64,000 nucleotides of DNA from a virus (taxonomy: Duplodnaviria > Caudoviricetes). The notes beneath the pieces were generated by a model. The model was not told where the DNA came from and did no database searches. It saw only the letters and a list, made by a program, of their open reading frames with translations. This document shows positions 1 to 64,000 of the stretch, one piece after another. The stretch's first letter is position 1, and every line of letters starts with the position of its first letter. The translations under genes were made by a program, and so were the position numbers. Location of the stretch: IMG/VR virus record IMGVR_UViG_3300012664_000155, positions 925 through 64,924 of that record; one strand, given 5' to 3'.

Positions 1-167
1 TTACGTAAGAAAGAAGCGATTGTACGGTTACCGTAACGCTCGAACTCTTGCTCGTAAGTGTCTGGTAAATACTGATTCAAAAAGTTGAAATCAGAGATGT
101 AATTTGATGCAAGCGGTGTTTTCGCTGCACTTGGAGTAAGTGAATACCCTGGTGTGTTTAAAGCCAT
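1..167 (-). CDS. major capsid protein, N-terminal part (runs off window start)
   Basis: Manual translation MALNTPGYSLTPSAAKTPLASNYISDFNFLNQYLPDTYEQEFERYGNRTIASFLR; directly follows the scaffold-like gene. Confidence 0.75.
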   Translation of the reverse strand, partial: MALNTPGYSLTPSAAKTPLASNYISDFNFLNQYLPDTYEQEFERYGNRTIASFLR

Positions 168-179
168 TTTTTTTAGTTT

Positions 180-1256
180 TTAGCGTTTTTTAATCTTAAA
201 TGTACTATTTCCGCCATCATCTACTACTCGTATCTTCATACCACCTTCATTAGGAGTTGGGTTAGGAGCTGTTCGAATCATATCAATGTTTTTAGATTCT
301 TTCTCAAAATCCACCACCGAATCTGCTTTACCCTTCTCATAGAAGAATTTAGCAAACTTTTCAGGGTCTGTTGCTACGGCTATAGCTCGATGGAAACCTT
401 CAGCATCCTTTAAGAAACCTTCCTCATCTAAGAAACTTCCGATGAAGTTACCTAGGTTAGATTGTTGCTCTTTAAGTGTTCTGTGATCCGCTGGCTTGTA
501 CGTAACTCTATCATTTTCAGTAACATTAAACCCGAAACCTTCGAATTTATCTGAAAACAATTCGTCCGTTTTTTCAGCGAAAAACTTCTGACGCTTCATT
601 TGCTCCTCTTGCTGCATAGACTGGGCGCTCTTATTTGCTTTAAAAGCATTGTACTCCTCCATGTCTTCATTAGGAACTGAAGCAGCTCTTGACTCAAGAG
701 GCACTTTGTATTGTTCCTTCAGATTGTTGAAGTAATCCTTTGCTTTTGCAAGCTCTTTTTTTGCAGCTAGTTTTTTTCTTTTGATTTCTTTATCGTCATC
801 AAAGTCCTCATCATAAGAAAATCTTTCCATCTCAAGAGCGATGTCCTCATCGTCTAATTCAGGATTTTGTTCCTTATAATAACTAGCTAGTAAAGATTCT
901 GGCTTCATGCTATCAAAGTCTTTATTTAATTCCATAAAGTCATTAATACCTCTACCAGTTTCTTTTTTATACTTCAAAAAAGCAGAAACATCTTCAGGTA
1001 ATTCTTCATTTGCTTCACGCTCCTGAAATAAATCATCTAAAGAGTTAATCTCTTTTCCGTATCTTGTTTTAATATGTGAAAGAACGACATTGTCATCTAT
1101 CTCATTGGTAGGCTGTTCGATAATTGAAGTTTCCTCAATTACTGGAGTTTCTACCGTTTCTTCAATACTTTCTTGATGCTCTTCAATCAACTGCTCTTCA
1201 ATTTGAGCGATTGATTTTTCCTCAGAGTCAACAAGCCTTACTTTAAACTCATCCAT
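180..1256 (-). CDS. putative capsid scaffolding/assembly protein
   Basis: 358 aa, very acidic and coiled-coil-like, between portal and capsid gene. Confidence 0.55.
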   Translation of the reverse strand: MDEFKVRLVDSEEKSIAQIEEQLIEEHQESIEETVETPVIEETSIIEQPTNEIDDNVVLSHIKTRYGKEINSLDDLFQEREANEELPEDVSAFLKYKKETGRGINDFMELNKDFDSMKPESLLASYYKEQNPELDDEDIALEMERFSYDEDFDDDKEIKRKKLAAKKELAKAKDYFNNLKEQYKVPLESRAASVPNEDMEEYNAFKANKSAQSMQQEEQMKRQKFFAEKTDELFSDKFEGFGFNVTENDRVTYKPADHRTLKEQQSNLGNFIGSFLDEEGFLKDAEGFHRAIAVATDPEKFAKFFYEKGKADSVVDFEKESKNIDMIRTAPNPTPNEGGMKIRVVDDGGNSTFKIKKR

Positions 1257-1278
1257 TATATTTAATTTTAATTTGTTA

Positions 1279-1286
1279 CAAATTTA
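1279..1286 (-). promoter_or_regulatory. Bacteroidota sigma70 -7 box (TAAATTTG)
   Basis: Matches TAnnTTTG, 22 nt upstream of the 180..1256 start. Confidence 0.6.
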
Positions 1287-1304
1287 ACTATTTTTTTAAT
1301 ACTA

Positions 1305-1646
1305 CTAAACTAGCGTTAGTAAGTACAGGGTCTCGTTAATTAACCCAACCATCTCATCCATAATATTTTGTAAATCTGAAGAGTAGTTATCTCTCTCAGT
1401 TTCGATCATTTGTTGCATAGACTTCAAGTGCTCCATAGCAGATAACTTCTTAGATTCTGGAATAACAATCTCTACTCGTTTATTTCTTCCGAAGTATTTC
1501 TCTGTAAATGAATCAGTTAACTCTAGTATACCCTCATAGTATGCGCCTAATGTTTTATGCTCTGAATAAGATGTTGTCTGCAAATGTGTGATGTGCATAG
1601 CATCTCTTGATTGGAATAATGTTCCGATGAATTTTCCTGGTGTCAT
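1305..1646 (-). CDS. DUF5856-like ferritin/Dps-fold small protein
   Basis: HITHLQTTSYSEHKTLGAYYEGILELTDSFTEKYFG resembles Dps/ferritin helices. Confidence 0.6.
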   Translation of the reverse strand: MTPGKFIGTLFQSRDAMHITHLQTTSYSEHKTLGAYYEGILELTDSFTEKYFGRNKRVEIVIPESKKLSAMEHLKSMQQMIETERDNYSSDLQNIMDEMVGLINETLYLLTLV

Positions 1647-1656
1647 AATTATTTAT

Positions 1657-4092
1657 TTATCTTGGTTCAAATCCAGATAAGTCGAATCCGTCAAGGCTAT
1701 CATCCTCTGACTCGAAGTTAACTGGTGGTAAGTTATTTTTTCTTTGATCGATTAATTTAGATTGAGCTGTAGCTTGCTTCTTAACTCGATCGTCTTTAGC
1801 TAGTTCTTTCTTCTCTTCACGTTGCATAAGATTTTCAGTCTCAATTCCTTTAAGTTGCATATTATAGTTAAACTCTAACTGCATTAATTCTTTCTTGAAT
1901 TCAACCTCCATCTGCATCTTCTGCATCTCTAATTGCATCTCAGTTTGCTTAACAGATGATTTAACCTGAGCTTCCATCTGAATTTGCTGTGCCTTAGCTT
2001 GTGCTGCCGCTTGTTGAGATTGCATATTAATCTCTCCCTGCTGTTGCATTTTTTGCATTTCAGCAGCTTGACGTTTCTCATCGCGTTTCTTTCTCTTAAC
2101 CTTAAGTAACTCATTAGCAAGCTTTAAGTTTTTAACTAAACGAATATCAATAGCATCCTCTAAATCAATTTGATCTCTAGTTAATGCCATCTGTATATTA
2201 GCCTCAGTCTGTTGCTTCTCTTCTTCGTCTGGCTCTAGCTCAATGAATATACCAAATGAATGTAAATAAAGATTACTAATATCCTCTAATATAGATAGAT
2301 TGTATTTACCAATCTGCATTGCAAACTCTTCCTTGAAATCTGCATACTTAAGAATATCTGAAATTCTTAAAGATAAACAAATAGCTAACTTTCTAGTAAT
2401 ATCTAAACCACCATTCAAGATGTGTCTAGTAGCTGTGTTACTATTTAATGCTGCTAATTTCTGTACACCAACTAATGCATCAGGGTTAGGAGTAGATCCA
2501 TCTCTAGCCTCATTTAAACCTGTTACATCACGTATCATCGATAAGTTGTAGTTGTATACATTAATCAATGCAGCCATTTTACTTTGACCGCTATTTGTAC
2601 TTAACTCTTGAATTGGAATACGAGCGTTGTTAAACTCTCCCTCTCCTGTATAACTACGACCAACGACACTACCTGTCTGGAAGTACAATTTCAATGCATC
2701 CTCTGGAGTATACGCAGCTCCTGTACCTAAGTCAACCTCATTGATACCATCAGCATCTATGAATACCCCATCAGGAACAACTCTAGCCATTACCTGTTGT
2801 AGCTTCAAGTGAGTCAACTGAATCTGATCAGCGAAAGGAATCATTCTCTTCACTAATGAATCGATACGACCTCTGTATATACGAGGAGCAGAAACAACAT
2901 AGTTAGGTAAAGCATTCTGAGTTGCAGCCTCTGGTCTAACCATATTCTTCAATAACTCCCACTTAACCAATCTGTTACTTCCAAGTACAATTATACCATC
3001 GTACCATACATCTTTGATAACCTGAACCTTAGTAAATCTATCTTCTTCAGTTGCAGGTGGATTGAATGTGTCATCTTTCTTGATAACTCTCTCTCCACCA
3101 TTATCTAATTGTTTTTTCTTGTAGACAAAGTTTTTATTTGTTTTATAGTTAAAAAACAATAAGGTAACCATGTCCTTAGAAAAGGCATCATCTTTCAAGT
3201 TTCTTAATACAGGGAAGTAGTTATACCATGCGCTTGCATAGTTCTGAATTTCAAGCAAATCTTCTTGAGTCAATGTAGGGTCAATCTTCTTAAGCTCAGT
3301 AAAATGAACTTGTTTAACCTCTCCAAAGTAATAACAATCTGAGTGATCAGGTTTCTCCGTATAGCTATGAACCAATACAGCAGGGTCAACGTACTCAACA
3401 GTAACTCCACTTCCTTGTGTGAAGCTATGTTTAACAGCCCCCTTACCAATACTAGCTAAGTCATAGTCAACCATTGGTTTAATCGAATGGCTGTAGTCAT
3501 TAGTTTCTAGTAATGTATTAATAGCAATCTCTTCAGCAATCTCAATACTTGGTTTGTATTTCAACTGCATATACAATTCTAATTCTTCGTCTGTTTCTGG
3601 AATATCTTGCTCAGGCATTGTAAACGCATCTACACCACCCTTTTCCTTCATAATAGTTAAGATGTCCTTACCTACCATATTTTTCTCAACATTCTCCTGG
3701 AACTTGTTCTTCTTCTCAGCAGACATGATATCCTGAGCTGAAGCCTTGATAGTATACATACGGTCATTCATACCGTTAACTACAATATCAACAAATTTAG
3801 GAATGATTGGAACAATAGACCAGTCTAAGTTCATGTGCGACAAATCACCATCAATTGCTAACTCACCCTTATACTTAGCTACAGGTTGCTCACCTCTTGC
3901 GTAAAGTCTAAGTCTATGATATTCAGCGAATTGATCGTAGTATCTACAGCTATCATTGCCGACTCTTTTGAACCATTCTGATTGAATAGCTCTACCCACT
4001 TTCAGACCGTAGTCCTTAGTTTGTTTTTCTGAATCAGATGCTAACTGATCTGGGAAACCATAGTTTCCTATGTTTATAGATGGTTTATCCAT
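1657..4092 (-). CDS. portal protein
   Basis: 811 aa, LDWSIVPIIPKFVDIVVNG motif typical of Bacteroidota podovirus portals, Gln-rich coiled-coil C-terminus, adjacent to terminase. Confidence 0.8.
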   Translation of the reverse strand: MDKPSINIGNYGFPDQLASDSEKQTKDYGLKVGRAIQSEWFKRVGNDSCRYYDQFAEYHRLRLYARGEQPVAKYKGELAIDGDLSHMNLDWSIVPIIPKFVDIVVNGMNDRMYTIKASAQDIMSAEKKNKFQENVEKNMVGKDILTIMKEKGGVDAFTMPEQDIPETDEELELYMQLKYKPSIEIAEEIAINTLLETNDYSHSIKPMVDYDLASIGKGAVKHSFTQGSGVTVEYVDPAVLVHSYTEKPDHSDCYYFGEVKQVHFTELKKIDPTLTQEDLLEIQNYASAWYNYFPVLRNLKDDAFSKDMVTLLFFNYKTNKNFVYKKKQLDNGGERVIKKDDTFNPPATEEDRFTKVQVIKDVWYDGIIVLGSNRLVKWELLKNMVRPEAATQNALPNYVVSAPRIYRGRIDSLVKRMIPFADQIQLTHLKLQQVMARVVPDGVFIDADGINEVDLGTGAAYTPEDALKLYFQTGSVVGRSYTGEGEFNNARIPIQELSTNSGQSKMAALINVYNYNLSMIRDVTGLNEARDGSTPNPDALVGVQKLAALNSNTATRHILNGGLDITRKLAICLSLRISDILKYADFKEEFAMQIGKYNLSILEDISNLYLHSFGIFIELEPDEEEKQQTEANIQMALTRDQIDLEDAIDIRLVKNLKLANELLKVKRKKRDEKRQAAEMQKMQQQGEINMQSQQAAAQAKAQQIQMEAQVKSSVKQTEMQLEMQKMQMEVEFKKELMQLEFNYNMQLKGIETENLMQREEKKELAKDDRVKKQATAQSKLIDQRKNNLPPVNFESEDDSLDGFDLSGFEPR

Positions 4093-6320
4093 TATTTTTC
4101 TAATTGACTTGTATTGCCACTATTATTGTATCTTGCAAAATTAATATTTATTTTTGATTTCTCAATTTGCTTTATGAATGTATGTCTTCTGTTTGCCATA
4201 ATTGCAAGACCCGAACTAATAGAGGCATCATGCTTTGTACGATTGTTTATGTCGAACCTAGCCCAATCCTCAAGAGTTCTAGTAAAATACATAGATCCGA
4301 TAGTATCTGTATCTCTGTAAGTACCCTCTGAATCCATACCAACATACTCCTCGATGTACGAGTTAATAGAAGACGCGTGAGCCTGTTTAACATCCTCAGA
4401 TGAGTTAGGTATTCCCCCAAGCTCTATCTCTGTCTTAGACAGCTTAGAAATGTGTTTATCAGGTCTGTTCATAGAAAAACCTCTATAACCCCTGTTCTTT
4501 AAATGGTAAAGAAGTCGTTGCTTATTATTCTCAACCAATACAGGCATACCATAGAAAACACAAGCCATCAACACATCCTCAAAGAATATCTCAGCAGTTT
4601 GTGGTCTAGCTATGTACTCAAGGAAGAACTCATTGGTAGGAGCTTTGTCCATATGGAACTTAGTCATCCCATGAAGCGCTCCATTAGATCCACCACCTCC
4701 AACAGTTCCAGATATATCGTAAGGGTCACACCCAAACGAGCCAAGGTGATCATTCCCAGGGAACTTCCTTCCGTTCTTCACAATCACATTATTTGCCATC
4801 GAACCTGTTGGCATCCACGAAACTAAGAACCTTCCGTTCTTTTCAGGAGACCAAACTACTTTCGTGTCTTCTTGACCATTCATCCAATGGAAGTTTCCGC
4901 GCGTAAGGAACTTTTCTTTGATCAGAGAGTCATTATAATCTATCTGTTGATATATCTTAGTTAAATTAAATAAAGATTGCTTAGACTCATCTCTAAATGC
5001 GTGAGACTCTGTTCTAGGGAACTGTCTGTAGAACTCATTCAATGCATCCGAGTCATTCTTTAATGCAGCAACCTCATTGTTCCAATAAGATATTACACCA
5101 ATCTTTATAGGCTCTCCATCAATTCCAGTCACAGGCTTCTCAGGATCTTCGAATACAGGCATTCCGTACTCATCGATATAACCCTCGAAGTTCCACTCCA
5201 TAGGAATGAATAAAGAGTATAAACCACTCTTAGTCTGACCGTTACCTGATCTTATCGCAGGGTTAGAGTCATTGTATAATTTTTTGTAATTCTCACCACC
5301 TTTATCCAGTGAGTTAGATGTAGATCCCATCATGCACTTACCAATAATCTTACTACCCAAACGAAGACAGGTCTTTCTAACTCGCCAACCATTAAGTATG
5401 TTATTAGGTCGCTCTAACTTAGCAGCCTCATCCTCAACCAAGAAGAGCAACTTCTCACCATCGTAAGAGTTGTCCGCTGTATTCTTCCAGTCAATCGTTG
5501 TATCAAGTCCTTCTATCTCCTCCTCATGCTCTTCGTTCATGTTCTTCTTGGTAATCTTAGATGCAGGAACACGGAACGCGATCTCTGTCTTTGGATTATC
5601 CATACCATCCTGAACTGGCTTGAAGAAGAATGGATAGTTTCTAATAATTGGCACAACCTTATCCGTAAACATCTTCTTAGCATCCGATCCTGTCTTAGAA
5701 CATATACCAAGACGTGAATCCTTAGCTAGCGTACCGATATTAACCGTCTCTGCTGATGACATAAACGAGAACCCAGAACGTCTGTTCTTTAGGTAGCACA
5801 TACCAAAACATCTTGAGTCAGCCTTACAAGCTTCCCAAAAGATAAAATATATTCTATTTGATTCACGAAAGTCAGGTAGACCAACATCAATCTTGGTCCA
5901 CTGCAAGTACATATAGTGAGTACCTGTCAAGTAAGTAGGCTTGCTGTTATTCATAAAGAAGTGACCAAACTCTCGTCTGTCAAACTCCTCCTCTACAAAG
6001 TCTACCCACTTAGCCTTGAACGCGTTATCTCTTCTGTTCCATTCAAAGATAGTCTTTACCTTTGACAGCTCCTGTGGGTAATCATAAGGAATCCATTTAT
6101 TAGCTCCCTTTGGTAATTTCTCTGGAGCTAGTGGCAAACCGATGTATAAACCATTGATAAGATAAACCTCACCAACCGTTCCATCCTTAGATATCACAAC
6201 AAGGTCATACTTCTCATCGTATCCATACTTCCATAACTTCTTCTTATTCCTAGAATTTATGATGCTCTGAGATACGTGCTTTGTATCGATCGTATATAAT
6301 GCGTAATTACTTTCTACCAT
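4092..6320 (-). CDS. terL: terminase large subunit
   Basis: ATPase motifs (LKNRRSGFS, LVEDEAAK, MMGSTSN) and C-terminal nuclease (GCDPYD ... HDASISSG); track start 6350, 6320 more likely. Confidence 0.9.
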   Translation of the reverse strand: MVESNYALYTIDTKHVSQSIINSRNKKKLWKYGYDEKYDLVVISKDGTVGEVYLINGLYIGLPLAPEKLPKGANKWIPYDYPQELSKVKTIFEWNRRDNAFKAKWVDFVEEEFDRREFGHFFMNNSKPTYLTGTHYMYLQWTKIDVGLPDFRESNRIYFIFWEACKADSRCFGMCYLKNRRSGFSFMSSAETVNIGTLAKDSRLGICSKTGSDAKKMFTDKVVPIIRNYPFFFKPVQDGMDNPKTEIAFRVPASKITKKNMNEEHEEEIEGLDTTIDWKNTADNSYDGEKLLFLVEDEAAKLERPNNILNGWRVRKTCLRLGSKIIGKCMMGSTSNSLDKGGENYKKLYNDSNPAIRSGNGQTKSGLYSLFIPMEWNFEGYIDEYGMPVFEDPEKPVTGIDGEPIKIGVISYWNNEVAALKNDSDALNEFYRQFPRTESHAFRDESKQSLFNLTKIYQQIDYNDSLIKEKFLTRGNFHWMNGQEDTKVVWSPEKNGRFLVSWMPTGSMANNVIVKNGRKFPGNDHLGSFGCDPYDISGTVGGGGSNGALHGMTKFHMDKAPTNEFFLEYIARPQTAEIFFEDVLMACVFYGMPVLVENNKQRLLYHLKNRGYRGFSMNRPDKHISKLSKTEIELGGIPNSSEDVKQAHASSINSYIEEYVGMDSEGTYRDTDTIGSMYFTRTLEDWARFDINNRTKHDASISSGLAIMANRRHTFIKQIEKSKININFARYNNSGNTSQLEK

Positions 6321-6603
6321 TCTTGCTAGCTCTTCCTTCAGCGAAACCAAACTTACCTGAGTTTATCTCAGCAACTGGCTTCTCCTCTAATTTACCTCTC
6401 TCCTCATCTATCTTCTGCAACATAGCCATAGCATCATCAAATGCTAATCTCTTAGCTGAAGCAGCGTTCTTCATCTTATCAGCAGAAAGGTCATCCTCCC
6501 CATGGGTAATGATCTTCTCCTTAAGTACATTGATTAACTCATCCACTGCCATCTCAGCAGCTTCCAACACACGTACCTTCTTATCTTTTAAGCTTTCAGA
6601 CAT
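6307..6603 (-). CDS. hypothetical protein, possible terminase small subunit
   Basis: 98 aa helical protein immediately upstream of and overlapping terL. Confidence 0.45.
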   Translation of the reverse strand: MSESLKDKKVRVLEAAEMAVDELINVLKEKIITHGEDDLSADKMKNAASAKRLAFDDAMAMLQKIDEERGKLEEKPVAEINSGKFGFAEGRASKNGRK

Positions 6604-7139
6604 AAGTTAACTAATTTCATTCGATATAACTTCTCATCATCAATTCTAAACTCATACTCAGAGTCAGGTCTAAACGATACAACGTCTCCTGGATTTATAT
6701 TGTAATCGTTCTCAGGGATAAACTTAACAGTTCCAAATAGTTCCTTCTCAGCTGTTACAGAGTCATCCTCGTTCTTTATTGGCTTAACGAAACAATATGG
6801 ATATGGTGAGTTCCAAACACCATCAGCTCCCTTGTAAAGGTATATCTGATCATATTCAATTACGAAGATGTCGTCCTCTAGATGATTCCAACTGCTTCTC
6901 TCTCTCCCCTTTGTATCGTAATAGATTCTAAATACGTTGTGATGCACAATAACTATGTCACCCTTCTCTATAAATCCATTATAGTTTAAGGGTAGCTCGT
7001 GTACAACTGCAAACCTGTTGGTAACGGTATGATCTTCTTGAGATGAACTTACAATAAATGTCTTATCTCCGTACTGTTTCTCGCTGTCATATCTTTTACC
7101 GTTAAGAGGCTTAACAATAAAATAATAAGGTGAAACCAT
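6588..7139 (-). CDS. GroES-like protein with two tandem GroES-type domains
   Basis: Two repeats of a GroES-like pattern: YYFIVKP...AVVHELP...IEKGDIVIV and YCFVKP...GTVKFIP...INPGDVVSF...FRIDDEKLYRM. Confidence 0.55.
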   Translation of the reverse strand: MVSPYYFIVKPLNGKRYDSEKQYGDKTFIVSSSQEDHTVTNRFAVVHELPLNYNGFIEKGDIVIVHHNVFRIYYDTKGRERSSWNHLEDDIFVIEYDQIYLYKGADGVWNSPYPYCFVKPIKNEDDSVTAEKELFGTVKFIPENDYNINPGDVVSFRPDSEYEFRIDDEKLYRMKLVNLCLKA

Positions 7140-7357
7140 TAAAAGTCTATTTTGTATTCTATAGTTACAGGGATGGTACTATTGAAAGTTTTCCACTTTA
7201 CAATCTCTCCGTCCTTGAAAACATAAATATCGATATTACCATTTACATCCTGAATGATGTCTTGGATGTTATAAGTCTTGTCAAGAACAGGCTGTCCAAC
7301 TACATAGTGCATACACTTCATGTAGTCAGGACCAACCGATATCTTTCTGACTATCAT
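7139..7357 (-). CDS. hypothetical protein
   Basis: 72-aa ORF, translationally coupled. Confidence 0.7.
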   Translation of the reverse strand: MIVRKISVGPDYMKCMHYVVGQPVLDKTYNIQDIIQDVNGNIDIYVFKDGEIVKWKTFNSTIPVTIEYKIDF

Positions 7358-7590
7358 GATATTTCGCCTGTTTGCATATTAACATTACCATCACCATACT
7401 TCTCGTGAACTTCATTATTCACCTTGTTAAGCTGTTCTTCTGCAATGCTAATATTGATTAATGTTGACTGCTTGTCGTTTTTTAAACGCTCTTCTGCAAT
7501 AGCAATGTCTGCCAATCTACCTCTTAATGAATAGTAGTTGTCACGAGCCGTGTTGAACGACTCTAATTCTTCTGTAGTTAATTTTTTCAT
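7354..7590 (-). CDS. hypothetical coiled-coil protein
   Basis: 78-aa ORF with promoter box just upstream. Confidence 0.7.
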   Translation of the reverse strand: MKKLTTEELESFNTARDNYYSLRGRLADIAIAEERLKNDKQSTLINISIAEEQLNKVNNEVHEKYGDGNVNMQTGEIS

Positions 7591-7608
7591 TTTATTAAAT
7601 TTATGTCA

Positions 7609-7616
7609 CAAATATA
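7609..7616 (-). promoter_or_regulatory. -7 box (TATATTTG)
   Basis: TAnnTTTG match upstream of 7590. Confidence 0.6.
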
Positions 7617-7635
7617 ATCTTTTTTTGTGACAATA

Positions 7636-7773
7636 TTATCTTCCTTGTTTTCCGTAAGACTTAACGTAGTTCTTGCTTGTCTTAAGTTTTGATGTCTTTG
7701 CTTTAGAATGAACACCTGGTCGTGACACATTCTTCTTAGTCATCGCCTTTACTTCTCCTTGTTTCTTTGCCAT
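7636..7773 (-). CDS. small Lys-rich basic protein (45 aa)
   Basis: Manual translation MAKKQGEVKAMTKKNVSRPGVHSKAKTSKLKTSKNYVKSYGKQGR. Confidence 0.65.
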   Translation of the reverse strand: MAKKQGEVKAMTKKNVSRPGVHSKAKTSKLKTSKNYVKSYGKQGR

Positions 7774-7774
7774 T

Positions 7775-8263
7775 TTAATCTAGTTCTATGAATGGAAGTG
7801 GGTCAACTCTTCCTTTTAATCCTAACCCACATACTGCCTTTTCTCTTAATTCAAAATGTAGATGACCGCCCTTACTTACGGTAGTCATACCACCTGCATT
7901 TCCTGTGTCTCCACTTAATGCAATCTGATCACCTGCCTTTACCCTATCTCCTATATTTACATCAATACGATTGCAATGCGCGTAGAAAGCATATTTATTA
8001 TGAAGACTTGGTTCTTCTGGTCGATTTGTTTTTAAAGTAATAGTGAATCCATATCCATCCTTACCTTTATTTATTCCAACGATCTCTCCATCCTCAACAG
8101 CATAAAGTCTATATCCTTCATCTGTAGCTAAATCAATACCTTGATGAGATCTAGGTGACCCATCGCTGTTTTTGCGAGTTAATCCAAACATAGCTCCTTT
8201 AACAGAGTATAGTCCAGCTGTTCTTAACTTGCAGGTCTTTAATGGTTTATGAGTGAATTTCAT
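7775..8263 (-). CDS. M23 family peptidase (endolysin)
   Basis: HQGIDL, YAFYAHC and HLHFE M23 zinc motifs. Confidence 0.9.
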   Translation of the reverse strand: MKFTHKPLKTCKLRTAGLYSVKGAMFGLTRKNSDGSPRSHQGIDLATDEGYRLYAVEDGEIVGINKGKDGYGFTITLKTNRPEEPSLHNKYAFYAHCNRIDVNIGDRVKAGDQIALSGDTGNAGGMTTVSKGGHLHFELREKAVCGLGLKGRVDPLPFIELD

Positions 8264-8481
8264 CCTTTGTCTATTTTTTTATTCCAAACTGTTATACCAA
8301 TTGCTGTAGCAGAATAAGTAATGAACCCCCAGAATACAAACTCTTGAACTTTAAATGCATTAAAGATTACAGGCAAGAAAGCATATATAGCAGATACATG
8401 GAACGACACAAATGATGCAACTCTTTTTAAGCTCCACTTACCATTAGGTCTCAACGTATCATCTAATATCTTCTTAAACAT
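8260..8481 (-). CDS. putative holin
   Basis: 73 aa, two hydrophobic segments, GKWSLKRV motif, upstream of endolysin. Confidence 0.6.
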   Translation of the reverse strand: MFKKILDDTLRPNGKWSLKRVASFVSFHVSAIYAFLPVIFNAFKVQEFVFWGFITYSATAIGITVWNKKIDKG

Positions 8482-8747
8482 TAATTATGCATTTTAATCA
8501 TTAACTCCTTAACAGCATTAGATAACTCACTTACATTCTTTGCAAGCATCTTTATCTCTAGCTGAGTCTGCTCCTGTATTGACTGATATTTCAATCTACT
8601 CTCTTGCTCTACAAGCTCTATCTTCCCCTTTAGCTTCCCCATGTCCTCAACTACCGCTCTAACGTCAGTGTGAACCATTCTTAAAAAGTAACCAACAATC
8701 CCTGTTGAAGCCACTAATCCTGCCTGTATTAATTCTGTGTATGTCAT
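8481..8747 (-). CDS. membrane-anchored coiled-coil protein (lysis cassette)
   Basis: N-terminal hydrophobic helix followed by coiled coil. Confidence 0.5.
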   Translation of the reverse strand: MTYTELIQAGLVASTGIVGYFLRMVHTDVRAVVEDMGKLKGKIELVEQESRLKYQSIQEQTQLEIKMLAKNVSELSNAVKELMIKMHN

Positions 8748-9181
8748 CGTTTCAATAAAAATCTATAGATTGAATATACAATTAGCAACACGACCAATAA
8801 GATCGAAAGTGATTTAAGTATATACTGTATCACATCACTAAATGTAGTTTCTTTTTTATAATATTTTACTGGGATTCTTCTCTCTATGATCTTATCAACA
8901 TAAACAGTGTCGCACTTTCCTTGAATGAATACTCGGTCTCCCTTCATCCAAACCTTAACCTTAAGTTGCTCCTGCTCTAAGTAAACAGTATCTAACAAAG
9001 ACTCTACAGATACAACCGTATCTACCTTAACCTCTGGAACTACTAATCTAAACGTATCAACTAATGTAACCGTGTCTGACGTTATAAGTTCAGGGTGTAG
9101 TCTAATAAGCCTGTTAAATCTCTTAACAGGACTACATGATAATATAGTGAAAAATAATAATATGCTGAATATGAATTTCAT
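8744..9181 (-). CDS. lipoprotein with C-terminal TM helix, spanin-like
   Basis: Signal peptide with ILSC lipobox, C-terminal hydrophobic helix, in lysis cassette. Confidence 0.55.
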   Translation of the reverse strand: MKFIFSILLFFTILSCSPVKRFNRLIRLHPELITSDTVTLVDTFRLVVPEVKVDTVVSVESLLDTVYLEQEQLKVKVWMKGDRVFIQGKCDTVYVDKIIERRIPVKYYKKETTFSDVIQYILKSLSILLVVLLIVYSIYRFLLKR

Positions 9182-9186
9182 AGATA

Positions 9187-9194
9187 CAAAGATA
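9187..9194 (-). promoter_or_regulatory. -7 box (TATCTTTG)
   Basis: TAnnTTTG directly upstream of lysis cassette. Confidence 0.5.
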
Positions 9195-9203
9195 ATAATT
9201 TAT

Positions 9204-9527
9204 CTATAAAAAAGGAGGAGGTAATGTGACATCAATAGGGTTTATTTGAAACTCAATCTGTTTAGTTAAATTATCCTGCATTAAATTAGTATCTAATTCT
9301 GCTTCCAGCCAACTAACCACTTGTTCTTTAGTTAAGTCTGAATATGATGTAAAATTTTCTGTGGTAGGTTCTCCTACTGCCAAAGCGCCATACATTTCTG
9401 CAAAGTAAGTTTTATTTTCAACTACATTAGTTGCGTTATATCTCCAGTGAACTGTCTGAACTACATCAGACATTTGACCTTCTTTAATTTTACAATCCAT
9501 TGAAGATATTACCCAATTAAATAACAT
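9204..9527 (-). CDS. tail-fibre-associated hypothetical protein
   Basis: Probable start MLFNWVISS at 9527; VVQTVHWRY and FTSYSDLTKEQVVSW typical of tail-associated small proteins. Confidence 0.6.
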   Translation of the reverse strand: MLFNWVISSMDCKIKEGQMSDVVQTVHWRYNATNVVENKTYFAEMYGALAVGEPTTENFTSYSDLTKEQVVSWLEAELDTNLMQDNLTKQIEFQINPIDVTLPPPFL

Positions 9528-9675
9528 CTTCTTTTTCTTTTTCTGTAACACATAAAGGTCCGATAACATTAAGAGCTGCTAAAATATTAGCTGCATCTTG
9601 CAGGTTAAAAACCCCTTTAACCGTAGCAGCGTTTAACGCTTGCTCAATAATTTGATAAGATTGTTCTTGATTCAT
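9517..9675 (-). CDS. hypothetical protein (52 aa)
   Basis: Manual translation MNQEQSYQIIEQALNAATVKGVFNLQDAANILAALNVIGPLCVTEKEKEDVI. Confidence 0.65.
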   Translation of the reverse strand: MNQEQSYQIIEQALNAATVKGVFNLQDAANILAALNVIGPLCVTEKEKEDVI

Positions 9676-9689
9676 AATTTATATTTTTA

Positions 9690-9697
9690 CAAAGATA
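9690..9697 (-). promoter_or_regulatory. -7 box (TATCTTTG)
   Basis: TAnnTTTG upstream of 9675. Confidence 0.5.
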
Positions 9698-9703
9698 TAA
9701 AAA

Positions 9704-12172
9704 TTAAATTACAAACGTCCAGCCTGTTGATTTGTAAATATATAATCCTTCTATCATGTCTGTTTGATAAACAATTAATCCTATAGATGGAGTTAATATT
9801 GCAGTACGTTGTGCTAAATTTAGTCTAGGGGGTAAGAATCCTTGTGTAGTAGAATCTATTTGTAATTTCGCAGAAGAATTTGGTGAAATTGTTCCGATAC
9901 CTACACTCCCGTTACCTCTAATAATCATTAAATTATTAGTATTGTATCCAGAATTATATAAACTTCCAAATACCATGCTAACCATAGTTCCATCATATTC
10001 AGTATAAATTCTTCCTGTAATATCAACACTATCTCTCCATGCAACCGCGCCTCTAGCGCTTCTATCAGAAGTATATGATAATCCTAATCTTAAAAGTTCA
10101 TTTGCAGATGACGTATTACCTATTTGTAATAATGCTCCTGGAGAAGTTGTACCAATACCAACATTACCACCTGGTAGTATTCTAAATTTTTCAGATCCGT
10201 TTGTTTCAATTGAGAAGTTACCGCCTTGAACAGCAGCATTTACCCTTATAGCAAGATTACCACCATTTCTAGGAGCGTTAGTTCCTTGTGTTATATAAGC
10301 AGTCCCTCCATTTCCAGCTGTTGGAATAATAGAAACATATCCATAAGCATCTGCTGAAAATGTTGTTGTTCCTACTACGTTTAACTTAGATGCTGGAGCA
10401 TTTGTGCCTATACCTACGTTTCCAGCAAAATAATTTTTAACACCTGAAACCTGATATATTCCATAGTCATTAGTTACAGTTCCAACATTAATATCTTGTA
10501 TAAGTAACCTATAAAAATCTCCTATAACACCACCAGAAGTTTGTCCTTGAATGTAAATACCAGCTAACCTATTTGCAGTGTTATTTGCCTGCATGAATAC
10601 TTCAGATTTTATTCCACTCCATTCATGCCCTGTACTATATGAATATGTGTTAGTGCCTGTAAATTGTATTCTACCTAATACACCTGCTGACCCATATCCA
10701 CCAATCGTACCTTGACCAGCAATATTTAAATTACCTTGTATTCCCCATCTATATGCTGTTGTTGCAGTAAAAGTTGGTTGATAAGTTACACTTAAAGCGC
10801 TTGTTCTATCTAATGTATTACTAAGAGAAGAATATATATTTACTTTATTTTCTCCAAGACTTGTTGTACCAATACCTACATTAGTACCGTTGTCATATAT
10901 TAAACTATTTCCTAGTGCACTTGTTCCTGTGAATTTAGATAAATAGTTAGTAGTTCCTGTACCAGTTATAGGATTGGTTAATGCATTTTGTTTAGCGTTC
11001 CATATTGAAGCTGATGCTATTCTAGAGTCTGCTAATGTTCCTGTCCAACCTAATGTTAAAGATACATCCTGTAGCAAAGAAGTTCCTGGTGTTCCGCCTA
11101 ATGTAAGAGTAACATTTGTGTCATCTGTTTTAGTTAAAGCAGAAGGGGTGACTGATGGTATACTTGGAAAAGCCGCTACACTACCATCACCTCTTAAGTA
11201 ATCAGATATAGTACCTGTTGGGTTATTAAACTTTAGATTTAATGCTGTTTGTTGTGCTGTAGATACAGGCTTATTTACATCACTTGTATTATCTACATTT
11301 CCTAAACCTACTGATGTCTTGTCTAATGTTTTATTTTTCCATAAAGAAGAAGATGATTCATAAGTTAATACTTGGTCATTAGCAGGTGTAGTTATAGATA
11401 CATTATGAAGTTCATCTAATTCATAACCATTATCAACTTTTACAAATATCTTTCCGTGTATAGCGTGCGCATACTCTACATATCCAATAACAATTAGATG
11501 CTCTGGAGCAACTGGCTTTACATTAGTTATGTTACCTGCTGTTGTTGGAGATAGATACAAAACATCACCATCTGCCCATGTCTCGCCCTGTAAAGATCCT
11601 GTTGTGTTGATTTCTTTTACCTGACCGCTTGTTGTGATGAATCCCTCTTGATTCTTAAGTATAGTCTCTGTAACTAAACCTATAGTTGTAGCTGAGTTAA
11701 AGTCATTGTTTGCCTGTGCTAGTTGAACACTTAAACGCTGACCTGTAGCTCCTGAAACTTTAACTGCTTGATAGTTAGCCTCTAGTAAGTCAACAGTAGC
11801 TTTATTTACTACTCTAACAACTAACTCTTGACCCATCTGAAGAGTTACATTTCCTCCCTTTAGACCGACATCTACAGTTCCATCAGTGTTATTCCAACGC
11901 ATTACAGCAACTCCTGCCGTACCTGTTGGTGACTGATCGAACTCTACCTGTCCTGTCTTTAGCTCATGCTCACCTAAGTCAACATCTGATGTTGCTCCTG
12001 TGTAAGGAACATATCCACTTAAGTCCGTCTCTGGCTGCCATGTGCCGTCTCCGTGTAGAACGGTCGTGCTATCTGCCGTACCGCTACCTAAGTTAAATGT
12101 AGGGATCTTGTCCTCTTGGGAGAAGACTGTAATCTTCTCCCTTACTTTTTTTAAAGGACGTGGGACAATCAT
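9704..12172 (-). CDS. tail fibre protein
   Basis: 822 aa, repeated NVGIGTTSP-type motifs, Gly/Thr/Ser rich. Confidence 0.8.
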   Translation of the reverse strand: MIVPRPLKKVREKITVFSQEDKIPTFNLGSGTADSTTVLHGDGTWQPETDLSGYVPYTGATSDVDLGEHELKTGQVEFDQSPTGTAGVAVMRWNNTDGTVDVGLKGGNVTLQMGQELVVRVVNKATVDLLEANYQAVKVSGATGQRLSVQLAQANNDFNSATTIGLVTETILKNQEGFITTSGQVKEINTTGSLQGETWADGDVLYLSPTTAGNITNVKPVAPEHLIVIGYVEYAHAIHGKIFVKVDNGYELDELHNVSITTPANDQVLTYESSSSLWKNKTLDKTSVGLGNVDNTSDVNKPVSTAQQTALNLKFNNPTGTISDYLRGDGSVAAFPSIPSVTPSALTKTDDTNVTLTLGGTPGTSLLQDVSLTLGWTGTLADSRIASASIWNAKQNALTNPITGTGTTNYLSKFTGTSALGNSLIYDNGTNVGIGTTSLGENKVNIYSSLSNTLDRTSALSVTYQPTFTATTAYRWGIQGNLNIAGQGTIGGYGSAGVLGRIQFTGTNTYSYSTGHEWSGIKSEVFMQANNTANRLAGIYIQGQTSGGVIGDFYRLLIQDINVGTVTNDYGIYQVSGVKNYFAGNVGIGTNAPASKLNVVGTTTFSADAYGYVSIIPTAGNGGTAYITQGTNAPRNGGNLAIRVNAAVQGGNFSIETNGSEKFRILPGGNVGIGTTSPGALLQIGNTSSANELLRLGLSYTSDRSARGAVAWRDSVDITGRIYTEYDGTMVSMVFGSLYNSGYNTNNLMIIRGNGSVGIGTISPNSSAKLQIDSTTQGFLPPRLNLAQRTAILTPSIGLIVYQTDMIEGLYIYKSTGWTFVI

Positions 12173-12173
12173 G

Positions 12174-12329
12174 TTATTCTCCCTTAAGAGTTTTCAACTC
12201 ATTATACATAGCTAATAATTCAGCTTCTTTTTGAGCGATTAATTCTTCTTGTGTTGGCTCATCTGATTCAACAAACTTAACTTCTAAAAGTCCATTATCA
12301 TCATAAATCTCTTGTCTAATTTGTGCCAT
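12174..12329 (-). CDS. hypothetical protein (51 aa)
   Basis: Manual translation MAQIRQEIYDDNGLLEVKFVESDEPTQEELIAQKEAELLAMYNELKTLKGE. Confidence 0.65.
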   Translation of the reverse strand: MAQIRQEIYDDNGLLEVKFVESDEPTQEELIAQKEAELLAMYNELKTLKGE

Positions 12330-12333
12330 AATA

Positions 12334-13038
12334 TTATGCTTTTACTAAATAAAATAATGGGTTTGGTTGACTATCTACAGTATACGCAACTCCTAATAAA
12401 GATGTAGGAGCTCCACTTAAATAAGGGGCATTAAAAATATATTTAGTTGTTACTGAACCAAATGTACCATTGTTTTTTATGTATATTGAACCAGAAGCAG
12501 AAACCCCACTCATAGTACCAGTCATATTTGCATTGCTTGTTTGATATCCGAGCCAATATGTAAAACCAGCTTCAAATGTAAATGTGGCATTATATGTTTT
12601 TACACCACTTGGATTAGCAGATAAATCAGAGCTATTTAACAATAATTCATTTGGTTTTCCATCTAAATCTGAATATATTGATAATCTAATAACTGCACCA
12701 GCAGTATAAGCAACTGAAACATTAATATTTAAAGATGAAACTGTAAATGTTTGATTTGGTATGTATGGAAAGCAAACTATTTTTTCAGAATATTGTGTAA
12801 TATTTGACAAAGATGTAGTACTTAACCCAATAAGGTTGGAAGTCCATTCTCCACTTTCTAAAGGTAATAATGAGTGAACTCCTTTTAATCCACCTACCAA
12901 AGCCTTAATGTCTTTTCCTGTAGTTGATCTACTCTCATAAGAAGCTCCGCCTCCTAGATCTATAGCTACCTCAAACAAATCATCTTCCTTTAAAGGAACT
13001 GATATTGCTGGTAGTTGTGATATTTTTTTATTTGCCAT
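12334..13038 (-). CDS. putative virion structural protein
   Basis: 234 aa, MANKKISQLP N-terminal motif common in phage fibre/spike proteins, beta-rich. Confidence 0.6.
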   Translation of the reverse strand: MANKKISQLPAISVPLKEDDLFEVAIDLGGGASYESRSTTGKDIKALVGGLKGVHSLLPLESGEWTSNLIGLSTTSLSNITQYSEKIVCFPYIPNQTFTVSSLNINVSVAYTAGAVIRLSIYSDLDGKPNELLLNSSDLSANPSGVKTYNATFTFEAGFTYWLGYQTSNANMTGTMSGVSASGSIYIKNNGTFGSVTTKYIFNAPYLSGAPTSLLGVAYTVDSQPNPLFYLVKA

Positions 13039-13040
13039 AA

Positions 13041-13184
13041 TTATTCTGTTTCTCTTGTTTGACCGTCCTCTGTTACTCTATTGAAGTCCTCCTCAGTTAT
13101 ACGAATATCTGTCAACCCAGGATTTATAGGTCCTGTAGATTGCTGAGACTGTATAGCGATTGATATTCCTAGTATAGAAGGCAT
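13041..13184 (-). CDS. hypothetical protein (47 aa)
   Basis: Manual translation MPSILGISIAIQSQQSTGPINPGLTDIRITEEDFNRVTEDGQTRETE. Confidence 0.6.
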   Translation of the reverse strand: MPSILGISIAIQSQQSTGPINPGLTDIRITEEDFNRVTEDGQTRETE

Positions 13185-13185
13185 A

Positions 13186-13434
13186 TTACCAAAGTGCTAA
13201 AATGTCAGCTGCCGAACTTGACGGCATAACTTTCTTGATTGATACTGGCATGAACATGCCGCTTGGTACATTTTTAAATGTAACAGCATCTCCATCCTCT
13301 GTAACTACATCCAAGTCCCCACCTGTACCTATATAAAGTACACATGGTTGGTATGTCTGCCCATCAATTAAGATGGGAGCATCGGTAGGTACAACGACCT
13401 GCGCTTTGCTTACTTGTAATTTTTGATATCCCAT
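13186..13434 (-). CDS. head spike-base-like protein (RcGTA spike base family-like)
   Basis: VLYIGTGGDLDVVTEDGDAVTFKNVPSGMFMPVSIKKV...ADILALW pattern; probable start MGYQKL. Confidence 0.55.
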   Translation of the reverse strand: MGYQKLQVSKAQVVVPTDAPILIDGQTYQPCVLYIGTGGDLDVVTEDGDAVTFKNVPSGMFMPVSIKKVMPSSSAADILALW

Positions 13435-13441
13435 TTTTTTT

Positions 13442-13780
13442 TTAGATATTAATAGCTTTAATATTGTATTGATCATTTATAGCATATGTAAAATTACCTG
13501 ATTTTAAAGTATCATCCTCATACACTAAATTAGCTGTCAATAATTCAAACACATCTCCTTCATTTAACTCTGGTTTATTAGAATTAATTGCAGAATCACA
13601 TAACTCATTTTCAACTGAAGTACAAACAATAGGTGCCTCAAAATCTTCTTTATCTATGTAAAATTTAGCTCTTTCTACAGCTGTTCCATCTTTTAATAAA
13701 GAAAAATCTTCTTCAGTCATAGGATAGATATTTACAGCCATCCATGAATTTGTCTTATTTTTAAAAGTAAATGTCTTCAT
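13442..13780 (-). CDS. hypothetical protein
   Basis: 112-aa ORF in structural operon. Confidence 0.7.
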   Translation of the reverse strand: MKTFTFKNKTNSWMAVNIYPMTEEDFSLLKDGTAVERAKFYIDKEDFEAPIVCTSVENELCDSAINSNKPELNEGDVFELLTANLVYEDDTLKSGNFTYAINDQYNIKAINI

Positions 13781-13782
13781 GG

Positions 13783-14334
13783 TTATGGTTTTAATTTTGC
13801 TGTTACTCTTACAACTATGTTATCAATTGTATAATTCATTGGTAATGAACTAACTGTAGAATATATTCCAATCTGTCCAATCATGTCAGGTGTATACTGT
13901 GAATAATCAGCACCTACAATTCCTGCTGGAGTAATAAATGGAATCGCAGAAACACTAGCTACTTCAATTGCCCAATCATAAAGAGAAGGATTTGGTAATG
14001 AAGTAAGTAACCGTATGCTATAACCAGCTGATGCTCCAGCAAATGTTAATTGTACATCACCTGGATTTATTAAAGCATCATTCTTAAATTCAACTAAATT
14101 TGTAATTTCATTACCTGGGAAACCAGGCATTACTTCAGTTGCTGAAAATTTTAAGAATGAAACTAATGTGTCATCTGATGGTGGTGTTGGAGGCAAGTTA
14201 GCCTCAACTGTAGCAGCTATATCCTCTATAGAATATGTTGGATCATTAGTGTTTACTAACGATGATCTTTTGTTAAGGTTTGACGCACCTACTCTGATAG
14301 CGTCAAACCTAGTTCCTGATGGAATTAATGTCAT
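13783..14334 (-). CDS. putative virion fibre/decoration protein
   Basis: 183 aa; shares a ~43-aa N-terminus with the next gene. Confidence 0.6.
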   Translation of the reverse strand: MTLIPSGTRFDAIRVGASNLNKRSSLVNTNDPTYSIEDIAATVEANLPPTPPSDDTLVSFLKFSATEVMPGFPGNEITNLVEFKNDALINPGDVQLTFAGASAGYSIRLLTSLPNPSLYDWAIEVASVSAIPFITPAGIVGADYSQYTPDMIGQIGIYSTVSSLPMNYTIDNIVVRVTAKLKP

Positions 14335-14345
14335 ATTTTATGTTT

Positions 14346-16061
14346 TTATATTGAGTTTATTATAGTATAAGTTCCGTCTAAACCGAATCTAATCACTCCT
14401 GAAGGATCTACTGTCTTAAATGTTCCAGCTGTTAATGTACAGCTTATTAATGCTCCTTGAATCATTAAATCATCTCCTCCAAAAGAGTTATTTCCTGCAA
14501 TACAATTATATGCTTTTCCCGTAAATTTAGAAGCTGTGTTTCCTGATCCGAATGAATCATCTCCACCTACGCAATTTCTAAACTCTCCACCTGATGTGCA
14601 TCCAATTCCTGAACCAAATGACTCATTTCCAGCAACACAATTTATGAAAGTTGCTGATGTTATTACATTAGTTCCATATCCAAAACTACTAGCACCTGCT
14701 GTACAATTTGTATAAGTTCCTCCTGTTATAGTTACGTCAGTTCCAGCCCCAAAAGATTGAGAACCTGCTGTACAACCAATACAAGTTAATAAATTTGTTG
14801 AAGTTCCATTATAGTATCCAAATGATTGGTTACCAGCTGTACAATTGATAAATGTACCTCTTGGATTAGCAGATCCATATCCGAAAGATTGATTACCTGC
14901 TGTACAGTTTTCAACTTTTAAGTTAGATTGATTGATACCAATTTGGAATTTTTTACCATTTGTAATCTTAATACCATTAAAGTATTGGTTATTAGCAATT
15001 GCATTAATCGCAACATTTGAATTACTTGATAATAAAATATCTTGATTTCCAGTCAATGAAACAACATCAACGAAATCAAAAACGGCTGAAAATGTAGTAT
15101 TTAACGAGTAAAAACCTGGTGCTACAACAACAGTAGCTCTGTTTGTTGCAGATAAAGGTGATCCATAAGGAGTTAAAGCTGCTGCCTGATTATATTTTGT
15201 TACTAAATCTAATCCATTAGCTCCAGCTGAAGATAAATTTCCTGGTACTAAAATATAAGATTGTCCAGCCAATCCACCACCTGCTGCTCCATCATTTCCT
15301 TTCTGAGCCACTAAAGACCAATTTGTAGAGTCTGAACTTGGTACGATTGTACTTGTAAATGGAGTAGCTGATATTGATATATAAGAAGATCCATTGTAGA
15401 ACACTGTATCATTCAAGCTGTAGTATCCATTAAGAACCCATAATCCTTGCCATTCCATACCTTGAATTCCTTGAATTCCTTGAATTCCTTGAATTCCTTG
15501 GTCTCCTTTTTGAGCTAACAAAGACCAGTTAGTAGGATCTAAGTCTGGAGTTGTAGTACTTGAGAACGGTGAAGTTGCTATACAGTAATAAGCTGATCCA
15601 TCATATCTAACAGTATCCGTTAAACCATATGAGCCACCTGATACCCATGCCCCTTGCCAAGCAAGACCTACTGGACCTTGAAAACCTTGAGGTCCTTGAG
15701 GTCCTGTAGATCCCTGAGCAGCTAATAATGCCCAGTGAGTAGTGTCAACATTTGGTGCTACTGTACCTCCTGAGATGTCAGATATACAGAACCAAGAAGC
15801 TCCATTATAACCAACAGCATCTGTTGTTGTATAGTTAGTACCAGATGTCCAAGTTCCTTGCCAATCAAGTCCTGTTAAACCTACTGGACCTGGATCTCCT
15901 TGTAAACCTTGAGGTCCTATAGATGCTCCACCGATAGTGTTAGCTAAATCTTCGATTGAATATGTTGGATCATTAGTGTTCGTGAACTCTGACCTCTTAT
16001 TAAGATATTGTGCATTTACTCTAATCGCATCAAATCTCGTTCCTGCTGGAATTAATGTCAT
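14346..16061 (-). CDS. fibre/spike protein with collagen-like linkers, CBM5/12-like repeats and beta-helix
   Basis: GPQG/QGI triplets, three W.G.W...Y...D.V.YNGSS repeats, C-terminal NCTAGNQSFG-type repeats. Confidence 0.7.
   Translation of the reverse strand: MTLIPAGTRFDAIRVNAQYLNKRSEFTNTNDPTYSIEDLANTIGGASIGPQGLQGDPGPVGLTGLDWQGTWTSGTNYTTTDAVGYNGASWFCISDISGGTVAPNVDTTHWALLAAQGSTGPQGPQGFQGPVGLAWQGAWVSGGSYGLTDTVRYDGSAYYCIATSPFSSTTTPDLDPTNWSLLAQKGDQGIQGIQGIQGIQGMEWQGLWVLNGYYSLNDTVFYNGSSYISISATPFTSTIVPSSDSTNWSLVAQKGNDGAAGGGLAGQSYILVPGNLSSAGANGLDLVTKYNQAAALTPYGSPLSATNRATVVVAPGFYSLNTTFSAVFDFVDVVSLTGNQDILLSSNSNVAINAIANNQYFNGIKITNGKKFQIGINQSNLKVENCTAGNQSFGYGSANPRGTFINCTAGNQSFGYYNGTSTNLLTCIGCTAGSQSFGAGTDVTITGGTYTNCTAGASSFGYGTNVITSATFINCVAGNESFGSGIGCTSGGEFRNCVGGDDSFGSGNTASKFTGKAYNCIAGNNSFGGDDLMIQGALISCTLTAGTFKTVDPSGVIRFGLDGTYTIINSI
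15460..15495. repeat. 9-bp tandem repeat (ccttgaatt x4) encoding a collagen-like QGI run
   Basis: Read directly from sequence. Confidence 0.9.
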
Positions 16062-16086
16062 ATTTTATGTCTTTTTATATTTGTTA

Positions 16087-16094
16087 CAAAAATA
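16087..16094 (-). promoter_or_regulatory. -7 box (TATTTTTG)
   Basis: TAnnTTTG upstream of 16061. Confidence 0.5.
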
Positions 16095-16110
16095 CTATTT
16101 TTTTCGCTAC

Positions 16111-16374
16111 CTACTTTTTTGTAGATTTGCCGTTTGCTCCATTACGAGCTCTGTTAGTCTTAGCCTTCTCAAGCACTAACTTACCCTTCTTAGTATGGCT
16201 CATATCCTTACCATCACCGTTACCATAAGTACCAGCCTTACGGTTTGCAGCGTTTAACTCAGAACGATACTTGACCTGTTTAGGTTCTTTGTTTAACTTT
16301 CGTTGGTAAGCTCTGTGCTTCTCTGCTGCCTCTGGGTTCTCCCTGTAGTATTTAGCAGTTCTTCCCAGTGCCAT
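16111..16374 (-). CDS. small basic protein (HNH-like fragment)
   Basis: Lys/Arg rich, DGKDMSH...NRARNG motif. Confidence 0.65.
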   Translation of the reverse strand: MALGRTAKYYRENPEAAEKHRAYQRKLNKEPKQVKYRSELNAANRKAGTYGNGDGKDMSHTKKGKLVLEKAKTNRARNGANGKSTKK

Positions 16375-16510
16375 TCTTGCGCATGTTCTGTTTAACAGTT
16401 TCCTTCATAACTACCTCGTTCATTTCACGCTGCATCTTCTGAATTTTCTTCTCCTGAATAGCCTTATCGATGAATGTCATCTCGCTATATTTTACCTTGA
16501 AGTTTTTCAT
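16352..16510 (-). CDS. hypothetical protein (52 aa)
   Basis: Manual translation MKNFKVKYSEMTFIDKAIQEKKIQKMQREMNEVVMKETVKQNMRKNGTGKNC. Confidence 0.55.
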   Translation of the reverse strand: MKNFKVKYSEMTFIDKAIQEKKIQKMQREMNEVVMKETVKQNMRKNGTGKNC

Positions 16511-16830
16511 AATCTTCCTCCTACTTCTCTACAACCTTTAGGTCCACAGATCATCTTAGGGCTGTTAGCTGGCTTAGTACCTTGAGCAACTGCTCTACCT
16601 TGAGCTCTAGCCTTCTGACGGTTAGCTTGTCTGTCCTCAGACTTGTTCTTCATCTCTCTAACTGCGTTGTAGATTTTGTTGTTCAATGGGTGACGAATCT
16701 CCGCAATACCATTGTTAGTAAATCCTAACTGACGACCGACTGATCTAATCTCCTTCTTAACGTCATTAACTTCTTTTCTTACTTTACCACGGAATCTTCT
16801 CCATCCTGGTCCTTGTTCTTCTGCTGCCAT
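16507..16830 (-). CDS. basic hypothetical protein
   Basis: 107 aa, Arg/Lys rich. Confidence 0.65.
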   Translation of the reverse strand: MAAEEQGPGWRRFRGKVRKEVNDVKKEIRSVGRQLGFTNNGIAEIRHPLNNKIYNAVREMKNKSEDRQANRQKARAQGRAVAQGTKPANSPKMICGPKGCREVGGRL

Positions 16831-16840
16831 AATATATGTT

Positions 16841-17113
16841 TTAACAATTCCATTTTTTTAATGCCAAAGCCTTGCGTGTAGGTCTACCCTTCTCGTCCTT
16901 CATAGGACCTGAAACACCTGACATACGCGCACAGAAAGATTTTCTTCTGTTAGCATCCTTACTACCTGCCTTAAGTTTAGATGGTGGTGTCGTAACAGCC
17001 ATCTTCAACTTACTGCCTGGGTTCTCCTTTCTATATGAAGCAACACCCTTAGCGTTTAACCCTCCTGTCTTACTTTTTCCCTCTTTACGAGTCCAAGCTG
17101 CCGTCTTTGCCAT
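16841..17113 (-). CDS. DUF6321-like basic protein
   Basis: AWTRKEGK..GGLNAKGVASY...RRKSFCARM...WNC pattern. Confidence 0.7.
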   Translation of the reverse strand: MAKTAAWTRKEGKSKTGGLNAKGVASYRKENPGSKLKMAVTTPPSKLKAGSKDANRRKSFCARMSGVSGPMKDEKGRPTRKALALKKWNC

Positions 17114-17131
17114 AGTTTGTTTTTAATACCG

Positions 17132-17149
17132 CAAATATACTTAAATTTG
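17132..17149. promoter_or_regulatory. back-to-back divergent -7 boxes (minus TATATTTG 17132-17139; plus TAAATTTG 17142-17149)
   Basis: Two TAnnTTTG matches 2 nt apart in the 55-nt gap between divergent genes; plus TTTG at 17116-17119. Confidence 0.65.
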
Positions 17150-17168
17150 CAATATAAATTAAATTCAA

Positions 17169-17637
17169 ATGCCGAAGATACAAATATCAAAACGGAAACG
17201 AGCACCATATGTGGCTCATTATCAGATTAAGCCGAAGTACGACTACCTGAAGTACTTCAAGATCGCTAGAAAGTGGGTGAAGTCTAAGTACAAGATATCA
17301 CTTCCAGACCTAGACATGCTACTGTTCCTATACTCAGAGGGTCTATTCAAGAAGACAGACCTCATGCAGTACAGCAACATATTCGCGTTCGATAAGAACA
17401 GACTACAGAAGTTAATAGATGATGGATGGGTTCATGCATGGGCTAAGAAGGTGAGTGGTAACAACCAGTACTACGAGGTAAGCCATAAGTGCAAGACCAT
17501 GATAACGTCCTTCTACAAGAAGCTACGTGGTGAGGAAGAGTATTCAACAGACCCTATCCATAACCCGATGTTTAGTAAGACAGCGAGCTACTCGGATAAG
17601 GTCTTTGCTTTACAGATCAAGAAGATTAACGAGTACG

Positions 17638-17648
<11 letters not shown>
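17169..17648 (+). CDS. winged-helix DNA-binding protein (putative transcription regulator)
   Basis: ISLPDLDMLLFLYSE...KNRLQKLIDDGWV...YYEVSHK MarR-like wHTH pattern; lone plus-strand gene in the block. Confidence 0.6.
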
Positions 17649-19683
<2,035 letters not shown>

Positions 19684-19697
19684 ATCTAATGTTTTAA

Positions 19698-19950
19698 AAT
19701 AACCCCAAGCAGTGTCTACTGATCAGGTAGTCTTACTTGGGGGTGTTAGTGGTTATAGGTCCATTCAAAGAGGCAACGTCTTGCACCAAAGAATTGGATA
19801 CCATTTCCCATTAACGGAGAGACCAAGCAGCAGATCTAACGGGATGCATACTTGGTACTGAGCCTATGTAATGAAATACACAGGGCTTGCAAAAGACCTA
19901 CCCTGGTACGCTCGGCTGGGTTACACCCCAACCCAGAAGCGTGGTAGGTA
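19698..19950 (-). ncRNA. putative ~250-nt multi-hairpin structured RNA downstream of tRNA-Ile2
   Basis: ORF-free; helices ACCUACC/GGUAGGU, ACGCU/AGCGU, CUGGGUU/AACCCAG, two CCAAGUA/UGCUUGG helices; loop GGGGUGU complementary to ACACCCC. Confidence 0.55.
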
Positions 19951-19956
19951 CTATCG

Positions 19957-20030
19957 TGGTCCATCCAGGACTCGAACCTGGGACTTTCGCATTATGAGTG
20001 CGCTACTCTAACCAACTGAGTTAAAGGACC
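19957..20030 (-). tRNA. tRNA with CAU anticodon, probably tRNA-Ile2 (lysidine type)
   Basis: Cloverleaf GGTCCTTTAACTCAGTTGGTTAGAGTAGCGCACTCATAATGCGAAAGTCCCAGGTTCGAGTCCTGGATGGACCA; C4-G69 and C5-G68 match known TilS determinants; no encoded CCA. Confidence 0.9.
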
Positions 20031-20036
20031 AATATA

Positions 20037-20133
20037 CTAAGTCACCGATGCCACTTAGCTTGAAGAGTTATTTAACGACATTTTTCCTACTAAAGAGGCG
20101 GGGTCTCTCTTAACTGTCAAACCCGAATCGGTA
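20037..20133 (-). ncRNA. putative ~95-nt pseudoknotted RNA immediately 5' of tRNA-Ile2
   Basis: UACCGAU/AUCGGUG, GGGUUU/AGACCC and CUAAGU/ACUUAG helices; AAGAG/CUCUU loop pairing. Confidence 0.35.
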
Positions 20134-20466
20134 TTAAGGTATCTTTAAAAATTCATAAATTTCATCAAATAGCCACCCAGTTAAATAGGCTTCTGGTTCA
20201 TCATTGTGTCTATCAAGTTCCATTGCACAATCTAAAAATATGTGGTTTTTGATATGCACAATTTCATGAGCCACATTGCTTAAATGGTTATGATCAGTGA
20301 AAGCTACTACATAGTGTCTATCTTTTGTATCATCCTTAAATACTAATGCCTTAAATCCTTCAACATCTTTTAATTTATACTTATCAGCAACTTTAGATAA
20401 ATCTTCAGATAAGATCATTGTCAATCGGCAGCCATAAATAGGGATAGCTATGTTTTTAGTCTTCAC
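20134..20466 (-). CDS. HExxH zincin-like small protein
   Basis: VAHEIVH...EPEAYL motif; GTG start. Confidence 0.55.
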   Translation of the reverse strand: MKTKNIAIPIYGCRLTMILSEDLSKVADKYKLKDVEGFKALVFKDDTKDRHYVVAFTDHNHLSNVAHEIVHIKNHIFLDCAMELDRHNDEPEAYLTGWLFDEIYEFLKIP

Positions 20467-20478
20467 AGTTCTTGTTGT

Positions 20479-20700
20479 TTAATATTTTCCTTTTTTAATT
20501 ACATGGGTTATTCTCCCAAAATCCTCTTCTCTGCGGCTTTCTATTTTAATTCGGAGACTATCCCAATCCATATCCATAGCATAGACACATAATTCTTTTT
20601 TAAAAGGTAGGTTAATATAGAATGGTATTTTTAAACCAAACGTATTTTTTGAGTGTCTCATATATGAGTTTTTCACTATTTTATTTAATAATTTCTTCAT
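20479..20700 (-). CDS. hypothetical protein
   Basis: 73-aa ORF flanked by AAACAACAAGAAC junction repeats. Confidence 0.6.
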   Translation of the reverse strand: MKKLLNKIVKNSYMRHSKNTFGLKIPFYINLPFKKELCVYAMDMDWDSLRIKIESRREEDFGRITHVIKKGKY

Positions 20701-20722
20701 TGTTCTTGTTGTTTAAAGGTTA

Positions 20723-21082
20723 TTAATCTATACAAAATAATCTTTGTCTACTGTAGCTATAAATATTAAATTCATTCACAGTGTCTATCCAATATCCCAA
20801 TGGGAAAGTGTCCTTGCAGTAGAATGGATAGTCTGACGTGTTATTATAGATAGGACTTGATACCGTGTCCCAATGATATGTATAAACATACTTAGGTCTA
20901 GTGTTGTCATACCCATCACTATTCCACGTACCTGGATCGCTTTGAACATCAATAGAGTCCTTGTATCTTCTCTCCCAAAGAAACATTGCTTTACATGTAC
21001 ATGGTTCTGCATTAGGACCATACTCATCCTTCTTACATCCAGTTAAGAAAATTGTTAATGCTAATAATAATACTTTTTTCAT
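20723..21082 (-). CDS. lipoprotein
   Basis: MKKVLLLALTIFLTGC lipobox. Confidence 0.75.
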   Translation of the reverse strand: MKKVLLLALTIFLTGCKKDEYGPNAEPCTCKAMFLWERRYKDSIDVQSDPGTWNSDGYDNTRPKYVYTYHWDTVSSPIYNNTSDYPFYCKDTFPLGYWIDTVNEFNIYSYSRQRLFCID

Positions 21083-21095
21083 AATATTTATACCT

Positions 21096-21194
21096 TTAAA
21101 GGTAACTACTTTTTAAAAACACTACATAATAGAGAATCAATATCCCCAATATGGTATAAAAACAGAGTCTCCCACCTGACTTACTCTCTGTCAT
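21096..21194 (-). CDS. small membrane peptide (32 aa)
   Basis: MTESKSGGRLCFYTILGILILYYVVFLKSSYL; ATGA-coupled to upstream mini-ORF 21191..21286. Confidence 0.45.
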   Translation of the reverse strand: MTESKSGGRLCFYTILGILILYYVVFLKSSYL

Positions 21195-21287
21195 GAACTT
21201 ATCTCTCCAGTAGTTCTCCCGATGCCACGATGCTCAACCATCCGCATTCCCTCCGACAATGTTAAGTTGTCTTGTGAGCCAGTCATA

Positions 21288-21602
21288 TTAAAACAATTGA
21301 TACTGTATCGATCTACTTACAACACCATTTGAGCCTGACACTTCTACAATTATAGAGTTTGGAACTGTAGTAAGTGCCTCCGCAATGGAATAACTACCAT
21401 CTGGGTTGCGTTGCTGTGTAGTAACCTGAACAACTACATTTCTTCCTGCCTGCATCGCCTTAGTTGACTTCATCCATCCCTCTGCTTCAGATGAAGCCTT
21501 AGAGATTAACTTGAATGTGTCTCCATCTCCCCAGAACTGAATGTCCTTTACATTTTTTCTAGCACCGTTGGCTGTAGTGTTGTGTAATGATTTTTCTTCC
21601 AT
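21288..21602 (-). CDS. conserved phage hypothetical protein
   Basis: 104 aa, SKASSEAEGWMKSTKAM...VVVQVTTQQ. Confidence 0.75.
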   Translation of the reverse strand: MEEKSLHNTTANGARKNVKDIQFWGDGDTFKLISKASSEAEGWMKSTKAMQAGRNVVVQVTTQQRNPDGSYSIAEALTTVPNSIIVEVSGSNGVVSRSIQYQLF

Positions 21603-21623
21603 TATTATTTATTTAAAATTAAT

Positions 21624-21686
21624 GCCGTCTTTCCGTGCTGTCATCATGGCACTTCCACGATAGATGCATTCTTTTCATGCACAGGC
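21624..21686 (-). ncRNA. multi-stem structured RNA, Flavo-1-motif-like (tentative)
   Basis: GCC-UGUGCAUGAAAAGAAUGCA-UCU-AUCGUGG-AAGUG-CCAUGAU-GACAGCACGGAAAGACGGC; helices UGCAU/AUGCA, AUCGUGG/CCAUGAU, CUGU/ACAG; family name from recall only. Confidence 0.5.
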
Positions 21687-21700
21687 TTTCTTAAGTTTTG

Positions 21701-21826
21701 TAGTCGAGGACAGGATTTGAACCTGTACGATAACTTATGAGCGATCTTAACGGGTCTTTCGAGGTTACTCACGTTATCCTTACTATTAACCTTTATTCAT
21801 GCGTCTACCAATTCCGCCACCTGACT
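21701..21826 (-). ncRNA. tRNA-Leu-like RNA (126 nt) lacking a canonical anticodon arm
   Basis: Leu-type 5' end AGTCAGGTGGCGGAATTGGTAGACGC, T-arm ACAGG-TTCAAAT-CCTGT, acceptor CCTCGACT plus A73; middle replaced by ATGAATAAAGGTTAATAGTAA and a 50-nt hairpin. Confidence 0.8.
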
Positions 21827-21932
21827 ATTTGCCCATCCATTAGATGAGCTGCTCAACTTAAGGTATTGAGATTGCAAGAACAAGTCTCTGACCACGTCAT
21901 CTACAATTTTTGCAGCAACAGTAGTTATACCA

Positions 21933-21965
21933 CAAATATATATATTATATTATACATAACACAAA
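21933..21965 (-). promoter_or_regulatory. promoter for RNA island (-33 TTTG 21962-21965, -7 TATATTTG 21933-21940)
   Basis: Consensus boxes with 21-nt spacer. Confidence 0.7.
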
Positions 21966-21989
21966 ATACTTTTTACAAAAACTGCTTTG

Positions 21990-22063
21990 TGAACACTCGT
22001 GGAATCGAACCACGGACCCATGTCTTAAGCGGACATTGCTCTAACCAACTGAGCTAAGTGTTC
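21990..22063 (-). tRNA. tRNA-Lys(CUU) with non-canonical G33
   Basis: GAACACTTAGCTCAGTTGGTTAGAGCAATGTCCGCTTAAGACATGGGTCCGTGGTTCGATTCCACGAGTGTTCA; full cloverleaf, loop CGCUUAA, no encoded CCA. Confidence 0.8.
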
Positions 22064-22290
22064 TTCCTACATTCCTTACATCTCGGGTACACACCATGTC
22101 TGCCCAACGAGTACACATGATACTCAGTGAGCTTCTTAACGACCTTGCACTTGCTGCACTCCTTCACCTTTACCTTCACCTCTGGCAAGCGACACATCTT
22201 ACAGATCGTGTGCAACCCATCCCTAGACCTCGAGTTCTTGTGGAAGCAATCAGCCTTCTTGCCCTTATTACATTTAGTGCATACCTTCAT
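22054..22290 (-). CDS. double Cys4 zinc-binding protein (HNH/EndoVII-associated module, no nuclease domain)
   Basis: CTKC...CKMC and CSKC...CKEC; stop lies in the tRNA-Lys 5' strand. Confidence 0.6.
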   Translation of the reverse strand: MKVCTKCNKGKKADCFHKNSRSRDGLHTICKMCRLPEVKVKVKECSKCKVVKKLTEYHVYSLGRHGVYPRCKECRKNT

Positions 22291-22343
22291 GTTGACAAAT
22301 ATACGCATTAATTCCAATGAAACAAGGGGTGGAAGAAAAAAAT

Positions 22344-22659
22344 ATTTGACACCATGTCGACTTATGTCGCTCTATGTCGATAGAATGTTGTCAAAAACGG
22401 CGCTGTATCGTAGGCTGGGCTTGAGAAGTTGCTAAAAAAATGTTGACACGCATGGTTCGGAGAAAATTTTTTTTATTTTTTTTTATTTCTTTATATACTC
22501 TCTTATATAGTGTTTTTTTTATTTTTTTCTATAGTAGTAGTGGTGTCAACATTTTAAAGAAAAAAAAGAGTCTAAAAGCCTATAAACAGTGGGATAGCTC
22601 GATTTTTTTTGTCGACATTTTTGCGTCATACGTCGACATAAAAACGTGAATATCGACAT
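22344..22659. repeat. iteron element A: ATGT(C/T)GAC repeats in inverted arrays around an AT-rich core (putative origin)
   Basis: Copies at 22354, 22364, 22374, 22385, 22440; inverted copies at 22545, 22611, 22632, 22652; about 10-bp phasing. Confidence 0.75.
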
Positions 22660-23315
22660 AAAAGGGGGTCTAGCGTCATGGAATTAGAAATATGGAGGTG
22701 TTGGGTAATATACCTATTCAACGTAAAAAATCAAAAAAGAAAACCGACTTTAATTTTGATGGGGGGGTGTTGATTTCGAACTTTTTCCGCTAGATTTTCA
22801 GCTTTTCTGTAGGGGGTACATCCATCCATACAGCCCTATGTTTATTCGTTGCTGTGGTTTCTTCTGTCGTTCGATACGCTACATCGCCCTGCCTGCCTAC
22901 GTTTCAGCCGATATATAGTTCTATTTAACATAATGCTTGTTATAAGACAGCTAAACATAACTCATTGAACTACAGATAGTTAGCTCTGCCATTTCACCTG
23001 GATTTACCTATCTTCGTTCGTTATCAACATTTTAAGCGTCAAAATTGCACCCATTTTCAGCCCTATTTTTTGCCCCCTATACGCGAGCGCGCGTTATTGA
23101 ATCCTGCGCCCATGCGTCGCGTCTTATCGAGTGATTTAGCCGTAAAATGGGCTTGTTGCCCTTATTTCATCGAGGTTTACAGAGCTTTTGAATTATATCT
23201 GTCCAAATATCCCCCCAAACAACAAATTTTAAAATTTTTTTTCGTTCATAACTCCTTTAAAATCAATCGATTACAACACCGAACAAAAAATAATTGAAAA
23301 AAAATGTCAAAAAAG

Positions 23316-23346
23316 TTTGGAGATATAAACATTAGCACTACCTTTG
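23316..23346 (+). promoter_or_regulatory. first early promoter (-33 TTTG 23316-23319, -7 TACCTTTG 23339-23346)
   Basis: Perfect Bacteroidota consensus with 19-nt spacer at the head of the plus-strand block. Confidence 0.8.
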
Positions 23347-23351
23347 CTGAG

Positions 23352-23668
23352 CAGTTCAACGGAATTGTATTCAAGTTTTGACTTATGTGTACAAGGGTAA
23401 TTAAAAGGGCGAGACAAAGCGCACCACCATACAGGACACTCAAAACATTATTAGTTCTTTGATTACGAGATGCATGTGAGGATTCACAACGAAAGGCAGA
23501 ACCGCGGTTTGAGTGTACCGCGACAACAAAACACCCGACATAGGCTAAGTCGGTGAACACAGAGCCAATCCCTCCTAGGGGTATTAATACTAGGACGCAA
23601 TGCTCAGCGGAGGTAACTAAGATGGGTCGAGTAACTGAGGTAGAAAGCAGGTAATCGAAAAAAGCTTA
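23352..23668 (+). ncRNA. putative ~315-nt structured early leader RNA
   Basis: No credible plus-strand ORF; hairpins CGCGGU/ACCGCG, CCGAC/GUCGG, UCCUAG/CUAGGA, CUCAG/CUGAG, GUGA/UCAC, UUGUA/UACAA; ACACUCAAA/UUUGAGUGU long-range pairing. Confidence 0.5.
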
Positions 23669-23712
23669 AGCGGATGAGTGTCCGCTCTGATGATTCCAAA
23701 AGGATGAAAAGC
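23664..23712 (+). ncRNA. type III hammerhead ribozyme
   Basis: GCUU-A / AGCGGA-UGAGUG-UCCGCU / CUGAUGA / UUCC-AAAA-GGAU / GAAA-AGC: core, stems I-III and UUA cleavage triplet all present; U10.1-U11.1 mismatch. Confidence 0.85.
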
Positions 23713-23732
23713 AAACTTTAAAATTTAATAAG

Positions 23733-23900
23733 ATGAAGAATTTAAACAAAGAAAATAGAATGGCGTTGGCTTATTCTTTTACTATTTCAGACGAAGAGAG
23801 AAAAGACAATCTTAATAAGTCTATAAACAGACGTTTATCTAAGCGTTTTAAGAATGTTTCTTCAGTTGACAGATTTTATTTAACAACTTTATTTTTATGA
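23733..23900 (+). CDS. first early protein, hypothetical (55 aa)
   Basis: MKNLNKENRMALAYSFTISDEERKDNLNKSINRRLSKRFKNVSSVDRFYLTTLFL. Confidence 0.6.
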   Translation: MKNLNKENRMALAYSFTISDEERKDNLNKSINRRLSKRFKNVSSVDRFYLTTLFL

Positions 23901-24049
23901 ACTACATTTTTGAGGTAGTCCTATGGGACGAGACAGGCAACGTGTTGCTATTTAAAAAGGACGTTTCAATAAGACGTGCGACACAACGAACGGCAAAGGA
24001 ATATTTACAGAAAAAATACCCTTTTCCATATTTTATAGAACGTAAATAA
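23897..24049 (+). CDS. hypothetical protein (50 aa)
   Basis: ATGA-coupled; MNYIFEVVLWDETGNVLLFKK... Confidence 0.6.
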   Translation: MNYIFEVVLWDETGNVLLFKKDVSIRRATQRTAKEYLQKKYPFPYFIERK

Positions 24050-24056
24050 TAACAAG

Positions 24057-24299
24057 ATGATACAACTAACAGAAACGCGCTTCGAGAATGGCGCAAAGAC
24101 AATCGAGACAAAAGAAATTGACATGCGTCAATACAACGACATCACGAACGACGACACGTTAAAATGGTTTAGACGTTTGGGCGGTAGTGAGACAGCAACG
24201 CGTAGCTACACATCGAGAGGGTACAACGTGACTAAGTTAATAAGCACAAGCCCCGACAAATCAACACGAGTAATAAGAGAATTTAATTTTATAGACTGA
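24057..24299 (+). CDS. hypothetical early protein
   Basis: 80 aa; FRRLGGSETATRSYTSRGY...LISTSPD. Confidence 0.75.
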   Translation: MIQLTETRFENGAKTIETKEIDMRQYNDITNDDTLKWFRRLGGSETATRSYTSRGYNVTKLISTSPDKSTRVIREFNFID

Positions 24300-24532
24300 T
24301 GGACATAGCAAGAAACACAAATATGCGAGCTATTAAGTACTACAACAGACCGCTAAAAGTTAAGCGATGGTTGAATAGAAACGGCATCGCAACATTCGAG
24401 GACATCACGAACGAACAAAGCTATGAGCTTCTGTCGTATATGATGCCGAAATTTAAAAAGAGAAAAAAAGTAGTTAGTACATACGTACCATACACATCAA
24501 ATCAAGAACTATCAATATGGGCAAGAGTTTAA
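24299..24532 (+). CDS. hypothetical early protein
   Basis: 77-aa coupled ORF. Confidence 0.6.
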   Translation: MDIARNTNMRAIKYYNRPLKVKRWLNRNGIATFEDITNEQSYELLSYMMPKFKKRKKVVSTYVPYTSNQELSIWARV

Positions 24533-24615
24533 AAAGAGGCGCGTCTGTAGGCGTATTGTATGCGGTAACGATGGGAATTATCGTATTATTATTAATCATA
24601 TTCGAGGTATCATGA
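24517..24615 (+). CDS. small TM peptide (32 aa)
   Basis: MGKSLKRGASVGVLYAVTMGIIVLLLIIFEVS. Confidence 0.5.
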   Translation: MGKSLKRGASVGVLYAVTMGIIVLLLIIFEVS

Positions 24616-24692
24616 ACGAGAAAATAGAACGAGTGTTAACATACATTCAATTAGTAATGGTAATAGCAATTTTAATTTATTTAACAAGATGA
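24612..24692 (+). CDS. small TM peptide (26 aa)
   Basis: MNEKIERVLTYIQLVMVIAILIYLTR, ATGA-coupled. Confidence 0.5.
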   Translation: MNEKIERVLTYIQLVMVIAILIYLTR

Positions 24693-24853
24693 AAAATTTA
24701 ATTTTAGTGGTTATCACGTTGACCATCGCAAGTAACGTGACTTTAGCGGATCCTGGATTCAACTATAAAAAACATAATCGTAAAGCAAAGATACACCGAT
24801 TTATGAGTAGAGTTTTTAACACAAATGGCTGTAAAGGTTATAAATATAATTGA
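24689..24853 (+). CDS. small signal-peptide-bearing basic protein (54 aa)
   Basis: MKNLILVVITLTIASNVTLADPGFNYKKHNRKAKIHRFMSRVFNTNGCKGYKYN. Confidence 0.55.
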   Translation: MKNLILVVITLTIASNVTLADPGFNYKKHNRKAKIHRFMSRVFNTNGCKGYKYN

Positions 24854-25644
24854 TTATGAGAAAAGTATTTTCAAACAACGAATTGCCTCACATTTGGGCG
24901 CACGGAAAACAAGAACACGGACGAAATCCTCAAAATAGTTTTTTCTTCAATGGTAGAACTATCTACAGCTACGGGGGTCATTTCCCTATAGCTGTTAGGA
25001 TGGACGATGGCTCGTTCATATTGACTACACGCAACTACAGTAACACAACTAGCAAGCACATAAGCAAGGTATGGAATTCAATTCCTACGGGTGCAAAGGT
25101 TGTAAGATGCTACGACCCAAGTAGTGAGTATAACCCTAGCAATATTGACAAGTGGCAAAAAGACATCGACACGCAACTAGACAAGATGTCAAGAGCAAAG
25201 AAGCCTGCGATGTATGCAAACGAGGTGCTTAGGTTGGTTGGACAGGCACAAGATTATTGTGACTATTTCGGCACGGACAATCCATTGGCGCACTATACAA
25301 CAATGGACTTTGGGTTCAAAGCTGAAGAGTTAAAGGCTATCAACAAGGCTAAGGCTGACGCTGACAAGAAAGAGAACGAAGAGCGCTTGAATAAATGGAG
25401 AAACTTTGAGACCAATGACCTATGGTTAAAGGGTGCTACTACAGAAACGTATTTACGTAGCGATGGTGAGAACGTGTACACGTCACGAGGCATCAAGCTA
25501 CCTATAGATGTGTATCGTAGATACAAACTTATGCTACCTAACCTACCTACAGAGGTGTTAGGATACAGAGTTAATTCTGTTACGGACAAGCATGTGACTA
25601 TCGGATGTCACAAGATTAGTATTAAAGAGATAAATAATATTTAA
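24850..25644 (+). CDS. hypothetical early protein
   Basis: 264-aa ORF. Confidence 0.8.
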   Translation: MIMRKVFSNNELPHIWAHGKQEHGRNPQNSFFFNGRTIYSYGGHFPIAVRMDDGSFILTTRNYSNTTSKHISKVWNSIPTGAKVVRCYDPSSEYNPSNIDKWQKDIDTQLDKMSRAKKPAMYANEVLRLVGQAQDYCDYFGTDNPLAHYTTMDFGFKAEELKAINKAKADADKKENEERLNKWRNFETNDLWLKGATTETYLRSDGENVYTSRGIKLPIDVYRRYKLMLPNLPTEVLGYRVNSVTDKHVTIGCHKISIKEINNI

Positions 25645-25649
25645 TAGTT

Positions 25650-26075
25650 ATGGAAGAAAACAAATTAATAGCAGATTTCATGGAATTTCGAAAGGTGTCT
25701 TGCATTAGACATGAAAATGGAAAGTATTTTGATTATTCTCTACCAGATGGATTCGATCTTATATTAGATGAAGAGATTGAAATTGAATCTCAACGAGGAT
25801 GGGGACTTGTAAGCAAGGACACTGTATTTATATCAGACTTAAAGTTTCACTCAGATTGGAGTTGGTTAATTCAAGTAGTTGACAAGATTGAAAGTGTTGA
25901 GGATGGAAAATATGATGTAAACATATTAAAGAATGGTACTCAGATTGTTGACTATTCATCTGGTGGAATAGAAATTTGTAACAACGTAGGAAAGATAGGT
26001 TATAATGAAAAGATAGAACACACCTATCAAGCAGTAATTAAATTCATTAAATGGTATGAGCAGAATAGTAATTGA
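25650..26075 (+). CDS. conserved phage hypothetical protein
   Basis: LKFHSDWSWLIQVVDKIE motif. Confidence 0.75.
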   Translation: MEENKLIADFMEFRKVSCIRHENGKYFDYSLPDGFDLILDEEIEIESQRGWGLVSKDTVFISDLKFHSDWSWLIQVVDKIESVEDGKYDVNILKNGTQIVDYSSGGIEICNNVGKIGYNEKIEHTYQAVIKFIKWYEQNSN

Positions 26076-26274
26076 GTACGACCCAAAGATGTCGTATGTA
26101 GGCAAGCAGTTAGTAATTGACAGCGTTGTTCCATCCATGACGAGTACAGATGGGACGACGAGTCAGTACGAAATAACGCAATGTATTGAGGCATTGCAGG
26201 AGCAAGAAATGTTAGACGATATGCAGGTAGTTATATCGCTAATGAATGATAACGTAAATTTTTTAGAATTATGA
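26056..26274 (+). CDS. hypothetical protein
   Basis: 72-aa ORF. Confidence 0.6.
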   Translation: MSRIVIEYDPKMSYVGKQLVIDSVVPSMTSTDGTTSQYEITQCIEALQEQEMLDDMQVVISLMNDNVNFLEL

Positions 26275-26945
26275 AAGTAGAAGTAGGAATGAAAGCAAAA
26301 GGCTTTAAGTTTGAAGCAAGAGAGTATCTAGGTTACTCTCCAAATATGGACAAATACATCGATAAGATAGGAGTTATAGAAATTATCGATGACAGAATAT
26401 TTTCTATAAGATTTGAAGATGATGAATACTGGAACTATCCAATTTCATTAGCACACAGATCATTACTATCTGTAGGTGACAAGGTTAAAATACCTAAGAC
26501 TAAGAGTGTAGGTGATACAATAGAAGATATTGAATTATACGAAAACAATATGAAAACAATTAAAAAATCAGAATTAAAGAAGATCCATGACGTAGCTTGT
26601 TCTACATGGAAAGGTAAAATAACAGCATTGGCTAACAGAAATCCATGGGTAGATGACATCGAACTATCAGAAGGAGAGGTGGACGAAATGTTTGCATCTG
26701 CTACTTCAGGACAAAAAGTTGTGTTAGAGGAAGTGTTTGGTAAACAGAATAAAGAGATTGATATCAGATCTGAAGATATTTCTTTTAAGGTTGATGGTAT
26801 ACCTTTATTTGGTGGAAGTATTTTAGATAGTACAAAGGCTTTTATTAGCCTACCTATTGCATCAAGAGAGAAAAATATATTCTACTTAAATAAAAATTAC
26901 AATTGGGAATTAGATGGAAATCAATTAAAAGTAACAAGAAAATGA
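26271..26945 (+). CDS. hypothetical protein (possibly two fused modules)
   Basis: 224 aa; internal MKTIKKSELKKIHDVAC looks like a second start. Confidence 0.65.
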   Translation: MKVEVGMKAKGFKFEAREYLGYSPNMDKYIDKIGVIEIIDDRIFSIRFEDDEYWNYPISLAHRSLLSVGDKVKIPKTKSVGDTIEDIELYENNMKTIKKSELKKIHDVACSTWKGKITALANRNPWVDDIELSEGEVDEMFASATSGQKVVLEEVFGKQNKEIDIRSEDISFKVDGIPLFGGSILDSTKAFISLPIASREKNIFYLNKNYNWELDGNQLKVTRK

Positions 26946-27217
26946 AAGTAGTATTAAATTTAGCATTAAGGTCTGTGGAGTTCACCATAGACCTACATGG
27001 CGCTGAGTACAGCGGAGAGGTATTATTCAATGACCTTGACGAGTGGAGGGTATATGAGTTAAGTGGTTCACACTCACTTTTCTTTCACCTTGACTACGTT
27101 CAAAGTAAAAACTTTTCAAGCCAGGACGAGTGGGCATCGAGCATCATCCAGTGCTATTGGACTGACGATGAGAACTTCAACGTACAATTAATTAAGGAAA
27201 TAATTTTAGAGCTATGA
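26942..27217 (+). CDS. hypothetical protein
   Basis: Probable start MKVVLNL. Confidence 0.6.
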   Translation: MKVVLNLALRSVEFTIDLHGAEYSGEVLFNDLDEWRVYELSGSHSLFFHLDYVQSKNFSSQDEWASSIIQCYWTDDENFNVQLIKEIILEL

Positions 27218-27483
27218 GAACAGGAAAAGAGTTATTGCAGTTGATGCTAGAGAATAAAAATAGATTTGAAACTGGTTTATGTTATTGGGTGATTACTTTG
27301 TATTCTCGTGCTATAATTAATAAAAATGAATATGAACTTATAAAGTACTACATAAAAAACAACAGACCGTCAATGTTTTCTTCATTATCAGCATTCAAGA
27401 ATATTCGTAGTAATTACTATTGGGAGAAAGGAGATATTACACCAAGAATTAAATGGATCAATAAACAAATAGAAAAGTTATGA
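27214..27483 (+). CDS. hypothetical protein
   Basis: 89-aa coupled ORF. Confidence 0.65.
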   Translation: MRTGKELLQLMLENKNRFETGLCYWVITLYSRAIINKNEYELIKYYIKNNRPSMFSSLSAFKNIRSNYYWEKGDITPRIKWINKQIEKL

Positions 27484-27860
27484 AAGTAGATTTAAGTAAA
27501 GTAAAAGTAGGCGATAAAATTTGGACTATTCAAGAGGGATGGGTAACTGTTAGGTCAACTTCATATATTATTAAAGAATATCCTATATGTGCAGGTTTAT
27601 CTTCATACACAATTGATGGCAAAATTGATTCAACTAACAAATACCCATCAGCATTTTTAGAATATCCATTCAAAGAACAACCAATTGAAAAAGATACGAT
27701 TGTTTGGTTTAGAGATACTGAAGAATCTTATTGGAAAGTTGGACACTATTCGCATTGTACAAATGGTTACCATTGTGTTTTTGAAGCCTCAAAAAAATCA
27801 ACTGAAACAGATAGTGTTTCTCATTGGAACATAGTAACAACAGAAAATCCTTTTTTATGA
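27480..27860 (+). CDS. hypothetical protein, paralogue of 28164..28535
   Basis: QPIEKDTIVWFRD...YSH...W.IVTTENPF. Confidence 0.75.
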   Translation: MKVDLSKVKVGDKIWTIQEGWVTVRSTSYIIKEYPICAGLSSYTIDGKIDSTNKYPSAFLEYPFKEQPIEKDTIVWFRDTEESYWKVGHYSHCTNGYHCVFEASKKSTETDSVSHWNIVTTENPFL

Positions 27861-28150
27861 CGCCAATGTCGATATTGACCAATCTATGTCGATCCAATGT
27901 TGACAAAAATCGGTCTGTATCCCTTTATTTATCTATCTTTTATATCTTTTTATGTTGACATGTTGATAGATATATAAATAAAAAAAAATAAATTATATAG
28001 AGAGTAATAGTACTCTCTATAAAAAAAAATAAAAATAAATTTAAAAAACTTGTCGTGTCAACATTATTTCACTAACTTTGTAGACGTAGCCTGGAGTACA
28101 GGTCTATTTTTGTCAACATCTTGTCGACATAAAGTTGTGTAAATCGACAT
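27857..28150. repeat. iteron element B, diverged inverted copy of element A
   Basis: ATGTYGAY at 27866, 27886, 27897, 27952; inverted at 28057, 28112, 28123, 28143; AT-rich core with agagagta/tactctct hairpin. Confidence 0.75.
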
Positions 28151-28163
28151 TAATAACATTATT

Positions 28164-28535
28164 ATGGTAGGAAAAACAGTTTATTGGGGAAACCTAAAGG
28201 GAGAAATTAAAATTGAGCAAATAGATTCTATACTAGTATCATTTGAATCTATTGGAGATTATTATTTCCACAAAGATGGAAGGCTATATAAAAATTTACC
28301 ACCTATTCTATCGTTCGTTCCGTATGAGATACCGAAGTTCGAGCGACCTATAGAGAAGGATGCATTTGTTTGGTGCAAGAATCTAGACAACGAGTGTTGG
28401 TCAGCACGTTACTACTCACACATGGAGGGTGGAGTTCATTACTGCTTCTTGGATCAGCTTAAGTCACATCAGACAAATAACCAACCAAGACCATGGAGCA
28501 TAGTACAAACCGAATCACCATTTACACATGATTAA
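28164..28535 (+). CDS. hypothetical protein, paralogue of 27480..27860
   Basis: RPIEKDAFVWCKN...YYSH...WSIVQTESPF. Confidence 0.75.
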   Translation: MVGKTVYWGNLKGEIKIEQIDSILVSFESIGDYYFHKDGRLYKNLPPILSFVPYEIPKFERPIEKDAFVWCKNLDNECWSARYYSHMEGGVHYCFLDQLKSHQTNNQPRPWSIVQTESPFTHD

Positions 28536-28899
28536 GAAAATAATTGAAGAGCATGGCTTGAATACGCCATCACGAAAAGAAGAGTTAGTATATAAGCGTT
28601 TCGTATTCTGGAACTATCTATACAACAAGTTAGGCATGACCCTGGAGGACGTAGGCAGAGAGTTTAATCGTAACCATTCGAGTGTCATCTATGGCATTCG
28701 TAAGTACAACGACCTCATCATGTACAATGACTTTAAGAAGATGGCTACAGAGTTCGAGGATGAGATAGACTCGATACTATCTGTAGTGAATGCGGAAGCT
28801 GTCGATAACTTGACAGATATAGAGGTCGATCTAATGAACGCTAAGAACGTACACGAGTTGTGGGCGGTAAAGAAGAAACTAATGAATAGCTTATGTTAA
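28528..28899 (+). CDS. DnaA C-terminal (domain IV)-like HTH protein
   Basis: GMTLEDVGREFNRNHSSVIYGIRK matches the DnaA domain IV HTH signature. Confidence 0.7.
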   Translation: MIKKIIEEHGLNTPSRKEELVYKRFVFWNYLYNKLGMTLEDVGREFNRNHSSVIYGIRKYNDLIMYNDFKKMATEFEDEIDSILSVVNAEAVDNLTDIEVDLMNAKNVHELWAVKKKLMNSLC

Positions 28900-28963
28900 G
28901 GGATATATTAATAATGATATTGTTGAATGCATTTACTTCATCAATAATAATATTTATGGCATC

Positions 28964-29431
28964 ATGAAAAATTTTATCATCATCGGTCTAATAGGCTACA
29001 TTGCCTATAAGCCAACAGAGATTAAGACAGTCACTAAGGACTTGATTGTTAAGGAGGTAGTTGATAACAACGACACGAGGTTTAGTCCTAAGTTACTCAA
29101 GGAGTATATAGAGAGTTTAAACATCCGTCATGCAGACATTGTGTATGCCCAGGCGGTACTTGAGACGGGTAACTTCACGTCAGATGTGTTCACTGAGAGC
29201 CACAACCTCTTTGGAATGAAGCAGGCTAGACAGCGACCATGCACGGCACTTGACACGAGCAGGGGTCATGCTAAGTATAGTAGCTGGAGGCAGTCGGTAC
29301 TTGACTACGCTATGTTTAGTGCTAAGTATCTGAGCACTAAGAGTAGAGCAGAGTACTTTGACTATCTGTCTGAGAACTATGCAGAGGATAAGAGTTATGT
29401 AACTAAATTAAAAAAGATATGCGATCAATAA
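28964..29431 (+). CDS. glucosaminidase-family (GH73-like) peptidoglycan hydrolase
   Basis: AQAVLETG...NLFGMK...YSSWRQSVLDY...YAED..Y; N-terminal hydrophobic anchor. Confidence 0.8.
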   Translation: MKNFIIIGLIGYIAYKPTEIKTVTKDLIVKEVVDNNDTRFSPKLLKEYIESLNIRHADIVYAQAVLETGNFTSDVFTESHNLFGMKQARQRPCTALDTSRGHAKYSSWRQSVLDYAMFSAKYLSTKSRAEYFDYLSENYAEDKSYVTKLKKICDQ

Positions 29432-29616
29432 TTGAGGAGAACAACGGCAAGTTGTATGTCATGACCAAGAAGAATTGGTACACTAGATGGAAGTATGCGA
29501 GGTCACGATTTGATGACCGCATCCTTGAGTTCAGCACAAGGGAAGATGCTGAGGAGTACATAAAATATGGGAGCGAGCCGATGACTATTAAGACATCGAG
29601 AACTGTGTTCCCTTAA
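29419..29616 (+). CDS. hypothetical protein
   Basis: 65-aa ORF. Confidence 0.6.
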   Translation: MRSIIEENNGKLYVMTKKNWYTRWKYARSRFDDRILEFSTREDAEEYIKYGSEPMTIKTSRTVFP

Positions 29617-29618
29617 GT

Positions 29619-30296
29619 TTGAATATTATGGCAAGAATTTTAATAGCCTGTGAAGAGAGCCAGGCAACGACAAAAGCATTTAGAAAGTTAGGACATGAAG
29701 CTTTTTCATGTGATTTATTACCTTGTAGTGGCGGTCACCCAGAGTGGCACTTCCAACAAGATGTATTTGAAGTGATCGACATGGGATGGGATCTAATGGT
29801 AGCTCACCCACCATGTACATTTTTAGCAGGTAGTGGGGCGCAGTGGTTATCTAACCCTGAAGATAAAGATTTACCATTTGATGAACGTAGACCTCATCCA
29901 AAGTACCCAAACAGAAGACAGGATATGTTGGATAGTGTTGAGTTTGTAAAGGCGTTGTATAACGCAAACATCAAACACATAGCTATTGAGAACCCTGTTG
30001 GATTGTTAAGCGGTAAGTGGAGAAAGCCTGATCAGATAGTACAGCCGTATATGTTTGGGGATGAGGCAACGAAAACTACTTGTTTATGGCTGAAGAACCT
30101 ACCATTACTTGTACCTACAGATGTTGTCGGAAAGGGAGAAAGAACGGTGTTCTCGTCTGGAAAGTCTCACCCTAAGTGGTATGCAGATGCATTAAAAAAT
30201 GCTAAGACAAAGGAAGAGAGACAGACATTAAGAAGTAAGACGTTTGAGGGAATGGCTAATGCATTCGCAGAACAATGGGGTGGAATCTTTAAATAA
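29619..30296 (+). CDS. DNA cytosine-C5 methyltransferase-like protein
   Basis: ILIACEES, DLMVAHPPC (catalytic PC) and IENPVG motifs. Confidence 0.75.
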   Translation: MNIMARILIACEESQATTKAFRKLGHEAFSCDLLPCSGGHPEWHFQQDVFEVIDMGWDLMVAHPPCTFLAGSGAQWLSNPEDKDLPFDERRPHPKYPNRRQDMLDSVEFVKALYNANIKHIAIENPVGLLSGKWRKPDQIVQPYMFGDEATKTTCLWLKNLPLLVPTDVVGKGERTVFSSGKSHPKWYADALKNAKTKEERQTLRSKTFEGMANAFAEQWGGIFK

Positions 30297-30301
30297 ATAT
30301 C

Positions 30302-30475
30302 ATGGCAGATATATCAAAATGCGTAGGAAAAGATTGTCCGTTAAAGGATACGTGCTATAGGCACACAGCTCCAGAGAGTTGTCATCAATCTTACTTTCTG
30401 GGTACACCAGGAGAGTTAGTTGATGGTGGTTTTAAGTGTGAGTATTATTGGGAAACTAAAGAGGAAGAAGAATGA
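30302..30475 (+). CDS. small Cys-rich protein (57 aa)
   Basis: MADISKCVGKDCPLKDTCYRHTA...CEYYW. Confidence 0.7.
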   Translation: MADISKCVGKDCPLKDTCYRHTAPESCHQSYFLGTPGELVDGGFKCEYYWETKEEEE

Positions 30476-30699
30476 AAAAGACAGCATTACAACAAGCTAT
30501 CATAGAAATAGCAGAGCTATGGTCAAGCCCAAGCGATCAACCAAACTACGTGCAGGTGTTTGATGTTTTAAAGAGTAAGTTACCAGTAGAGGAGCAACAG
30601 ATTATTGATGCTGCAAATCACGGAGCAAATTATGAAAATTCACCTTTTGTAAACGCAAAACAATACTACAACGAAACCTTTAAACAACAAGAACAATGA
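30472..30699 (+). CDS. hypothetical protein ending in KQQEQ
   Basis: 75 aa, MKKTALQQ. Confidence 0.7.
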   Translation: MKKTALQQAIIEIAELWSSPSDQPNYVQVFDVLKSKLPVEEQQIIDAANHGANYENSPFVNAKQYYNETFKQQEQ

Positions 30700-30857
30700 G
30701 AGAATGTGAAAATTGTGGAAGTAGAATGAGTCACCATGGATGTACTTGGTGTAATGAAGAATCCTATATTGTTGACCAATACGTAGAATTAGGAATGTCA
30801 TTACCTAGTGAAGATACTGAATTTATGAAAAAATATAATCAACAACAAGAACAATGA
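30696..30857 (+). CDS. small zinc-finger protein (53 aa)
   Basis: MRECENCGSRMSHHGCTWCNEE...QQQEQ. Confidence 0.6.
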   Translation: MRECENCGSRMSHHGCTWCNEESYIVDQYVELGMSLPSEDTEFMKKYNQQQEQ

Positions 30858-30914
30858 AACATAAGACTATAACAATTGTAAAACATAAAAGTATAACTAA
30901 ACAACAAGAATAAG

Positions 30915-31097
30915 ATGGAACAAACAGCAGTAGAATGGTTGATTGAAAGATTAATGAATGGTCAAGTAGATAATAAAATGTTAGAAACAGCCAAAGAAAT
31001 GGAAGAGAAACAAAGTCAAGATTATGCAGAGTTCTGTATTAATTGCGACAGGAAAAATTATCCTATAGTAGATTTTGAATCATACCTTAAACTTTAA
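30915..31097 (+). CDS. hypothetical protein (TAVEWL family)
   Basis: MEQTAVEWLIERL. Confidence 0.7.
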   Translation: MEQTAVEWLIERLMNGQVDNKMLETAKEMEEKQSQDYAEFCINCDRKNYPIVDFESYLKL

Positions 31098-31101
31098 AAA
31101 C

Positions 31102-31317
31102 ATGGGAAAGATAACATTTGAATTTGATTTAGACACAGAGGCTGTCGAGATCAGAACACATATTGATTCTACAAAGTGGAAGACGTTGGCTTGGAACTTA
31201 AATCAAAACTTAATGCGTATTATAAAGTACTCTGAAGAAAACGTAGATCAATACGAAAAAACTTTACAAATGCTTAACGATTTTATGAATGAGTATAACT
31301 TAAGTTTCGATGATTAG
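31102..31317 (+). CDS. hypothetical protein
   Basis: Probable start MGKITFEFDL. Confidence 0.65.
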   Translation: MGKITFEFDLDTEAVEIRTHIDSTKWKTLAWNLNQNLMRIIKYSEENVDQYEKTLQMLNDFMNEYNLSFDD

Positions 31318-31489
31318 GTACACAATAATTTGGATAAGTCAGAATTTAGCTATACCTTTCTGGACCATTGGTCACATACATCTTATGACCACAATCTATG
31401 AGGACATAACAGAGGTCGTTGCATCATTAGGAATGAATGTAATTGTAGCGGTAGGATTTGTACTAGAATATAAACAACAGAAAAAATGA
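31310..31489 (+). CDS. small membrane protein (59 aa)
   Basis: MIRYTIIWISQNLAIPFWTIGHIHLM...VIVAVGFVLEYKQQKK. Confidence 0.6.
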   Translation: MIRYTIIWISQNLAIPFWTIGHIHLMTTIYEDITEVVASLGMNVIVAVGFVLEYKQQKK

Positions 31490-31839
31490 AAGCATTTGAA
31501 GATTTAAACAATGAGGTGACGCTATTCTGGACGGGAGACCAGGACGCACCAAGGACGCTATGGTATGTAAACCATGGGGTGAAGATAGAGAAGTTCTTAG
31601 ATACTGGTGACATTGTGATACATAACACAATGACAAACTCAGACCACTACGAGGAGGTAACAGAAGATCAGTACATGATATTCAGGAACTTAGGTTGGGA
31701 GATTGGCTGTTGCTGTGTCAACATTGATGTAATCGAGTACAGAATGGAGAAATCAACAGAGGAACAATTAGAAAAATTAAATACTAAAAAAATTAGTTAT
31801 TTAAAAAAATTATCAACATATTTGCAAACTTTAATTTAA
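31486..31839 (+). CDS. hypothetical protein
   Basis: 117-aa ORF. Confidence 0.7.
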   Translation: MKAFEDLNNEVTLFWTGDQDAPRTLWYVNHGVKIEKFLDTGDIVIHNTMTNSDHYEEVTEDQYMIFRNLGWEIGCCCVNIDVIEYRMEKSTEEQLEKLNTKKISYLKKLSTYLQTLI

Positions 31840-31852
31840 TTATTTATATTTG
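31821..31852 (+). promoter_or_regulatory. promoter (-33 TTTG 31821-31824, -7 TATATTTG 31845-31852)
   Basis: Consensus with 20-nt spacer upstream of the endonuclease gene. Confidence 0.7.
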
Positions 31853-31942
31853 CAGAGAGGATAGATAAGATTGATCCCTTATTGAAAGACAGTATGCTTT
31901 CTGTTTTCCTCATTTTTCAAAAGCATATTTTAAAAAAGCAAA

Positions 31943-32743
31943 ATGACTGGATACATTTATAGAATAATATCACCATCTAAAAAGATATACATAGGTCAAA
32001 CTATTAATTTTGATAAAAGAATCAAAACATATAGAAGATTGAAGTGTATGTCTCAACCTAGAATTTATAATTCTTTTATTAAGCATGGATTTGATAATCA
32101 TTCAATAAAAATTATTGATGATTGTGATATTTCAATTTTAAACGAAAGAGAAAGATTTTGGCAGAATCATTATGATGTATTAGGTGATAATGGACTTAAC
32201 TGTATTCTTACTAAAAGTTCTGAGTATAAACTTATAAGATCAAATGAAACGAGAGAGAAAATTTCTAAAGCTAAAAAAGGTATTAAGTTGTCAAAAGAAG
32301 CTATAGAAAAACTTTCATTAAGAAGAATTGGATATAAGCATTCAGAAGAAACCAAAAGTAAAATATCTGAATCTAATATTGGAAAAACATTAGGTAGAAA
32401 ATATCCAGATCATATAAATAAAAAGAAAGGATCAAAAAAAGAAAATCATCCATTATATGGTATTGGACATAGTGATGAAGCTAAAAAGAAAATGTCTTTA
32501 TCTAAGAAAGGATCTAAGAGAAGTAAGGAAGCTATAGATAAATTTAAAATATCTATGAAGGGAAAGTTTATAGATGGTTATAACCCACGGGCTAAATATG
32601 TTTTAAATTTAGAAACAGGGATATATTATGAGTCTATAACAGAAGCTAAAAAATATTCTAATAACAATATATCAATACATATGTTGTATAAGATGTTATT
32701 AGGAGAGTGTAAAAATAAAACAAGTCTAATTAAATTAACATGA
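31943..32743 (+). mobile_element. free-standing GIY-YIG homing endonuclease with NUMOD3 repeats
   Basis: GYIYRI...IYIGQT and HSEETKSKIS / HSDEAKKKMS repeats; AT-richer than flanks. Confidence 0.88.
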
Positions 32744-33231
32744 GCAGTAAACACTGGAGATCTTTATTTGATAAAGATGAAAAATTCTTAGGTTCTTGGA
32801 ACCTTGAATTAAATGGGAAGTACAACCCAGTAATTGTACACATTGAGAAGTTCTATCAAGATGAGTTGATAGGTTCTATGGGTAAAGAGCAGAAGATTGC
32901 CTGTAAACTTAAGGAATATCCTAAAGGAATGGTAATAAATAGAACTAATTTCAAAAGGCTTCAAACATTATTCAATAGTATTGATACAGAAGATTTCTTA
33001 AACAAGCCAGTTCTATTACAGGTTGAAAAAGTTAAATCACCAGAAGGATTGGTTGATGCACTTAGATTTTCAGCAAGACCTCCTGTAATTAAAGACGCGA
33101 AGCCACCTATCAAGGACGAGGACTTCCCTAAAGCGTTAGACGCATTGAAGTCAGGTGCCATGACTAAGGAGAAACTTATCAGCACACGTACATTGAGTAA
33201 GGAACAACTAAAACAAATCGATGAAATTTAG
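32740..33231 (+). CDS. putative ssDNA-binding/annealing protein
   Basis: HWRSLF..FLGSWNL...GMVINRTNFK..VDALRF; coupled to exonuclease. Confidence 0.45.
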   Translation: MSSKHWRSLFDKDEKFLGSWNLELNGKYNPVIVHIEKFYQDELIGSMGKEQKIACKLKEYPKGMVINRTNFKRLQTLFNSIDTEDFLNKPVLLQVEKVKSPEGLVDALRFSARPPVIKDAKPPIKDEDFPKALDALKSGAMTKEKLISTRTLSKEQLKQIDEI

Positions 33232-33988
33232 AGCGAGCGGTGCAGCACCATTATTCTTAGGTAGAGATGGTCTGACAGATAAGCAGGAGGAGACGTTGAA
33301 CGGACTACTTGCTAAGATTAAGTTAACTGACAAGCAGGCAGAACTACGTGACGAGTTGATTGTGAAGAGAGATGCGAAGCCAGTCCTGAGCGAGGGAGCT
33401 AAGTCATACGTCCGATCGATCGTTGACAAGAAGGTCTACAAGTACAAAGATTCATTCGGTTCACGCGCTACTGACAAGGGTACTGAGGTTGAGGAGGATT
33501 CATTCGCTATCTACAACAGGTTGTTATTCACTGACTACAACAAGTTAAATGAAGGAGACAAGTACTACGAGCTTTCGTTCGGTTCATTCACTGGTCACCC
33601 AGATGAGGTCGATGAGAAGCGTTTGTTTGTCCTTGATATCAAGTCATCAGAGACAAAGAAGTCGTTCCCTAAGTTGGTTGAGGACGGAGTTAATTCAACG
33701 TATGAGTGGCAGGTAAAGCTGTACCTTTATATGTTATGCAAGACAACAGGGATTGACTGGAGAGATGGTGAGTACGCTTATGTATTGACCAACACACCTG
33801 AGGGGATGATTGGAGAATGGGAGGAGCCGTCGCTACATTACATGGACGACATCGACGACAACCTACGTGTAACACGAGTTCCTGTAAGACTTACAGACAA
33901 GGACATCAAGCACATTGAGACACGAGAGCAACTTGCCCTTGAGTACGCAAACGAGTATAAATCTAAATTAATAAATAAAAACAAATGA
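33221..33988 (+). CDS. PD-(D/E)xK exonuclease (lambda-exo/YqaJ-like)
   Basis: FRASG, KGTEVEE, GHPD, LDIKSS, YEWQV. Confidence 0.8.
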   Translation: MKFRASGAAPLFLGRDGLTDKQEETLNGLLAKIKLTDKQAELRDELIVKRDAKPVLSEGAKSYVRSIVDKKVYKYKDSFGSRATDKGTEVEEDSFAIYNRLLFTDYNKLNEGDKYYELSFGSFTGHPDEVDEKRLFVLDIKSSETKKSFPKLVEDGVNSTYEWQVKLYLYMLCKTTGIDWRDGEYAYVLTNTPEGMIGEWEEPSLHYMDDIDDNLRVTRVPVRLTDKDIKHIETREQLALEYANEYKSKLINKNK

Positions 33989-34392
33989 GTTTAGTAAGTA
34001 TAAAAGCAGGAGACTGGATTAGGGTTCAAGTTACTGAAGTAGACCTTGATAGAAAGTATCCAATTAGATGTGGTGAAGACTTATCATTTACACTTGATGG
34101 ATCATATTGTCAAGGATTTGATCAAATAGCTTTCCCATTAGAATCAACAGAACGATGGATGATGGTGTCAGAGAATTCTGAAACATGGCAAAAACGTAAA
34201 GTTATTTTTCAAAAAAATGATATGTTTTTTACTTGGATTTTAGCTGAAAATGATGAAGAAATTGATTTTAGTTGGGGTGTGTCATGTTGGAGATACGCAA
34301 AAGAAATTGAAGAACAACAAGTAGAGGTAACACTAGAAGAAATAGCCGAAAAGTTCGGTGTAAATGTAAATCAAATAAAAATCAAAAAATGA
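33985..34392 (+). CDS. hypothetical protein
   Basis: 135 aa, ends VEVTLEEIAEKFGVNVNQIKIKK. Confidence 0.7.
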   Translation: MSLVSIKAGDWIRVQVTEVDLDRKYPIRCGEDLSFTLDGSYCQGFDQIAFPLESTERWMMVSENSETWQKRKVIFQKNDMFFTWILAENDEEIDFSWGVSCWRYAKEIEEQQVEVTLEEIAEKFGVNVNQIKIKK

Positions 34393-34748
34393 GTAGTTTT
34401 AAATTAAATGGAACGATCAAGAAGATCGGAGACACAGTTCAAGTAACTGACAAGTTCAAGAAGAGAGAGGTTGTAATCACTGATGCATCAACTATGTATC
34501 CTCAGCACATTACAATGCAGTTCACTCAGGACAAGTGTGACATCTTGAATATGTACAACGAAGGTCAAGAGGTAGAGATTTCTTTCAACCTTGATGGTAA
34601 GGAGTACACTGACAAGAACACAGGTGAGATCAAGTACTTCAACAGCTTAAACGCATGGAAGATTGAGGCAGCTGGAGGATCATCAGCGCCAGAACCATCT
34701 CAGGCATCTGCACCAGCAGAGGCAGACGATGACAGCTTACCATTCTGA
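34389..34748 (+). CDS. DUF3127 family SSB-like protein
   Basis: FKKREVVI...YPQ...QFTQDK...SFNLDGKE...YFNSLNAWKI, acidic tail DDDSLPF. Confidence 0.85.
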   Translation: MSSFKLNGTIKKIGDTVQVTDKFKKREVVITDASTMYPQHITMQFTQDKCDILNMYNEGQEVEISFNLDGKEYTDKNTGEIKYFNSLNAWKIEAAGGSSAPEPSQASAPAEADDDSLPF

Positions 34749-34768
34749 TATTAACATTAATTAAATTG

Positions 34769-34800
34769 AACCCATAGGCTTGATGGTCTATGGGTTTTTT
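34769..34800 (+). terminator. rho-independent terminator
   Basis: aacccataggc/gtctatgggtt stem followed by T-run. Confidence 0.8.
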
Positions 34801-34821
34801 AACCCCTAAAAAAACATAACT

Positions 34822-35223
34822 ATGCATGATAGAGTAGTAAACATTGAAACATATCCAATTGGATCACATTCAATTTCATTTGCAGGAACTTTAAGAAATC
34901 AGAAGAAATTTGAGTTACATCAAAAGGTATTCATAGAAAGTCACGGAATGATGCACCAATGTAAAATAGTAGGAGTTACATTGCCACCAGCAGAGAATCC
35001 AGAGTATGAGTATTTAATTGAGATACCTAAAGAATTAGTTGAATTACTAGATCGTGAATATCCTTCAGGTCTAGGTATGATAAAAGGTAGAATTTCAAAG
35101 ACCTGTGAAAATATATTTGCAACAGTTGAAGAGGCTAAACAATCTGCTTTAAATGAATTAGATCATAAATACAGATTGAATAAAGATAATATTGAAAGAT
35201 TTTTTAAACGATATCTAATATGA
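34822..35223 (+). CDS. hypothetical protein
   Basis: 133-aa ORF. Confidence 0.7.
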   Translation: MHDRVVNIETYPIGSHSISFAGTLRNQKKFELHQKVFIESHGMMHQCKIVGVTLPPAENPEYEYLIEIPKELVELLDREYPSGLGMIKGRISKTCENIFATVEEAKQSALNELDHKYRLNKDNIERFFKRYLI

Positions 35224-37595
35224 TAACATATTTTAAGTCACTAGGTGACACGTCTGCTCCATTCTTTAGAGAGGTAAATGTTGCTATAGATAGGATAAGA
35301 AGTGGGGCATCAAAGGTTATATGCGATCAGATTAGAGCGGAGAAGGACAAGACAAGACGTAACGAGATAAAGAAGAAGCTTCCAGCTATATGCTTCTCAG
35401 GTAAGTTCACGTCAAGACTTGATACGTCCATCACTGAACACAGCGGTCTTATATGCATCGACTTCGATGGATTCATTGACGAGTGGGCGTTACTTGATGC
35501 ACGTCATAAGTTGACATCTGACAAGCACTCGTTCTGTGTGTTCACGTCTCCATCAGGTGATGGTCTTAAGGTACTTGTTAAGATACCAAAGGACATCAAG
35601 AACCATAAGAACTACTTCCTATCGCTTGAGCAGTACTACGCCATGGATGAGTTCGATAAGACATCCAAAAACATTGGTCGTGTATGCTTCGAGTCATACG
35701 ACCCAGAGATATATGTAAACAACGACAGCGCGTTATGGGACACGTTACTTGTTGAGTCATACCAATCGTTCGATTCATCGACAGCACGTCAGACAATTAA
35801 GCTTAACGACAGCAACGAGGTGATCAGAAGGCTTAAGAGTTGGTGGAACACTAACTTCGGATTGGTTGCAGGTAAGCGCAACAACAACACGTTCATCCTG
35901 GCATCAGCTCTTAACGAGTATGGTATATCTAAAGCTGACGCATCAATCGCTCTGTCTGACTTTGAGTCTGAGGGATTTCCTAAGAATGAGATTGCTCTTA
36001 TTATAGAGAGCGCGTACAAGAACATCGAGGCTCACGGAACTAAGTTCTATGAGGACACTGAGAAGATTGATAACATCAAGCAGTTGGTTAAGCAGGGAGT
36101 ACCTGAGGAGCAGGTTATCGAGTCGTATGGATCTATGTCTCAGGAAGTTGTGAAGTCAGTCATATCATCGATCGATGACCAGGAGGCGTTCTGGACAAAG
36201 AACAGCAAGGGTGTAGTTAAGCACGTTAACCACCTATACAAGAAGTACTTAGAGACCTGTGGGTACGCGAAGTATTACATCGAGGGAGGAAAGAACTTTG
36301 TCTTTGTAAACATTAACAACAACACGATATCTGATGCGACAGAGGATACCATTAAGGATGACGTTCTTGAGCATCTTTACGGAATGGAGGACTTGAGCAT
36401 CTACAACTACTTTGCTGACAAGACCAAGCTATTCAAGGAGGATCACCTCTCATTTTTAAATTCAATACAGCCATCAATCATGCACGACACGGCAGATGAG
36501 GCGCACCTATATTTCAGAAATTGTGCTGTTAAGGTCACAAAAGATAATGTTGAAGTAATCGACTATATGTCAGTCAATGGCTACATATGGGAGAAGCAGA
36601 AGATCGATAGGGACTTCGTTGTCGCTGACTATGAGAATTGTGAATTTAAGAGATTCATTCAAAACGTGAGCGGTAACGACACGGACCGAATCAGATCGAT
36701 CGAGTCAACGGCAGGTTATCTGTTACATAGCTACAAACCAGCGAGTTACTGTCCTGCTGTCATCATCAACGACGAGGTTATCAGTGACAACCCTGAGGGT
36801 GGTGTTGGTAAGGGTCTGTACATTCACGCTATAAGTCAGCTCAAGAAGTCTGTAATTATAGATGGTAAGGCGTTCAGCTTCCAGAAGTCGTTCCCATATC
36901 AGCGTGTATCAGCAGATACTCAGATGTTGGTGTTTGATGACGTTAGCAGAGGCTTTGACTTCGAGAGGTTGTTCTCTGTCATCACTGAGGGTATAACGCT
37001 TGAGAAGAAGAACAAGGACGAGATACACATACCATTCAGCAGATCACCTAAGATTGTTATATCAACAAACTACGCGATCAAGGGTGCAGGTAACTCGTTC
37101 GAGAGACGTAAGTGGGAGCTTGAGTTCGCTCAGTACTACAGCAAGAACTACACACCATATGATGAGTTTGGTCATCAGCTATTCACAGATTGGGACGATG
37201 CTCAGTGGCACTCGTTCGATAACTACATGATAGCTAACTTACAGCTGTACCTTAGAAAGGGTCTACAGAAGTCTAAGTTCAAGAATCTTAAGGAGCGTAA
37301 GTTCATAGCTGAGACATCCATGGACTTCTACGACTGGGCTAGAGATAGATACAACGACAAGACCAAGGTTGGTGTAGAGGTGTTAGGTCAGGACCTATAC
37401 AATGGGTTCACGGAACTTTACCCTGACTACGGACCGAGGGGTAAGTACACTATAGCTCGCAACAAGTTCTACAACTGGATCAATCTGTATGGAGACTTCA
37501 TGTACAACAGACATCCTGAGAAGTACAGGTCAACACTTGGTGTCACGTTTAGGTTCGAGAGAGATGTAGAGAAACAATTAGATTTAAACTTTTGA
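35220..37595 (+). CDS. primase-helicase (VirE-N/BT4734-like primase plus C-terminal NTPase)
   Basis: LICIDFD, FTSPSGDGLK, GKRNN, Walker A EGGVGKG, Walker B VFDD. Confidence 0.85.
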   Translation: MITYFKSLGDTSAPFFREVNVAIDRIRSGASKVICDQIRAEKDKTRRNEIKKKLPAICFSGKFTSRLDTSITEHSGLICIDFDGFIDEWALLDARHKLTSDKHSFCVFTSPSGDGLKVLVKIPKDIKNHKNYFLSLEQYYAMDEFDKTSKNIGRVCFESYDPEIYVNNDSALWDTLLVESYQSFDSSTARQTIKLNDSNEVIRRLKSWWNTNFGLVAGKRNNNTFILASALNEYGISKADASIALSDFESEGFPKNEIALIIESAYKNIEAHGTKFYEDTEKIDNIKQLVKQGVPEEQVIESYGSMSQEVVKSVISSIDDQEAFWTKNSKGVVKHVNHLYKKYLETCGYAKYYIEGGKNFVFVNINNNTISDATEDTIKDDVLEHLYGMEDLSIYNYFADKTKLFKEDHLSFLNSIQPSIMHDTADEAHLYFRNCAVKVTKDNVEVIDYMSVNGYIWEKQKIDRDFVVADYENCEFKRFIQNVSGNDTDRIRSIESTAGYLLHSYKPASYCPAVIINDEVISDNPEGGVGKGLYIHAISQLKKSVIIDGKAFSFQKSFPYQRVSADTQMLVFDDVSRGFDFERLFSVITEGITLEKKNKDEIHIPFSRSPKIVISTNYAIKGAGNSFERRKWELEFAQYYSKNYTPYDEFGHQLFTDWDDAQWHSFDNYMIANLQLYLRKGLQKSKFKNLKERKFIAETSMDFYDWARDRYNDKTKVGVEVLGQDLYNGFTELYPDYGPRGKYTIARNKFYNWINLYGDFMYNRHPEKYRSTLGVTFRFERDVEKQLDLNF

Positions 37596-37888
37596 TTATG
37601 AGTAAGTTAATATGTATTGATGACTCGATTAAAGCTGGTATGGAGGAGTTTGTAGCTCACGCCTACCAGCAGTGGGTCAAGAAGGATAAGACATATACAA
37701 TCAGACAAGTACTTGAGAATGAGGGTATAGTGACTGGTGTGTTATTAAATGAAGTTAGAAACGAGCCAATCTACCAAAAGCTATTAGGTTATGTACAAGA
37801 GCCTGCCTTTAGGATGAATAGATTTGCAGAAATAGAAGAGAATCATGCAGAAATTTATATGGAAGAAGCGATCGGGGAATTGCTATGA
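37592..37888 (+). CDS. hypothetical protein
   Basis: 98-aa ORF. Confidence 0.7.
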   Translation: MIMSKLICIDDSIKAGMEEFVAHAYQQWVKKDKTYTIRQVLENEGIVTGVLLNEVRNEPIYQKLLGYVQEPAFRMNRFAEIEENHAEIYMEEAIGELL

Positions 37889-38125
37889 GGTACTTGAGAG
37901 AAAGTTCTTAATATTTTTTATCCATAGGGGTTATGTTAACTCGCTACGGAAAGCTATCAACGCTGTAAAATATCTTAACGATGTGTAAGTGTTGGAGAGG
38001 AAGCACAATAAAGGTTACGTTTAAGAGTAACAAGAAGACATTGACCATGTGTGTTCTTTGTGCTAACGAGCGATATGTATCACTTGTTAATGGTCATGGT
38101 TATAAAATAATTAAAATAGAAGATT

Positions 38126-38482
38126 ATGTTTAAGATTGATTTTTTTGAGTTATGTTTTTTATCTGAGGCTTGCATTCCAGAACGACCTATTGCTAGGGCT
38201 ATGTTTTGGCACAGCTTAACGGATAAGTACTGGGAGCAGATGACTCCTCAACAGAGAGGGCAGATGTTTGATTGGATGAATAAGACAGATGTTTATAATG
38301 AAAGCCTTAAGAAACATGAGGATACACAGGTGTTTCACGCTAGGTTTGATCCTGACAATCAGTACTTTGTAAATACATTCCATAATGGAGATCATCATGC
38401 TTTTATGTATAAAGGTAAGCACTATATCGGTAGAAACACATGGATACCTAAGGAGTTTATTAAATCAAAGAATAAGATATGA
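38126..38482 (+). CDS. hypothetical protein
   Basis: 118-aa ORF. Confidence 0.7.
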   Translation: MFKIDFFELCFLSEACIPERPIARAMFWHSLTDKYWEQMTPQQRGQMFDWMNKTDVYNESLKKHEDTQVFHARFDPDNQYFVNTFHNGDHHAFMYKGKHYIGRNTWIPKEFIKSKNKI

Positions 38483-38712
38483 AATACGAATTATTAGAAT
38501 TTAAAAATGGTAAATACGGAATAAGAAGAAGAAGTTTCATTCAAAATTTATTTAATTTTGGTGGAATTTTTTTTGATTTTGATTCATCATCTGAGTATTA
38601 TTGGGGATTAAATTCTCGACATTTTAAGGATTGCGAAACAAGTTCATTGGTTAAAGCAGAAGAAATATACCAAAGGCTTACAGGAACAAATATTTTTAGA
38701 AAAATAAAATAA
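38479..38712 (+). CDS. hypothetical protein
   Basis: 77-aa ORF. Confidence 0.65.
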   Translation: MKYELLEFKNGKYGIRRRSFIQNLFNFGGIFFDFDSSSEYYWGLNSRHFKDCETSSLVKAEEIYQRLTGTNIFRKIK

Positions 38713-38714
38713 AT

Positions 38715-38870
38715 ATGGAAAAAGAAACATTTGAAGAAGTAGTTAAGCCATTAATGAAATGGTTGTGCGAAAATAAAAACCCACATACATACGCAATGAT
38801 TTCTGGGACAGCAGCAGAATTAGTAGAAGGAGTTGAAGTAGTAAACACATTTGAATTTTTAATAGATTAG
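38715..38870 (+). CDS. hypothetical protein (51 aa)
   Basis: MEKETFEEVVKPLMKWLCENKNPHT. Confidence 0.65.
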   Translation: MEKETFEEVVKPLMKWLCENKNPHTYAMISGTAAELVEGVEVVNTFEFLID

Positions 38871-38872
38871 AT

Positions 38873-39091
38873 ATGAGAAGCGAAATAAGAAAAGCTATAG
38901 AAGATTGCTCTCATTATGGTGACGAGGTCCACTTCAAGATAATGCATGACTACGCACCTGCTCTTATTGATAGGCTAGAATATTTATCTAAGCTTGATGC
39001 TATAAACTTTGCTAGATATGTATTAATAAAAGGTAAGGATCACAAGGGGGAAAGAATTGAAGATGTTTATGAACAATATAAAAAATTATAA
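38873..39091 (+). CDS. hypothetical protein
   Basis: 72-aa ORF. Confidence 0.6.
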   Translation: MRSEIRKAIEDCSHYGDEVHFKIMHDYAPALIDRLEYLSKLDAINFARYVLIKGKDHKGERIEDVYEQYKKL

Positions 39092-39093
39092 TT

Positions 39094-39336
39094 ATGCCGA
39101 CATTTGATTGTTATGTAGATGTAGATGATTTCATGGATGAACTTTCAGAAAATGGAATTAAAGAAGTAATTGAGTGGCTTCAGGATCATGAAGAAGATTT
39201 TGTTGATATTCCTAATGGTAAATTAAACTTTGATGAAGCAATGTTACTTCAAAATTTGAATAAAATTAAAGATAATTTAATTCAAGTTACACTAGAAGAA
39301 ATGGAAGTTATTAATCAAATTGCAAAAAGATTATGA
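39094..39336 (+). CDS. hypothetical acidic protein
   Basis: 80-aa ORF. Confidence 0.65.
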   Translation: MPTFDCYVDVDDFMDELSENGIKEVIEWLQDHEEDFVDIPNGKLNFDEAMLLQNLNKIKDNLIQVTLEEMEVINQIAKRL

Positions 39337-39497
39337 AAGAAGTGGAATGCGAATACTGCGATGGAAAAGGAAGCAGAGAAGTGCCTGCTGATTGCTGGCA
39401 ACCAGCTTGGAATTGTTGCGGTGGATGTACAGAAATAATTGAATGTCCTGAATGCGAGGGAAGTGGAGAAATAGAAATAGACGAAGATGAAATTTAA
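39333..39497 (+). CDS. DnaJ-type zinc-finger mini-protein (54 aa)
   Basis: CEYCDGKG and CPECEGSG (two CxxCxGxG) plus CCGGC. Confidence 0.65.
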   Translation: MKEVECEYCDGKGSREVPADCWQPAWNCCGGCTEIIECPECEGSGEIEIDEDEI

Positions 39498-39622
39498 AAA
39501 TTATGGAAAAAACATTATTATTAATATTGATTCTAGTAGTAAATATTTCTACAATATCAATTACATACTGGTTAGAAAAAATTTATAAATTATTAAAAAC
39601 AAACAAAGTTGAGAAATAGAAG

Positions 39623-40861
39623 ATGAAGGAGCTTAGAGATTATCAACTGAAAATAGCTGAAGATGGTAACAAGATACTGACTGAAAACAGAATTCTTTAT
39701 CTATCTATGCAGGTAAGAACAGGTAAGACGGCTACATCTATGGGTGTAGCCAAACTATTCGGAGCAAAGAATGTGCTGTTCTTAACTAAGAAGAAAGCGA
39801 TACAGAGCATCGAGGAGGACTACATCGAATTCGGATACGACAAATACTTTAAGATAACTATTATAAACGATGAGTCAATGCACAAGACAGAGGGGTCATT
39901 TGATCTTATAGTACATGACGAGCACCATCGATTCGGTTCCTTCCCTAAGCCAGGGAAAGCTACAAAGTTATTCAAGAGTTCGTATAGTCATCTCCCAATG
40001 ATATTCTTGTCAGGTACACCATCTCCAGAGTCTTTCTCTCAGATGTACCATCAGTTCTGGGTTAGCCGTTGCTCACCATGGAACGACTACAAAAACTTTT
40101 ATCAGTGGTCACATGACTACGTAAACATCCAACAGAAGAGGATTGGTTCTTTTATGCATAACGACTACTCTAGCGGTAGAGAGGACAAGATAATGGGTGA
40201 CATCTCACATCTTATGATATGCTACACACAGCAGGAGGCAGGGTTTACATCCAAGATAATTGAGGAGGTTCTTTACGTTCCACAGAGCAAGGTAATCAAC
40301 AACCTTACATCACGCCTGCTGAAGGATTTAATCATTGAGGGAGAGAAGGAGGTAGTTCTTGCAGATACAGCAGCAAAGCTAATGCAGAAGCTTCATCAAC
40401 TATACTCAGGAACGATTAAGTTTGAGAGCGGTAACTCGATGATAATTGACACCACAAAGGCTGAGTTCATCAAGGATCGATTTTCAGGAAGCAAGATAGG
40501 CATCTTCTATGTTTTCAAGGAAGAGTACAAATTACTTCAGCAGGTATTTGGTGAGGACAACCTGACAAACGATCTGAATGAGTTCAATACTACAGATAAA
40601 AATATTGCCCTACAGATTGTAAGTGGTAGGGAGGGAATATCCTTACGTAACGCTGACTTCTTGGTGTTCTATAACATACAGCACTCAGCTGTGTCTTACT
40701 TTCAAGGTATAGACCGTATGACCACCATCGATCGATTGGAGAACAAGGTCTACTGGATATTTACTGAGGGAGGAATAGAGGAGAAGATATACAAGGTAGT
40801 TAAGAGTAAGAAGAAGTACACAAACAATATATTTAAGAAGGACTATGAACTCACTAGATGA
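39623..40861 (+). CDS. superfamily 2 helicase
   Basis: VRTGKT, HDEHH, LSGTP, SGREGISL, QGIDR. Confidence 0.85.
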   Translation: MKELRDYQLKIAEDGNKILTENRILYLSMQVRTGKTATSMGVAKLFGAKNVLFLTKKKAIQSIEEDYIEFGYDKYFKITIINDESMHKTEGSFDLIVHDEHHRFGSFPKPGKATKLFKSSYSHLPMIFLSGTPSPESFSQMYHQFWVSRCSPWNDYKNFYQWSHDYVNIQQKRIGSFMHNDYSSGREDKIMGDISHLMICYTQQEAGFTSKIIEEVLYVPQSKVINNLTSRLLKDLIIEGEKEVVLADTAAKLMQKLHQLYSGTIKFESGNSMIIDTTKAEFIKDRFSGSKIGIFYVFKEEYKLLQQVFGEDNLTNDLNEFNTTDKNIALQIVSGREGISLRNADFLVFYNIQHSAVSYFQGIDRMTTIDRLENKVYWIFTEGGIEEKIYKVVKSKKKYTNNIFKKDYELTR

Positions 40862-41072
40862 ATTAATACGGACATTTGACCTAGAGCGACCAGCAGTTAC
40901 AAACATCTTAATAGATGACGCTCAGTTAGTTGACGGAAAGATTGTAATTAATTGTGCAAAAGTTTTGGATAATGATTTAAAATTCATTAGGTTTGCAGAC
41001 TTAACAAAGTTACTTCCACATCTTAGTAACTGCAATGTAATATTCAATGTTAGAATCAAAGATCCAAGCTAA
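40845..41072 (+). CDS. hypothetical protein
   Basis: 75-aa ORF. Confidence 0.6.
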   Translation: MNSLDELIRTFDLERPAVTNILIDDAQLVDGKIVINCAKVLDNDLKFIRFADLTKLLPHLSNCNVIFNVRIKDPS

Positions 41073-41307
41073 GTATATAAAAGACTTAGAGTCAAGAGGT
41101 TATTACGTAATAAAGCTATCTGTAACAAACAAACCAGGGATACCAGACATTATAGCTCTACCTCCTGGATGCAATGCAGAGTTTTATGAAGTAAAGCAGA
41201 AAGGTAAGAAGCCAAGACCACTACAGGATTTTAGAATGAAGGAGATAAGAAATGGAAATTACGGACGAACTTTCCTACATGACGGAGAGACAACAGAAAT
41301 TCTGTAA
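41047..41307 (+). CDS. VRR-NUC domain nuclease
   Basis: LESKIQ, GIPDII, YEVKQ..KKPRPLQ. Confidence 0.85.
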   Translation: MLESKIQAKYIKDLESRGYYVIKLSVTNKPGIPDIIALPPGCNAEFYEVKQKGKKPRPLQDFRMKEIRNGNYGRTFLHDGETTEIL

Positions 41308-41572
41308 GGATGTATACGAAAGATATGTGTCAGGAATACCCATTAAGAAGATAATGCTTGAGGTAGATAGCTGGCACTATCCAAAGATACAGATAGCTTA
41401 CGAGATCTATAAGAGACACATCACAAGGAACGATATAGCGCTAGGTCATAAGAACGAGCCATACTATCTTACAGAAGATGATTGTGAAATAGAGGGATAC
41501 AAATTTGAAAATTTAAGTTTAAATGAAAAACAATTCTATGAAGAATACAGGAGGAGACACGGGTTATTATAA
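41252..41572 (+). CDS. hypothetical protein
   Basis: 106-aa ORF. Confidence 0.6.
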   Translation: MEITDELSYMTERQQKFCKDVYERYVSGIPIKKIMLEVDSWHYPKIQIAYEIYKRHITRNDIALGHKNEPYYLTEDDCEIEGYKFENLSLNEKQFYEEYRRRHGLL

Positions 41573-41801
41573 CCTTGAGTCAGAATGGAAATGCGTTCAG
41601 GACATCATTGAGTGCAGAGGGCTTAACTATTCCCAGGGGAACATACTTAAGGTAGCTATGACTATGAACGTAGGAAGGCACGATGGTACCACGTACCAAA
41701 GAGATCTAGAGAAGGTTATATGGTTCGCTAACAGAGAGTTAAAAAGAATGGAAATACAGGCTAAAGAAAGGGCTGAAATATTAATGAGTTTGAAAAAATA
41801 A
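41538..41801 (+). CDS. DUF3310-like protein
   Basis: DIIE...LNYSQGNILK...DLEKVIWF. Confidence 0.7.
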   Translation: MKNTGGDTGYYNLESEWKCVQDIIECRGLNYSQGNILKVAMTMNVGRHDGTTYQRDLEKVIWFANRELKRMEIQAKERAEILMSLKK

Positions 41802-41806
41802 GAGCA

Positions 41807-42259
41807 ATGACTAATCCAACAACATCACAGAAATACCTGGCGCTTGCGATATGCTTGCCAGTTCTAGCGGACTTCATAGAGGACCTTAGAGATACGAACG
41901 TATTCGTTAGAATGATCGCTAAGAAATCAAATATGCTCATGGAGGAAATTAGAAAGGCAGACGAGAAGTTCTACGATAAGAGAAGATTTTCTGACGCTAC
42001 AGAAGAGGAGATAAGAGAACTTGTCCTTGGCATAGCTAACCAGCAAGAAATTGGTGGCAGAGAATTTAGAAAATGGGTCACAAATAAATTTAAAGATTAT
42101 GACGAAGAACCTGTACATAGCGACGGTGAAGATCAAGATAAGAAAGAAGAAGGAGACGTTGACAGTAACGAAGGAGAAGCACCCTGTGATACTAAACGAA
42201 AACTTCAGAATTCCAGAAGAGGATCTAAGAAGAAGTCTACAGATGATGCTGAAAAATAG
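41807..42259 (+). CDS. hypothetical protein
   Basis: 150-aa ORF; 3' part overlaps the next ORF. Confidence 0.55.
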   Translation: MTNPTTSQKYLALAICLPVLADFIEDLRDTNVFVRMIAKKSNMLMEEIRKADEKFYDKRRFSDATEEEIRELVLGIANQQEIGGREFRKWVTNKFKDYDEEPVHSDGEDQDKKEEGDVDSNEGEAPCDTKRKLQNSRRGSKKKSTDDAEK

Positions 42260-42353
42260 CATTAATTTTAAGAAATTTGATGAGTTCTCATATACTTATG
42301 AGGTATCTGACCCTGTTTTTAGCAGTAAATTATACCAAAGTATTGCAAACTAG
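42051..42353 (+). CDS. hypothetical protein
   Basis: Probable start MTKNLYIATV within this ORF. Confidence 0.5.
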   Translation: MVAENLENGSQINLKIMTKNLYIATVKIKIRKKKETLTVTKEKHPVILNENFRIPEEDLRRSLQMMLKNSINFKKFDEFSYTYEVSDPVFSSKLYQSIAN

Positions 42354-42365
42354 GAATATATAGTA

Positions 42366-42373
42366 TATATTTG
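42366..42373 (+). promoter_or_regulatory. -7 box (TATATTTG)
   Basis: TAnnTTTG upstream of 42395. Confidence 0.55.
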
Positions 42374-42394
42374 CCATAATTAACACTAATAATC

Positions 42395-42571
42395 ATGCAA
42401 GACAAGTTTGTATCCTACGTCAATTCGACCATGAATGAATTAAACGAGCTAACGTCAGATCTTTATGAGGCAATGATTGACAAACAAAGATCAGATGTGG
42501 TAGCTACAATTAAATTAATACGGAAATGTATTACAGATATACAAAAATCCTATGAAGAACAGTCTAATTAA
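42395..42571 (+). CDS. hypothetical protein (58 aa)
   Basis: MQDKFVSYVNSTMNELNELTSDLYEAMID. Confidence 0.6.
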   Translation: MQDKFVSYVNSTMNELNELTSDLYEAMIDKQRSDVVATIKLIRKCITDIQKSYEEQSN

Positions 42572-43670
42572 ATTAAAAGCTATTGAACTAAGGGACTCAG
42601 GTCTTAAGAACAAGAGCGAAATCACCAGAATAGCTTGTAAGGAGCTAGGTGTTGAGTACTCGGAAGCAGCAAGAATGTTGGTAAGCAGAGCGCTAAGTAA
42701 TGAAACAGCTATTATCGACGAGTGCGAGTCGGTAGGTATCGACCCAAGTAAGGTCAAGCACTATTGGTACAAGGGAGAACATTTTTCTATCAATGTTAAG
42801 GGCGAAAATAACGAATTCAATTATGATGACTTTAAACAGGATCTAATTGATGAGATATCTAAATGGTCTCCCAAGTATCCAACTATCAACAGAGAGCCTG
42901 TAAGTGACCCACACTGCATGGTATTCAGCCCTGCCGACATACACATCGGTAAGTTATGTAGTTCATTCGAGACAGGTGAGACATACAACCAGCAGATTGC
43001 TGTGAAGAGAGTTCTCAACGGTCTAGATGGAATCATTCAGAAGTCTAGTGGGTTCAACATCAATAAGATTATATTTGTTGCAGGAAATGACATCCTACAT
43101 ACAGACAATCCTAGGAGACAGACAACATCTGGAACACCACAGGATACTGACGGAATGTGGTACGATAACTTCATCATGGCTAAACGACTATTGGTTGATA
43201 TCATCGAGAAGTTGGTACAAATAGCTGACGTTGAGGTTGTATTCAATCCATCTAACCATGACTATATGTCTGGATTTATGTTGTTGGATTCTATCAAGAG
43301 CTGGTTCAGAAACCATGAGAACATTAAGTTTAATTCTGATATGTCTCACAGGAAGTACTCAGTATATGGTCGCAACCTTATCGGAACAACACACATGGAC
43401 GGAGCTAAGATTCAACTACTTCCACAGCTTATGGCAGAGGAAGCGTCAGAGTATTGGCACATCTGCAAGCACAGATATATCTATGGGCATCACGTACATC
43501 ACAAGACATCTAAGGACTTCATGTCTGTATGCGTCGAGACGCTTAGAAGCCCATCAGGTACAGACAGCTGGCACCATCGTAATGGATATCAGTACGCACC
43601 TGTTGCAGTTGAGGCATTCATACATAACTTTGAGCATGGGCAGGTAGCCCGTTTAACACATTTATTTTAA
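42552..43670 (+). CDS. calcineurin-like metallophosphoesterase with N-terminal HTH-like region
   Basis: ADIHIG, GNDILH, SNHD, THMD, GHHVHH. Confidence 0.85.
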   Translation: MKNSLIKLKAIELRDSGLKNKSEITRIACKELGVEYSEAARMLVSRALSNETAIIDECESVGIDPSKVKHYWYKGEHFSINVKGENNEFNYDDFKQDLIDEISKWSPKYPTINREPVSDPHCMVFSPADIHIGKLCSSFETGETYNQQIAVKRVLNGLDGIIQKSSGFNINKIIFVAGNDILHTDNPRRQTTSGTPQDTDGMWYDNFIMAKRLLVDIIEKLVQIADVEVVFNPSNHDYMSGFMLLDSIKSWFRNHENIKFNSDMSHRKYSVYGRNLIGTTHMDGAKIQLLPQLMAEEASEYWHICKHRYIYGHHVHHKTSKDFMSVCVETLRSPSGTDSWHHRNGYQYAPVAVEAFIHNFEHGQVARLTHLF

Positions 43671-43834
43671 TGGAGACAGTTGCTCTATAACAGATGGTCG
43701 CTGTAGTAGAAGATTACATCTTCGAGAGAAAGAGAGTAAGAGTGAGAATCAATATGAATTGTCACCCTATCTTCTTTCAAGACCAATTAAATAAACTCAA
43801 CTACTGCTACACAGTTGCGTTAGAGTGGAATAAG

Positions 43835-43868
43835 AACAACCCAGTTTAGTCTGGGTTGTTTCTTTTTA
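43835..43868. terminator. terminator between convergent early and late blocks
   Basis: 10-bp stem aacaacccag/ctgggttgtt followed by tcttttt. Confidence 0.8.
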
Positions 43869-46800
43869 TCTAAATATTATTTTTCTTCTTTCAGCCTCCT
43901 TAGGTTTTACCTCAGCATAACCACCTGACAATATTATCTTTAAGTTTTTATCACTTAAGTTTAACTTATCCTTTAGTTCGGTTCTAAGTTTACCAGAGTC
44001 GACACCTAATCTCTCAGCTGAGTTATAATCCTCCATCAACTGCTTATAGATTTCTTCTGTCTTTGAGTTAGCTTTTTCTAGAGCTTTTTCTTTTTCTTCA
44101 TCAGTTGCTTTCTCATTTCTAGAGATACTAGAGTACAACTCCTTAGCCTTATCAAGTCTGTCTCTATAGTCATAAACTCTATATCCAAAGCTCTCACCAA
44201 CATCAATCTTAATAGGTCTATATCCAGTTGAAGCGCCTATTACTTCTTTTAACTTATCTTCTGAATTTGATATTCTAAGAGCAGAAGTTACAGTTCCAGG
44301 TTGAGCAATTCCAAATGCAAATTCAGCAATATTTCCTGCTATTCCGTTCCAGTCATCTTCTGAGTTCCAGATAGGTCTGTCGTAGTTATCAGTACCAGAC
44401 ACTAAATTAAACATTGCCTTAGCGGTCATCTCTGGCTCAAGGAATGGTTTAAATATACTAAACATTGCCTCTTTAGCTCCATCTATAGGGTCATCTCCAC
44501 CAAAGAAAGCGTTGAATGCTTTACCTATGCCCCCATGTGGATCAGATGCAGACATATCAATATATGTTATTGTGCCATCACTATTCTTAATAGGGATTAT
44601 ATCTGACTGTGTAGACCATGGCGGTAAGAACTTTCTTAAATCTTTTTCTTTTTCTTTTTCATCATCATCATCTCCAAAGTATCCTGCTAATCCTGCTAGA
44701 CCCATTCCAAATGCACTTCCATAAAAAGAAAGTAACGCATTCTTAGCACTAAGATATGTCAATGTACCTATAACTCTCCTTGCTCCAATAGCTCTTATTG
44801 CTGGATTTTTGCTAGTTATCTCGCTCTTGGCAAGTTGCATTGTCTTGAATGCTGTTCTATATGATTCTGCCTGGAAAGATATAAAGTTACCAAGTAATGG
44901 AGATTTTCTAAGCGTCTTTACAATTTTAGGTATTCTACTAAATGTAGGCATAGTGTCCTTAACTATGTTAGCAACAGTTGCGTCTATTTTAGATCTCTCA
45001 GAATCTGTTAAATCTTTAACATCTTTATTAAACTCAGCTTTAGCGTATCTTCTTAGTTCACTTTCATAAGCAAGTACCTTGAAGAAGTCATCCTCTGCCT
45101 GATAAGCTGTTTCAGCAGCAGAACCAATTGATTTTGCAATTCTTTTTCCTCTTCCAAGTACCGAAGCAATAGGTTTCTTTTTTATACTAGGTCTCTTAGA
45201 TAGTCTCTCAGCTAGCGACTTATCAAAGTCAGCATCCTTGAACATATCTCTGATCTCTCCGATACCAGCAGATTGCTTCATTATACCTAGCTCTATGTAT
45301 TTATCTATTCTCTTTCTTATTTCTTCATTTGATGAGTTACTTATGTCTGAATATATTGCCTTAAATGCATCAACAGCACCAGATGTATGACCATTTACAG
45401 CTACGAAACCTAAGTTACCAAATAAATTCTTTGCATGAGTCATAACAGATCCAATGGTCTTACCCCATTTTATCATAGATATAGCCTTCATGTAGATCTT
45501 CATCAACTTTCCTAGTTCTCCTGGTAAGTTGTTGAATTCTTTTGCAATCTCAGGAGTTGTGTATAACCCATTTAATGGATTCATTGCATCACTTCCTGGA
45601 GCTGCTATCATTACATTATATCCCTCTGGACGTGTCTTCTCTGTAAATAGATATACTCCCATTCCTGTATCCTTGATCTTATTTAAGAAGTCATTCTTAG
45701 CAGAAAGAGCAGAAAGTTTCATGACTGTCTCAGCATAGTTCTGTACAGGATCAGTGAACTCACCCATTAACTGTCTAATCTCTATTGGAATATTAGTTCT
45801 TTCCTTGAACACACCAAGTTCTTTTGACTTGCTTCCAAGTTTTCCTCCACCTAGAAATTCATCTGCGCTTATCTTATTTGTGTATTTATCAATTTTATTA
45901 TTAACCAATCTATTCAACTCAAAGTCTACCTCAGTACCTTTTATTTTAGCTATTCTTTTAGCTTCATTAAGATTTTGTTTCATTAATAAATTCTTAGCTC
46001 TCTGTACAATCTCTTCCTTAGCCTTGTAATCTTTATTTTTAAACACCTCATAAGATCTGGTCAGATAAGAGCCTAAATTTTCTTGAATCTCTTTTGCTAC
46101 TTTTAATGGAGCTATACCTGCATTTATTATATTTCTAGATAATGCATCGATCTGATTACGCATCTCATTAGCAACGATCTTTGCATCGTCTGAAATATCT
46201 ACTTTTTTATTACCTCTTAGGTATGCGTCATAGTTCTCTAAAAACTTCTCTCTTAAATCTTTAGGTATAGCATTGTAAACCTTATTGAAGTCCTTAGATA
46301 TTCTAACAACTTTATTTAAAGCTTCAGCTATTGCTCCTTCCATATTTTCCTGAGCCTCAAACATCGAGTTAGTTCTGCTTCCCTTTGTAGTCAACTGATC
46401 TTTAGACCATTTCTTTATAGATTGAGCTATCTTAGGAAGACCAGTTTTTGGATCGTTCAAGAATACGTTGTCTTTAACAGCGTTATATCTTCGGATTGCC
46501 TCTTGTGATTGTGAACCCTTTATACCTTGATTTTCTAAATATTTTTTAATTGCAGCATCAGTAAATCCTTGATCTTTTAATTTTTTAATCGTATCATCAA
46601 TATTTAACTGATCTCTAGATAATGAATCAGTATTTAGCTTTAATCCTCTAACAGATACACCACTTGAAGGATATACTTTTTTAAATCTATCCTCAGTAAC
46701 TATTTTTTTTGTTTTAAAATCTTCAAAAACATCAGACCATGTTACTCTATCAGTTAATATATGAAGCTTAACCTTTCCATCAGCTTCAATAGCTTTTGGA

Positions 46801-49800
46801 TATGATTCATGTTTATCAGAGTCAACATCTTTAACCATTCCATCAACTTCTAGTATAGCATAAACCTGACCTCCTTTTGTTCTGTCAACACCAGTCTTAA
46901 GGAGTGGTTCTGTAAGCATTTCAGAAATACCTTGCTTTAAATTTGTTGCAGATATTTTAAAACCTCCACCGTCTTTTTTAGATCTTGGAGAAGCCTTAAA
47001 TGATTCATTCTTAATTCCTTCGCTGAAAAATTTAACAAATTGATCTTCAGCTTTAGGATTTTCTTTAATTATATTTGCAACATTTGATATTAAACTTTCT
47101 GCAAAAAACTTTCTATCATCAAAAGAACTTTTCTCAGGGTCTAATTTTTTAGAAATTTCAGATTTAATATCATCTATAGATAATCCAGGTTTTAAATTTA
47201 ATTTTAAACCTACTTCCTTCATTCTATATTGTTTATTTCCTTTTGAATCTAATATAGGTTCTTTTGTATTTTTATCAACAATTGCTGTTTTTCTTATTAC
47301 AAATTTATTTGCTGCATCAAGTAAAGATTGTTTTACTTGTGTTTGATTTATTGAGAAATTTTTATCAAAAGCTTTTGATATAATAATCTCCATTACACCA
47401 TTAGAAGCTGTAGTGCTTGATAAAAGTTTATTACTAGGAGCTGTTGTAAGAGCCATTAATATCTTACCTCCATTTTCTTTATAAACTTTATTCAAATCTT
47501 TAGCCATTTTTTCAGCAGCAGATTTAGTGCTTGCCCAGAAATAACCATCTTCATGAAACTTTATTGGATAATAAACTCCATCTTTCCCTTCTACAAGAAG
47601 TTCACCATTTTTGTAAATCATTCCAGAGAACGCTGCGTCTGGTTGGTGTAAAAATATAGTTTTTCCATTAAAATCTGATATAGATTTATCTTTTGTTATA
47701 TATCCTTCTTCTTCTAAAGCTTTAAATTTTTCTGTGTTTTTATCATAAACAAATTCTACTTTAGATGCAGGATCTATAAAATCAGCTTGAAATCTTGAGT
47801 TTGCATCTGCTATCTCTTCAGAAGAAGGAATAATTTCAACATCAGACTCAGTTATTTCCTTACCGCTTGCAATCTTACCTGCGATAGTTTTAAGAGCGTC
47901 ATATGTATCGTTTGTTCTTTCAAGACCAAACATATCTGCTAACTTATTAATCCATCTAGTAATAATATCCTTAATAGGCGTTGTAAATGAGTTGTAGTTC
48001 TCAGCTAACTTACCAATAAACTCAGCTAGTTTCTCTTCGTTCTGTAAATTACTTTCATACTGAGAAGAAAAATCATCTAAGTACTTTTTTAAAGATGGAT
48101 TTTTATCAATCTTTTGAGCGATAGCATCAACTAATTTTTTAGTAATATCCTGAGCGTTAGCGTTTGTCTTAACCTTATTTAGTAACACAGCATGGAACAC
48201 CTCGTGAGCTACAGTTCTAGCGTTAGCATTTACTGAATTTATATGTATTATATTTGTTTTTGAATCAAACTTACCGTTAGAAAACTTACCTTTATCACCA
48301 ACAGCTTGGTTATATTCTTCCTGTGTAGCATGAACTTTTATTTTAACTTCTGGCAACACATTAGACAATGCCTTTGCAGCTCTAGAAACAGATCTTGCTA
48401 TACGTTTGTTTTTAATTCTAGATACCTTTTTATTTATCTCCGCATCTGTTCCTGAAATAAACTCACTAATTGCCTCAACCTCGCTTTCAATTGCTGTTTT
48501 CTTTGGGTTAGGGATGTATATTTTTTTAGATTTATCACCATTTTCATACACAAATCTTCTTCCATCTTCACCTGTTATAATCCTTTGATTTTTCTTAACA
48601 GTTCCGTCCTGGTTGTTTTTAACCTCTACAGATTTACCTGTTGGTGAAACCTTAGTAGAGTACTTATCTTGACTAGTAGTATTATCGGTAGAATCCTCGT
48701 ATTCACTTTTTATAAATCCTTCATTATCAATGTTAGGATCTTTTAGTGTTTCTATCTCATCTTGTATTTTGAATGCCTCTTCTTCAGATAAACCACCCTC
48801 CTCAAGTTTAGATTCAAGTTCTGATATTCTTCCTAGATTTTCAGTTTCTTTTGATGGATTAATAGTTTTAGTGACAGGCTGTTGAGCTTCTTTAGTAGTA
48901 ACTTCTGAAGTTTTTTTAATGTTTAAATTAGGATCTAAATCAACTTTTTCAAAACTATCAATAGTACTGTCTTTAATATCTTTATAAACATTTGAGGTGT
49001 TTTCTATTGCTTTTTTAATAAGAATATCTGAAATATTATCAGGCAAGTTTCCGTCATCTTCTATAGTAGCTATTGTATAACCGTCTCGACCTAATGTTGT
49101 TCCATTTACTCCCTTTATTTTTAAACCTGCTACTATATAATTTTTACCTTTACGTTCTATTTTAGTAACGAAAGATTTTCTTTTAGCCATTTTATCATAT
49201 ACTTCATTTGATCCTCTAACATCAAATGCGTTATTAGAAAACATGATAGCTCCTTCGTTCAATCCACTTAATGATATATTTTTTTCTATTTCCTCTTGGC
49301 TGCTGATATTGCTATCGCCAGTATCTGCGCTCGGCTTCTCGGTTTCCCCGACTGCCCCTTCTCCTTGCCCGATTTCTTGTTGTCCTTCATCAGTTCCTTC
49401 ACGTTGTACGATATAGCCTTCTGTACTGACTTCTTGTTTGTTGCTTTCTTTAGTGGCATTTTCTCCGATTGTTTTTAGTTCGTTATTTATTTCTTCTATT
49501 CTAGCTTTTTGATTATAAATAAGACTCTCGTCTTTTCCATCAATTTCTTTCTCTATTTTCTTTCTTTCAGCTAATAATTTAAAAGATTGTGTCTTGTCTT
49601 CAATATTATCTGGTATCTCTTTTAATAAACCTATAGATTCATTTAGTTCTTGAACTTGATCTTGTGCTTGTTTAGTGGTTATTTGACCATTAAGAACTTT
49701 ATATTTTAAATCTTTTTCAAATACTTCTTTTACAGCTGGATCTTTTGCTAGTCCTTCTATTTGTTTAACTTGATTAGACGTTCTAGTTTCTCTAGTAGTT

Positions 49801-52007
49801 TGTAAAACTTGTGGTATAGAAGACATTAATGCACCTCCTAATAGTCCTAATTTATAGCTTTCAGAAACTCTATCAAGCATCTCACCATAAGTTCCATTTT
49901 TAAAAATATCTTTTTCTTCAATTGCATTATAGGCTTCTTTTAAACCAATATCAGCCATTTCTTGTAATGCTTCTGTTGTTCCCTCTACATTTCCTTTAGC
50001 TGTTAAATTAAGGACACCTTTAGTGATTAATGTTTTTACATTTGAGTTTATAGCATTGTCAATAGCTTCTTTCGATGCATCTTTAGGAAGATCTTTAAAT
50101 GCTTTAGATATTATCCAAGAAGTAACTTTCCCTCCAACTGGAGTTTTAGTAAACCATTTAGACATACCAAAAGATTCTAATTTAGATGATACATATCCGT
50201 AAGCACCGCTTAATAATACTTTATCAGCTTCACTAATTTTTGCAGTATCAGGATCTGAATTTATTTGATCCTTAAAATTCATATAAGAACTAGCAGCCAT
50301 TCCAATTTGACTAGGACTTAATAATGCTTTCTTAGTTATGTTTTTAATTATTTCTGTACCAGTTTTTTTTATTAATGCTCCTTCAACAGCAACAGCTTGT
50401 CCTGCCCCAGGAATTGGAATTGAAGCAGCAGCTCCTAATGATTCAGCTATACCAGCTATAGTTTTTTCTAAGTCCCCTCTTTTATTGCTAGATATATACT
50501 CTTCAGTAATTATACCAGGGAGTATATCATTAAAATCTTCCTTGCTTAATACATCTGTATTATATATTCTATTCCCTTTTGAGTCATAAACTGGAGTTTC
50601 TGTGTAATCATGTAATTCTTTTAAAGCTCTAGTAGTTTGAATAAATCCATTTGCAAAGCCTGCTAATATATTACTTGCAGCATCACCTCTATCTTCATTA
50701 GCTAATGCTTTTTCAGCAATAACTTTTTCCATTAAATCTCTATCTTCTCCTATAGTTTTTTTCTCTTCATTTATTTCTGATAACTTATCTTTTATATTTT
50801 GTTTTTTAAATACATAAGCCTCATCATTTACTATACTGTTGTATTGATCTAATGTTATTTCTCCATTTGAATATTTTTCTTTTATTTCATTATCGAATTC
50901 TTGATCTTTTTTAATTTCATCTTTCAATATTACAGCATTAGCTATTAGTCTAGATGTGTTTTCATTAAAAGATTTATCTGCATCTTTTATTTTTTTATCA
51001 CCATACATTGCAGCAGATGCATATTTACCTTTTGATAAAGCATATCCCTTTCTGTAAAATTCTTGCTTCTTTATTTCTTTATTTACATCTGATAATTCTT
51101 GCTCAAGAGATTGAGTATTGACCCCCTGCCCAGAAGATAATTGATTAGTTATATTTTTTCTTTTTTCTACTAAATCATTATACTTCTTAAAAGATAAATT
51201 AGATTCTATAAAACTTCCTAATATATTCTTTTCAGTTTCACTTCCATCTAAATCTACAGTAATTGTCTGATCAGTTTTCTTATTAGTAATCTTTAACATA
51301 TTACCAACACCAGTTTCTTCAAAATCAAATATATCATCTGGAGTACCTCTAAATTTATTTCTTAAATCTTCAACAGTTTGTTCTTCTGTCTTGTTTACAT
51401 AATTAGAAGCTTCTTTAGATATTTTTTCAACTCTATTTCTTTCAAGTACAATAGGATCGTTTTTCTCTAAAACTTCGAAATCTTTTTTAAATAGCTGTTG
51501 TTGTTTTTTATCTGTTTTTGTTTGAGCTCCTGTACTTTTACTAACTACTGGAGCAGCCTCTGGCTTCCATGTAATGCTTTTTTCATAATCAGCATCAAAC
51601 AATGGACGAGCTACTTTATCTAAATATTCAGATTTTTTCTTTATATCACCTTGTTGAATCTGCTTGAAATTTCCATTTCTATTTACATCTGTATACCAAT
51701 CATTACCTACCTTTTTAAATACAGCTGTAGAATTAGGTGCTGAATATAATTTACTTTCCGAACCAGAAGATACCGAAGGCTTTTTTATTTCCGTTGTTGA
51801 TGTAGCCAATGATACATCTCCCTGATTTTGTTCTGAAGGAGACACCATAGTGCTTTTTTTTTTAACGCTTCTTCCTGTTGGAAATACAGGTCCTTCACCT
51901 TCTACTGAAGGAGATGCACCCTTTTCTTTAGAAATTACAGGTCCTTCATTTTGTTTTAAATTAGATTTTTTTCTTCCTGTTGGAAATATAGGTCCGTCGT
52001 TATTCAT
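43866..52007 (-). CDS. giant polyvalent virion/ejection protein (zincin HExxH module, LPD38-like C-terminus)
   Basis: 2713 aa; IHINSVNANARTVAHEVFH metallopeptidase motif; last gene of the internal-virion cluster. Confidence 0.7.
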   Translation of the reverse strand: MNNDGPIFPTGRKKSNLKQNEGPVISKEKGASPSVEGEGPVFPTGRSVKKKSTMVSPSEQNQGDVSLATSTTEIKKPSVSSGSESKLYSAPNSTAVFKKVGNDWYTDVNRNGNFKQIQQGDIKKKSEYLDKVARPLFDADYEKSITWKPEAAPVVSKSTGAQTKTDKKQQQLFKKDFEVLEKNDPIVLERNRVEKISKEASNYVNKTEEQTVEDLRNKFRGTPDDIFDFEETGVGNMLKITNKKTDQTITVDLDGSETEKNILGSFIESNLSFKKYNDLVEKRKNITNQLSSGQGVNTQSLEQELSDVNKEIKKQEFYRKGYALSKGKYASAAMYGDKKIKDADKSFNENTSRLIANAVILKDEIKKDQEFDNEIKEKYSNGEITLDQYNSIVNDEAYVFKKQNIKDKLSEINEEKKTIGEDRDLMEKVIAEKALANEDRGDAASNILAGFANGFIQTTRALKELHDYTETPVYDSKGNRIYNTDVLSKEDFNDILPGIITEEYISSNKRGDLEKTIAGIAESLGAAASIPIPGAGQAVAVEGALIKKTGTEIIKNITKKALLSPSQIGMAASSYMNFKDQINSDPDTAKISEADKVLLSGAYGYVSSKLESFGMSKWFTKTPVGGKVTSWIISKAFKDLPKDASKEAIDNAINSNVKTLITKGVLNLTAKGNVEGTTEALQEMADIGLKEAYNAIEEKDIFKNGTYGEMLDRVSESYKLGLLGGALMSSIPQVLQTTRETRTSNQVKQIEGLAKDPAVKEVFEKDLKYKVLNGQITTKQAQDQVQELNESIGLLKEIPDNIEDKTQSFKLLAERKKIEKEIDGKDESLIYNQKARIEEINNELKTIGENATKESNKQEVSTEGYIVQREGTDEGQQEIGQGEGAVGETEKPSADTGDSNISSQEEIEKNISLSGLNEGAIMFSNNAFDVRGSNEVYDKMAKRKSFVTKIERKGKNYIVAGLKIKGVNGTTLGRDGYTIATIEDDGNLPDNISDILIKKAIENTSNVYKDIKDSTIDSFEKVDLDPNLNIKKTSEVTTKEAQQPVTKTINPSKETENLGRISELESKLEEGGLSEEEAFKIQDEIETLKDPNIDNEGFIKSEYEDSTDNTTSQDKYSTKVSPTGKSVEVKNNQDGTVKKNQRIITGEDGRRFVYENGDKSKKIYIPNPKKTAIESEVEAISEFISGTDAEINKKVSRIKNKRIARSVSRAAKALSNVLPEVKIKVHATQEEYNQAVGDKGKFSNGKFDSKTNIIHINSVNANARTVAHEVFHAVLLNKVKTNANAQDITKKLVDAIAQKIDKNPSLKKYLDDFSSQYESNLQNEEKLAEFIGKLAENYNSFTTPIKDIITRWINKLADMFGLERTNDTYDALKTIAGKIASGKEITESDVEIIPSSEEIADANSRFQADFIDPASKVEFVYDKNTEKFKALEEEGYITKDKSISDFNGKTIFLHQPDAAFSGMIYKNGELLVEGKDGVYYPIKFHEDGYFWASTKSAAEKMAKDLNKVYKENGGKILMALTTAPSNKLLSSTTASNGVMEIIISKAFDKNFSINQTQVKQSLLDAANKFVIRKTAIVDKNTKEPILDSKGNKQYRMKEVGLKLNLKPGLSIDDIKSEISKKLDPEKSSFDDRKFFAESLISNVANIIKENPKAEDQFVKFFSEGIKNESFKASPRSKKDGGGFKISATNLKQGISEMLTEPLLKTGVDRTKGGQVYAILEVDGMVKDVDSDKHESYPKAIEADGKVKLHILTDRVTWSDVFEDFKTKKIVTEDRFKKVYPSSGVSVRGLKLNTDSLSRDQLNIDDTIKKLKDQGFTDAAIKKYLENQGIKGSQSQEAIRRYNAVKDNVFLNDPKTGLPKIAQSIKKWSKDQLTTKGSRTNSMFEAQENMEGAIAEALNKVVRISKDFNKVYNAIPKDLREKFLENYDAYLRGNKKVDISDDAKIVANEMRNQIDALSRNIINAGIAPLKVAKEIQENLGSYLTRSYEVFKNKDYKAKEEIVQRAKNLLMKQNLNEAKRIAKIKGTEVDFELNRLVNNKIDKYTNKISADEFLGGGKLGSKSKELGVFKERTNIPIEIRQLMGEFTDPVQNYAETVMKLSALSAKNDFLNKIKDTGMGVYLFTEKTRPEGYNVMIAAPGSDAMNPLNGLYTTPEIAKEFNNLPGELGKLMKIYMKAISMIKWGKTIGSVMTHAKNLFGNLGFVAVNGHTSGAVDAFKAIYSDISNSSNEEIRKRIDKYIELGIMKQSAGIGEIRDMFKDADFDKSLAERLSKRPSIKKKPIASVLGRGKRIAKSIGSAAETAYQAEDDFFKVLAYESELRRYAKAEFNKDVKDLTDSERSKIDATVANIVKDTMPTFSRIPKIVKTLRKSPLLGNFISFQAESYRTAFKTMQLAKSEITSKNPAIRAIGARRVIGTLTYLSAKNALLSFYGSAFGMGLAGLAGYFGDDDDEKEKEKDLRKFLPPWSTQSDIIPIKNSDGTITYIDMSASDPHGGIGKAFNAFFGGDDPIDGAKEAMFSIFKPFLEPEMTAKAMFNLVSGTDNYDRPIWNSEDDWNGIAGNIAEFAFGIAQPGTVTSALRISNSEDKLKEVIGASTGYRPIKIDVGESFGYRVYDYRDRLDKAKELYSSISRNEKATDEEKEKALEKANSKTEEIYKQLMEDYNSAERLGVDSGKLRTELKDKLNLSDKNLKIILSGGYAEVKPKEAERRKIIFR

Positions 52008-52016
52008 TTTATTTAT

Positions 52017-53729
52017 TTATTTATAGTAAGCATCAAATAATTGTTTGTCTGTATAATTTTTATTTCTAGGATCTTTTCTAGCCGCACTTAAATTTGCGAA
52101 ATCTTGGCTACTAATTTTTACACCTCTCTTTTTAGATATGTAACCTAAGCTCTCCTTGAAGTTATATTTATTAGGCTCTATTCTATTTTTTAATTTTACG
52201 TTTTTTCCTTCTTTTCTATCTTGATAAAGTTGAGCAGCATTTTCAATTTTATTTCTTCTTTCCGCTGGAGATTTACCTCCATATAGGTAATCACTTAAAT
52301 CAAATATATTTGAAGCTACACCTGCAAAACCTCCCTCTTTAGTATATACTCTAAAACCAGGCTCTGTCTGTTCTAAAAAATCACCATTTTTATCTTTTAG
52401 ACGTTCTCCAGTTTTATCGTCCACTGGATAATTCGGTTTAAATACATAATCTCCTCTAGTTAATGATGTAAGAGAATCAGCTGATTTAGCTATATCTGGA
52501 GAATTCCATATATCTACTGCCCTCTTATACATATCATAATCAGCTTCTTGATCATCTTCTTCTGGACCATTACCATCACCGCTAGGTCGTTGAGGAGCCC
52601 ATGTGGTAGGTGTCTCACCTTTCATTTTGGTTTCAATCTGCATTTCGATTTCTTTTCTTGAAATCTCAACCGCTCTTTGGTATTGCTCCTCTGTCATCTC
52701 AGGCTGTAGAACTTGAGCATCATCCTTAACAAGCTTATACATATTGTTATTGATGTCGCTAATTTCTTTTTCTGTTAGACCTGCTTTTTCATCCCAAGTT
52801 CCAGCTGCTTTTTTAGTTTCTATTAAGTTATCAATTTGAGATTGAACTAAATTTTTTCTTTCATCTTCATTTTGATAAGGAGTAAGAGCTATACCAGCAT
52901 TATCAGATAATATACTATGTATTGATCTTGGGTTAGATTTATTAACTAAGCTCTTAGCTAAAGTCAATACTCCTTCTTTATATTCAGCTTGGTTTCTTAT
53001 AGATTCTATAGATGTCCATCCATTTCTAACTCCAGCTTCCCATTTCTCAACAGCCTTCCAATTTTTAACAGAACCTTGTGCCGTTTCTCTTAACTTATAT
53101 CTATCAGCTTTTACATTCTCAGGTTTATTTAAAACCTCTGGATCATACATATCAACAATCTTTCCAGTATTAGGATCAACCTTACCTATCTTAATGAATC
53201 CATCAGTATCAATAGCTCCAGTCTTACCTTGAAGCTCCATCAATGATCCTGTTATTTTAGCCATGTCAATCTCAAATGCAGCACCATCTCCTCCAGCTGA
53301 TTGTCTTTTCACAGCATCAGCTATTTTAGTATCAAGAGTAGCAACAGAATTAATAGTTCCCTTGAAACTATCATTCATGTTATTCAGTATTCTTTTATAT
53401 TCAGTATCAGAAATCTTACCTTTCTTTAAGTCTTGATTTAATTCATAAGCTTTATTAACACCTGCCTCTGTAATATTTAAGAATAAATTACCAAGTGTTT
53501 GATTTGCTGGAACTTTAGCTTGTTTGAACTGCTTGTCCATCTCAGTAAACTGATCATCAAGCTCTTGCTTTCTTATAGCTCTATTGTTACCTATATCGTA
53601 AATTGTCTTGGACAGACCGTTTGTTAGTCCGTTCCAATCTATAGCTTCTGATGCTATATATCCTGAATTATCTAATGGCATAATTATGGTATTACTTGAT
53701 TTTGATAACCTAAACCAGACGCTCCCCAA
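52017..53729 (-). CDS. putative internal virion (ejection) protein
   Basis: 570 aa, helical; position; probable start MPLDNSG. Confidence 0.55.
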   Translation of the reverse strand: MGSVWFRLSKSSNTIIMPLDNSGYIASEAIDWNGLTNGLSKTIYDIGNNRAIRKQELDDQFTEMDKQFKQAKVPANQTLGNLFLNITEAGVNKAYELNQDLKKGKISDTEYKRILNNMNDSFKGTINSVATLDTKIADAVKRQSAGGDGAAFEIDMAKITGSLMELQGKTGAIDTDGFIKIGKVDPNTGKIVDMYDPEVLNKPENVKADRYKLRETAQGSVKNWKAVEKWEAGVRNGWTSIESIRNQAEYKEGVLTLAKSLVNKSNPRSIHSILSDNAGIALTPYQNEDERKNLVQSQIDNLIETKKAAGTWDEKAGLTEKEISDINNNMYKLVKDDAQVLQPEMTEEQYQRAVEISRKEIEMQIETKMKGETPTTWAPQRPSGDGNGPEEDDQEADYDMYKRAVDIWNSPDIAKSADSLTSLTRGDYVFKPNYPVDDKTGERLKDKNGDFLEQTEPGFRVYTKEGGFAGVASNIFDLSDYLYGGKSPAERRNKIENAAQLYQDRKEGKNVKLKNRIEPNKYNFKESLGYISKKRGVKISSQDFANLSAARKDPRNKNYTDKQLFDAYYK

Positions 53730-54415
53730 AAACCGCTTGGCTGAATTCCTGGGACTTGTGTACCGTAATCAGGTGATACATTAGCTATTGGAGCAGGATT
53801 ATAAGTCATTGGTGCATATGTATTTCCATTTGCTAATTGAGCTTTCTTTGCTTTTTTAGATGGATATAATGAAACTAATTTGTCCACATATCCTAACGTA
53901 TCTTCAGCTCCCTTAAACATTCCTTGAATACCCATCTGTCTATTCATTTGTGCTTCTTGACGATCTACGTTAGCTCTTTCTAACTGAGCTGAATATAAAT
54001 CTTCTTGTCTACCAACTCTTCCTGCTTCAATTCTAGCTTTATTTCTAGCTTGGTCCAGATCTCTTTGATACTTCATAGCATCTAAATCTCCACCAATTTG
54101 TCTATTTTGCTCCATATTAGCTTGAACTAATCCAGCAGCAGCACCTATAGCCATCTCAGGAGTGCCTGAAACCATCTGTAATGCCTGAGCTGTAGCTCTA
54201 TCTGCCGATTGTTGTTGTAGCTCAGACCCCATAGTAGGTACTTGAACCCCACTAAATACATCCTGCTCCTTAATATTTGCGTATGAATTCATTGCTTCAT
54301 TAGCATCTGATTCAGCTTTTCTTTTTTCTTGTGCTGATCCTGCAAATTGAGCCACGCTGAAGCCTGTTCCTGCTAAAGCTACTCCTGCTGAAATCAAAGT
54401 CGTTGCTGCTGCCAT
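53684..54415 (-). CDS. putative internal virion protein (gp14-like)
   Basis: Gly/Ala-rich hydrophobic N-terminus, Gln-rich helices. Confidence 0.55.
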   Translation of the reverse strand: MAAATTLISAGVALAGTGFSVAQFAGSAQEKRKAESDANEAMNSYANIKEQDVFSGVQVPTMGSELQQQSADRATAQALQMVSGTPEMAIGAAAGLVQANMEQNRQIGGDLDAMKYQRDLDQARNKARIEAGRVGRQEDLYSAQLERANVDRQEAQMNRQMGIQGMFKGAEDTLGYVDKLVSLYPSKKAKKAQLANGNTYAPMTYNPAPIANVSPDYGTQVPGIQPSGFWGASGLGYQNQVIP

Positions 54416-54464
54416 TTTATATATTTAAAAATTACTTATATAAGTCTATCCGACTTATTAACCC

Positions 54465-54472
54465 CAAAGTTA
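54465..54472 (-). promoter_or_regulatory. -7 box (TAACTTTG)
   Basis: TAnnTTTG upstream of ejection genes, followed by ataagtc/gacttat hairpin. Confidence 0.5.
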
Positions 54473-54501
54473 GTCAAAAAAATCCTACTATGAAAATTTA
54501 A

Positions 54502-54903
54502 TTATAAAATCTTAACCATTTCTTGGCAGTTGTTACTTCCTATGACAAAACCGCAATCTGAATATACATTGATTAAGTTCTGATTTTTTACAGATGTGTA
54601 TATGAACTTATACCCAAGGTTTTTAGCTATGGAGTTTATACTTTCAATTAAGTACTTTAGAGCCTCCTTACGATCCTTATTCTTATAATCGAAGTTAGAT
54701 ACTATAAACTCAATCCAAGCCACCTTAGAGTTAGTTAAATAAACAAATCCAGCGCATATATCTACACCATCCTTGCTAACTATAATACCACCTGTACCAT
54801 TCTCAGGTAAAAAATCTTTAGATGGTGCTGTCCATCGCCATTGATTCCACCAACCGACTAAGATGTTATCATAATCAGTTTCATTTAATTTTCTCCACTC
54901 CAT
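54502..54903 (-). CDS. GNAT-fold acetyltransferase (virion-module type)
   Basis: ICAGFVY...AWIEFIVSN...AKNLGYKFIY...YSDCGF. Confidence 0.7.
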   Translation of the reverse strand: MEWRKLNETDYDNILVGWWNQWRWTAPSKDFLPENGTGGIIVSKDGVDICAGFVYLTNSKVAWIEFIVSNFDYKNKDRKEALKYLIESINSIAKNLGYKFIYTSVKNQNLINVYSDCGFVIGSNNCQEMVKIL

Positions 54904-55631
54904 TAATATTTACTTTGGAATACGTTTGAATGCACTGCAAAAATCTCTGCGTAATCATCAGTCTGTAACGACAGCTCTACCTGCATATAGTGACCTCTAG
55001 CTCCATAAGATTCAGCAACGCTGTTCTTAACATATACTATCATATCTCCAGGAGAAACAGGTGCTAGTGGCGCAGCTGACAATGTAACCGTATTAGCTGT
55101 ATGCAACAATACAGTACCAACCTTAACCAACGAACCTAATACAACCTTATAGATTGTGTCTCCATCGCTGATGTTATTACCGATGTTAAATGAGAAGTTG
55201 ATTACAGTACCAACAAGAGATAGAGCCTGACCAATTCCTTGTGTAGATAGCGCTCTAGTATCGTAAGCCTCATCATCATTTCTTCTGATGTACGCGTAGA
55301 ACTCTCGTTCTTTCTGTTTAAATGCACCAATCTCAATCTCTCTCTGAACTAAATCTGTGTTTATCTTCGCTGCCCAAGCCTTGTTACTATCTAAAGCTAC
55401 GGTAGTAAACATCTTAGTATCTTGAGCTTGATTATTTAAAATAGGCGTAATAGAAGAAGGATACTGAACTCCATAGAACTCATTACGTTTCGCGTTATCA
55501 TCGTGTTTGTATAACTCTCCGTTCTTAAACGTATAAAATGAATTATTTATTCCAATCATCCAATCAGGTATAAATGACCATCTTGAGGTCCATCCTTCGG
55601 ATCTTGGTGAGTATGTTAGCGTATCTTCCAT
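54903..55631 (-). CDS. tail structural protein
   Basis: TLTYSPRSEGWTSRWSFIPD resembles the C-terminal part of stabilisation proteins. Confidence 0.6.
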   Translation of the reverse strand: MEDTLTYSPRSEGWTSRWSFIPDWMIGINNSFYTFKNGELYKHDDNAKRNEFYGVQYPSSITPILNNQAQDTKMFTTVALDSNKAWAAKINTDLVQREIEIGAFKQKEREFYAYIRRNDDEAYDTRALSTQGIGQALSLVGTVINFSFNIGNNISDGDTIYKVVLGSLVKVGTVLLHTANTVTLSAAPLAPVSPGDMIVYVKNSVAESYGARGHYMQVELSLQTDDYAEIFAVHSNVFQSKY

Positions 55632-55635
55632 TCTA

Positions 55636-55643
55636 CAAATTTA
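55636..55643 (-). promoter_or_regulatory. -7 box (TAAATTTG)
   Basis: TAnnTTTG directly upstream of 55631. Confidence 0.5.
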
Positions 55644-55653
55644 CGTATTATAA

Positions 55654-57315
55654 TTAAATTGTGCAATCGCTTGATTCAGAAACTGTTCCTGATTCAGTAA
55701 CTTTTACAACGTATGTACCTGTCTCAATATTATACCATACATTTCCTCCCATTAAAGGATTAGTTCCTCTTGGATCTACAAATATGATATCGTTAACATC
55801 AGGAAGCGCTCCATTTCCGTTATGGTAAAGCAATGAATAAACTCCAGTTAATGCGCATGATGTAAGTAAATCTTCTGATACGTTCTCAATATCTATAGCA
55901 AATGGAGTAAGTGAATTACTTGAAACAATAACTATATCCACAGTAACAGGTGCACTTGTACCAATTACATTTGTAGCAGTAAGCTCCATTGGGAATATAT
56001 AACCTTCTGTAACTGAACCATATAACCTACCTGTGTTAATGTCAAAATCCAATCCTTCAGGAAGAACACTAGATACTGAAGCGCCTAAGTTGGTATATCC
56101 ACCATTACCTAAAACTATAACTGGTGTTGTTGATGATGCAATTGTTATCGTGTCGTTTATATTAACCGTTACTCTAACTGTATTAGCGTATTTATCTGTG
56201 TACGTGAATATTGTCCCTGTATCACTTCCTGTTAACTCATAGTCATCCATGTCAGTTATAACATTCCATGTATCTACATGAACATCAGCCTGAAAGTTAA
56301 TATTAACGTATTCTCCTCTTACAATAGCTACCTCTCCCTGTGTAATTGTAGGGGCAACAATCGGTCCATAGTCAACGTCTCCGCCACTAATTGCTTGACC
56401 AGATCCATTTACAAGTGCCCATGTCAATCCACTTACAGGTGGTGAAACCATTATAGTAGGACTAACTAAGTGGTACGCGCTTCCTCCATTAAATCTAACC
56501 AATCCATTAGCATCAGTAAATATATTGTTTCCTGCTGTTGGAACTAATCCAGAGCCATCGTGCCACATCTGAGTATTTGCAATCTGATCCTTAACTGTTG
56601 ATTCAGTACCGTCGTTAGGAGCATAGATATAAAATGATGTAAGTGCTGGCAAAGTTCTGCTTACCGTCCAATCGTTACCTGCTGAAGGTGAGTATGTATA
56701 GAGTTCTGCTGTTGTGATGTCAGGAGAAAACTTATTGAATTCCAATGATCCAGATGTTGAGTTTACAAGACCTGTATCCCCAACTACCGCATTGTTATAC
56801 TTAAGTACAAACTGAGTGTCTACAGCTGAAGCTACAGAATAGTCTAAGCTAGCAATACCAACATTAGTTCCGAAATCAACTGTGATTATTTTATCTGATT
56901 CATCACCAACATAATTAGCTGAAGTACCTGACAATGTATCTACATAATCCCATAACAAATATAAATAAGGAAGAGCGTCTGGGTTATTAAAAACAAACGT
57001 ACCCTCATATCTATCCACATTAAATACCACAGGTATCTCTGTAGCTAGAGAAATCATCAAGTCCTTATCACTCTTTGTATACACCTTGTCTGATACCAAG
57101 TAATAAACCTTGTTGTTAAACTCTGGCTCTAAGCTCTTTAACTCTGTAGATATAGCTCCAGTAACCACCTTAACGGTAGCTCCGTCATATGGATAATAAT
57201 CAATTCCTCCAAAGCCAGTTAGTGCATCAAAAAGAGCTACACCATCTGCCTTGTATTCTATATTTGTATATTCATATAGATTACTATCTACCTCAAATCC
57301 GTTTGTTATTCTCAT
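55654..57315 (-). CDS. virion protein with putative Ig-like (He_PIG-type) domain
   Basis: LPEGLDFDINTGRLYG...LTATNVIGTS. Confidence 0.65.
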   Translation of the reverse strand: MRITNGFEVDSNLYEYTNIEYKADGVALFDALTGFGGIDYYPYDGATVKVVTGAISTELKSLEPEFNNKVYYLVSDKVYTKSDKDLMISLATEIPVVFNVDRYEGTFVFNNPDALPYLYLLWDYVDTLSGTSANYVGDESDKIITVDFGTNVGIASLDYSVASAVDTQFVLKYNNAVVGDTGLVNSTSGSLEFNKFSPDITTAELYTYSPSAGNDWTVSRTLPALTSFYIYAPNDGTESTVKDQIANTQMWHDGSGLVPTAGNNIFTDANGLVRFNGGSAYHLVSPTIMVSPPVSGLTWALVNGSGQAISGGDVDYGPIVAPTITQGEVAIVRGEYVNINFQADVHVDTWNVITDMDDYELTGSDTGTIFTYTDKYANTVRVTVNINDTITIASSTTPVIVLGNGGYTNLGASVSSVLPEGLDFDINTGRLYGSVTEGYIFPMELTATNVIGTSAPVTVDIVIVSSNSLTPFAIDIENVSEDLLTSCALTGVYSLLYHNGNGALPDVNDIIFVDPRGTNPLMGGNVWYNIETGTYVVKVTESGTVSESSDCTI

Positions 57316-60300
57316 TCGTTTACTGTGTTAAATACTCCGTTAATTACTGTGATCTTGTCATAACCTGACTGAATCAGAATGAACGATATATTTTTATTTG
57401 TACAATATTTTACATTAAATACTACCTTTCTAAGAGCTAGTGATGTATTTGTAGTTACATTAGCATCTATATCTTGAGATCCGAACCCATTAGCAGTAAA
57501 TCCACTTACCCAGTTAGTACCCCATCCTATATCAACTAATTCAATTTCCCAAGCGTTGTTTGTTGTGATTGTGAATAGATCAACAATATTTCCATTTGTA
57601 TTATAAGGAATTACCTTTGAAGTTCTATTAAGCTCTAGTCTACAGGCTAATATAGATGTGTCATTAGATGATAGCGTATAAAGATTGTTATGTGGGTCAT
57701 AAGCCCCTATCTTCTGAGTGTTCTGACTTGATAACATTAAATCTCTGAAGTAATCTGTCATCCAATTATCTGATATAGGCTCAATAATTTCACCCTTCAT
57801 GTTTAACACAAGACCTCTCTTAGCATCAGTAAAGTAAATATCAGTAGCATAAACAGCAAATGACTCTGGATTTAATCCAATTCCCCACTCTCCTGGATAA
57901 GCTACCTGACTTCCTAAAACCTCTTGTATTGAAACAACAGCTCCACCGCCAGCAGAGTCAGACAATAAGTTCTTACCGTATAACACCTCACTAACCTTAT
58001 CCTCTTGGAATACAACTAAGTTAGTATTTCTTGCATAAAGCTTTTGGATTGATCCGTACTCGCTATCTAAATATTTGAAATTAGCGCTTGATAAATTAAA
58101 TTCATTTAATCTATTTACGTTTGTATTCTCTCCATATGTACCACTATAACAAATAGAGTTCTTACTTGACTTCTTCTTATACTCATCAACAGTAGTCATA
58201 GCTCTTAAACTATATTCTAGTGTAGGTTTATTGAAGTCATCTCTAATTCTATAAGTCTCTAAAGCGTTTTTGTAAGACCAAGCATTAAAATCTGAGTTAT
58301 CAATATTAACATTATTTATCTGAATCTTAGCGCTATTTGAATTAGTTTGGTTAACATCAAATGAGTTGTAAGAAACTGTTCCTGGTATTGCAGGTCCTGA
58401 TCCAGGGAATGGGAGAGCAATTACAATATTGTACTGATCAATTACATCAAGTACTTCGTAGTAAGCACTAGGTATAATTGTAGTGTTACTTGAAGAAACA
58501 TAAACTTCATCACCAACCTCAAATCCATGGGGGAATTCACCTGCTGTTGGTGGTGAACCTGGTAATAACTGACCCAGATTTGTTCCTTGAGAATTATAAG
58601 TATAATCCTTATAGCTCCATCTTGTTAGGTGTTTACCATTATATATATTGAATGTTTTAGAAAGCTCATGGTAAATATCAATATCTCTTTCTTTTGGAGC
58701 TGTCTCAGCTATTATTATATTGCTAGATCTCTTAATTGAAATACTTCCTGAAGCTCTATTTATATCACTACCTGATGCATCCTCCATTCTTATTATCATA
58801 TGAACTGGGTAATCAAATGTAGATGATGCATTTGCTGGATATGAAGGGTTTGGATATTCTCCGTATAAAATAGAATACTGAATAGCAGATGTAGGATTAT
58901 AAAAATATCCTCTTCTAAATGATATATTACCTGAATTACCAGCTATTTGAGTGTCAAAGTTTAAGTATTCTCCAGACTCAATGAACCATTCCTCTATATT
59001 ATCGTATTGTGCATTTGCATAAAATGTTTTAGAATAAGAAAAACTATTAAATGGAGATTGTTGTATAGATATTGTTATAATATCTCCAGGTAAAATCTCA
59101 AAATCATTATCGTGGTCTGGAGCTAATGGTATGTACGGATAATTTCCACCTAAACCAGTTCCTCCAAAGTAGTTTAATGTATTAAGATTGTTATTAAATC
59201 CTCTAATATTTATCTTCCATGTATCATTCAATACTGGATAATTACTAAATATTACTTCAAAAAATGTCCAAACTTGAATTGGTGTATTTAATACTATAGG
59301 TATAGGAGAGCTCCATCCAGTGCTTCCATTTACAGAATCAGTCCAAACAAATGTAGTTGCTGAGTCAGCTTTAATAGTAACTCTTCTGTCATTTGGCTGG
59401 GTACTAGATTGAGATACTAATGATAAAATATTAGTATTAATACTATTATCTCCATAATAAATAGGATATTCATTATATGCCACGTTTCCATGAAAACCAG
59501 GTTGTAGTGCAGGTATAGCTGAATTAATATTTGAATCCGCTCCATACCCATCTTTATAGAACAATAGTAAACCTGCTTGCGATAAATCAGCATTACCAGT
59601 TGCTTTTATTTTAAAATATAAGCCAGCCTGAGCGCCTTGAATTCCTTCAAAGTTATCTAGTTGAGGTTTTAGCTCTAAAACTTTATACTTTTTATTAGAA
59701 AATGTAGGACCATTAGAAACAGATTTAAAAATCAAGTAATCTCCAACAGGAATTTTGTCTCTGTCTGATTCATTAATTAAGAAGTATCTGTATTCTCCAG
59801 ACACATACATATAAAGTGGGAAAATATTATAGTAATCTCCCTTATTCTGTTTGATATATATTCTATAATTTGTTGCCCAAGAAGGAGGATTATTTTTAAT
59901 CTCCAACTGCAAGCTATTACCTTTGTTTGATTTTGTAGGTGGAATATATGTAGTATTATTCTCAGATGTTAACGGAGTAGTCATACGTCCATACTTATCT
60001 AAGTAAACTATAGCAACCTCATAGTCTCTATCTGACTTAAATGTCTGAATAGGAGCATCTAAACTAGTATTATCTACAGATGTATAGTTAAGATTTAAGT
60101 TTATTGGCTCATCAATATTTTGAAACTGAGTATAGTTACCATACATAATTCTATTTCCAACAAAGTCCTGAGCCTTAGCTGTTAATGGAACATTATCATA
60201 TAATCTAGTTATTTGATCTGGTGTGATTATCGTATATGTCTTGTTATTGTTAAAAGCAAATGAATAAAATGAGTTATCATCTATATTCAAATCTTGCTTA

Positions 60301-61151
60301 TTAAATGTCTCAACTAAACTTGCATTGATATTTCTAGTATCACGCATTATTAACTGAATCTCTTTAACATTTCTATTTCCTGTCTTAAATGTAACAGTAG
60401 CTGTGTTAAACTTGTTAACCATTGACTTATTATTTCCAGCAGCAAAGTCTAATTCAAAATCTTTAGGATTGAATGATACAGCTGAGAATGGAGACAATGA
60501 ACTTAGTTGATTATCAATATATTTATATCTATACGCGAAGTAAACAAACTTCTCCTCAATATTGTTTGGCTTATCTATGTCGTTTGATAACTTAACTGTA
60601 GGTGAAGTTAATGGTGGCTCTAATATAACATCAATGTCATCATCAATTCTATCGTCATCTATAGAGTAAGATTTAGCTCTAGATATATTTATCTTTCTTG
60701 GAGGATTATAGTTATCGGTCCAATATAAGAATCCATTAACGAAGTTAAAACCTGTAACAATAAAATCCTTATTGAAATTCAATTTACTAGGAGTTGATGG
60801 AGTTAACTTATTGCATTGCAATACTCTAACTATAGTTCCAGTCTCCTCGCTAAATTCATAGACACCATCAAATTCATCAGAAGCAATCAACCAATAGATT
60901 ACGTTATCTCGCTCATTTGTAGTAGCTCCAATAGTTCTAGCGTTAGCAGCAACAGGATCAAATCCTGTAATTGCCTCTAGGTCACCTATCTTAGTATTAC
61001 CTAACTTGTTTTGTGCAGAACCAGCATTAGAGCCTTCTGATATATCGATATCAATGTTTAACGCGTCTCTGTATGAATTATCTGGAACTAATCTCTCATC
61101 TAGATCCTTGTTCATTAATCCAGATAAGAAGTTATTATTGATAGTAGCCAT
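57312..61151 (-). CDS. tail stabilisation/nozzle protein
   Basis: 1279 aa; MNKDLDERLVP, LYWTDNYNPPRKIN, FTDAKRGLVL motifs of podovirus stabilisation proteins. Confidence 0.75.
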   Translation of the reverse strand: MATINNNFLSGLMNKDLDERLVPDNSYRDALNIDIDISEGSNAGSAQNKLGNTKIGDLEAITGFDPVAANARTIGATTNERDNVIYWLIASDEFDGVYEFSEETGTIVRVLQCNKLTPSTPSKLNFNKDFIVTGFNFVNGFLYWTDNYNPPRKINISRAKSYSIDDDRIDDDIDVILEPPLTSPTVKLSNDIDKPNNIEEKFVYFAYRYKYIDNQLSSLSPFSAVSFNPKDFELDFAAGNNKSMVNKFNTATVTFKTGNRNVKEIQLIMRDTRNINASLVETFNKQDLNIDDNSFYSFAFNNNKTYTIITPDQITRLYDNVPLTAKAQDFVGNRIMYGNYTQFQNIDEPINLNLNYTSVDNTSLDAPIQTFKSDRDYEVAIVYLDKYGRMTTPLTSENNTTYIPPTKSNKGNSLQLEIKNNPPSWATNYRIYIKQNKGDYYNIFPLYMYVSGEYRYFLINESDRDKIPVGDYLIFKSVSNGPTFSNKKYKVLELKPQLDNFEGIQGAQAGLYFKIKATGNADLSQAGLLLFYKDGYGADSNINSAIPALQPGFHGNVAYNEYPIYYGDNSINTNILSLVSQSSTQPNDRRVTIKADSATTFVWTDSVNGSTGWSSPIPIVLNTPIQVWTFFEVIFSNYPVLNDTWKINIRGFNNNLNTLNYFGGTGLGGNYPYIPLAPDHDNDFEILPGDIITISIQQSPFNSFSYSKTFYANAQYDNIEEWFIESGEYLNFDTQIAGNSGNISFRRGYFYNPTSAIQYSILYGEYPNPSYPANASSTFDYPVHMIIRMEDASGSDINRASGSISIKRSSNIIIAETAPKERDIDIYHELSKTFNIYNGKHLTRWSYKDYTYNSQGTNLGQLLPGSPPTAGEFPHGFEVGDEVYVSSSNTTIIPSAYYEVLDVIDQYNIVIALPFPGSGPAIPGTVSYNSFDVNQTNSNSAKIQINNVNIDNSDFNAWSYKNALETYRIRDDFNKPTLEYSLRAMTTVDEYKKKSSKNSICYSGTYGENTNVNRLNEFNLSSANFKYLDSEYGSIQKLYARNTNLVVFQEDKVSEVLYGKNLLSDSAGGGAVVSIQEVLGSQVAYPGEWGIGLNPESFAVYATDIYFTDAKRGLVLNMKGEIIEPISDNWMTDYFRDLMLSSQNTQKIGAYDPHNNLYTLSSNDTSILACRLELNRTSKVIPYNTNGNIVDLFTITTNNAWEIELVDIGWGTNWVSGFTANGFGSQDIDANVTTNTSLALRKVVFNVKYCTNKNISFILIQSGYDKITVINGVFNTVNE

Positions 61152-62035
61152 TATTTAATTATTTTGTTTTGACCTCTAAGGCTTATTAATAATCTAGATG
61201 GATGTAAGTTACTCATACGTATCTTAGCATTTCTAAATTCTGCTTGTTTCTCATCTTTAGCTAATTTCTTTTCATACATAGGAACTCCATACTTAGAATT
61301 CAAAATACACCACTTGATGTATCTGTATACGAACTCCTCAGCTAACTTATTTACTTGAACTAATGAATCATCACCGTTCTCCATTCCGTCAGATATGTAC
61401 TCCAATACAATTGTGTGATTCTCTGCATTAGAACTGAAGTCAATAACACCATTCTGAATTCTGAATGTAGGACCAGCTGTAATCTCATCAGGCTGCATAC
61501 CATAGTTACCACCAATATTTCTAGTGAAATACCAGTTATCATCGAATAAGTAACCATAATCCCCATTAAACGGACCTGGACCTGTATAAAGAGATTGAGT
61601 CAATCTAGTTAAATCTAATTCAGATGTAGACTCAACTGCATTTCCATCTTGATCAAATATAATTGTACCATCAGTATTTTGATTGTAATGAACCGCAGAG
61701 TTAGGTCTTCTATTCTCAGCTAATAATCTCAATCCACCTTTATGCTCAGTGTAAATCTTGACATAATTAACATAGTCTTGAGGTAATATAAATTTCAAAT
61801 TTTCAGCTACCTTAAGCTCTAATACTTTAACTGATCTGAATGCATCAATGTTAAGCAACTTGATAGCTTGTTTTGCATGAAATAATATTTGGTAACGCTT
61901 CACGTTAGCAACCATTTTATCATTACCTACATACATCAACATAAAGTTATTAACTATATCAGCTAATGTTACATACTGATAATCACCCCAATTATCAGAG
62001 TCACTATAATATTGTTGTGGAGTTAAATTTGGCAT
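61151..62035 (-). CDS. tail tubular/ring protein
   Basis: FILPQDYVNYVKI, LEYISDG; position between capsid and nozzle. Confidence 0.65.
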   Translation of the reverse strand: MPNLTPQQYYSDSDNWGDYQYVTLADIVNNFMLMYVGNDKMVANVKRYQILFHAKQAIKLLNIDAFRSVKVLELKVAENLKFILPQDYVNYVKIYTEHKGGLRLLAENRRPNSAVHYNQNTDGTIIFDQDGNAVESTSELDLTRLTQSLYTGPGPFNGDYGYLFDDNWYFTRNIGGNYGMQPDEITAGPTFRIQNGVIDFSSNAENHTIVLEYISDGMENGDDSLVQVNKLAEEFVYRYIKWCILNSKYGVPMYEKKLAKDEKQAEFRNAKIRMSNLHPSRLLISLRGQNKIIK

Positions 62036-62038
62036 CTA

Positions 62039-62740
62039 TTAAATCTTTTCTTGTTTATCTTGTATTTCTTCCTGTTTAGCAGCTTGAACTACCTCTGTCT
62101 CTCTGATTGATAATCCAGCGTATTGTAATATCTTAACAATCAAGTTATTCATATCACTCTCTGGTAATTCAAAATCTTGATAATCCGCTGCATTTTGATT
62201 AAATATAGGATCATTAGCGCCTATAGATTCATAAGTCCATTTCGGAGCTTTAGGATATCTAATGTAATCAGCAGAAATATCACTTGTACTATATATGTCT
62301 GGATATACTTTAATACCAGTATTATCCATTGTGTAAACAGGATATATAGCGCTAGGAGCTGTTAGATTAGAAGTATTTAACATATGTATCTTATTAATAC
62401 TTACATTCTCTACCTCTGTGCCTGTATTTACAGACATAACTCTATTCATCTTGTAATAATCAGATGGATATTCAAAATATGGAGACGCATAATTAAGAAG
62501 AAAATCAGGAACAATAAATGTATCAATTACATTCTCTATTCTTCCTGGAATATTCGCATAATCATCACCGTGAAGGTGTGCATTTTGTCTGTTTATAGCA
62601 CCGCTATATTGATAGAAGTAGCTCTCAAATATCTCTTTTTGAGCTTGGTCAGCATAAAGGTTAAACTCCATTGGAGTGATGTAACCACGATTATCCTTGC
62701 TTAATATAGATAGAACAGTATTTCTTACGTTATCAATCAT
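62039..62740 (-). CDS. head-tail adaptor/ring protein
   Basis: RGYITPMEFNLYA, DYIRYPKAPKW, FELP. Confidence 0.65.
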   Translation of the reverse strand: MIDNVRNTVLSILSKDNRGYITPMEFNLYADQAQKEIFESYFYQYSGAINRQNAHLHGDDYANIPGRIENVIDTFIVPDFLLNYASPYFEYPSDYYKMNRVMSVNTGTEVENVSINKIHMLNTSNLTAPSAIYPVYTMDNTGIKVYPDIYSTSDISADYIRYPKAPKWTYESIGANDPIFNQNAADYQDFELPESDMNNLIVKILQYAGLSIRETEVVQAAKQEEIQDKQEKI

Positions 62741-62757
62741 CTGAATTATTTTATATG

Positions 62758-62765
62758 CAAAGATA
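62758..62765 (-). promoter_or_regulatory. -7 box (TATCTTTG)
   Basis: TAnnTTTG upstream of 62740. Confidence 0.55.
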
Positions 62766-62767
62766 AT

Positions 62768-62794
62768 AAAAAAGGCACTATGTAGATAGTGCCT
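62768..62794 (-). terminator. rho-independent terminator
   Basis: aggcacta/tagtgcct stem with A7 (U-run on minus). Confidence 0.75.
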
Positions 62795-62805
62795 AATTTG
62801 TAGTT

Positions 62806-63570
62806 TTAAATTTCTCCGAATTCGTTTTGGAGATATTCATATAGCTTAACTCCATCGTCAGAATGTAACCACGTCATCAACGCGTCACTTGGCTCTACAC
62901 CGAATGGAACTGTAAGGATTTTCTTTTTATTGTCCTTTAAGTTGTAGTAAAGATCTTTACCACCTCTGAATGTTACATAACCTTCATTGATAGCTCTTGA
63001 TGCAATATTACTAATACTTAAGTCTGGATCATTAATAGCATCTAAGAATTCATTTGGATAGTTCTTAGCAAATACTAAGATATCTCTTTTCAACTCAGTA
63101 GATGACATCTTATCAACATCACCATTAAGGTAAACACGACCAACTGCAAGCATAGTGTTTAAATCTAACTCACGAGCTGCAATCAACGCATCAACTTCAC
63201 TGAATAATTTCTCTACCGAATCAGATGCTTGTTTTTCTGCATCATATTCATAGAATAAAGTACCTCCATTTAATTTATTACCTGGATGGTAGCTTAAGAA
63301 CTCTTGTAATACTGGGTTTGTTTTTGGAACATCTAATACTCCATCTTGGAATACAATTGGCTCTAAGATAACATTTTCATCCTGCTCGTCCATAAATACA
63401 GACTTCTGATTTCTTGCATATCTTAATGCTCTATTTGTTTGATTATCTTCATCGTAATACAACAATCTCTTTGTTTGAGAGTCTCTTGATGCGATAAATA
63501 ATGCTAATGGCTGTAAGTCGCCACATAAAAGATAAGTTCTATCTTTTTTTTCTACTTGTTTCTTTTTCAT
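62806..63570 (-). CDS. hypothetical structural/assembly protein
   Basis: 254 aa directly downstream of capsid gene. Confidence 0.7.
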   Translation of the reverse strand: MKKKQVEKKDRTYLLCGDLQPLALFIASRDSQTKRLLYYDEDNQTNRALRYARNQKSVFMDEQDENVILEPIVFQDGVLDVPKTNPVLQEFLSYHPGNKLNGGTLFYEYDAEKQASDSVEKLFSEVDALIAARELDLNTMLAVGRVYLNGDVDKMSSTELKRDILVFAKNYPNEFLDAINDPDLSISNIASRAINEGYVTFRGGKDLYYNLKDNKKKILTVPFGVEPSDALMTWLHSDDGVKLYEYLQNEFGEI

Positions 63571-63591
63571 TTTAATTTTAATTATAATTTA

Positions 63592-63628
63592 CAAAAAAAA
63601 ATAGAGGAGGACACTGATGCCCTCCTCT
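63592..63628 (-). terminator. terminator after major capsid gene
   Basis: agaggagg/cctcctct stem with A-run. Confidence 0.75.
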
Positions 63629-63638
63629 AAAGTTATTC

Positions 63639-64000
63639 TTAGTCTTGGAAGATAACAAAGTTGTTAGCTCCTAAAGTACATAATGCACGCTCAGACAAGA
63701 AATGAACTTCCATAGCATCTAAAGAGCTATTTGTAGCACCACCAGCAGACCCAGTGATCCAAGTTTTCATTTTTCTGTCTTCAGCTTCGTTAGCACGGTA
63801 ACGGATGTGTAAGAATGGACGTTTCATGTTTTTACCAACTACTTCGTCATAAACTGAAGTTGTACCAGCAGGAACTAAAACACCATTAACTGCACCACCT
63901 GTAATACCACCACGTAAGTCAGCAGCATTTAAGTATTTCCAGTCTGTTTTGTAGAAATCGTAACCTCTACGGAATCCTGTAAATCCTAAGTTCAATGCCA
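63639..64000 (-). CDS. major capsid protein, C-terminal part (runs off window end)
   Basis: GFTGFRRGYDFYKTDWKYLN...FLHIRYR...FLSERALCTLGANNF; followed by a strong terminator. Confidence 0.8.
   Translation of the reverse strand, partial: ALNLGFTGFRRGYDFYKTDWKYLNAADLRGGITGGAVNGVLVPAGTTSVYDEVVGKNMKRPFLHIRYRANEAEDRKMKTWITGSAGGATNSSLDAMEVHFLSERALCTLGANNFVIFQD

Follow-up and report, generated by a model that had tools for sequence, protein, structure and literature searches.

Phage tRNA clusters have been known since the 1970s to contain 'stable RNAs of unknown function' (T4 species 1 and 2, T5 RNA1). The locus described here raises the question of what kind of RNA begins and ends as a tRNA-Leu does and carries something else where the anticodon belongs. 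It lies in the window, by which we mean the whole 64,000-nucleotide stretch that was analysed; the source record is a complete 64.9-kb virus genome with direct terminal repeats, whose encoded products include a GroEL-like chaperonin and a 2,713-aa protein. The original prediction had proposed a tRNA-Leu-like RNA in which a four-codon reading frame with three stacked stops replaces the anticodon arm, possibly a miniature transfer-messenger RNA (tmRNA). Our analysis rejects the tmRNA-like messenger reading and points to a functional, anticodon-less and possibly chargeable RNA. What is new here is its cargo, a portable module; the frame type itself has published kin in T5 RNA1.

Overall architecture of the element

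The D-arm, T-arm, singly bulged acceptor helix and A73 that had been predicted are all found in place on the minus strand (Table 1), as are the string AUG AAU AAA GGU UAA UAG UAA (21800-21780) and the long hairpin at the variable-arm position (21778-21729). About 75 nt stand in place of the anticodon and variable arms, and the remaining frame keeps U8, A14, A15:U48, G18G19 and the T-loop. CCA is not encoded. The trailer of the window element is CAAAAC, and this type of trailer (C-W-A-A) resembles that of the window's tRNA-Lys.

The Rfam tRNA model (RF00005) aligns end to end with the element over model positions 1-71, the anticodon arm giving way to a 65-nt insertion, and scores 22.7 bits (E = 0.018 in a 351-nt search, 8e-4 in a whole-genome search), below the gathering score of 29 bits; ARAGORN makes no call at 21826-21701, and neither tmRNA nor any other family gives a match. 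The low tRNA score of the window copy is due to the extra C in its acceptor stem. Relatives whose stem is perfect (L119, L135 and L143) reach 36-38 bits and so pass the gathering score. Among the 53 copies, 50 have an intact stem, and the extra C (21706) is common only to the window copy and L169. Since this second lineage also carries it, the C is not a sequencing slip. It might impair processing or charging of the window copy; the L169 lineage keeps the same C.

Measured against a canonical tRNA, the element has the 7-bp acceptor stem with discriminator (one bulged C in the window copy) and consensus D- and T-arms. The anticodon stem with its 7-nt loop and anticodon is missing, the insertion lying at model positions of about 29-41, and no complementary anticodon-stem halves flank the insert. 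Within the variable loop, UUAAGAU could form an anticodon-like loop of 7 nt on a 2-bp stem; this candidate was dropped, since relatives do not conserve it. Folded as a single sequence, the element is as stable as its shuffles (z = 0.16), which is uninformative. Because the folding energy is not above that of shuffles, structural support comes from comparison between copies.

Table 1. Positions of the element, its parts and the features around it; positions are those of the window, and n is the number of aligned copies
Feature	Position	Strand	Remarks
tRNA-Leu-like element	21826-21701	minus	between tRNA-Lys and tRNA-Met, inside the phage tRNA cluster
Acceptor stem 5' strand AGUCAGG, with A1	21820-21826	minus	pairs with 21702-21709; 5 of 7 pairs compensatory among 53 copies
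U8 G9	21819-21818	minus	
Leu-type D-arm GCGGAAUUGGUAGACGC	21817-21801	minus	3-bp stem GCG/CGC, loop GAAUUGGUAGA
Linker AUGAAUA, D-stem to pseudoknot (supposed start codon)	21794-21800	minus	ATG 51/53, ATA 2/53
Pseudoknot 5' strand AAGGUU (supposed codons AAA GGU U)	21788-21793	minus	pairs with 21761-21766
Junction AAUAGUAAG, containing the stacked stops	21779-21787	minus	AAYAGUAARG kept in 53/53 embedded copies
Module body: P1 GAUAAC/GUUAUC, P2 GAGU/GCUC, junction GAAAGACCC, variable loop	21729-21778	minus	
Pseudoknot 3' strand AACCUC, within the module body	21761-21766	minus	
Two-nt link to the T-stem; U48 partners A15	21727-21728	minus	AU 46, GU 6, AC 1 (n = 53)
T-arm ACAGG/UUCAAAU/CCUGU	21710-21726	minus	3 of 5 pairs compensatory, e.g. 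ACAAG/CUUGU in 8 copies
Acceptor stem 3' strand CCU-C-GACU	21702-21709	minus	extra (bulged) C at 21706
Discriminator A73	21701	minus	A 45, G 7, U 1 (n = 53)
tRNA-Lys, flanking the element	21989-22063		ARAGORN
tRNA-Met, flanking the element	19956-20030		ARAGORN
Candidate sigma-70-type promoter upstream of the element	21949-21978	minus	TTGTAA-18-TATAAT, 10/12 matches, weak

Conservation among phages

Leu-type frames with unrelated middles form a large class: a pattern joining the D-arm to the T-loop across a 55-85-nt gap has matches in at least 109 viral contigs. The acceptor stem AGUCAGG/CCUGACU is common to 51 of 126 class members, many with unrelated cargos; the tRNA-Leu genes with which these phages decode (L075, L143) have a different one. 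A 'GTAAG' motif occurs across this wider family in 25 of 126 members (10.7 expected); it was dropped as a family-wide motif since its carriers come mostly from the window-type subfamily.

With narrower patterns, 53 distinct sequences of the window's own type were gathered from metagenome and viral contigs spanning 4 kb to 271 kb (alignment A2). Their median pairwise identity is 87%, whereas their 150-nt flanks are 59% identical, the value of shuffled flanks, and 2% of pairs share flanks. Standard pairs fill 96.4% of the base-pair cells, against 30-39% when the partners are slid. Thirteen pairs have changed on both sides, as in the acceptor stem AGUGAGG/CCUCACU; this number was reached in none of 500 shuffles, a statistic inflated by kinship among the copies. 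U8 G9 and the D-arm (21801-21819) are nearly invariant, and 52 of the 53 copies have U48. These comparisons support the view that the element is a conserved, selected, anticodon-less tRNA-Leu-like RNA. The claim that it is not a decayed pseudogene stands, given copies of such identity between flanks at shuffle level and the 13 compensatory pairs. Of what the original prediction proposed to look for in homologues, the middles are indeed conserved and covarying, but the AUG...stop stack is not kept throughout (ATG is ATA in 2/53 copies and TAG is CAG in 14/53).

The same data bear on whether this could be a tRNA-Leu gene disrupted by an insertion and now dead, or an intron-bearing one that is spliced to a decoding tRNA. 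Group I introns are classically found in tRNA-Leu genes, and the module described below does occur once inside such an intron. However, conservation drops sharply from the element to its flanks, the element shows compensatory changes, anticodon-stem halves do not border the insert, and a 65-75-nt insert is too short for a group I intron or its core. The Intron_gpI model, which does detect the Klebsiella phage intron discussed below, has no match in the window. Both histories are therefore highly improbable.

Nine neighbouring proteins of the window had zero matches by tblastn at 24 loci of the element's close relatives, and no recurrent protein partner emerged near the copies after clustering of 2,867 flanking ORFs. 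Promoter-like sites around the element are not more numerous than in shuffles, and the candidate at 21978-21949 is no better than chance. A search of cultured phages for the embedded form, with a 501-nt stretch of the window as the query, gave tRNA-Lys matches only.

Contigs from RNA libraries (four runs) cover the element alone, at about 21707-21830, and then run into unlike flanks. Because the match is confined to the element and the flanks differ, these contigs are copies from other phages; they hold relatives of the element and cannot show transcription, RNA ends or CCA addition. Two of them end near 21745, which we attribute to branching of the assembly graph at the variable loop and not to an RNA end. 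Lake, aquatic and subsurface metagenomes appear among the matching sequencing runs at small shares only, and we draw no conclusion on habitat from them.

A pseudoknot in place of the message

Comparison of the copies indicates that GGUU, part of the supposed message (AAA GGU U), and the AACC of the hairpin loop, directly after P2, form an H-type pseudoknot stacked on P2 and P1. Its sole variable pair in the embedded copies is A-U in 42, G.U in 9 and G-C in 2, and never A-C; taken alone, the embedded set thus rests the pseudoknot on one covarying pair. In stand-alone copies of the module, the same pair is G-C in 22 and A-U in 5, with no mismatches. P1 has two compensatory pairs among the embedded copies and 13 different, always complementary sequences among the stand-alone ones, while P2 has C-G as its first pair in some contexts and G-C in others (CAGU/GCUG versus GAGU/GCUC). 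By our estimate the fold is geometrically tight in the embedded form, where the 7-nt linker must span an 18-bp stack to its far end.

On this evidence the AUG...stop string is structural and not a message. In 14 of 53 copies the second stop (TAG) reads CAG; the third 'stop' falls in the conserved junction YAGUAARG. The linker AUGAAUA has no counterpart in the stand-alone modules, which do retain a close variant of the junction AAYAGUAARG; no ATG is present in the module forms outside tRNA frames. RNA pairing or linker drift therefore accounts for the changes from AAA to AAG and from AAU to AAC, which look synonymous. Neither a Shine-Dalgarno sequence ahead of the AUG nor a resume-codon context was found.

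The idea of a mini tmRNA, which would be charged, enter stalled ribosomes and have an M-N-K-G tag translated from it, has in its favour only its local look, an AUG and three in-frame stops beside a tRNA-like domain. Against it, the codons are a pseudoknot strand and a conserved junction, and the ATG and second stop are not kept. The tmRNA models (ARAGORN; Rfam RF00023 and its clan) have no match to the element, whereas the same tool finds ordinary tmRNA genes of 87-100 bits at sister phage loci (L165, L053). Pair 3:70 is U-A and not G-U, so the alanine identity of tmRNA is absent, and the full Leu-type D-arm is likewise unlike tmRNA. With translation signals lacking and related phages encoding normal tmRNAs, this part of the original prediction fails, and we regard it as scarcely credible.

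The cargo as an independent module

The main new result is that the cargo, about 65 nt (21793-21729), is a self-contained RNA domain, as judged by its recurrence in unrelated sequence contexts. We define the module by a GGUUA/UAACC pseudoknot, P1, P2 (SAGU/GCUS) and the junctions YAGUA and GAAAGAC, every part of which is present at 21793-21729. When its conserved strands were searched for without a tRNA anchor, the module appeared in several settings. Other tRNA frames that hold it (L172, L206) differ in their acceptor, D and T sequences, and the frames of L157, L193 and L204 have an extra 20-30-nt hairpin inside the D-loop. Eight unique copies stand alone, with the same strand order and a plain closing stem (9 bp in L165). 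Another 17 unique stand-alone copies are circularly permuted, so that they end in a third helix and P1 is closed by the GGGUUA-strand loop.

By BLAST against cultured phages, the module is found in 45 records, in almost all of which it is unannotated. These phages include those of E. coli K-12, Proteus, Klebsiella, Erwinia, Rhizobium and Pseudomonas. Phage mogra, a T4-like phage of E. coli K-12 (MN850579), has it at about 100446-100546, where it takes up all 101 nt that separate tRNA-Met from tRNA-Arg. Proteus phage Stubb has it in the interval from tRNA-Glu to tRNA-Ile, and Pectobacterium phage PM2 has it upstream of tRNA-Leu, with trna.2 on the other side. The copy in the Klebsiella jumbo phage RaK2 comes after a tRNA-like 3' end. 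In the Klebsiella phages VLCpiM5b and KP12 the DNA polymerase gene is split by a group I intron (69.8 bits against RF00028) whose P6 loop contains the module as an insertion of 83 nt; homologous introns of related phages have an HNH or LAGLIDADG homing endonuclease gene at that position. Among 185,579 bacterial species genomes there were three pattern matches, a genuine one in a Sphingobacteriales MAG contig and two that are due to chance. The module is absent from the T4 and T5 genomes.

Flanking tRNA genes would give the stand-alone module defined ends by 'punctuation'. A tRNA-type T-loop adjoins 9 of 30 stand-alone modules, close to background, so tRNA-based maturation cannot be the module's rule. 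Nor do the stand-alone modules share an upstream ORF; the ORFs differ from one another.

The module matches no Rfam family in any of its contexts. HDV-like, hairpin, pistol and hammerhead readings were each tried and set aside, as no model matches and the helix order differs. The invariant junctions, the pseudoknot and the permuted forms nonetheless fit a binding site for a protein or ligand, or a small ribozyme, and the presence of the module in phages that infect many bacterial groups suggests that its partner is universal. Circular permutation with shared junctions is typical of hammerhead and twister ribozymes, and here three circular or topological permutations share conserved junction nucleotides. 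Small ribozymes also adjoin phage tRNAs elsewhere, as do the theta ribozymes (PMC10879173) and a Pistol ribozyme in L157, and the module itself occupies the loop of a group I intron. It could thus be a new small self-cleaving ribozyme or ligand-binding aptamer for which the tRNA frame, the intron loop and the plain stem are merely hosts. However, no known ribozyme or riboswitch model matches, the helix order in our comparison is unlike the HDV-like fold, and neither a cleavage site nor a ligand can be read from the sequence. Self-cleavage would moreover halve the tRNA-like frame, which seems hard to square with the conservation of that frame, and we consider this account quite unlikely. A broader version, to which we give tentative and limited credence, is that the cargo belongs to an undescribed catalytic or ligand-sensing RNA class (a small ribozyme that cleaves itself, or an aptamer that senses a metabolite or an immune signal) that plugs into tRNA frames, the space between tRNAs and the homing-endonuclease slot, with the tRNA-Leu frame coupling its activity to processing or charging.

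The tRNA-Leu frame and its possible charging

The D-arm of the element is of the type found in a bona fide phage tRNA-Leu in L075, and we take it to be identical to that of E. coli tRNA-Leu(CAG). Leucylation of E. coli tRNA-Leu survives the removal of the anticodon and variable arms, provided that A73 and the D/T contacts remain (PMC9976931). The determinants that E. coli LeuRS uses on such an arm-less tRNA-Leu, namely A73, A15:U48, G18G19 and the T-loop, are retained in the window element (per PMC9976931). Because they are kept, charging by LeuRS is plausible for most copies. The discriminator is nevertheless G in 7 of 53 copies and U in one, which makes a strict leucine role less convincing; G73 blocks E. 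coli LeuRS (PMC9976931). Given these copies and the D-loop insertions in three, leucylation is not obviously the conserved point.

For the same reasons we think it very unlikely that the element is a dedicated leucine donor, a non-decoding RNA charged by LeuRS that would pass its leucine to a non-ribosomal acceptor through an enzyme of the L/F-transferase or Fem type. The preserved elbow, with A73 in 45 of 53 copies and A15:U48, G18G19 and the T-loop kept, agrees with this role, as does the activity of truncated tRNA-Leu as a LeuRS substrate (PMC9976931). The G73 and U73 copies and the three with a 20-30-nt D-loop hairpin do not, and the module occurs elsewhere without any acceptor end. Clustering of the flanking ORFs also revealed no aminoacyl-transferase gene recurring near the copies.

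Relation to known RNAs

The closest published relative is T5 RNA1 (NC_005859, 30501-30644), annotated as a 'tRNA-like stable RNA with unknown functions'. It too lies in a phage tRNA cluster and has an acceptor stem, a T-arm and a nearly identical Leu-type D-arm, with about 80 nt replacing its anticodon and variable arms. It also aligns end to end with the Rfam tRNA model at a sub-threshold score (24.0 bits; 22.7 for the window element). The two differ in that the cargo of T5 RNA1 is unrelated in sequence and lacks the module motifs, its first acceptor pair is mismatched and its discriminator is not A. T5 RNA1 is a stable RNA according to its GenBank annotation, whereas the window element is known from sequence alone. 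The T4 species 1 and 2 RNAs (rnaC, rnaD) are likewise small stable RNAs beside a tRNA-Arg in a phage tRNA cluster, and rnaC ends in a T-arm and an acceptor-like stem, but they show no sequence or model similarity to the element and no Rfam tRNA match at E <= 1.

With class II tRNA-Leu the element shares the D-arm, T-arm, U8, A14, A15:U48, G18G19, A73 and a helix at the variable-arm position. It differs in having no anticodon stem-loop, so that it cannot decode, and its 'variable arm' is a 50-nt pseudoknotted domain. It resembles tmRNA (SsrA) in combining a tRNA-like acceptor and T-arm with a middle that contains a pseudoknot; in every defining feature that could be tested (models, G3:U70, a D-stem-less domain and a tag frame), it differs. 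YrlA, a bacterial Y RNA-like RNA, has its tRNA-like module internally and its ends in a Ro-binding stem, whereas the ends of the element form the acceptor stem; there is no Rfam match to YrlA at E <= 10.

As Ponchon and Dardel are said to have found in 2007, engineered tRNA scaffolds in which the anticodon arm is swapped for a cargo RNA are processed and stable. The window element has the same architecture, and full-text searches of the literature found no description of a natural tRNA scaffold, of this tRNA-frame class or of the module. The theta ribozymes are comparable as small structured RNAs coupled to phage tRNA genes and their processing, but they are HDV-like and lie downstream of complete tRNAs (PMC10879173), whereas the module has a different helix order and its catalysis is only hypothetical. 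A catalogue of 10,006 candidate viral RNAs mentions only candidates that overlap tRNAs (PMC10690425).

A proposed carrier frame and its cargo

The explanation that we favour, and consider moderately probable, is a functional, non-decoding phage RNA with two separable parts, a tRNA-Leu-type frame and a pseudoknot cargo that does the work. The frame (acceptor stem, D-arm, T-arm and elbow) would allow RNase P, 3' trimming and CCA addition to excise the RNA from its transcript, would presumably confer tRNA-like stability and may also permit charging by LeuRS. The cargo is probably the working part and would either bind a conserved protein, RNA or small-molecule partner or act catalytically. That the module is the working part and its hosts are carriers is suggested by its occurrence in the same form on a tRNA frame, between tRNAs, on a plain stem and in a ribozyme loop.

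The place of the gene among phage tRNA genes, together with the selection on its acceptor, D and T features, also calls to mind an uncleavable decoy of class II shape (Leu, Tyr or Ser), in which a rigid pseudoknot replaces the scissile loops and the RNA sponges up tRNA-targeting defence nucleases or toxins. Septu and retron-Eco7 (PtuAB) indeed cleave the variable arm of tRNA-Tyr, a class II tRNA, and phage tRNAs counter them as supplement or decoy (PMC13096335; also PMC11555353). Attractive as a decoy role is for the frame, we hold it to be unlikely for the present element. The cargo is strongly conserved in sequence, including its single-stranded junctions, which mere non-cleavable filler would not explain, and the module also occurs without a frame, between tRNAs and inside an intron. 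There is also no known defence system that the RNA of the element blocks. The decoy and the favoured frame-and-cargo explanation overlap, in that the cargo would then be the protective part.

Taken as a carrier frame with a cargo, the element indicates that at least one of the RNAs of this kind in phage tRNA clusters is modular, combining a tRNA-Leu frame with a portable pseudoknot domain. Such genes confuse tRNA finders, as relatives of the element exceed the Rfam tRNA threshold yet cannot decode. If the frame is a natural scaffold for processing and stability, the engineered tRNA scaffold would have its counterpart in nature, and if the module is catalytic or binds a ligand, it would represent a new RNA class. 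The domain goes unannotated in at least 45 records of cultured phages, which makes the question of its function directly testable in laboratory systems.

Insertion sites of the pseudoknot module

The DNA polymerase gene of Klebsiella phage VLCpiM5b is interrupted by a group I intron, and its annotation lists two ‘DNA polymerase’ coding sequences. The intron matches RF00028 with 69.8 bits and has no open reading frame. Its P6 loop contains the pseudoknot module, the cargo carried by the tRNA-Leu-type element of the window. Related introns in Vequintavirinae carry HNH or LAGLIDADG genes at this site, whereas in VLCpiM5b it is occupied by the module. Stand-alone modules at two other loci (L237 and L246) have the direct repeat AAACCAAAACAAA on both sides.

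The tRNA frame itself accepts cargo at a second site, the D-loop, where three copies of the element contain an additional hairpin of 20-30 nt between GAA and GGUAGA. In some phages, tRNA-like genes sharing the AGUCAGG acceptor strand are arranged in tandem with differing cargos, and ARAGORN mistakes some of these array genes for tRNA-Leu whose anticodon is oddly placed. At locus L119 it also calls a tRNA whose anticodon, gaaa, has four bases; this gene scores 48 bits with the Rfam tRNA model and may be a tRNA with an 8-nt anticodon loop.

Genomic surroundings

The window phage has a 65-kb genome with terminal repeats, and two tRNAs are the only Rfam matches at gathering thresholds across the whole window. 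An 87-residue reading frame has its 3′ end within the first bases of tRNA-Lys. In PHROG comparisons (E about 1e-13) it resembles the zinc ribbons of Lar-like, endonuclease VII and HNH families. The frame may be what is left of a homing-endonuclease-type gene within this tRNA cluster. The phage also encodes a GroEL-like chaperonin (PHROG 5725, E = 2e-131) and a 2,713-residue reading frame.

Other phage loci that harbour tRNA-like or module RNAs contain further structured RNAs: a GOLLD RNA at 306 bits, full-size tmRNAs scoring 87 and 100 bits, and a Pistol ribozyme at 47 bits. These loci, L053, L165 and L157, are dense non-coding RNA islands.

Coordinates of the features described
Feature	Location	Strand
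VLCpiM5b intron	L255:1059-1363 (ON602729 28514-28818)	
Repeat-flanked stand-alone modules	L237:3928-4087; L246:7201-7360	
D-loop hairpin copies	L157:5218-5447; L204:12464-12693; L193:160-389	
Tandem AGUCAGG-frame arrays	L119:2400-2930; L053:122-578; L068:1953-2356	
Four-base-anticodon tRNA	L119:2428-2500	
87-residue frame	window 22054-22317	-
GroEL-like chaperonin	window 17901-19469	-
2,713-residue frame	window 43866-52007	-
GOLLD, tmRNA and Pistol loci	L053:6857-7268; L053:8135-8530; L165:1277-1644; L157:12253-12312

Follow-up and report, generated by a model that had tools for sequence, protein, structure and literature searches.

A predicted type III hammerhead ribozyme of the U10.1·U11.1 subclass before the first ORF of a phage operon, and the ribozyme family to which it leads

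The biological role of prokaryotic and phage hammerhead ribozymes was still called open in a 2017 review (PMC6155905). The hammerhead HHphage of haloviruses HF1 and HF2 belongs to an early polycistronic transcript: 13 nt separate it from the first ORF, and the 5' end of the transcript was mapped to within 3 nt of the cut (PMC3088659). For phage PaP3, an 'entire HH' oligonucleotide (GUCGUA UCGGGA UGUGUG UCCCGG CUGAUGA UUCC UAAA GGAU GAAA CGAC; Table S1, PMC3088659) bears the label 'potential type3 HH at end of genome', and Fig. S6 of Perreault et al. 2011 (PMC3088659) includes PaP3 among the active core variants. The U10.1·U11.1 mismatch that this RNA carries is a known and tolerated natural variant (PMC3088659).

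Here we analysed a viral stretch of 64,000 nt (the window); the viral record to which it belongs has terminal repeats and, at 64.9 kb, is only slightly longer. Portal, large terminase, tail fibre proteins, GroEL, primase and helicase are encoded in it, and the terminase, which has matches in Cellulophaga, Tenacibaculum and Maribacter phages too, shares 43% identity with those of Elemovirus, a genus of Flavobacterium phages. Genes left of 22317 point leftward, genes from 23733 to about 43.6 kb point rightward and open with many small overlapping ORFs, and the 1.1 kb between the two blocks is without a convincing ORF. Octamers resembling ATGTCGAC recur at 22337–22672, and a T-rich core there is flanked by AAAATGTTGACAC / GTGTCAACATTTT (22437–22449 and 22543–22555), a perfect inverted pair of 13 nt; together these look like an origin or operator array. 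Farther to the right, at 43866–52007 on the minus strand, a 2713-aa ORF without a PHROG or Pfam match stands beside a 1279-aa virion structural protein. The features of the ribozyme locus, all on the plus strand, are as follows.

23316–23346, plus strand: predicted Bacteroidota-type sigma-A promoter, TTTG-N19-TACCTTTG (consensus match)
23352–23668, plus strand: putative leader RNA of about 316 nt (bounds taken from the predicted promoter and cleavage site)
23664–23667, plus strand: 5' strand of stem III, GCUU (16.4–16.1); within stem III, U16.1-A15.1 never varies and the other three pairs carry compensatory changes
23668, plus strand: cleavage-site nucleotide A17; predicted scissile bond 23668/23669, from its position relative to the core
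23669–23686, plus strand: stem I hairpin, AGCGGA (23669–23674) with UCCGCU (23681–23686), loop UGAGUG; all six pairs covary
23687–23693, plus strand: catalytic core strand C3–A9, CUGAUGA; invariant in alignments A1–A3, partly because the search patterns imposed it
23694–23705, plus strand: stem II hairpin, the U10.1·U11.1 mismatch followed by UCC/GGA, loop AAAA; the inner pairs covary across the family
23706–23712, plus strand: core G12 A13 A14 (GAA, 23706–23708) and the 3' strand of stem III, AAGC, 15.1–15.4 (23709–23712)
23713–23732, plus strand: A/U-rich spacer of 20 nt between ribozyme and start codon; unpaired in the 161-nt fold
23733–23900, plus strand: first ORF (ORF1, 55 aa) of the rightward small-ORF block; stop codon overlapping the start of the ORF that follows

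Positions 23664–23712 read GCUU A AGCGGA UGAGUG UCCGCU CUGAUGA UUCC AAAA GGAU GAAA AGC, and the three-way junction was the minimum-free-energy fold both for the 49-mer alone and within its 161-nt context. All of the core nucleotides that define the hammerhead clan (CL00010) were present, namely C3, U4, G5, A6, N7, G8 and A9 together with G12, A13 and A14. A15.1 (A23709) pairs with U16.1 (U23667), a pair that was invariant across 124 relatives, and the nucleotide at position 17 (A23668) is not G. Stem III is open while stems I and II are closed by loops, which is the type III topology; core, topology and the three helices are those of the Rfam family RF00008. At the base of stem II, G10.1-C11.1 is absent and U23694 faces U23705 instead. 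The loops carry U at the 5' end of loop I and A at the 3' end of loop II, the nucleotides of a proposed tertiary contact; loop I UGNGUG and loop II NAAA were nearly invariant in 124 copies, an invariance that the search pattern imposed in part. A preliminary description of this DNA had proposed a type III hammerhead here, and each element of its core, stems and loops was found where it had been placed. Its predicted cut after A23668 agrees with the position relative to the core, its atypical U10.1-U11.1 pair is the natural variant mentioned above, and its distance of 64 nt from the new 5' end (23669) to the ATG at 23733 was confirmed. A family model scan found one hammerhead copy in the window.

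On its sequence, the window copy is a member of the same U10.1·U11.1/A17 subclass as the PaP3 hammerhead. It shares with PaP3 and the Bruynoghevirus group the type III form, a 6-bp stem I, loop UGNGUG, the U10.1·U11.1 mismatch, stem II UUCC/GGAU, a 4-bp stem III and A17, and in those phages too the ribozyme follows a long non-coding stretch and directly precedes the first gene at the genome end. Apart from the covarying stems I and III, the window and PaP3 RNAs differ by no more than one base per loop (loop II is AAAA in the window and UAAA in PaP3), whereas the host phylum and the phage group are unrelated. The start codon overlaps or abuts stem III in the Pseudomonas phages, whereas 20 nt separate the two in the window. 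A ribozyme of this subclass was found in 72 Pseudomonas phage records of the group and, among the matches listed, was unannotated in nearly all; the LUZ24 transcriptome paper, supplementary tables aside, does not mention it (PMC10914365). In phiIBB-PAA2, the ribozyme comes after the terminal repeat and three annotated sigma-70 promoters, is separated from these promoters by 400–700 nt of non-coding sequence and ends at the start codon of orf01. In this phage (L052 1120–1140) and in the PaP3 construct, AAGGA of loop II/stem II lies 7–10 nt before the orf01 start, so stem II in the Pseudomonas phages may double as a ribosome-binding site. Just upstream of orf05, at 2423–2480 of its record (L172:1501–1558), phiIBB-PAA2 has another hammerhead candidate, a weaker one of 23.6 bits whose stem II is the canonical GGCC/GGCC.

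Two further cases resemble the window in position. The HF1/HF2 ribozyme likewise sits just upstream of an operon's first ORF and is a precedent for the processing of an early phage leader; however, it has a two-nucleotide core insertion, an archaeal host and a high-salt adaptation, whereas the window core is the consensus. The cultured Flavobacterium phage vB_FspP_elemoE_6-9C carries a family member (39.3 bits; 18096–18152, minus strand) 16 nt before gp59, the gene with which a block of small ORFs opens at a divergent junction. Considering these cases together with PaP3 and phiIBB-PAA2, a hammerhead heading an early operon is a recurring and already described arrangement.

The predicted promoter lies about 320 nt upstream of the window ribozyme, and the transcription start is expected near 23352–23356. 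Two-box matches of this kind numbered five in the window, all of them intergenic and co-oriented with the following genes. The promoter is plausible and fits the assignment to a flavobacterial host; a strict two-box Bacteroidota promoter stood upstream of the ribozyme in only three other loci. The preliminary description had placed the hammerhead between the first early promoter and the first early gene. The gene side of this placement held, with the first ORF beginning 64 nt downstream of the cut, while the promoter is a plausible consensus match and both transcription from 23316–23346 and its 'early' timing are what we infer from sequence. The putative leader was rejected as a structured RNA, its minimum free energy being no better than that of shuffles (z = −0.16), and as a decayed gene, tblastn with the ORFs that precede the relatives' ribozymes having left no trace in the window. 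For ORF1, PHROG and Pfam gave no match, and a test for a 'ribozyme plus gene' cassette turned up no relatives among viral contigs. Megablast and blastn of 22400–24400 found nothing among GenBank phages, and MW202828, the closest GenBank relative by terminase, had neither shared DNA for 22400–24400 nor a hammerhead hit. A search for RNA runs containing 23000–24600 listed none.

The pattern CTGATGA-N12-GAAA occurred once in the window, against 0.05 expected. A search with Rfam hammerhead models, a check named in the preliminary description, gave a divided answer: RF00008 (Hammerhead_3) hit the site with E = 0.0013 for this single family in this genome, but the 21.6 bits lie below the gathering score of 48.5. 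Comparative evidence was more informative. The exact 23 nt of core and stem II recurred in 50 viral contigs, from which 34 distinct copies were taken without a structural filter. In these copies, stems I and III formed standard pairs in 100% of 442 cells, and compensatory double changes occurred at nine of ten variable pairs (113 cells). None of 500 shuffles reached the observed covariation, and slid registers were likewise far off. A second scan, in which loop I and the core were kept and U at 10.1 was excluded, returned at least 119 loci; among the matches listed, 94 of the 103 distinct hits with a nucleotide other than U at 10.1 were perfect hammerheads of the same architecture. In an alignment of 124 sequences, covariation extended to the inner pairs of stem II; these sequences had been pre-filtered for pairing, so that the percentage paired is inflated while the diversity of pair types is unaffected; moreover, other U·U members have different inner stem II pairs. 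As to whether the U10.1-U11.1 pair is conserved in relatives, the other comparative check named, U·U was present in 73 of the 188 family copies collected. A family-specific model (R1) scored the window copy at 68.1 bits, as high as the family average. A second model (R2) was built from 89 canonical G10.1-C11.1 members, leaving out the window and all U·U copies; it scored the window site at 59.7 bits (rough E ~1e-16), the next best score in the 64 kb being 12.7 bits. The Rfam score alone is equivocal, but recurrence, covariation and the R2 score show that the site is more than chance, and on this comparative evidence 23664–23712 is a genuine type III hammerhead. PaP3's hammerhead, of the same subclass, is among the variants listed as active in vitro, and the window ribozyme is very probably active as well.

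The anatomy of the family was measured on 124 copies. The distance from the 3' end of stem III to the first ATG, counted as the first one opening an ORF of at least 30 codons, had a median of 23 nt (IQR 21–25.5) in the 121 of 124 copies where it could be measured, and it was 20–29 nt in 89 of these 121. The spacer was A-rich (51% A, 28% U) and essentially unfolded (median −0.4 kcal/mol over 36 nt). Upstream, a same-strand ORF of at least 60 codons ended 20–59 nt before the ribozyme in 90 of 116 members; the usual setting is thus between cistrons. In addition, a strong GC hairpin was found in the 36 nt upstream of the ribozyme in 79% of copies (median −14.6 kcal/mol vs. −5.5 for shuffles). As read from these sequences, the usual module of the family is a stop codon, a hairpin, the hammerhead, an A-rich spacer of about 23 nt and a start codon. 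Of this module, the window copy retains the part after the hammerhead, a 20-nt spacer followed by ATG; unlike most family members, it has neither the upstream hairpin (−3.9 kcal/mol) nor an upstream ORF. Several related contigs hold 2–5 hammerhead copies each between small, non-conserved ORFs, similar to the clustered prophage hammerheads that flank single genes (Perreault et al. 2011 Fig. 3, PMC3088659; PMC6155905). In contrast to those clusters, the window ribozyme stands alone, heads an operon and has no upstream ORF.

We consider it likely that the window element is a functional cis-cleaving hammerhead that processes an operon leader, so that the downstream cistron gets a defined 5' end and an insulated start region. 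Host RNA polymerase would start at the predicted promoter (23316–23346); the stem I and stem II hairpins would fold during transcription, and the 4-bp stem III would then close the three-way junction. The RNA would cut itself between A23668 and A23669, and the leader of about 316 nt, ending in a 2',3'-cyclic phosphate, would drop off quickly, since stem III has only four pairs. The operon mRNA would then open with a 5'-OH, the compact 44-nt ribozyme body, the 20-nt unstructured A/U-rich spacer and AUG 23733, and the cut would also uncouple the fates of the two RNA halves. Because the spacing to start codons is tight in the family, at about 23 nt, the role appears tied to the downstream cistron. 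Judging from this spacing, the cut most likely serves to define the 5' end and to shield the translation start region from the RNA upstream. Translation starts in Bacteroidota use open A-rich leaders rather than Shine-Dalgarno pairing, which would suit an insulated start region. A similar mode of working is known from RiboJ, a synthetic cis-cleaving type III hammerhead insulator placed between promoter/leader and ribosome-binding region in genetic circuits; RiboJ is an engineered satellite-RNA ribozyme to which a hairpin was added, and its likeness to the window ribozyme is confined to the mode of working. The 5'-OH end may also alter mRNA stability, in a direction that depends on host RNases. 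In minimal ribozymes, A17 is a slower cleavage site than C17, and the U·U mismatch removes G10.1; the cleavage rate may therefore be modest.

The ribozyme could instead serve mainly to form the 3' end of the RNA upstream, with the non-coding leader (23352–23668, about 316 nt) as the product and the effect on the downstream mRNA secondary. The window leader, lying between the predicted promoter and the cut, indeed has no ORF, phiIBB-PAA2 likewise has its 400–700 non-coding nt between promoters and the same ribozyme, and the GC hairpin abutting the ribozyme in 79% of members would protect the 3' end of an upstream fragment. However, this hairpin is what the window copy lacks (−3.9 kcal/mol), and the upstream element in most relatives is a protein-coding gene. 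The leader itself folded no better than shuffled sequence, gave no detectable match with what precedes the ribozyme at 43 other loci and was absent from the closest relatives. We regard a leader made for its own sake as unlikely, and processing in favour of the downstream cistron as the preferred reading.

The two closest relatives are L177 and L178. In L178 (GroEL 83% identical), window positions 22807–23896 were replaced by unrelated sequence without a hammerhead (L178:1884–3190), and in L177 (GroEL 93% identical) the replacement extended over 22807–24528 (L177:1393–2628); the flanks were 80–93% identical to the window. No other Rfam ribozyme was detected at the same place in L177 or L178 at E ≤ 1 beyond noise. 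The segment 22807–23896 carries the promoter, leader, hammerhead and ORF1 and, by these alignments, is a swappable early-region segment. Since the two closest relatives are without the element, the ribozyme is dispensable for this phage type. The relatives found through a 264-aa gene (L174–L176) had only that gene in common with the window and no hammerhead. In five GroEL-carrying relatives (L004, L029, L032, L038, L046), a conserved family of 320–340 aa ORFs, which is absent from the window, ends 30–47 nt before a syntenic U·U hammerhead; this ORF family had no Pfam or PHROG match.

With such a replacement, the copy might have hitch-hiked with the swapped-in 1.1-kb segment and have little or no role, or it might be decaying and too slow through U10.1·U11.1 and A17. 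The replacement of the segment in both L178 and L177, the mosaic early region and the lack of relatives for ORF1 would agree with a passenger. Nevertheless, the window copy has kept its core, each of its 13 pairs and the consensus of both loops, and its 68.1 bits equal the family average; the same subclass has been kept with compensatory changes in dozens of lineages, and it is listed as active in PaP3. We thus hold a passenger to be improbable, more so than a leader made as product. The weakest alternative, a chance look-alike or a stem I hairpin serving as an intrinsic terminator of the minus strand, draws on the sub-threshold Rfam score and a terminator-like site in a consensus scan (minus strand, 23687–23668, then a T run), but it is excluded by the covariation and the independent family model (E ~1e-16), the more so as no minus-strand gene to the right needs termination there and as the core and pairings, not the T run, are conserved in relatives.

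These comparisons also bear on the emphasis of the preliminary description, which had taken the processing of the very first phage transcript as the notable part. This emphasis is weakened: the HF1/HF2 hammerhead before an early first ORF had been described (PMC3088659), PaP3 of the same U·U subclass had already been tested, 90 of the 116 family members lie between cistrons, the two closest relatives do without a hammerhead and the U·U mismatch is a natural variant already known.

The variable pair at the base of stem II was correlated with the cleavage-site nucleotide. Among 188 distinct copies of the same architecture, C17 was found in 86 of the 108 with G10.1-C11.1 but in only 2 of the 77 with a U·U or A·A mismatch, the remainder having A or U (Fisher's p ~1e-28, in a test that ignores shared ancestry). 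The exact 23-mer was also present in 19 species genomes (L182–L200; GTDB), most of them MAGs of Saccharibacteria and other Patescibacteria, on contigs of up to 377 kb. Type III hammerheads made up 18 of these 19 copies, 17 with A17 and one with U17, many of them after a hairpin. In L200 (also L012; a 12,766-nt contig, apparently the same one), UUCC-AAAA-GGAU occurs in a type I form, with stem III closed by a loop and stem I open. No paper that connects hammerheads to flavobacterial phages or to Saccharibacteria came up in our literature search.

Based on these distributions, we tentatively put forward a rule that may be undescribed and that we think less likely to hold than not. According to this rule, compact type III hammerheads would be makers of per-cistron 5' ends about 23 nt before start codons, usually with an upstream hairpin that protects the 3' end, and the 10.1/11.1 mismatch with A17 or U17 could mark a distinct, possibly attenuated or regulated, catalytic subclass. 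The compact design, a 6-bp stem I with loop UGNGUG and a 4-bp stem II with loop NAAA, would be part of this same speculative reading. So would the stem II of the U·U or A·A subclass, UUCC-AAAA-GGAU, possibly kept letter for letter across Pseudomonas phages, flavobacterial phages and Saccharibacteria chromosomes.

The window copy is no new kind of ribozyme but a known U·U variant in a known type of location. It leads, however, to a large phage ribozyme family that is poorly annotated and falls below Rfam thresholds. A canonical family member scored 47.6 bits, against the RF00008 gathering score of 48.5, and the mismatch variants scored far lower; in 11 loci (L006, L007, L063, L064, L071, L091, L113, L124, L137, L171 and L172), no family member reached the gathering score. 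Standard annotation therefore misses the family, and a recurrent RNA-processing element is omitted from the annotation of these phage genomes. Cultured carriers exist in Flavobacterium phage elemoE and in Pseudomonas phages LUZ24 and PaP3. The three regularities of the family, namely the start-codon spacing of about 23 nt, the upstream hairpin in 79% of copies and the link of the 10.1/11.1 mismatch with the cleavage-site base, are of more interest than the single copy, and they make the question of the role of these hammerheads experimentally approachable.

Follow-up and report, generated by a model that had tools for sequence, protein, structure and literature searches.

Does the non-coding tract that separates a promoter from a hammerhead ribozyme at the head of an early phage operon yield an RNA with a function of its own, or only a leader that the mRNA behind it sheds? 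The question is posed by a 64,000-nucleotide stretch of DNA (hereafter the window), which covers almost the whole of an IMG/VR phage genome that is 64,924 bp long and has direct terminal repeats.

Genomic setting, promoter and coding potential

Genes to the left of ~21,600 point leftward and include those for GroEL, the portal protein and two tRNAs. From 23,733 onward the genes point rightward, beginning with many small ORFs that are followed by a DnaA_C-type HTH protein, a GIY-YIG endonuclease and a PD-(D/E)XK nuclease, and the same operon continues with a BT4734-like primase and an SNF2-type helicase. The leader occupies the head of this rightward early/replication operon, within a long, gene-poor divergent region (Table 1), and the content of the operon (small ORFs, the DnaA_C HTH protein, primase and helicase) agrees with the label "early" that had been given to the RNA in a reading made from the letters of the window alone (the sequence-only reading). 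Closer contigs for comparison (L009, L130/L131, L018, L019, L020 and L133) were reached via a large protein collection; the leader RNA is present in three distinct copies, those of the window, L009 (from ENA) and L130 (from Logan), L131 being the same as L130.

Table 1. Features of the leader and its surroundings in the window
Feature	Position	Strand	Remarks
Promoter, TTTG (-33) N19 TACCTTTG (-7)	23316..23346	+	sequence motif
Non-coding leader RNA, ~317 nt	23352..23668	+	5' end predicted; 3' end is the predicted ribozyme cut
5'-terminal hairpin GUUC-AACG-GAAU	23354..23365	+	retained in L009/L130, where one side changes (G-U to G-C); absent from L019/L020
Invariant 27-nt block AAUUAAAAGGGCGAGACAAAGCGCACC, with hairpin GCG / loop AGACAAAG / CGC	23399..23425	+	identical in window, L009, L018, L019 and L020
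boxA-like motif GUUCUUUGA	23454..23462	+	also in L009 and L130; GUUCAUUGA in L018, L019 and L020
Hairpin UGUGA-GGAU-UCACA	23475..23488	+	compensatory 23475/23488, U-A to G-C, in L009/L130
Hairpin CGCGGU-UUGAGUGU-ACCGCG	23503..23522	+	compensatory 23506/23519, G-C to U-A
Hairpin CCGAC-AUAGGCUAA-GUCGG	23535..23553	+	stem invariant
Hairpin UCCUAG-GGGUAUUAAUA-CUAGGA	23573..23595	+	compensatory 23578/23590, G-C to A-U, in L130
Helix CUCAG/CUGAG around a GUAA-capped mini-stem (23611-23618)	23603..23639	+	outer helix invariant
Type III hammerhead	23664..23712	+	predicted cut between A23668 and A23669
First early-operon gene, 55 aa	23733..23900	+	homologue follows a type I hammerhead in relatives

The perfect -33/-7 motif that the sequence-only reading had placed ahead of the leader is present, and its boxes are conserved: the TTG at -33 and the TAnCTTTG at -7, boxes of the Bacteroidota promoter type, are unchanged in five relatives, and the spacer between them varies. 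A search with the strict pattern returned four sites in the window against 1.27 expected, and each of the four directly precedes a gene that shares its strand. Transcription would start at ~23352, a few bases past the -7 box. No terminator was found downstream on the + strand, and a "terminator" predicted on the minus strand at 23687-23668 is really stem I of the hammerhead.

Between 23352 and 23732 the + strand holds no ORF of more than 33 aa, and neither alternative genetic codes nor stop-codon reassignment opened a + strand frame. The tract had been described as free of ORFs, and it is so on its transcribed strand; an open frame on the minus strand, to which we return below, is without protein-level selection.

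The hammerhead ribozyme and the 3' junction

The element that ends the leader carries the conserved core of a hammerhead (CUGAUGA at 23687-23693, GAAA at 23706-23709), with the A15.1-U16.1 pair represented by U23667-A23709 and a non-G nucleotide, A23668, as H17 before the cut. Stem III (GCUU/AAGC, 4 bp) has an open end, stem I (AGCGGA/UCCGCU, 6 bp) carries the loop UGAGUG, and stem II (UCC/GGA, 3 bp, loop AAAA) is closed by a U.U in place of the usual G10.1-C11.1 pair. With 21.6 bits against Rfam RF00008 (clan CL00010) the element falls below the gathering threshold of 48.5; both the U.U at 10.1-11.1 and the shortness of stem III lower the score under this model. The U.U is nevertheless a family trait and not decay, since the stem UUCC-NNNN-GGAU recurs in 99 phage loci: The exact core CUGAUGAUUCCNNNNGGAUGAAA / CTGATGATTCCNNNNGGATGAAA was found in 99 IMG/VR viral contigs, and the 74 distinct sequences among these loci comprise 52 with the type III layout and others that build a type I hammerhead on the same core.

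When the 52 type III members and the window were aligned, without gaps, all 689 of 689 pair cells were standard and 179 double-sided changes were counted, compared with 42 in shuffles (0/500 as high) and 10-38 in slid controls. Pairing of stem I had been a criterion for selecting family members, and that of stem III had not been used; three of the four pairs in stem III covary, and the fourth, the U-A pair that the hammerhead ribozyme requires, is invariant in 53/53 members. The family also has conserved loops, UGNGUN (loop I) and NAAA (loop II), both of which the window fits. A relaxed descriptor, composed after the motif had been seen, matched once in the window against 0.025 matches expected per 64 kb, and the element is the sole hammerhead-like one within the scanned interval 19400-44000. 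Most members of the family are plain intercistronic elements that lie 20-50 nt past an ORF, and although many have a protective hairpin, none was found beside the 3' end of the leader in the window.

Given the 99 phage loci with this core and the strong covariation of stems I and III, 23664-23712 is, judged by comparison, a true member of a type III hammerhead variant that is widespread in phages and under-scored by Rfam, and it would be expected to cleave itself. The ribozyme cut named in the sequence-only reading, after A23668, is also the one predicted here, with complete pairing and 179 double-sided changes in a 99-locus family behind it. For Rfam, the U.U variant, which is present in ~100 IMG/VR phage loci, is a blind spot, scoring under half of the threshold.

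Homology between the window and L009 or L130 stops at 23663, 5 nt before the ribozyme cut. The next element in L009, L130 and L018, in place of the ribozyme, is a 45-nt tRNA-like minihelix that consists of a 5-bp acceptor stem and a 6-bp T stem with the loop UUCGAUU, the anticodon arm being absent; the same minihelix precedes a 50-aa gene in L010, L016 and L017. Its alignment shows 55/55 cells paired with four compensatory pairs, and L130 adds, by inspection, one further compensatory pair. By analogy with the known behaviour of minihelix substrates, it is presumably a substrate of RNase P/Z and would be cut by RNase P. Because the minihelix occupies the same junction, the 3' end of the leader appears to be a processing site in these relatives too. 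Beyond the minihelix, L009, L130 and L018 continue with a 72-73-aa gene, a type I hammerhead and then the homologue of the first gene of the window. This second hammerhead variant, with a score of 18.8 bits, has one additional U behind A9 and covaries in stem II (GACC/GGUC vs GACU/AGUC); it was found in seven more IMG/VR loci, where stems I and III covary freely.

The proposal of a precisely ended RNA is supported at its 3' side, where a real hammerhead follows and conservation of the module stops 5 nt short of the cut. Its 5' side has a conserved, host-type promoter and a start that is predicted only.

Conservation, pairing and mosaicism of the leader

In 50-nt bins over 23400-23649, the window and L009 are 88-96% identical; their flanking genes reach ~85%, and their promoter region 80%. 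The body of the leader differs at 17 of 279 ungapped nucleotides (0.061), and the five flanking genes have dS values of 0.32-0.90, so that the body evolves 5-10 times more slowly than synonymous sites; the high identity could in part come from recent exchange of the segment. The RNA is absent from L002 to L008 and from records G001 to G008, in which the neighbouring genes retain ~80% protein identity, and because the complete relatives G001 to G004 are without it, it is dispensable.

Wider searches recovered no further copies. There was no blastn match, in distant mode, in the phage GenBank collection; scans for exact blocks in IMG/VR and in 185,579 genomes returned chance matches only, in phage genes that are GC-rich and unrelated and in two MAGs that are likewise unrelated; and a metagenome scan with the 264-aa neighbour found one distant locus, from which the RNA is absent. 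Rfam 15 gave no match over 23352-23663, either at the gathering threshold or at E values up to 10, and ARAGORN found no tRNA or tmRNA in the same interval. The sequence-only reading could name no known family, and with GOLLD, ROOL, 6S, tmRNA, RNase P and the riboswitches all included, the Rfam 15 search indeed gave only a weak hammerhead. The ribozyme is of a known class, and the leader RNA is an orphan with three distinct copies.

Six hairpins had been listed in the sequence-only reading, and all are present in the sequence. Three of them (GUGA/UCAC, CGCGGU/ACCGCG and UCCUAG/CUAGGA) show compensatory changes, two (CCGAC/GUCGG and CUCAG/CUGAG) have invariant stems, with variation of the former in its loop, and one, UUGUA/UACAA, is broken in relatives (3/5 pairs) and not kept in L009. 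Dropping the last and adding the 5' hairpin, the hairpin of the invariant block and the GUAA-capped mini-stem (itself with a compensatory change at 23611/23618, A-U to U-A) gives eight local helices, in which 107/107 pair cells are standard across the window, L009 and L130. No stem is disrupted in any copy and indels are confined to loops: L130 has a 2-nt deletion and substitutions in the loop of the hairpin at 23503..23522, and a 1-nt deletion and a substitution in that of the hairpin at 23535..23553. Between the window and L009, 8 of the 17 differences in the body fall in pairs that stay paired, two of them in robust 5-6-bp hairpins.

Compensatory double changes occur in four pairs of the leader; slid controls gave 0-1, and 8/500 shuffles scored as high. 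Helix-based tests with the window and L009 only gave P values of 0.015-0.06. On a fold predicted from the window alone, comparison with L009 yields two compensatory pairs (P = 0.013 for at least two), two one-sided conservative changes and five broken pairs, all five in long-range or weak helices; with three distinct copies, these tests are shallow. The check for covariation in homologues that had accompanied the earlier proposal came out in its favour, with four compensatory pairs and every pair cell intact in the three copies. However, the claim that the tract is unusually structured finds no support in the single sequence: its minimum free energy (-69.9 kcal/mol) matches that of shuffled sequences (-70.9 +/- 5.2; z 0.20), and its five short hairpins, against 2.6 expected, are within chance (P 0.16). 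We discarded the global, long-range MFE pairing, five pairs of which are broken in L009, and an RNAalifold helix at 23568/23584, which is broken in L130. All the evidence, at this small depth, agrees on a leader that would consist of short hairpins in a row, maintained by selection; nothing speaks for a compact overall fold.

The leader is also a mosaic. Although the downstream genes of L018, L019 and L020 match those of the window at 97% identity, these contigs have no more than a part of its leader: the first ~115 nt in L018, and in L019 and L020 no more than 35 nt around the invariant block. The ~200-nt body is thus replaced in the closest relatives. Unique in the window, the invariant block AAUUAAAAGGGCGAGACAAAGCGCACC is unchanged although its flanks differ among leaders, and its hairpin is without covariation because the sequence never varies. 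About 30 nt past it in all these leaders (29 in the window) stands the boxA-like motif, and hairpin and motif accompany the promoter in all relatives that have the promoter.

A published boxA consensus is GYTCTTTAANA (PMC5725501); boxA is UGCUCUUUAACA in E. coli and AUGAUCUUUGAAA in B. subtilis, where it directly follows a small 5' hairpin (PMC13753749). Of the 10 positions that are specified in GYUCUUUAANA, the gammaproteobacterial consensus, the window's GUUCUUUGAUU (23454-23464) agrees with 9. Within this stretch, GUUCUUUGA has G for A at position 8, and L018 and L019 have A for U at a core position. Because the 9-mer is common by chance (88 occurrences in 2.36 Mb of loci, or ~0.01 per 317 nt) and was noticed post hoc, we treat it as a lead and not as a finding.

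Two readings would deny the leader any role as an RNA. According to one, the locus encodes a small hydrophobic protein on the minus strand, to which the + strand features are incidental. The frame in question (23246-23670) is open for 139 codons, or 104 aa from a GTG start, an event with a chance of ~0.01 by a rough estimate; it is open still, over 110-114 codons, in L009 and L130, and in L130 the 1-nt and 2-nt loop deletions jointly restore it. Yet it evolves unlike a gene. Its dN of 0.061 and dS of 0.071 give a dN/dS of 0.86, compared with 0.11-0.20 in four of five neighbouring genes; its amino acid identity (88%) is lower than its nucleotide identity (94%), the opposite of what is seen in well-conserved neighbours (the 264-aa and 80-aa genes); and the differences between the window and L009 fall 4, 7 and 6 on the three positions modulo 3, without codon periodicity or third-position bias. 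The frame lacks an ATG start and overlaps the + strand promoter, its C-terminal third is not conserved in L009, it has no match in PHROGs and it is skipped by the gene calls on other contigs; hydrophobic residues are in any case expected of the T-rich antisense of an A-rich strand. We consider this reading extremely improbable. The other takes the tract for a non-functional mosaic spacer, filler left by recombination, in which the identity to L009 and L130 reflects recent exchange and the hairpins are due to chance. The region is indeed a recombination hot spot, with bodies that differ in the closest relatives, its folding energy (z 0.2) and hairpin count are at chance level, and complete relatives do without the RNA. 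Mere filler does not, however, account for the 8 of 17 window-L009 differences that keep pairing, for the further compensatory pair and loop-only indels of L130, or for a module boundary that coincides with processing sites in two contexts, and this reading, too, strikes us as improbable. On the sequence comparisons, the leader is a real, conserved and selectively maintained non-coding RNA that belongs to no described family.

Predicted release of the leader and its possible roles

The explanation that we favour, with a probability of about 0.5, is that the non-coding first ~317 nt of the early transcript are a released leader made up of a cis-acting 5' module and a trans-acting body. Host RNA polymerase would start at ~23352, and the leader would fold into short hairpins linked by A/C-rich stretches. 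Cleavage by the hammerhead after A23668 would give its 3' end a 2',3'-cyclic phosphate, its 5' end being a triphosphate, and the first-gene mRNA, starting at 23669, would have a 5'-OH and carry the folded ribozyme in front; these termini are predicted from the ribozyme class. The 5' module, extending to ~23462, would comprise the 5' hairpin, the invariant block and the boxA-like GUUCUUUGA, and it might, speculatively, act in cis on the transcribing polymerase. The body (23463-23663, ~200 nt) would be an accessory RNA that can be exchanged, maintained because selection acts on its hairpins, and freed at the same junction by the ribozyme in the window or by a tRNA-like, RNase P-type signal in L009 and L130. 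After release we infer that it most likely works in trans, by binding a protein. That the body is a stand-alone, trans-acting accessory RNA is close to an even bet, and we favour it over a purely cis-acting leader because its point of release is the same in two contexts, it is strongly conserved where present and it is replaced by unrelated bodies in the closest siblings.

What the body might bind is less apparent. No clear repeated loop motif emerged from k-mer enrichment in the leader, the top 4-mers (GGUA and AUUA) occurring five times each against 1.7 expected; the hairpin loops, on reading, have no common motif; and a search for antisense targets in the rest of the phage gave nothing above chance. 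A protein sponge of the CsrB/RsmZ type, which would be expected to bear many copies of GGA in its loops, was rejected, as the 317 nt contain GGA five times. With neither a repeated loop motif nor a complementary phage target, no particular partner is indicated, and the decoy or sponge function suggested in the sequence-only reading finds no backing in an enriched motif or a target. Circularisation by RtcB is unlikely, because a single flanking ribozyme leaves the leader with a 5' triphosphate and not the required 5'-OH. A more specific version of the trans-acting body, which we regard as doubtful, would make the locus an accessory RNA cassette with a constant promoter-proximal handle, a swappable body and interchangeable punctuation, the freed body serving in trans, within the first minutes of infection, as a decoy or sponge of a host protein such as a defence or RNA-decay factor; if so, the differing bodies of siblings would mirror different hosts or defences.

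The principal competitor is a leader that acts purely in cis, as a 5' UTR. Its hairpin and GUUCUUUGA would recruit Nus-type factors, or a regulator of the phage, to RNA polymerase, as happens in rrn leaders and at lambda nut, and so make the early transcript Rho-resistant; the rest would be a structured spacer, and the hammerhead would discard the leader, leaving the mRNA with a 5' end that is both defined and protected. At a fixed distance from the start, the hairpin block and the GUUCWUUGA motif are the sole parts common to all leaders with the promoter, the motif is similar to boxA sequences (PMC5725501, PMC13753749), a long untranslated leader is a natural target of Rho, and in most of its members the hammerhead family is plainly intercistronic, lying 20-50 nt past an ORF. 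For at least the 5' third of the leader, action in cis during transcription is a serious alternative. These points have to be set against the frequency and post hoc nature of the boxA-like 9-mer, its U to A change at the core position in L018/L019 and the absence of a + strand terminator downstream. Nor does a purely cis-acting leader explain why a ~200-nt body is held at 94% identity with compensatory changes, or why the 3' processing point is constant in two downstream contexts. We therefore think it possible but rather unlikely that the leader acts in cis alone.

For removal of the leader, the closest precedent is the halovirus HF2, in which a hammerhead lies upstream of the first ORF of an early polycistronic transcript and the mapped 5' end of the early mRNA is within three nucleotides of the hammerhead cut (PMC3088659), so that the leader is removed. 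Both viruses place a hammerhead before the first early ORF; HF2, however, is a virus of archaea, its ribozyme is salt-dependent and contains an insertion in the core, and no conserved structured leader upstream has been described for it. Hammerheads, which divide polycistronic phage RNA into separate pieces, are also established in phage intergenic regions and in arrays that flank single prophage or operon genes (Perreault et al. 2011, PMC3088659). The relatives of the window phage resemble these in that a type I hammerhead, predicted to act likewise, follows the 72-aa gene, whereas the window has a single ribozyme in 19400-44000, which would release a non-coding RNA and not a cistron.

The other comparisons concern the parts of the leader. 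At the head of the early operon, its promoter-proximal hairpin, with GUUCUUUGA ~30 nt further on, recalls rrn leaders and the lambda nut sites, antitermination signals in which a boxB hairpin accompanies boxA. It differs from them in an imperfect boxA match that is common by chance, in that no N-like protein was identified and in the absence of a nearby terminator. Non-coding RNAs with tRNA-like processing at the 3' end include MALAT1-mascRNA in mammals, and the stable RNAs C and D of phage T4 are co-transcribed with tRNAs; the acceptor-plus-T-arm minihelix at the leader junction of L009, L130 and L018 would be of this kind, and an RNase P-type cut would free the RNA upstream of it, although the window itself has a ribozyme at the junction and RNase P cleavage in the relatives is predicted from the minihelix. 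GOLLD and ROOL are, like the leader, phage-borne, ORF-free RNAs of several hundred nucleotides that adjoin a tRNA-rich region, but the RNA of the window is much smaller, has simple hairpins and three distinct copies, and finds no match in Rfam 15. RiboJ, a synthetic hammerhead insulator, removes the promoter-derived leader and remains as the structured 5' end of the mRNA, which it insulates and stabilises; the hammerhead of the window likewise stands between leader and gene, but it is natural and the leader to be removed is itself conserved.

Phage hammerheads have been known since 2011 and their purpose is still debated. Here, a ribozyme of the early region separates a conserved non-coding RNA from the first early gene, and siblings put a tRNA-like element in the same place. 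With a single ribozyme or minihelix at the junction of RNA and gene, it is directly testable whether such punctuation liberates a functional RNA or trims and protects the mRNA. The early factors by which Bacteroidota phages take over their hosts or counter host defences are mostly proteins; should the body prove to be trans-acting, it would be an RNA example among them.

Hammerhead variants that score poorly against Rfam models

The hammerhead variant that ends the leader RNA of the window, defined by a stem II with a U.U pair, is common among phages, where some copies have the type III layout and others that of type I, and its score against Rfam model RF00008 is less than half of the threshold. 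This sub-threshold scoring is a blind spot in detection. Many type III members (many of loci L035-L125) share a conserved hairpin, GUGUCUUCAAAGACAC, about 10 nt 5' of the cut: After cleavage, the upstream fragment would carry it at its 3' end, and there it may serve as a protective hairpin. Unlike these members, the window has no such hairpin upstream of its hammerhead.

In a type I variant, found in relatives and in further IMG/VR loci, an additional U separates A9 from G10.1 (CUGAUGA-U-GACY..RGUC-GAAAC); this variant scores only 18.8 bits with RF00163. Stems I and III covary freely among 10 loci, and the ribozyme lies between a stop codon immediately 5' and the next gene 3'.

Features of the window and of related or hammerhead-bearing loci
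Feature	Location	Remarks
Hammerhead variant, stem II UUCC-NNNN-GGAU	window 23664-23712; 99 IMG/VR loci (L030-L128)	U.U at 10.1-11.1
Type I hammerhead variant, extra U	L009:3040-3090; L018:~1071-1121; L019; L020; L133; L132; L023-L029	
Type I hammerhead	L010:3982-4040	directly 3' of 113-aa first gene (sibling phage)
Non-coding tract, ~390 nt	L010:4040-4433	between type I hammerhead and tRNA-like minihelix
tRNA-like minihelix	L009:2764-2808; L130:1030-1078; L018:~790-835; L010:4436-4480; L016 and L017 (minus strand)	
tRNA-like gene	window 21702-21825 (-); L009:975-1055 (-); L004:2456-2544 (-)	long insertion at anticodon region
Open frame, 139 codons	window 23246-23670 (-)	antisense to leader

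tRNA-like elements

Relatives of the phage carry, where modules of the early operon meet, a tRNA-like minihelix that is absent from the window. It is built from a 5-bp acceptor stem, a 6-bp T stem and the loop UUCGAUU, lacks an anticodon arm and has the 3' terminus ..CACCACUAAC. When relatives were compared, 55 of 55 cells were paired, with four compensatory pairs; the sole Rfam match was to tmRNA, at 11 bits and with the entire middle of the model skipped. The insertion-bearing tRNA-like gene was not called by ARAGORN; its copy in the window reaches 22.7 bits, and the copies in relatives reach 37.2 and 36.9 bits.

The minus strand and the region upstream of the promoter

The frame antisense to the leader stays open in relatives, including L130 (which has the whole leader) despite two loop deletions, and its dN/dS is 0.86; most likely, it is a side effect of the A-rich sense strand. 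An intrinsic terminator called by consensus scan on the same strand (23687-23668) was rejected: It is hammerhead stem I in complement, with the leader's A-run after it. Separately, a non-coding stretch of 100 nt (22900-23000), which precedes the promoter by 350-450 nt, matches L009, another relative with the whole leader, at 92-98% identity, the top value within the divergent region, and may be an operator or origin element.

Similar leader layouts in other phages

In about a quarter of the hammerhead family, the upstream stretch free of ORFs of 60 aa or more is at least 230 nt long. The arrangement of the window recurs on the minus strand of L121, an unrelated phage, ~750 nt upstream of its hammerhead: Three operator-like CATTCGTCGAAG repeats precede a promoter (TTG-N-TAGATTTG), an ORF-free leader of roughly 400 nt, a type III hammerhead whose stem III is GCUU/AAGC, as in the window, and the first gene. 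The two leaders share no similarity. In the sibling phage L010, the non-coding tract that follows the type I hammerhead contains a terminator-like hairpin and may constitute another bounded RNA.
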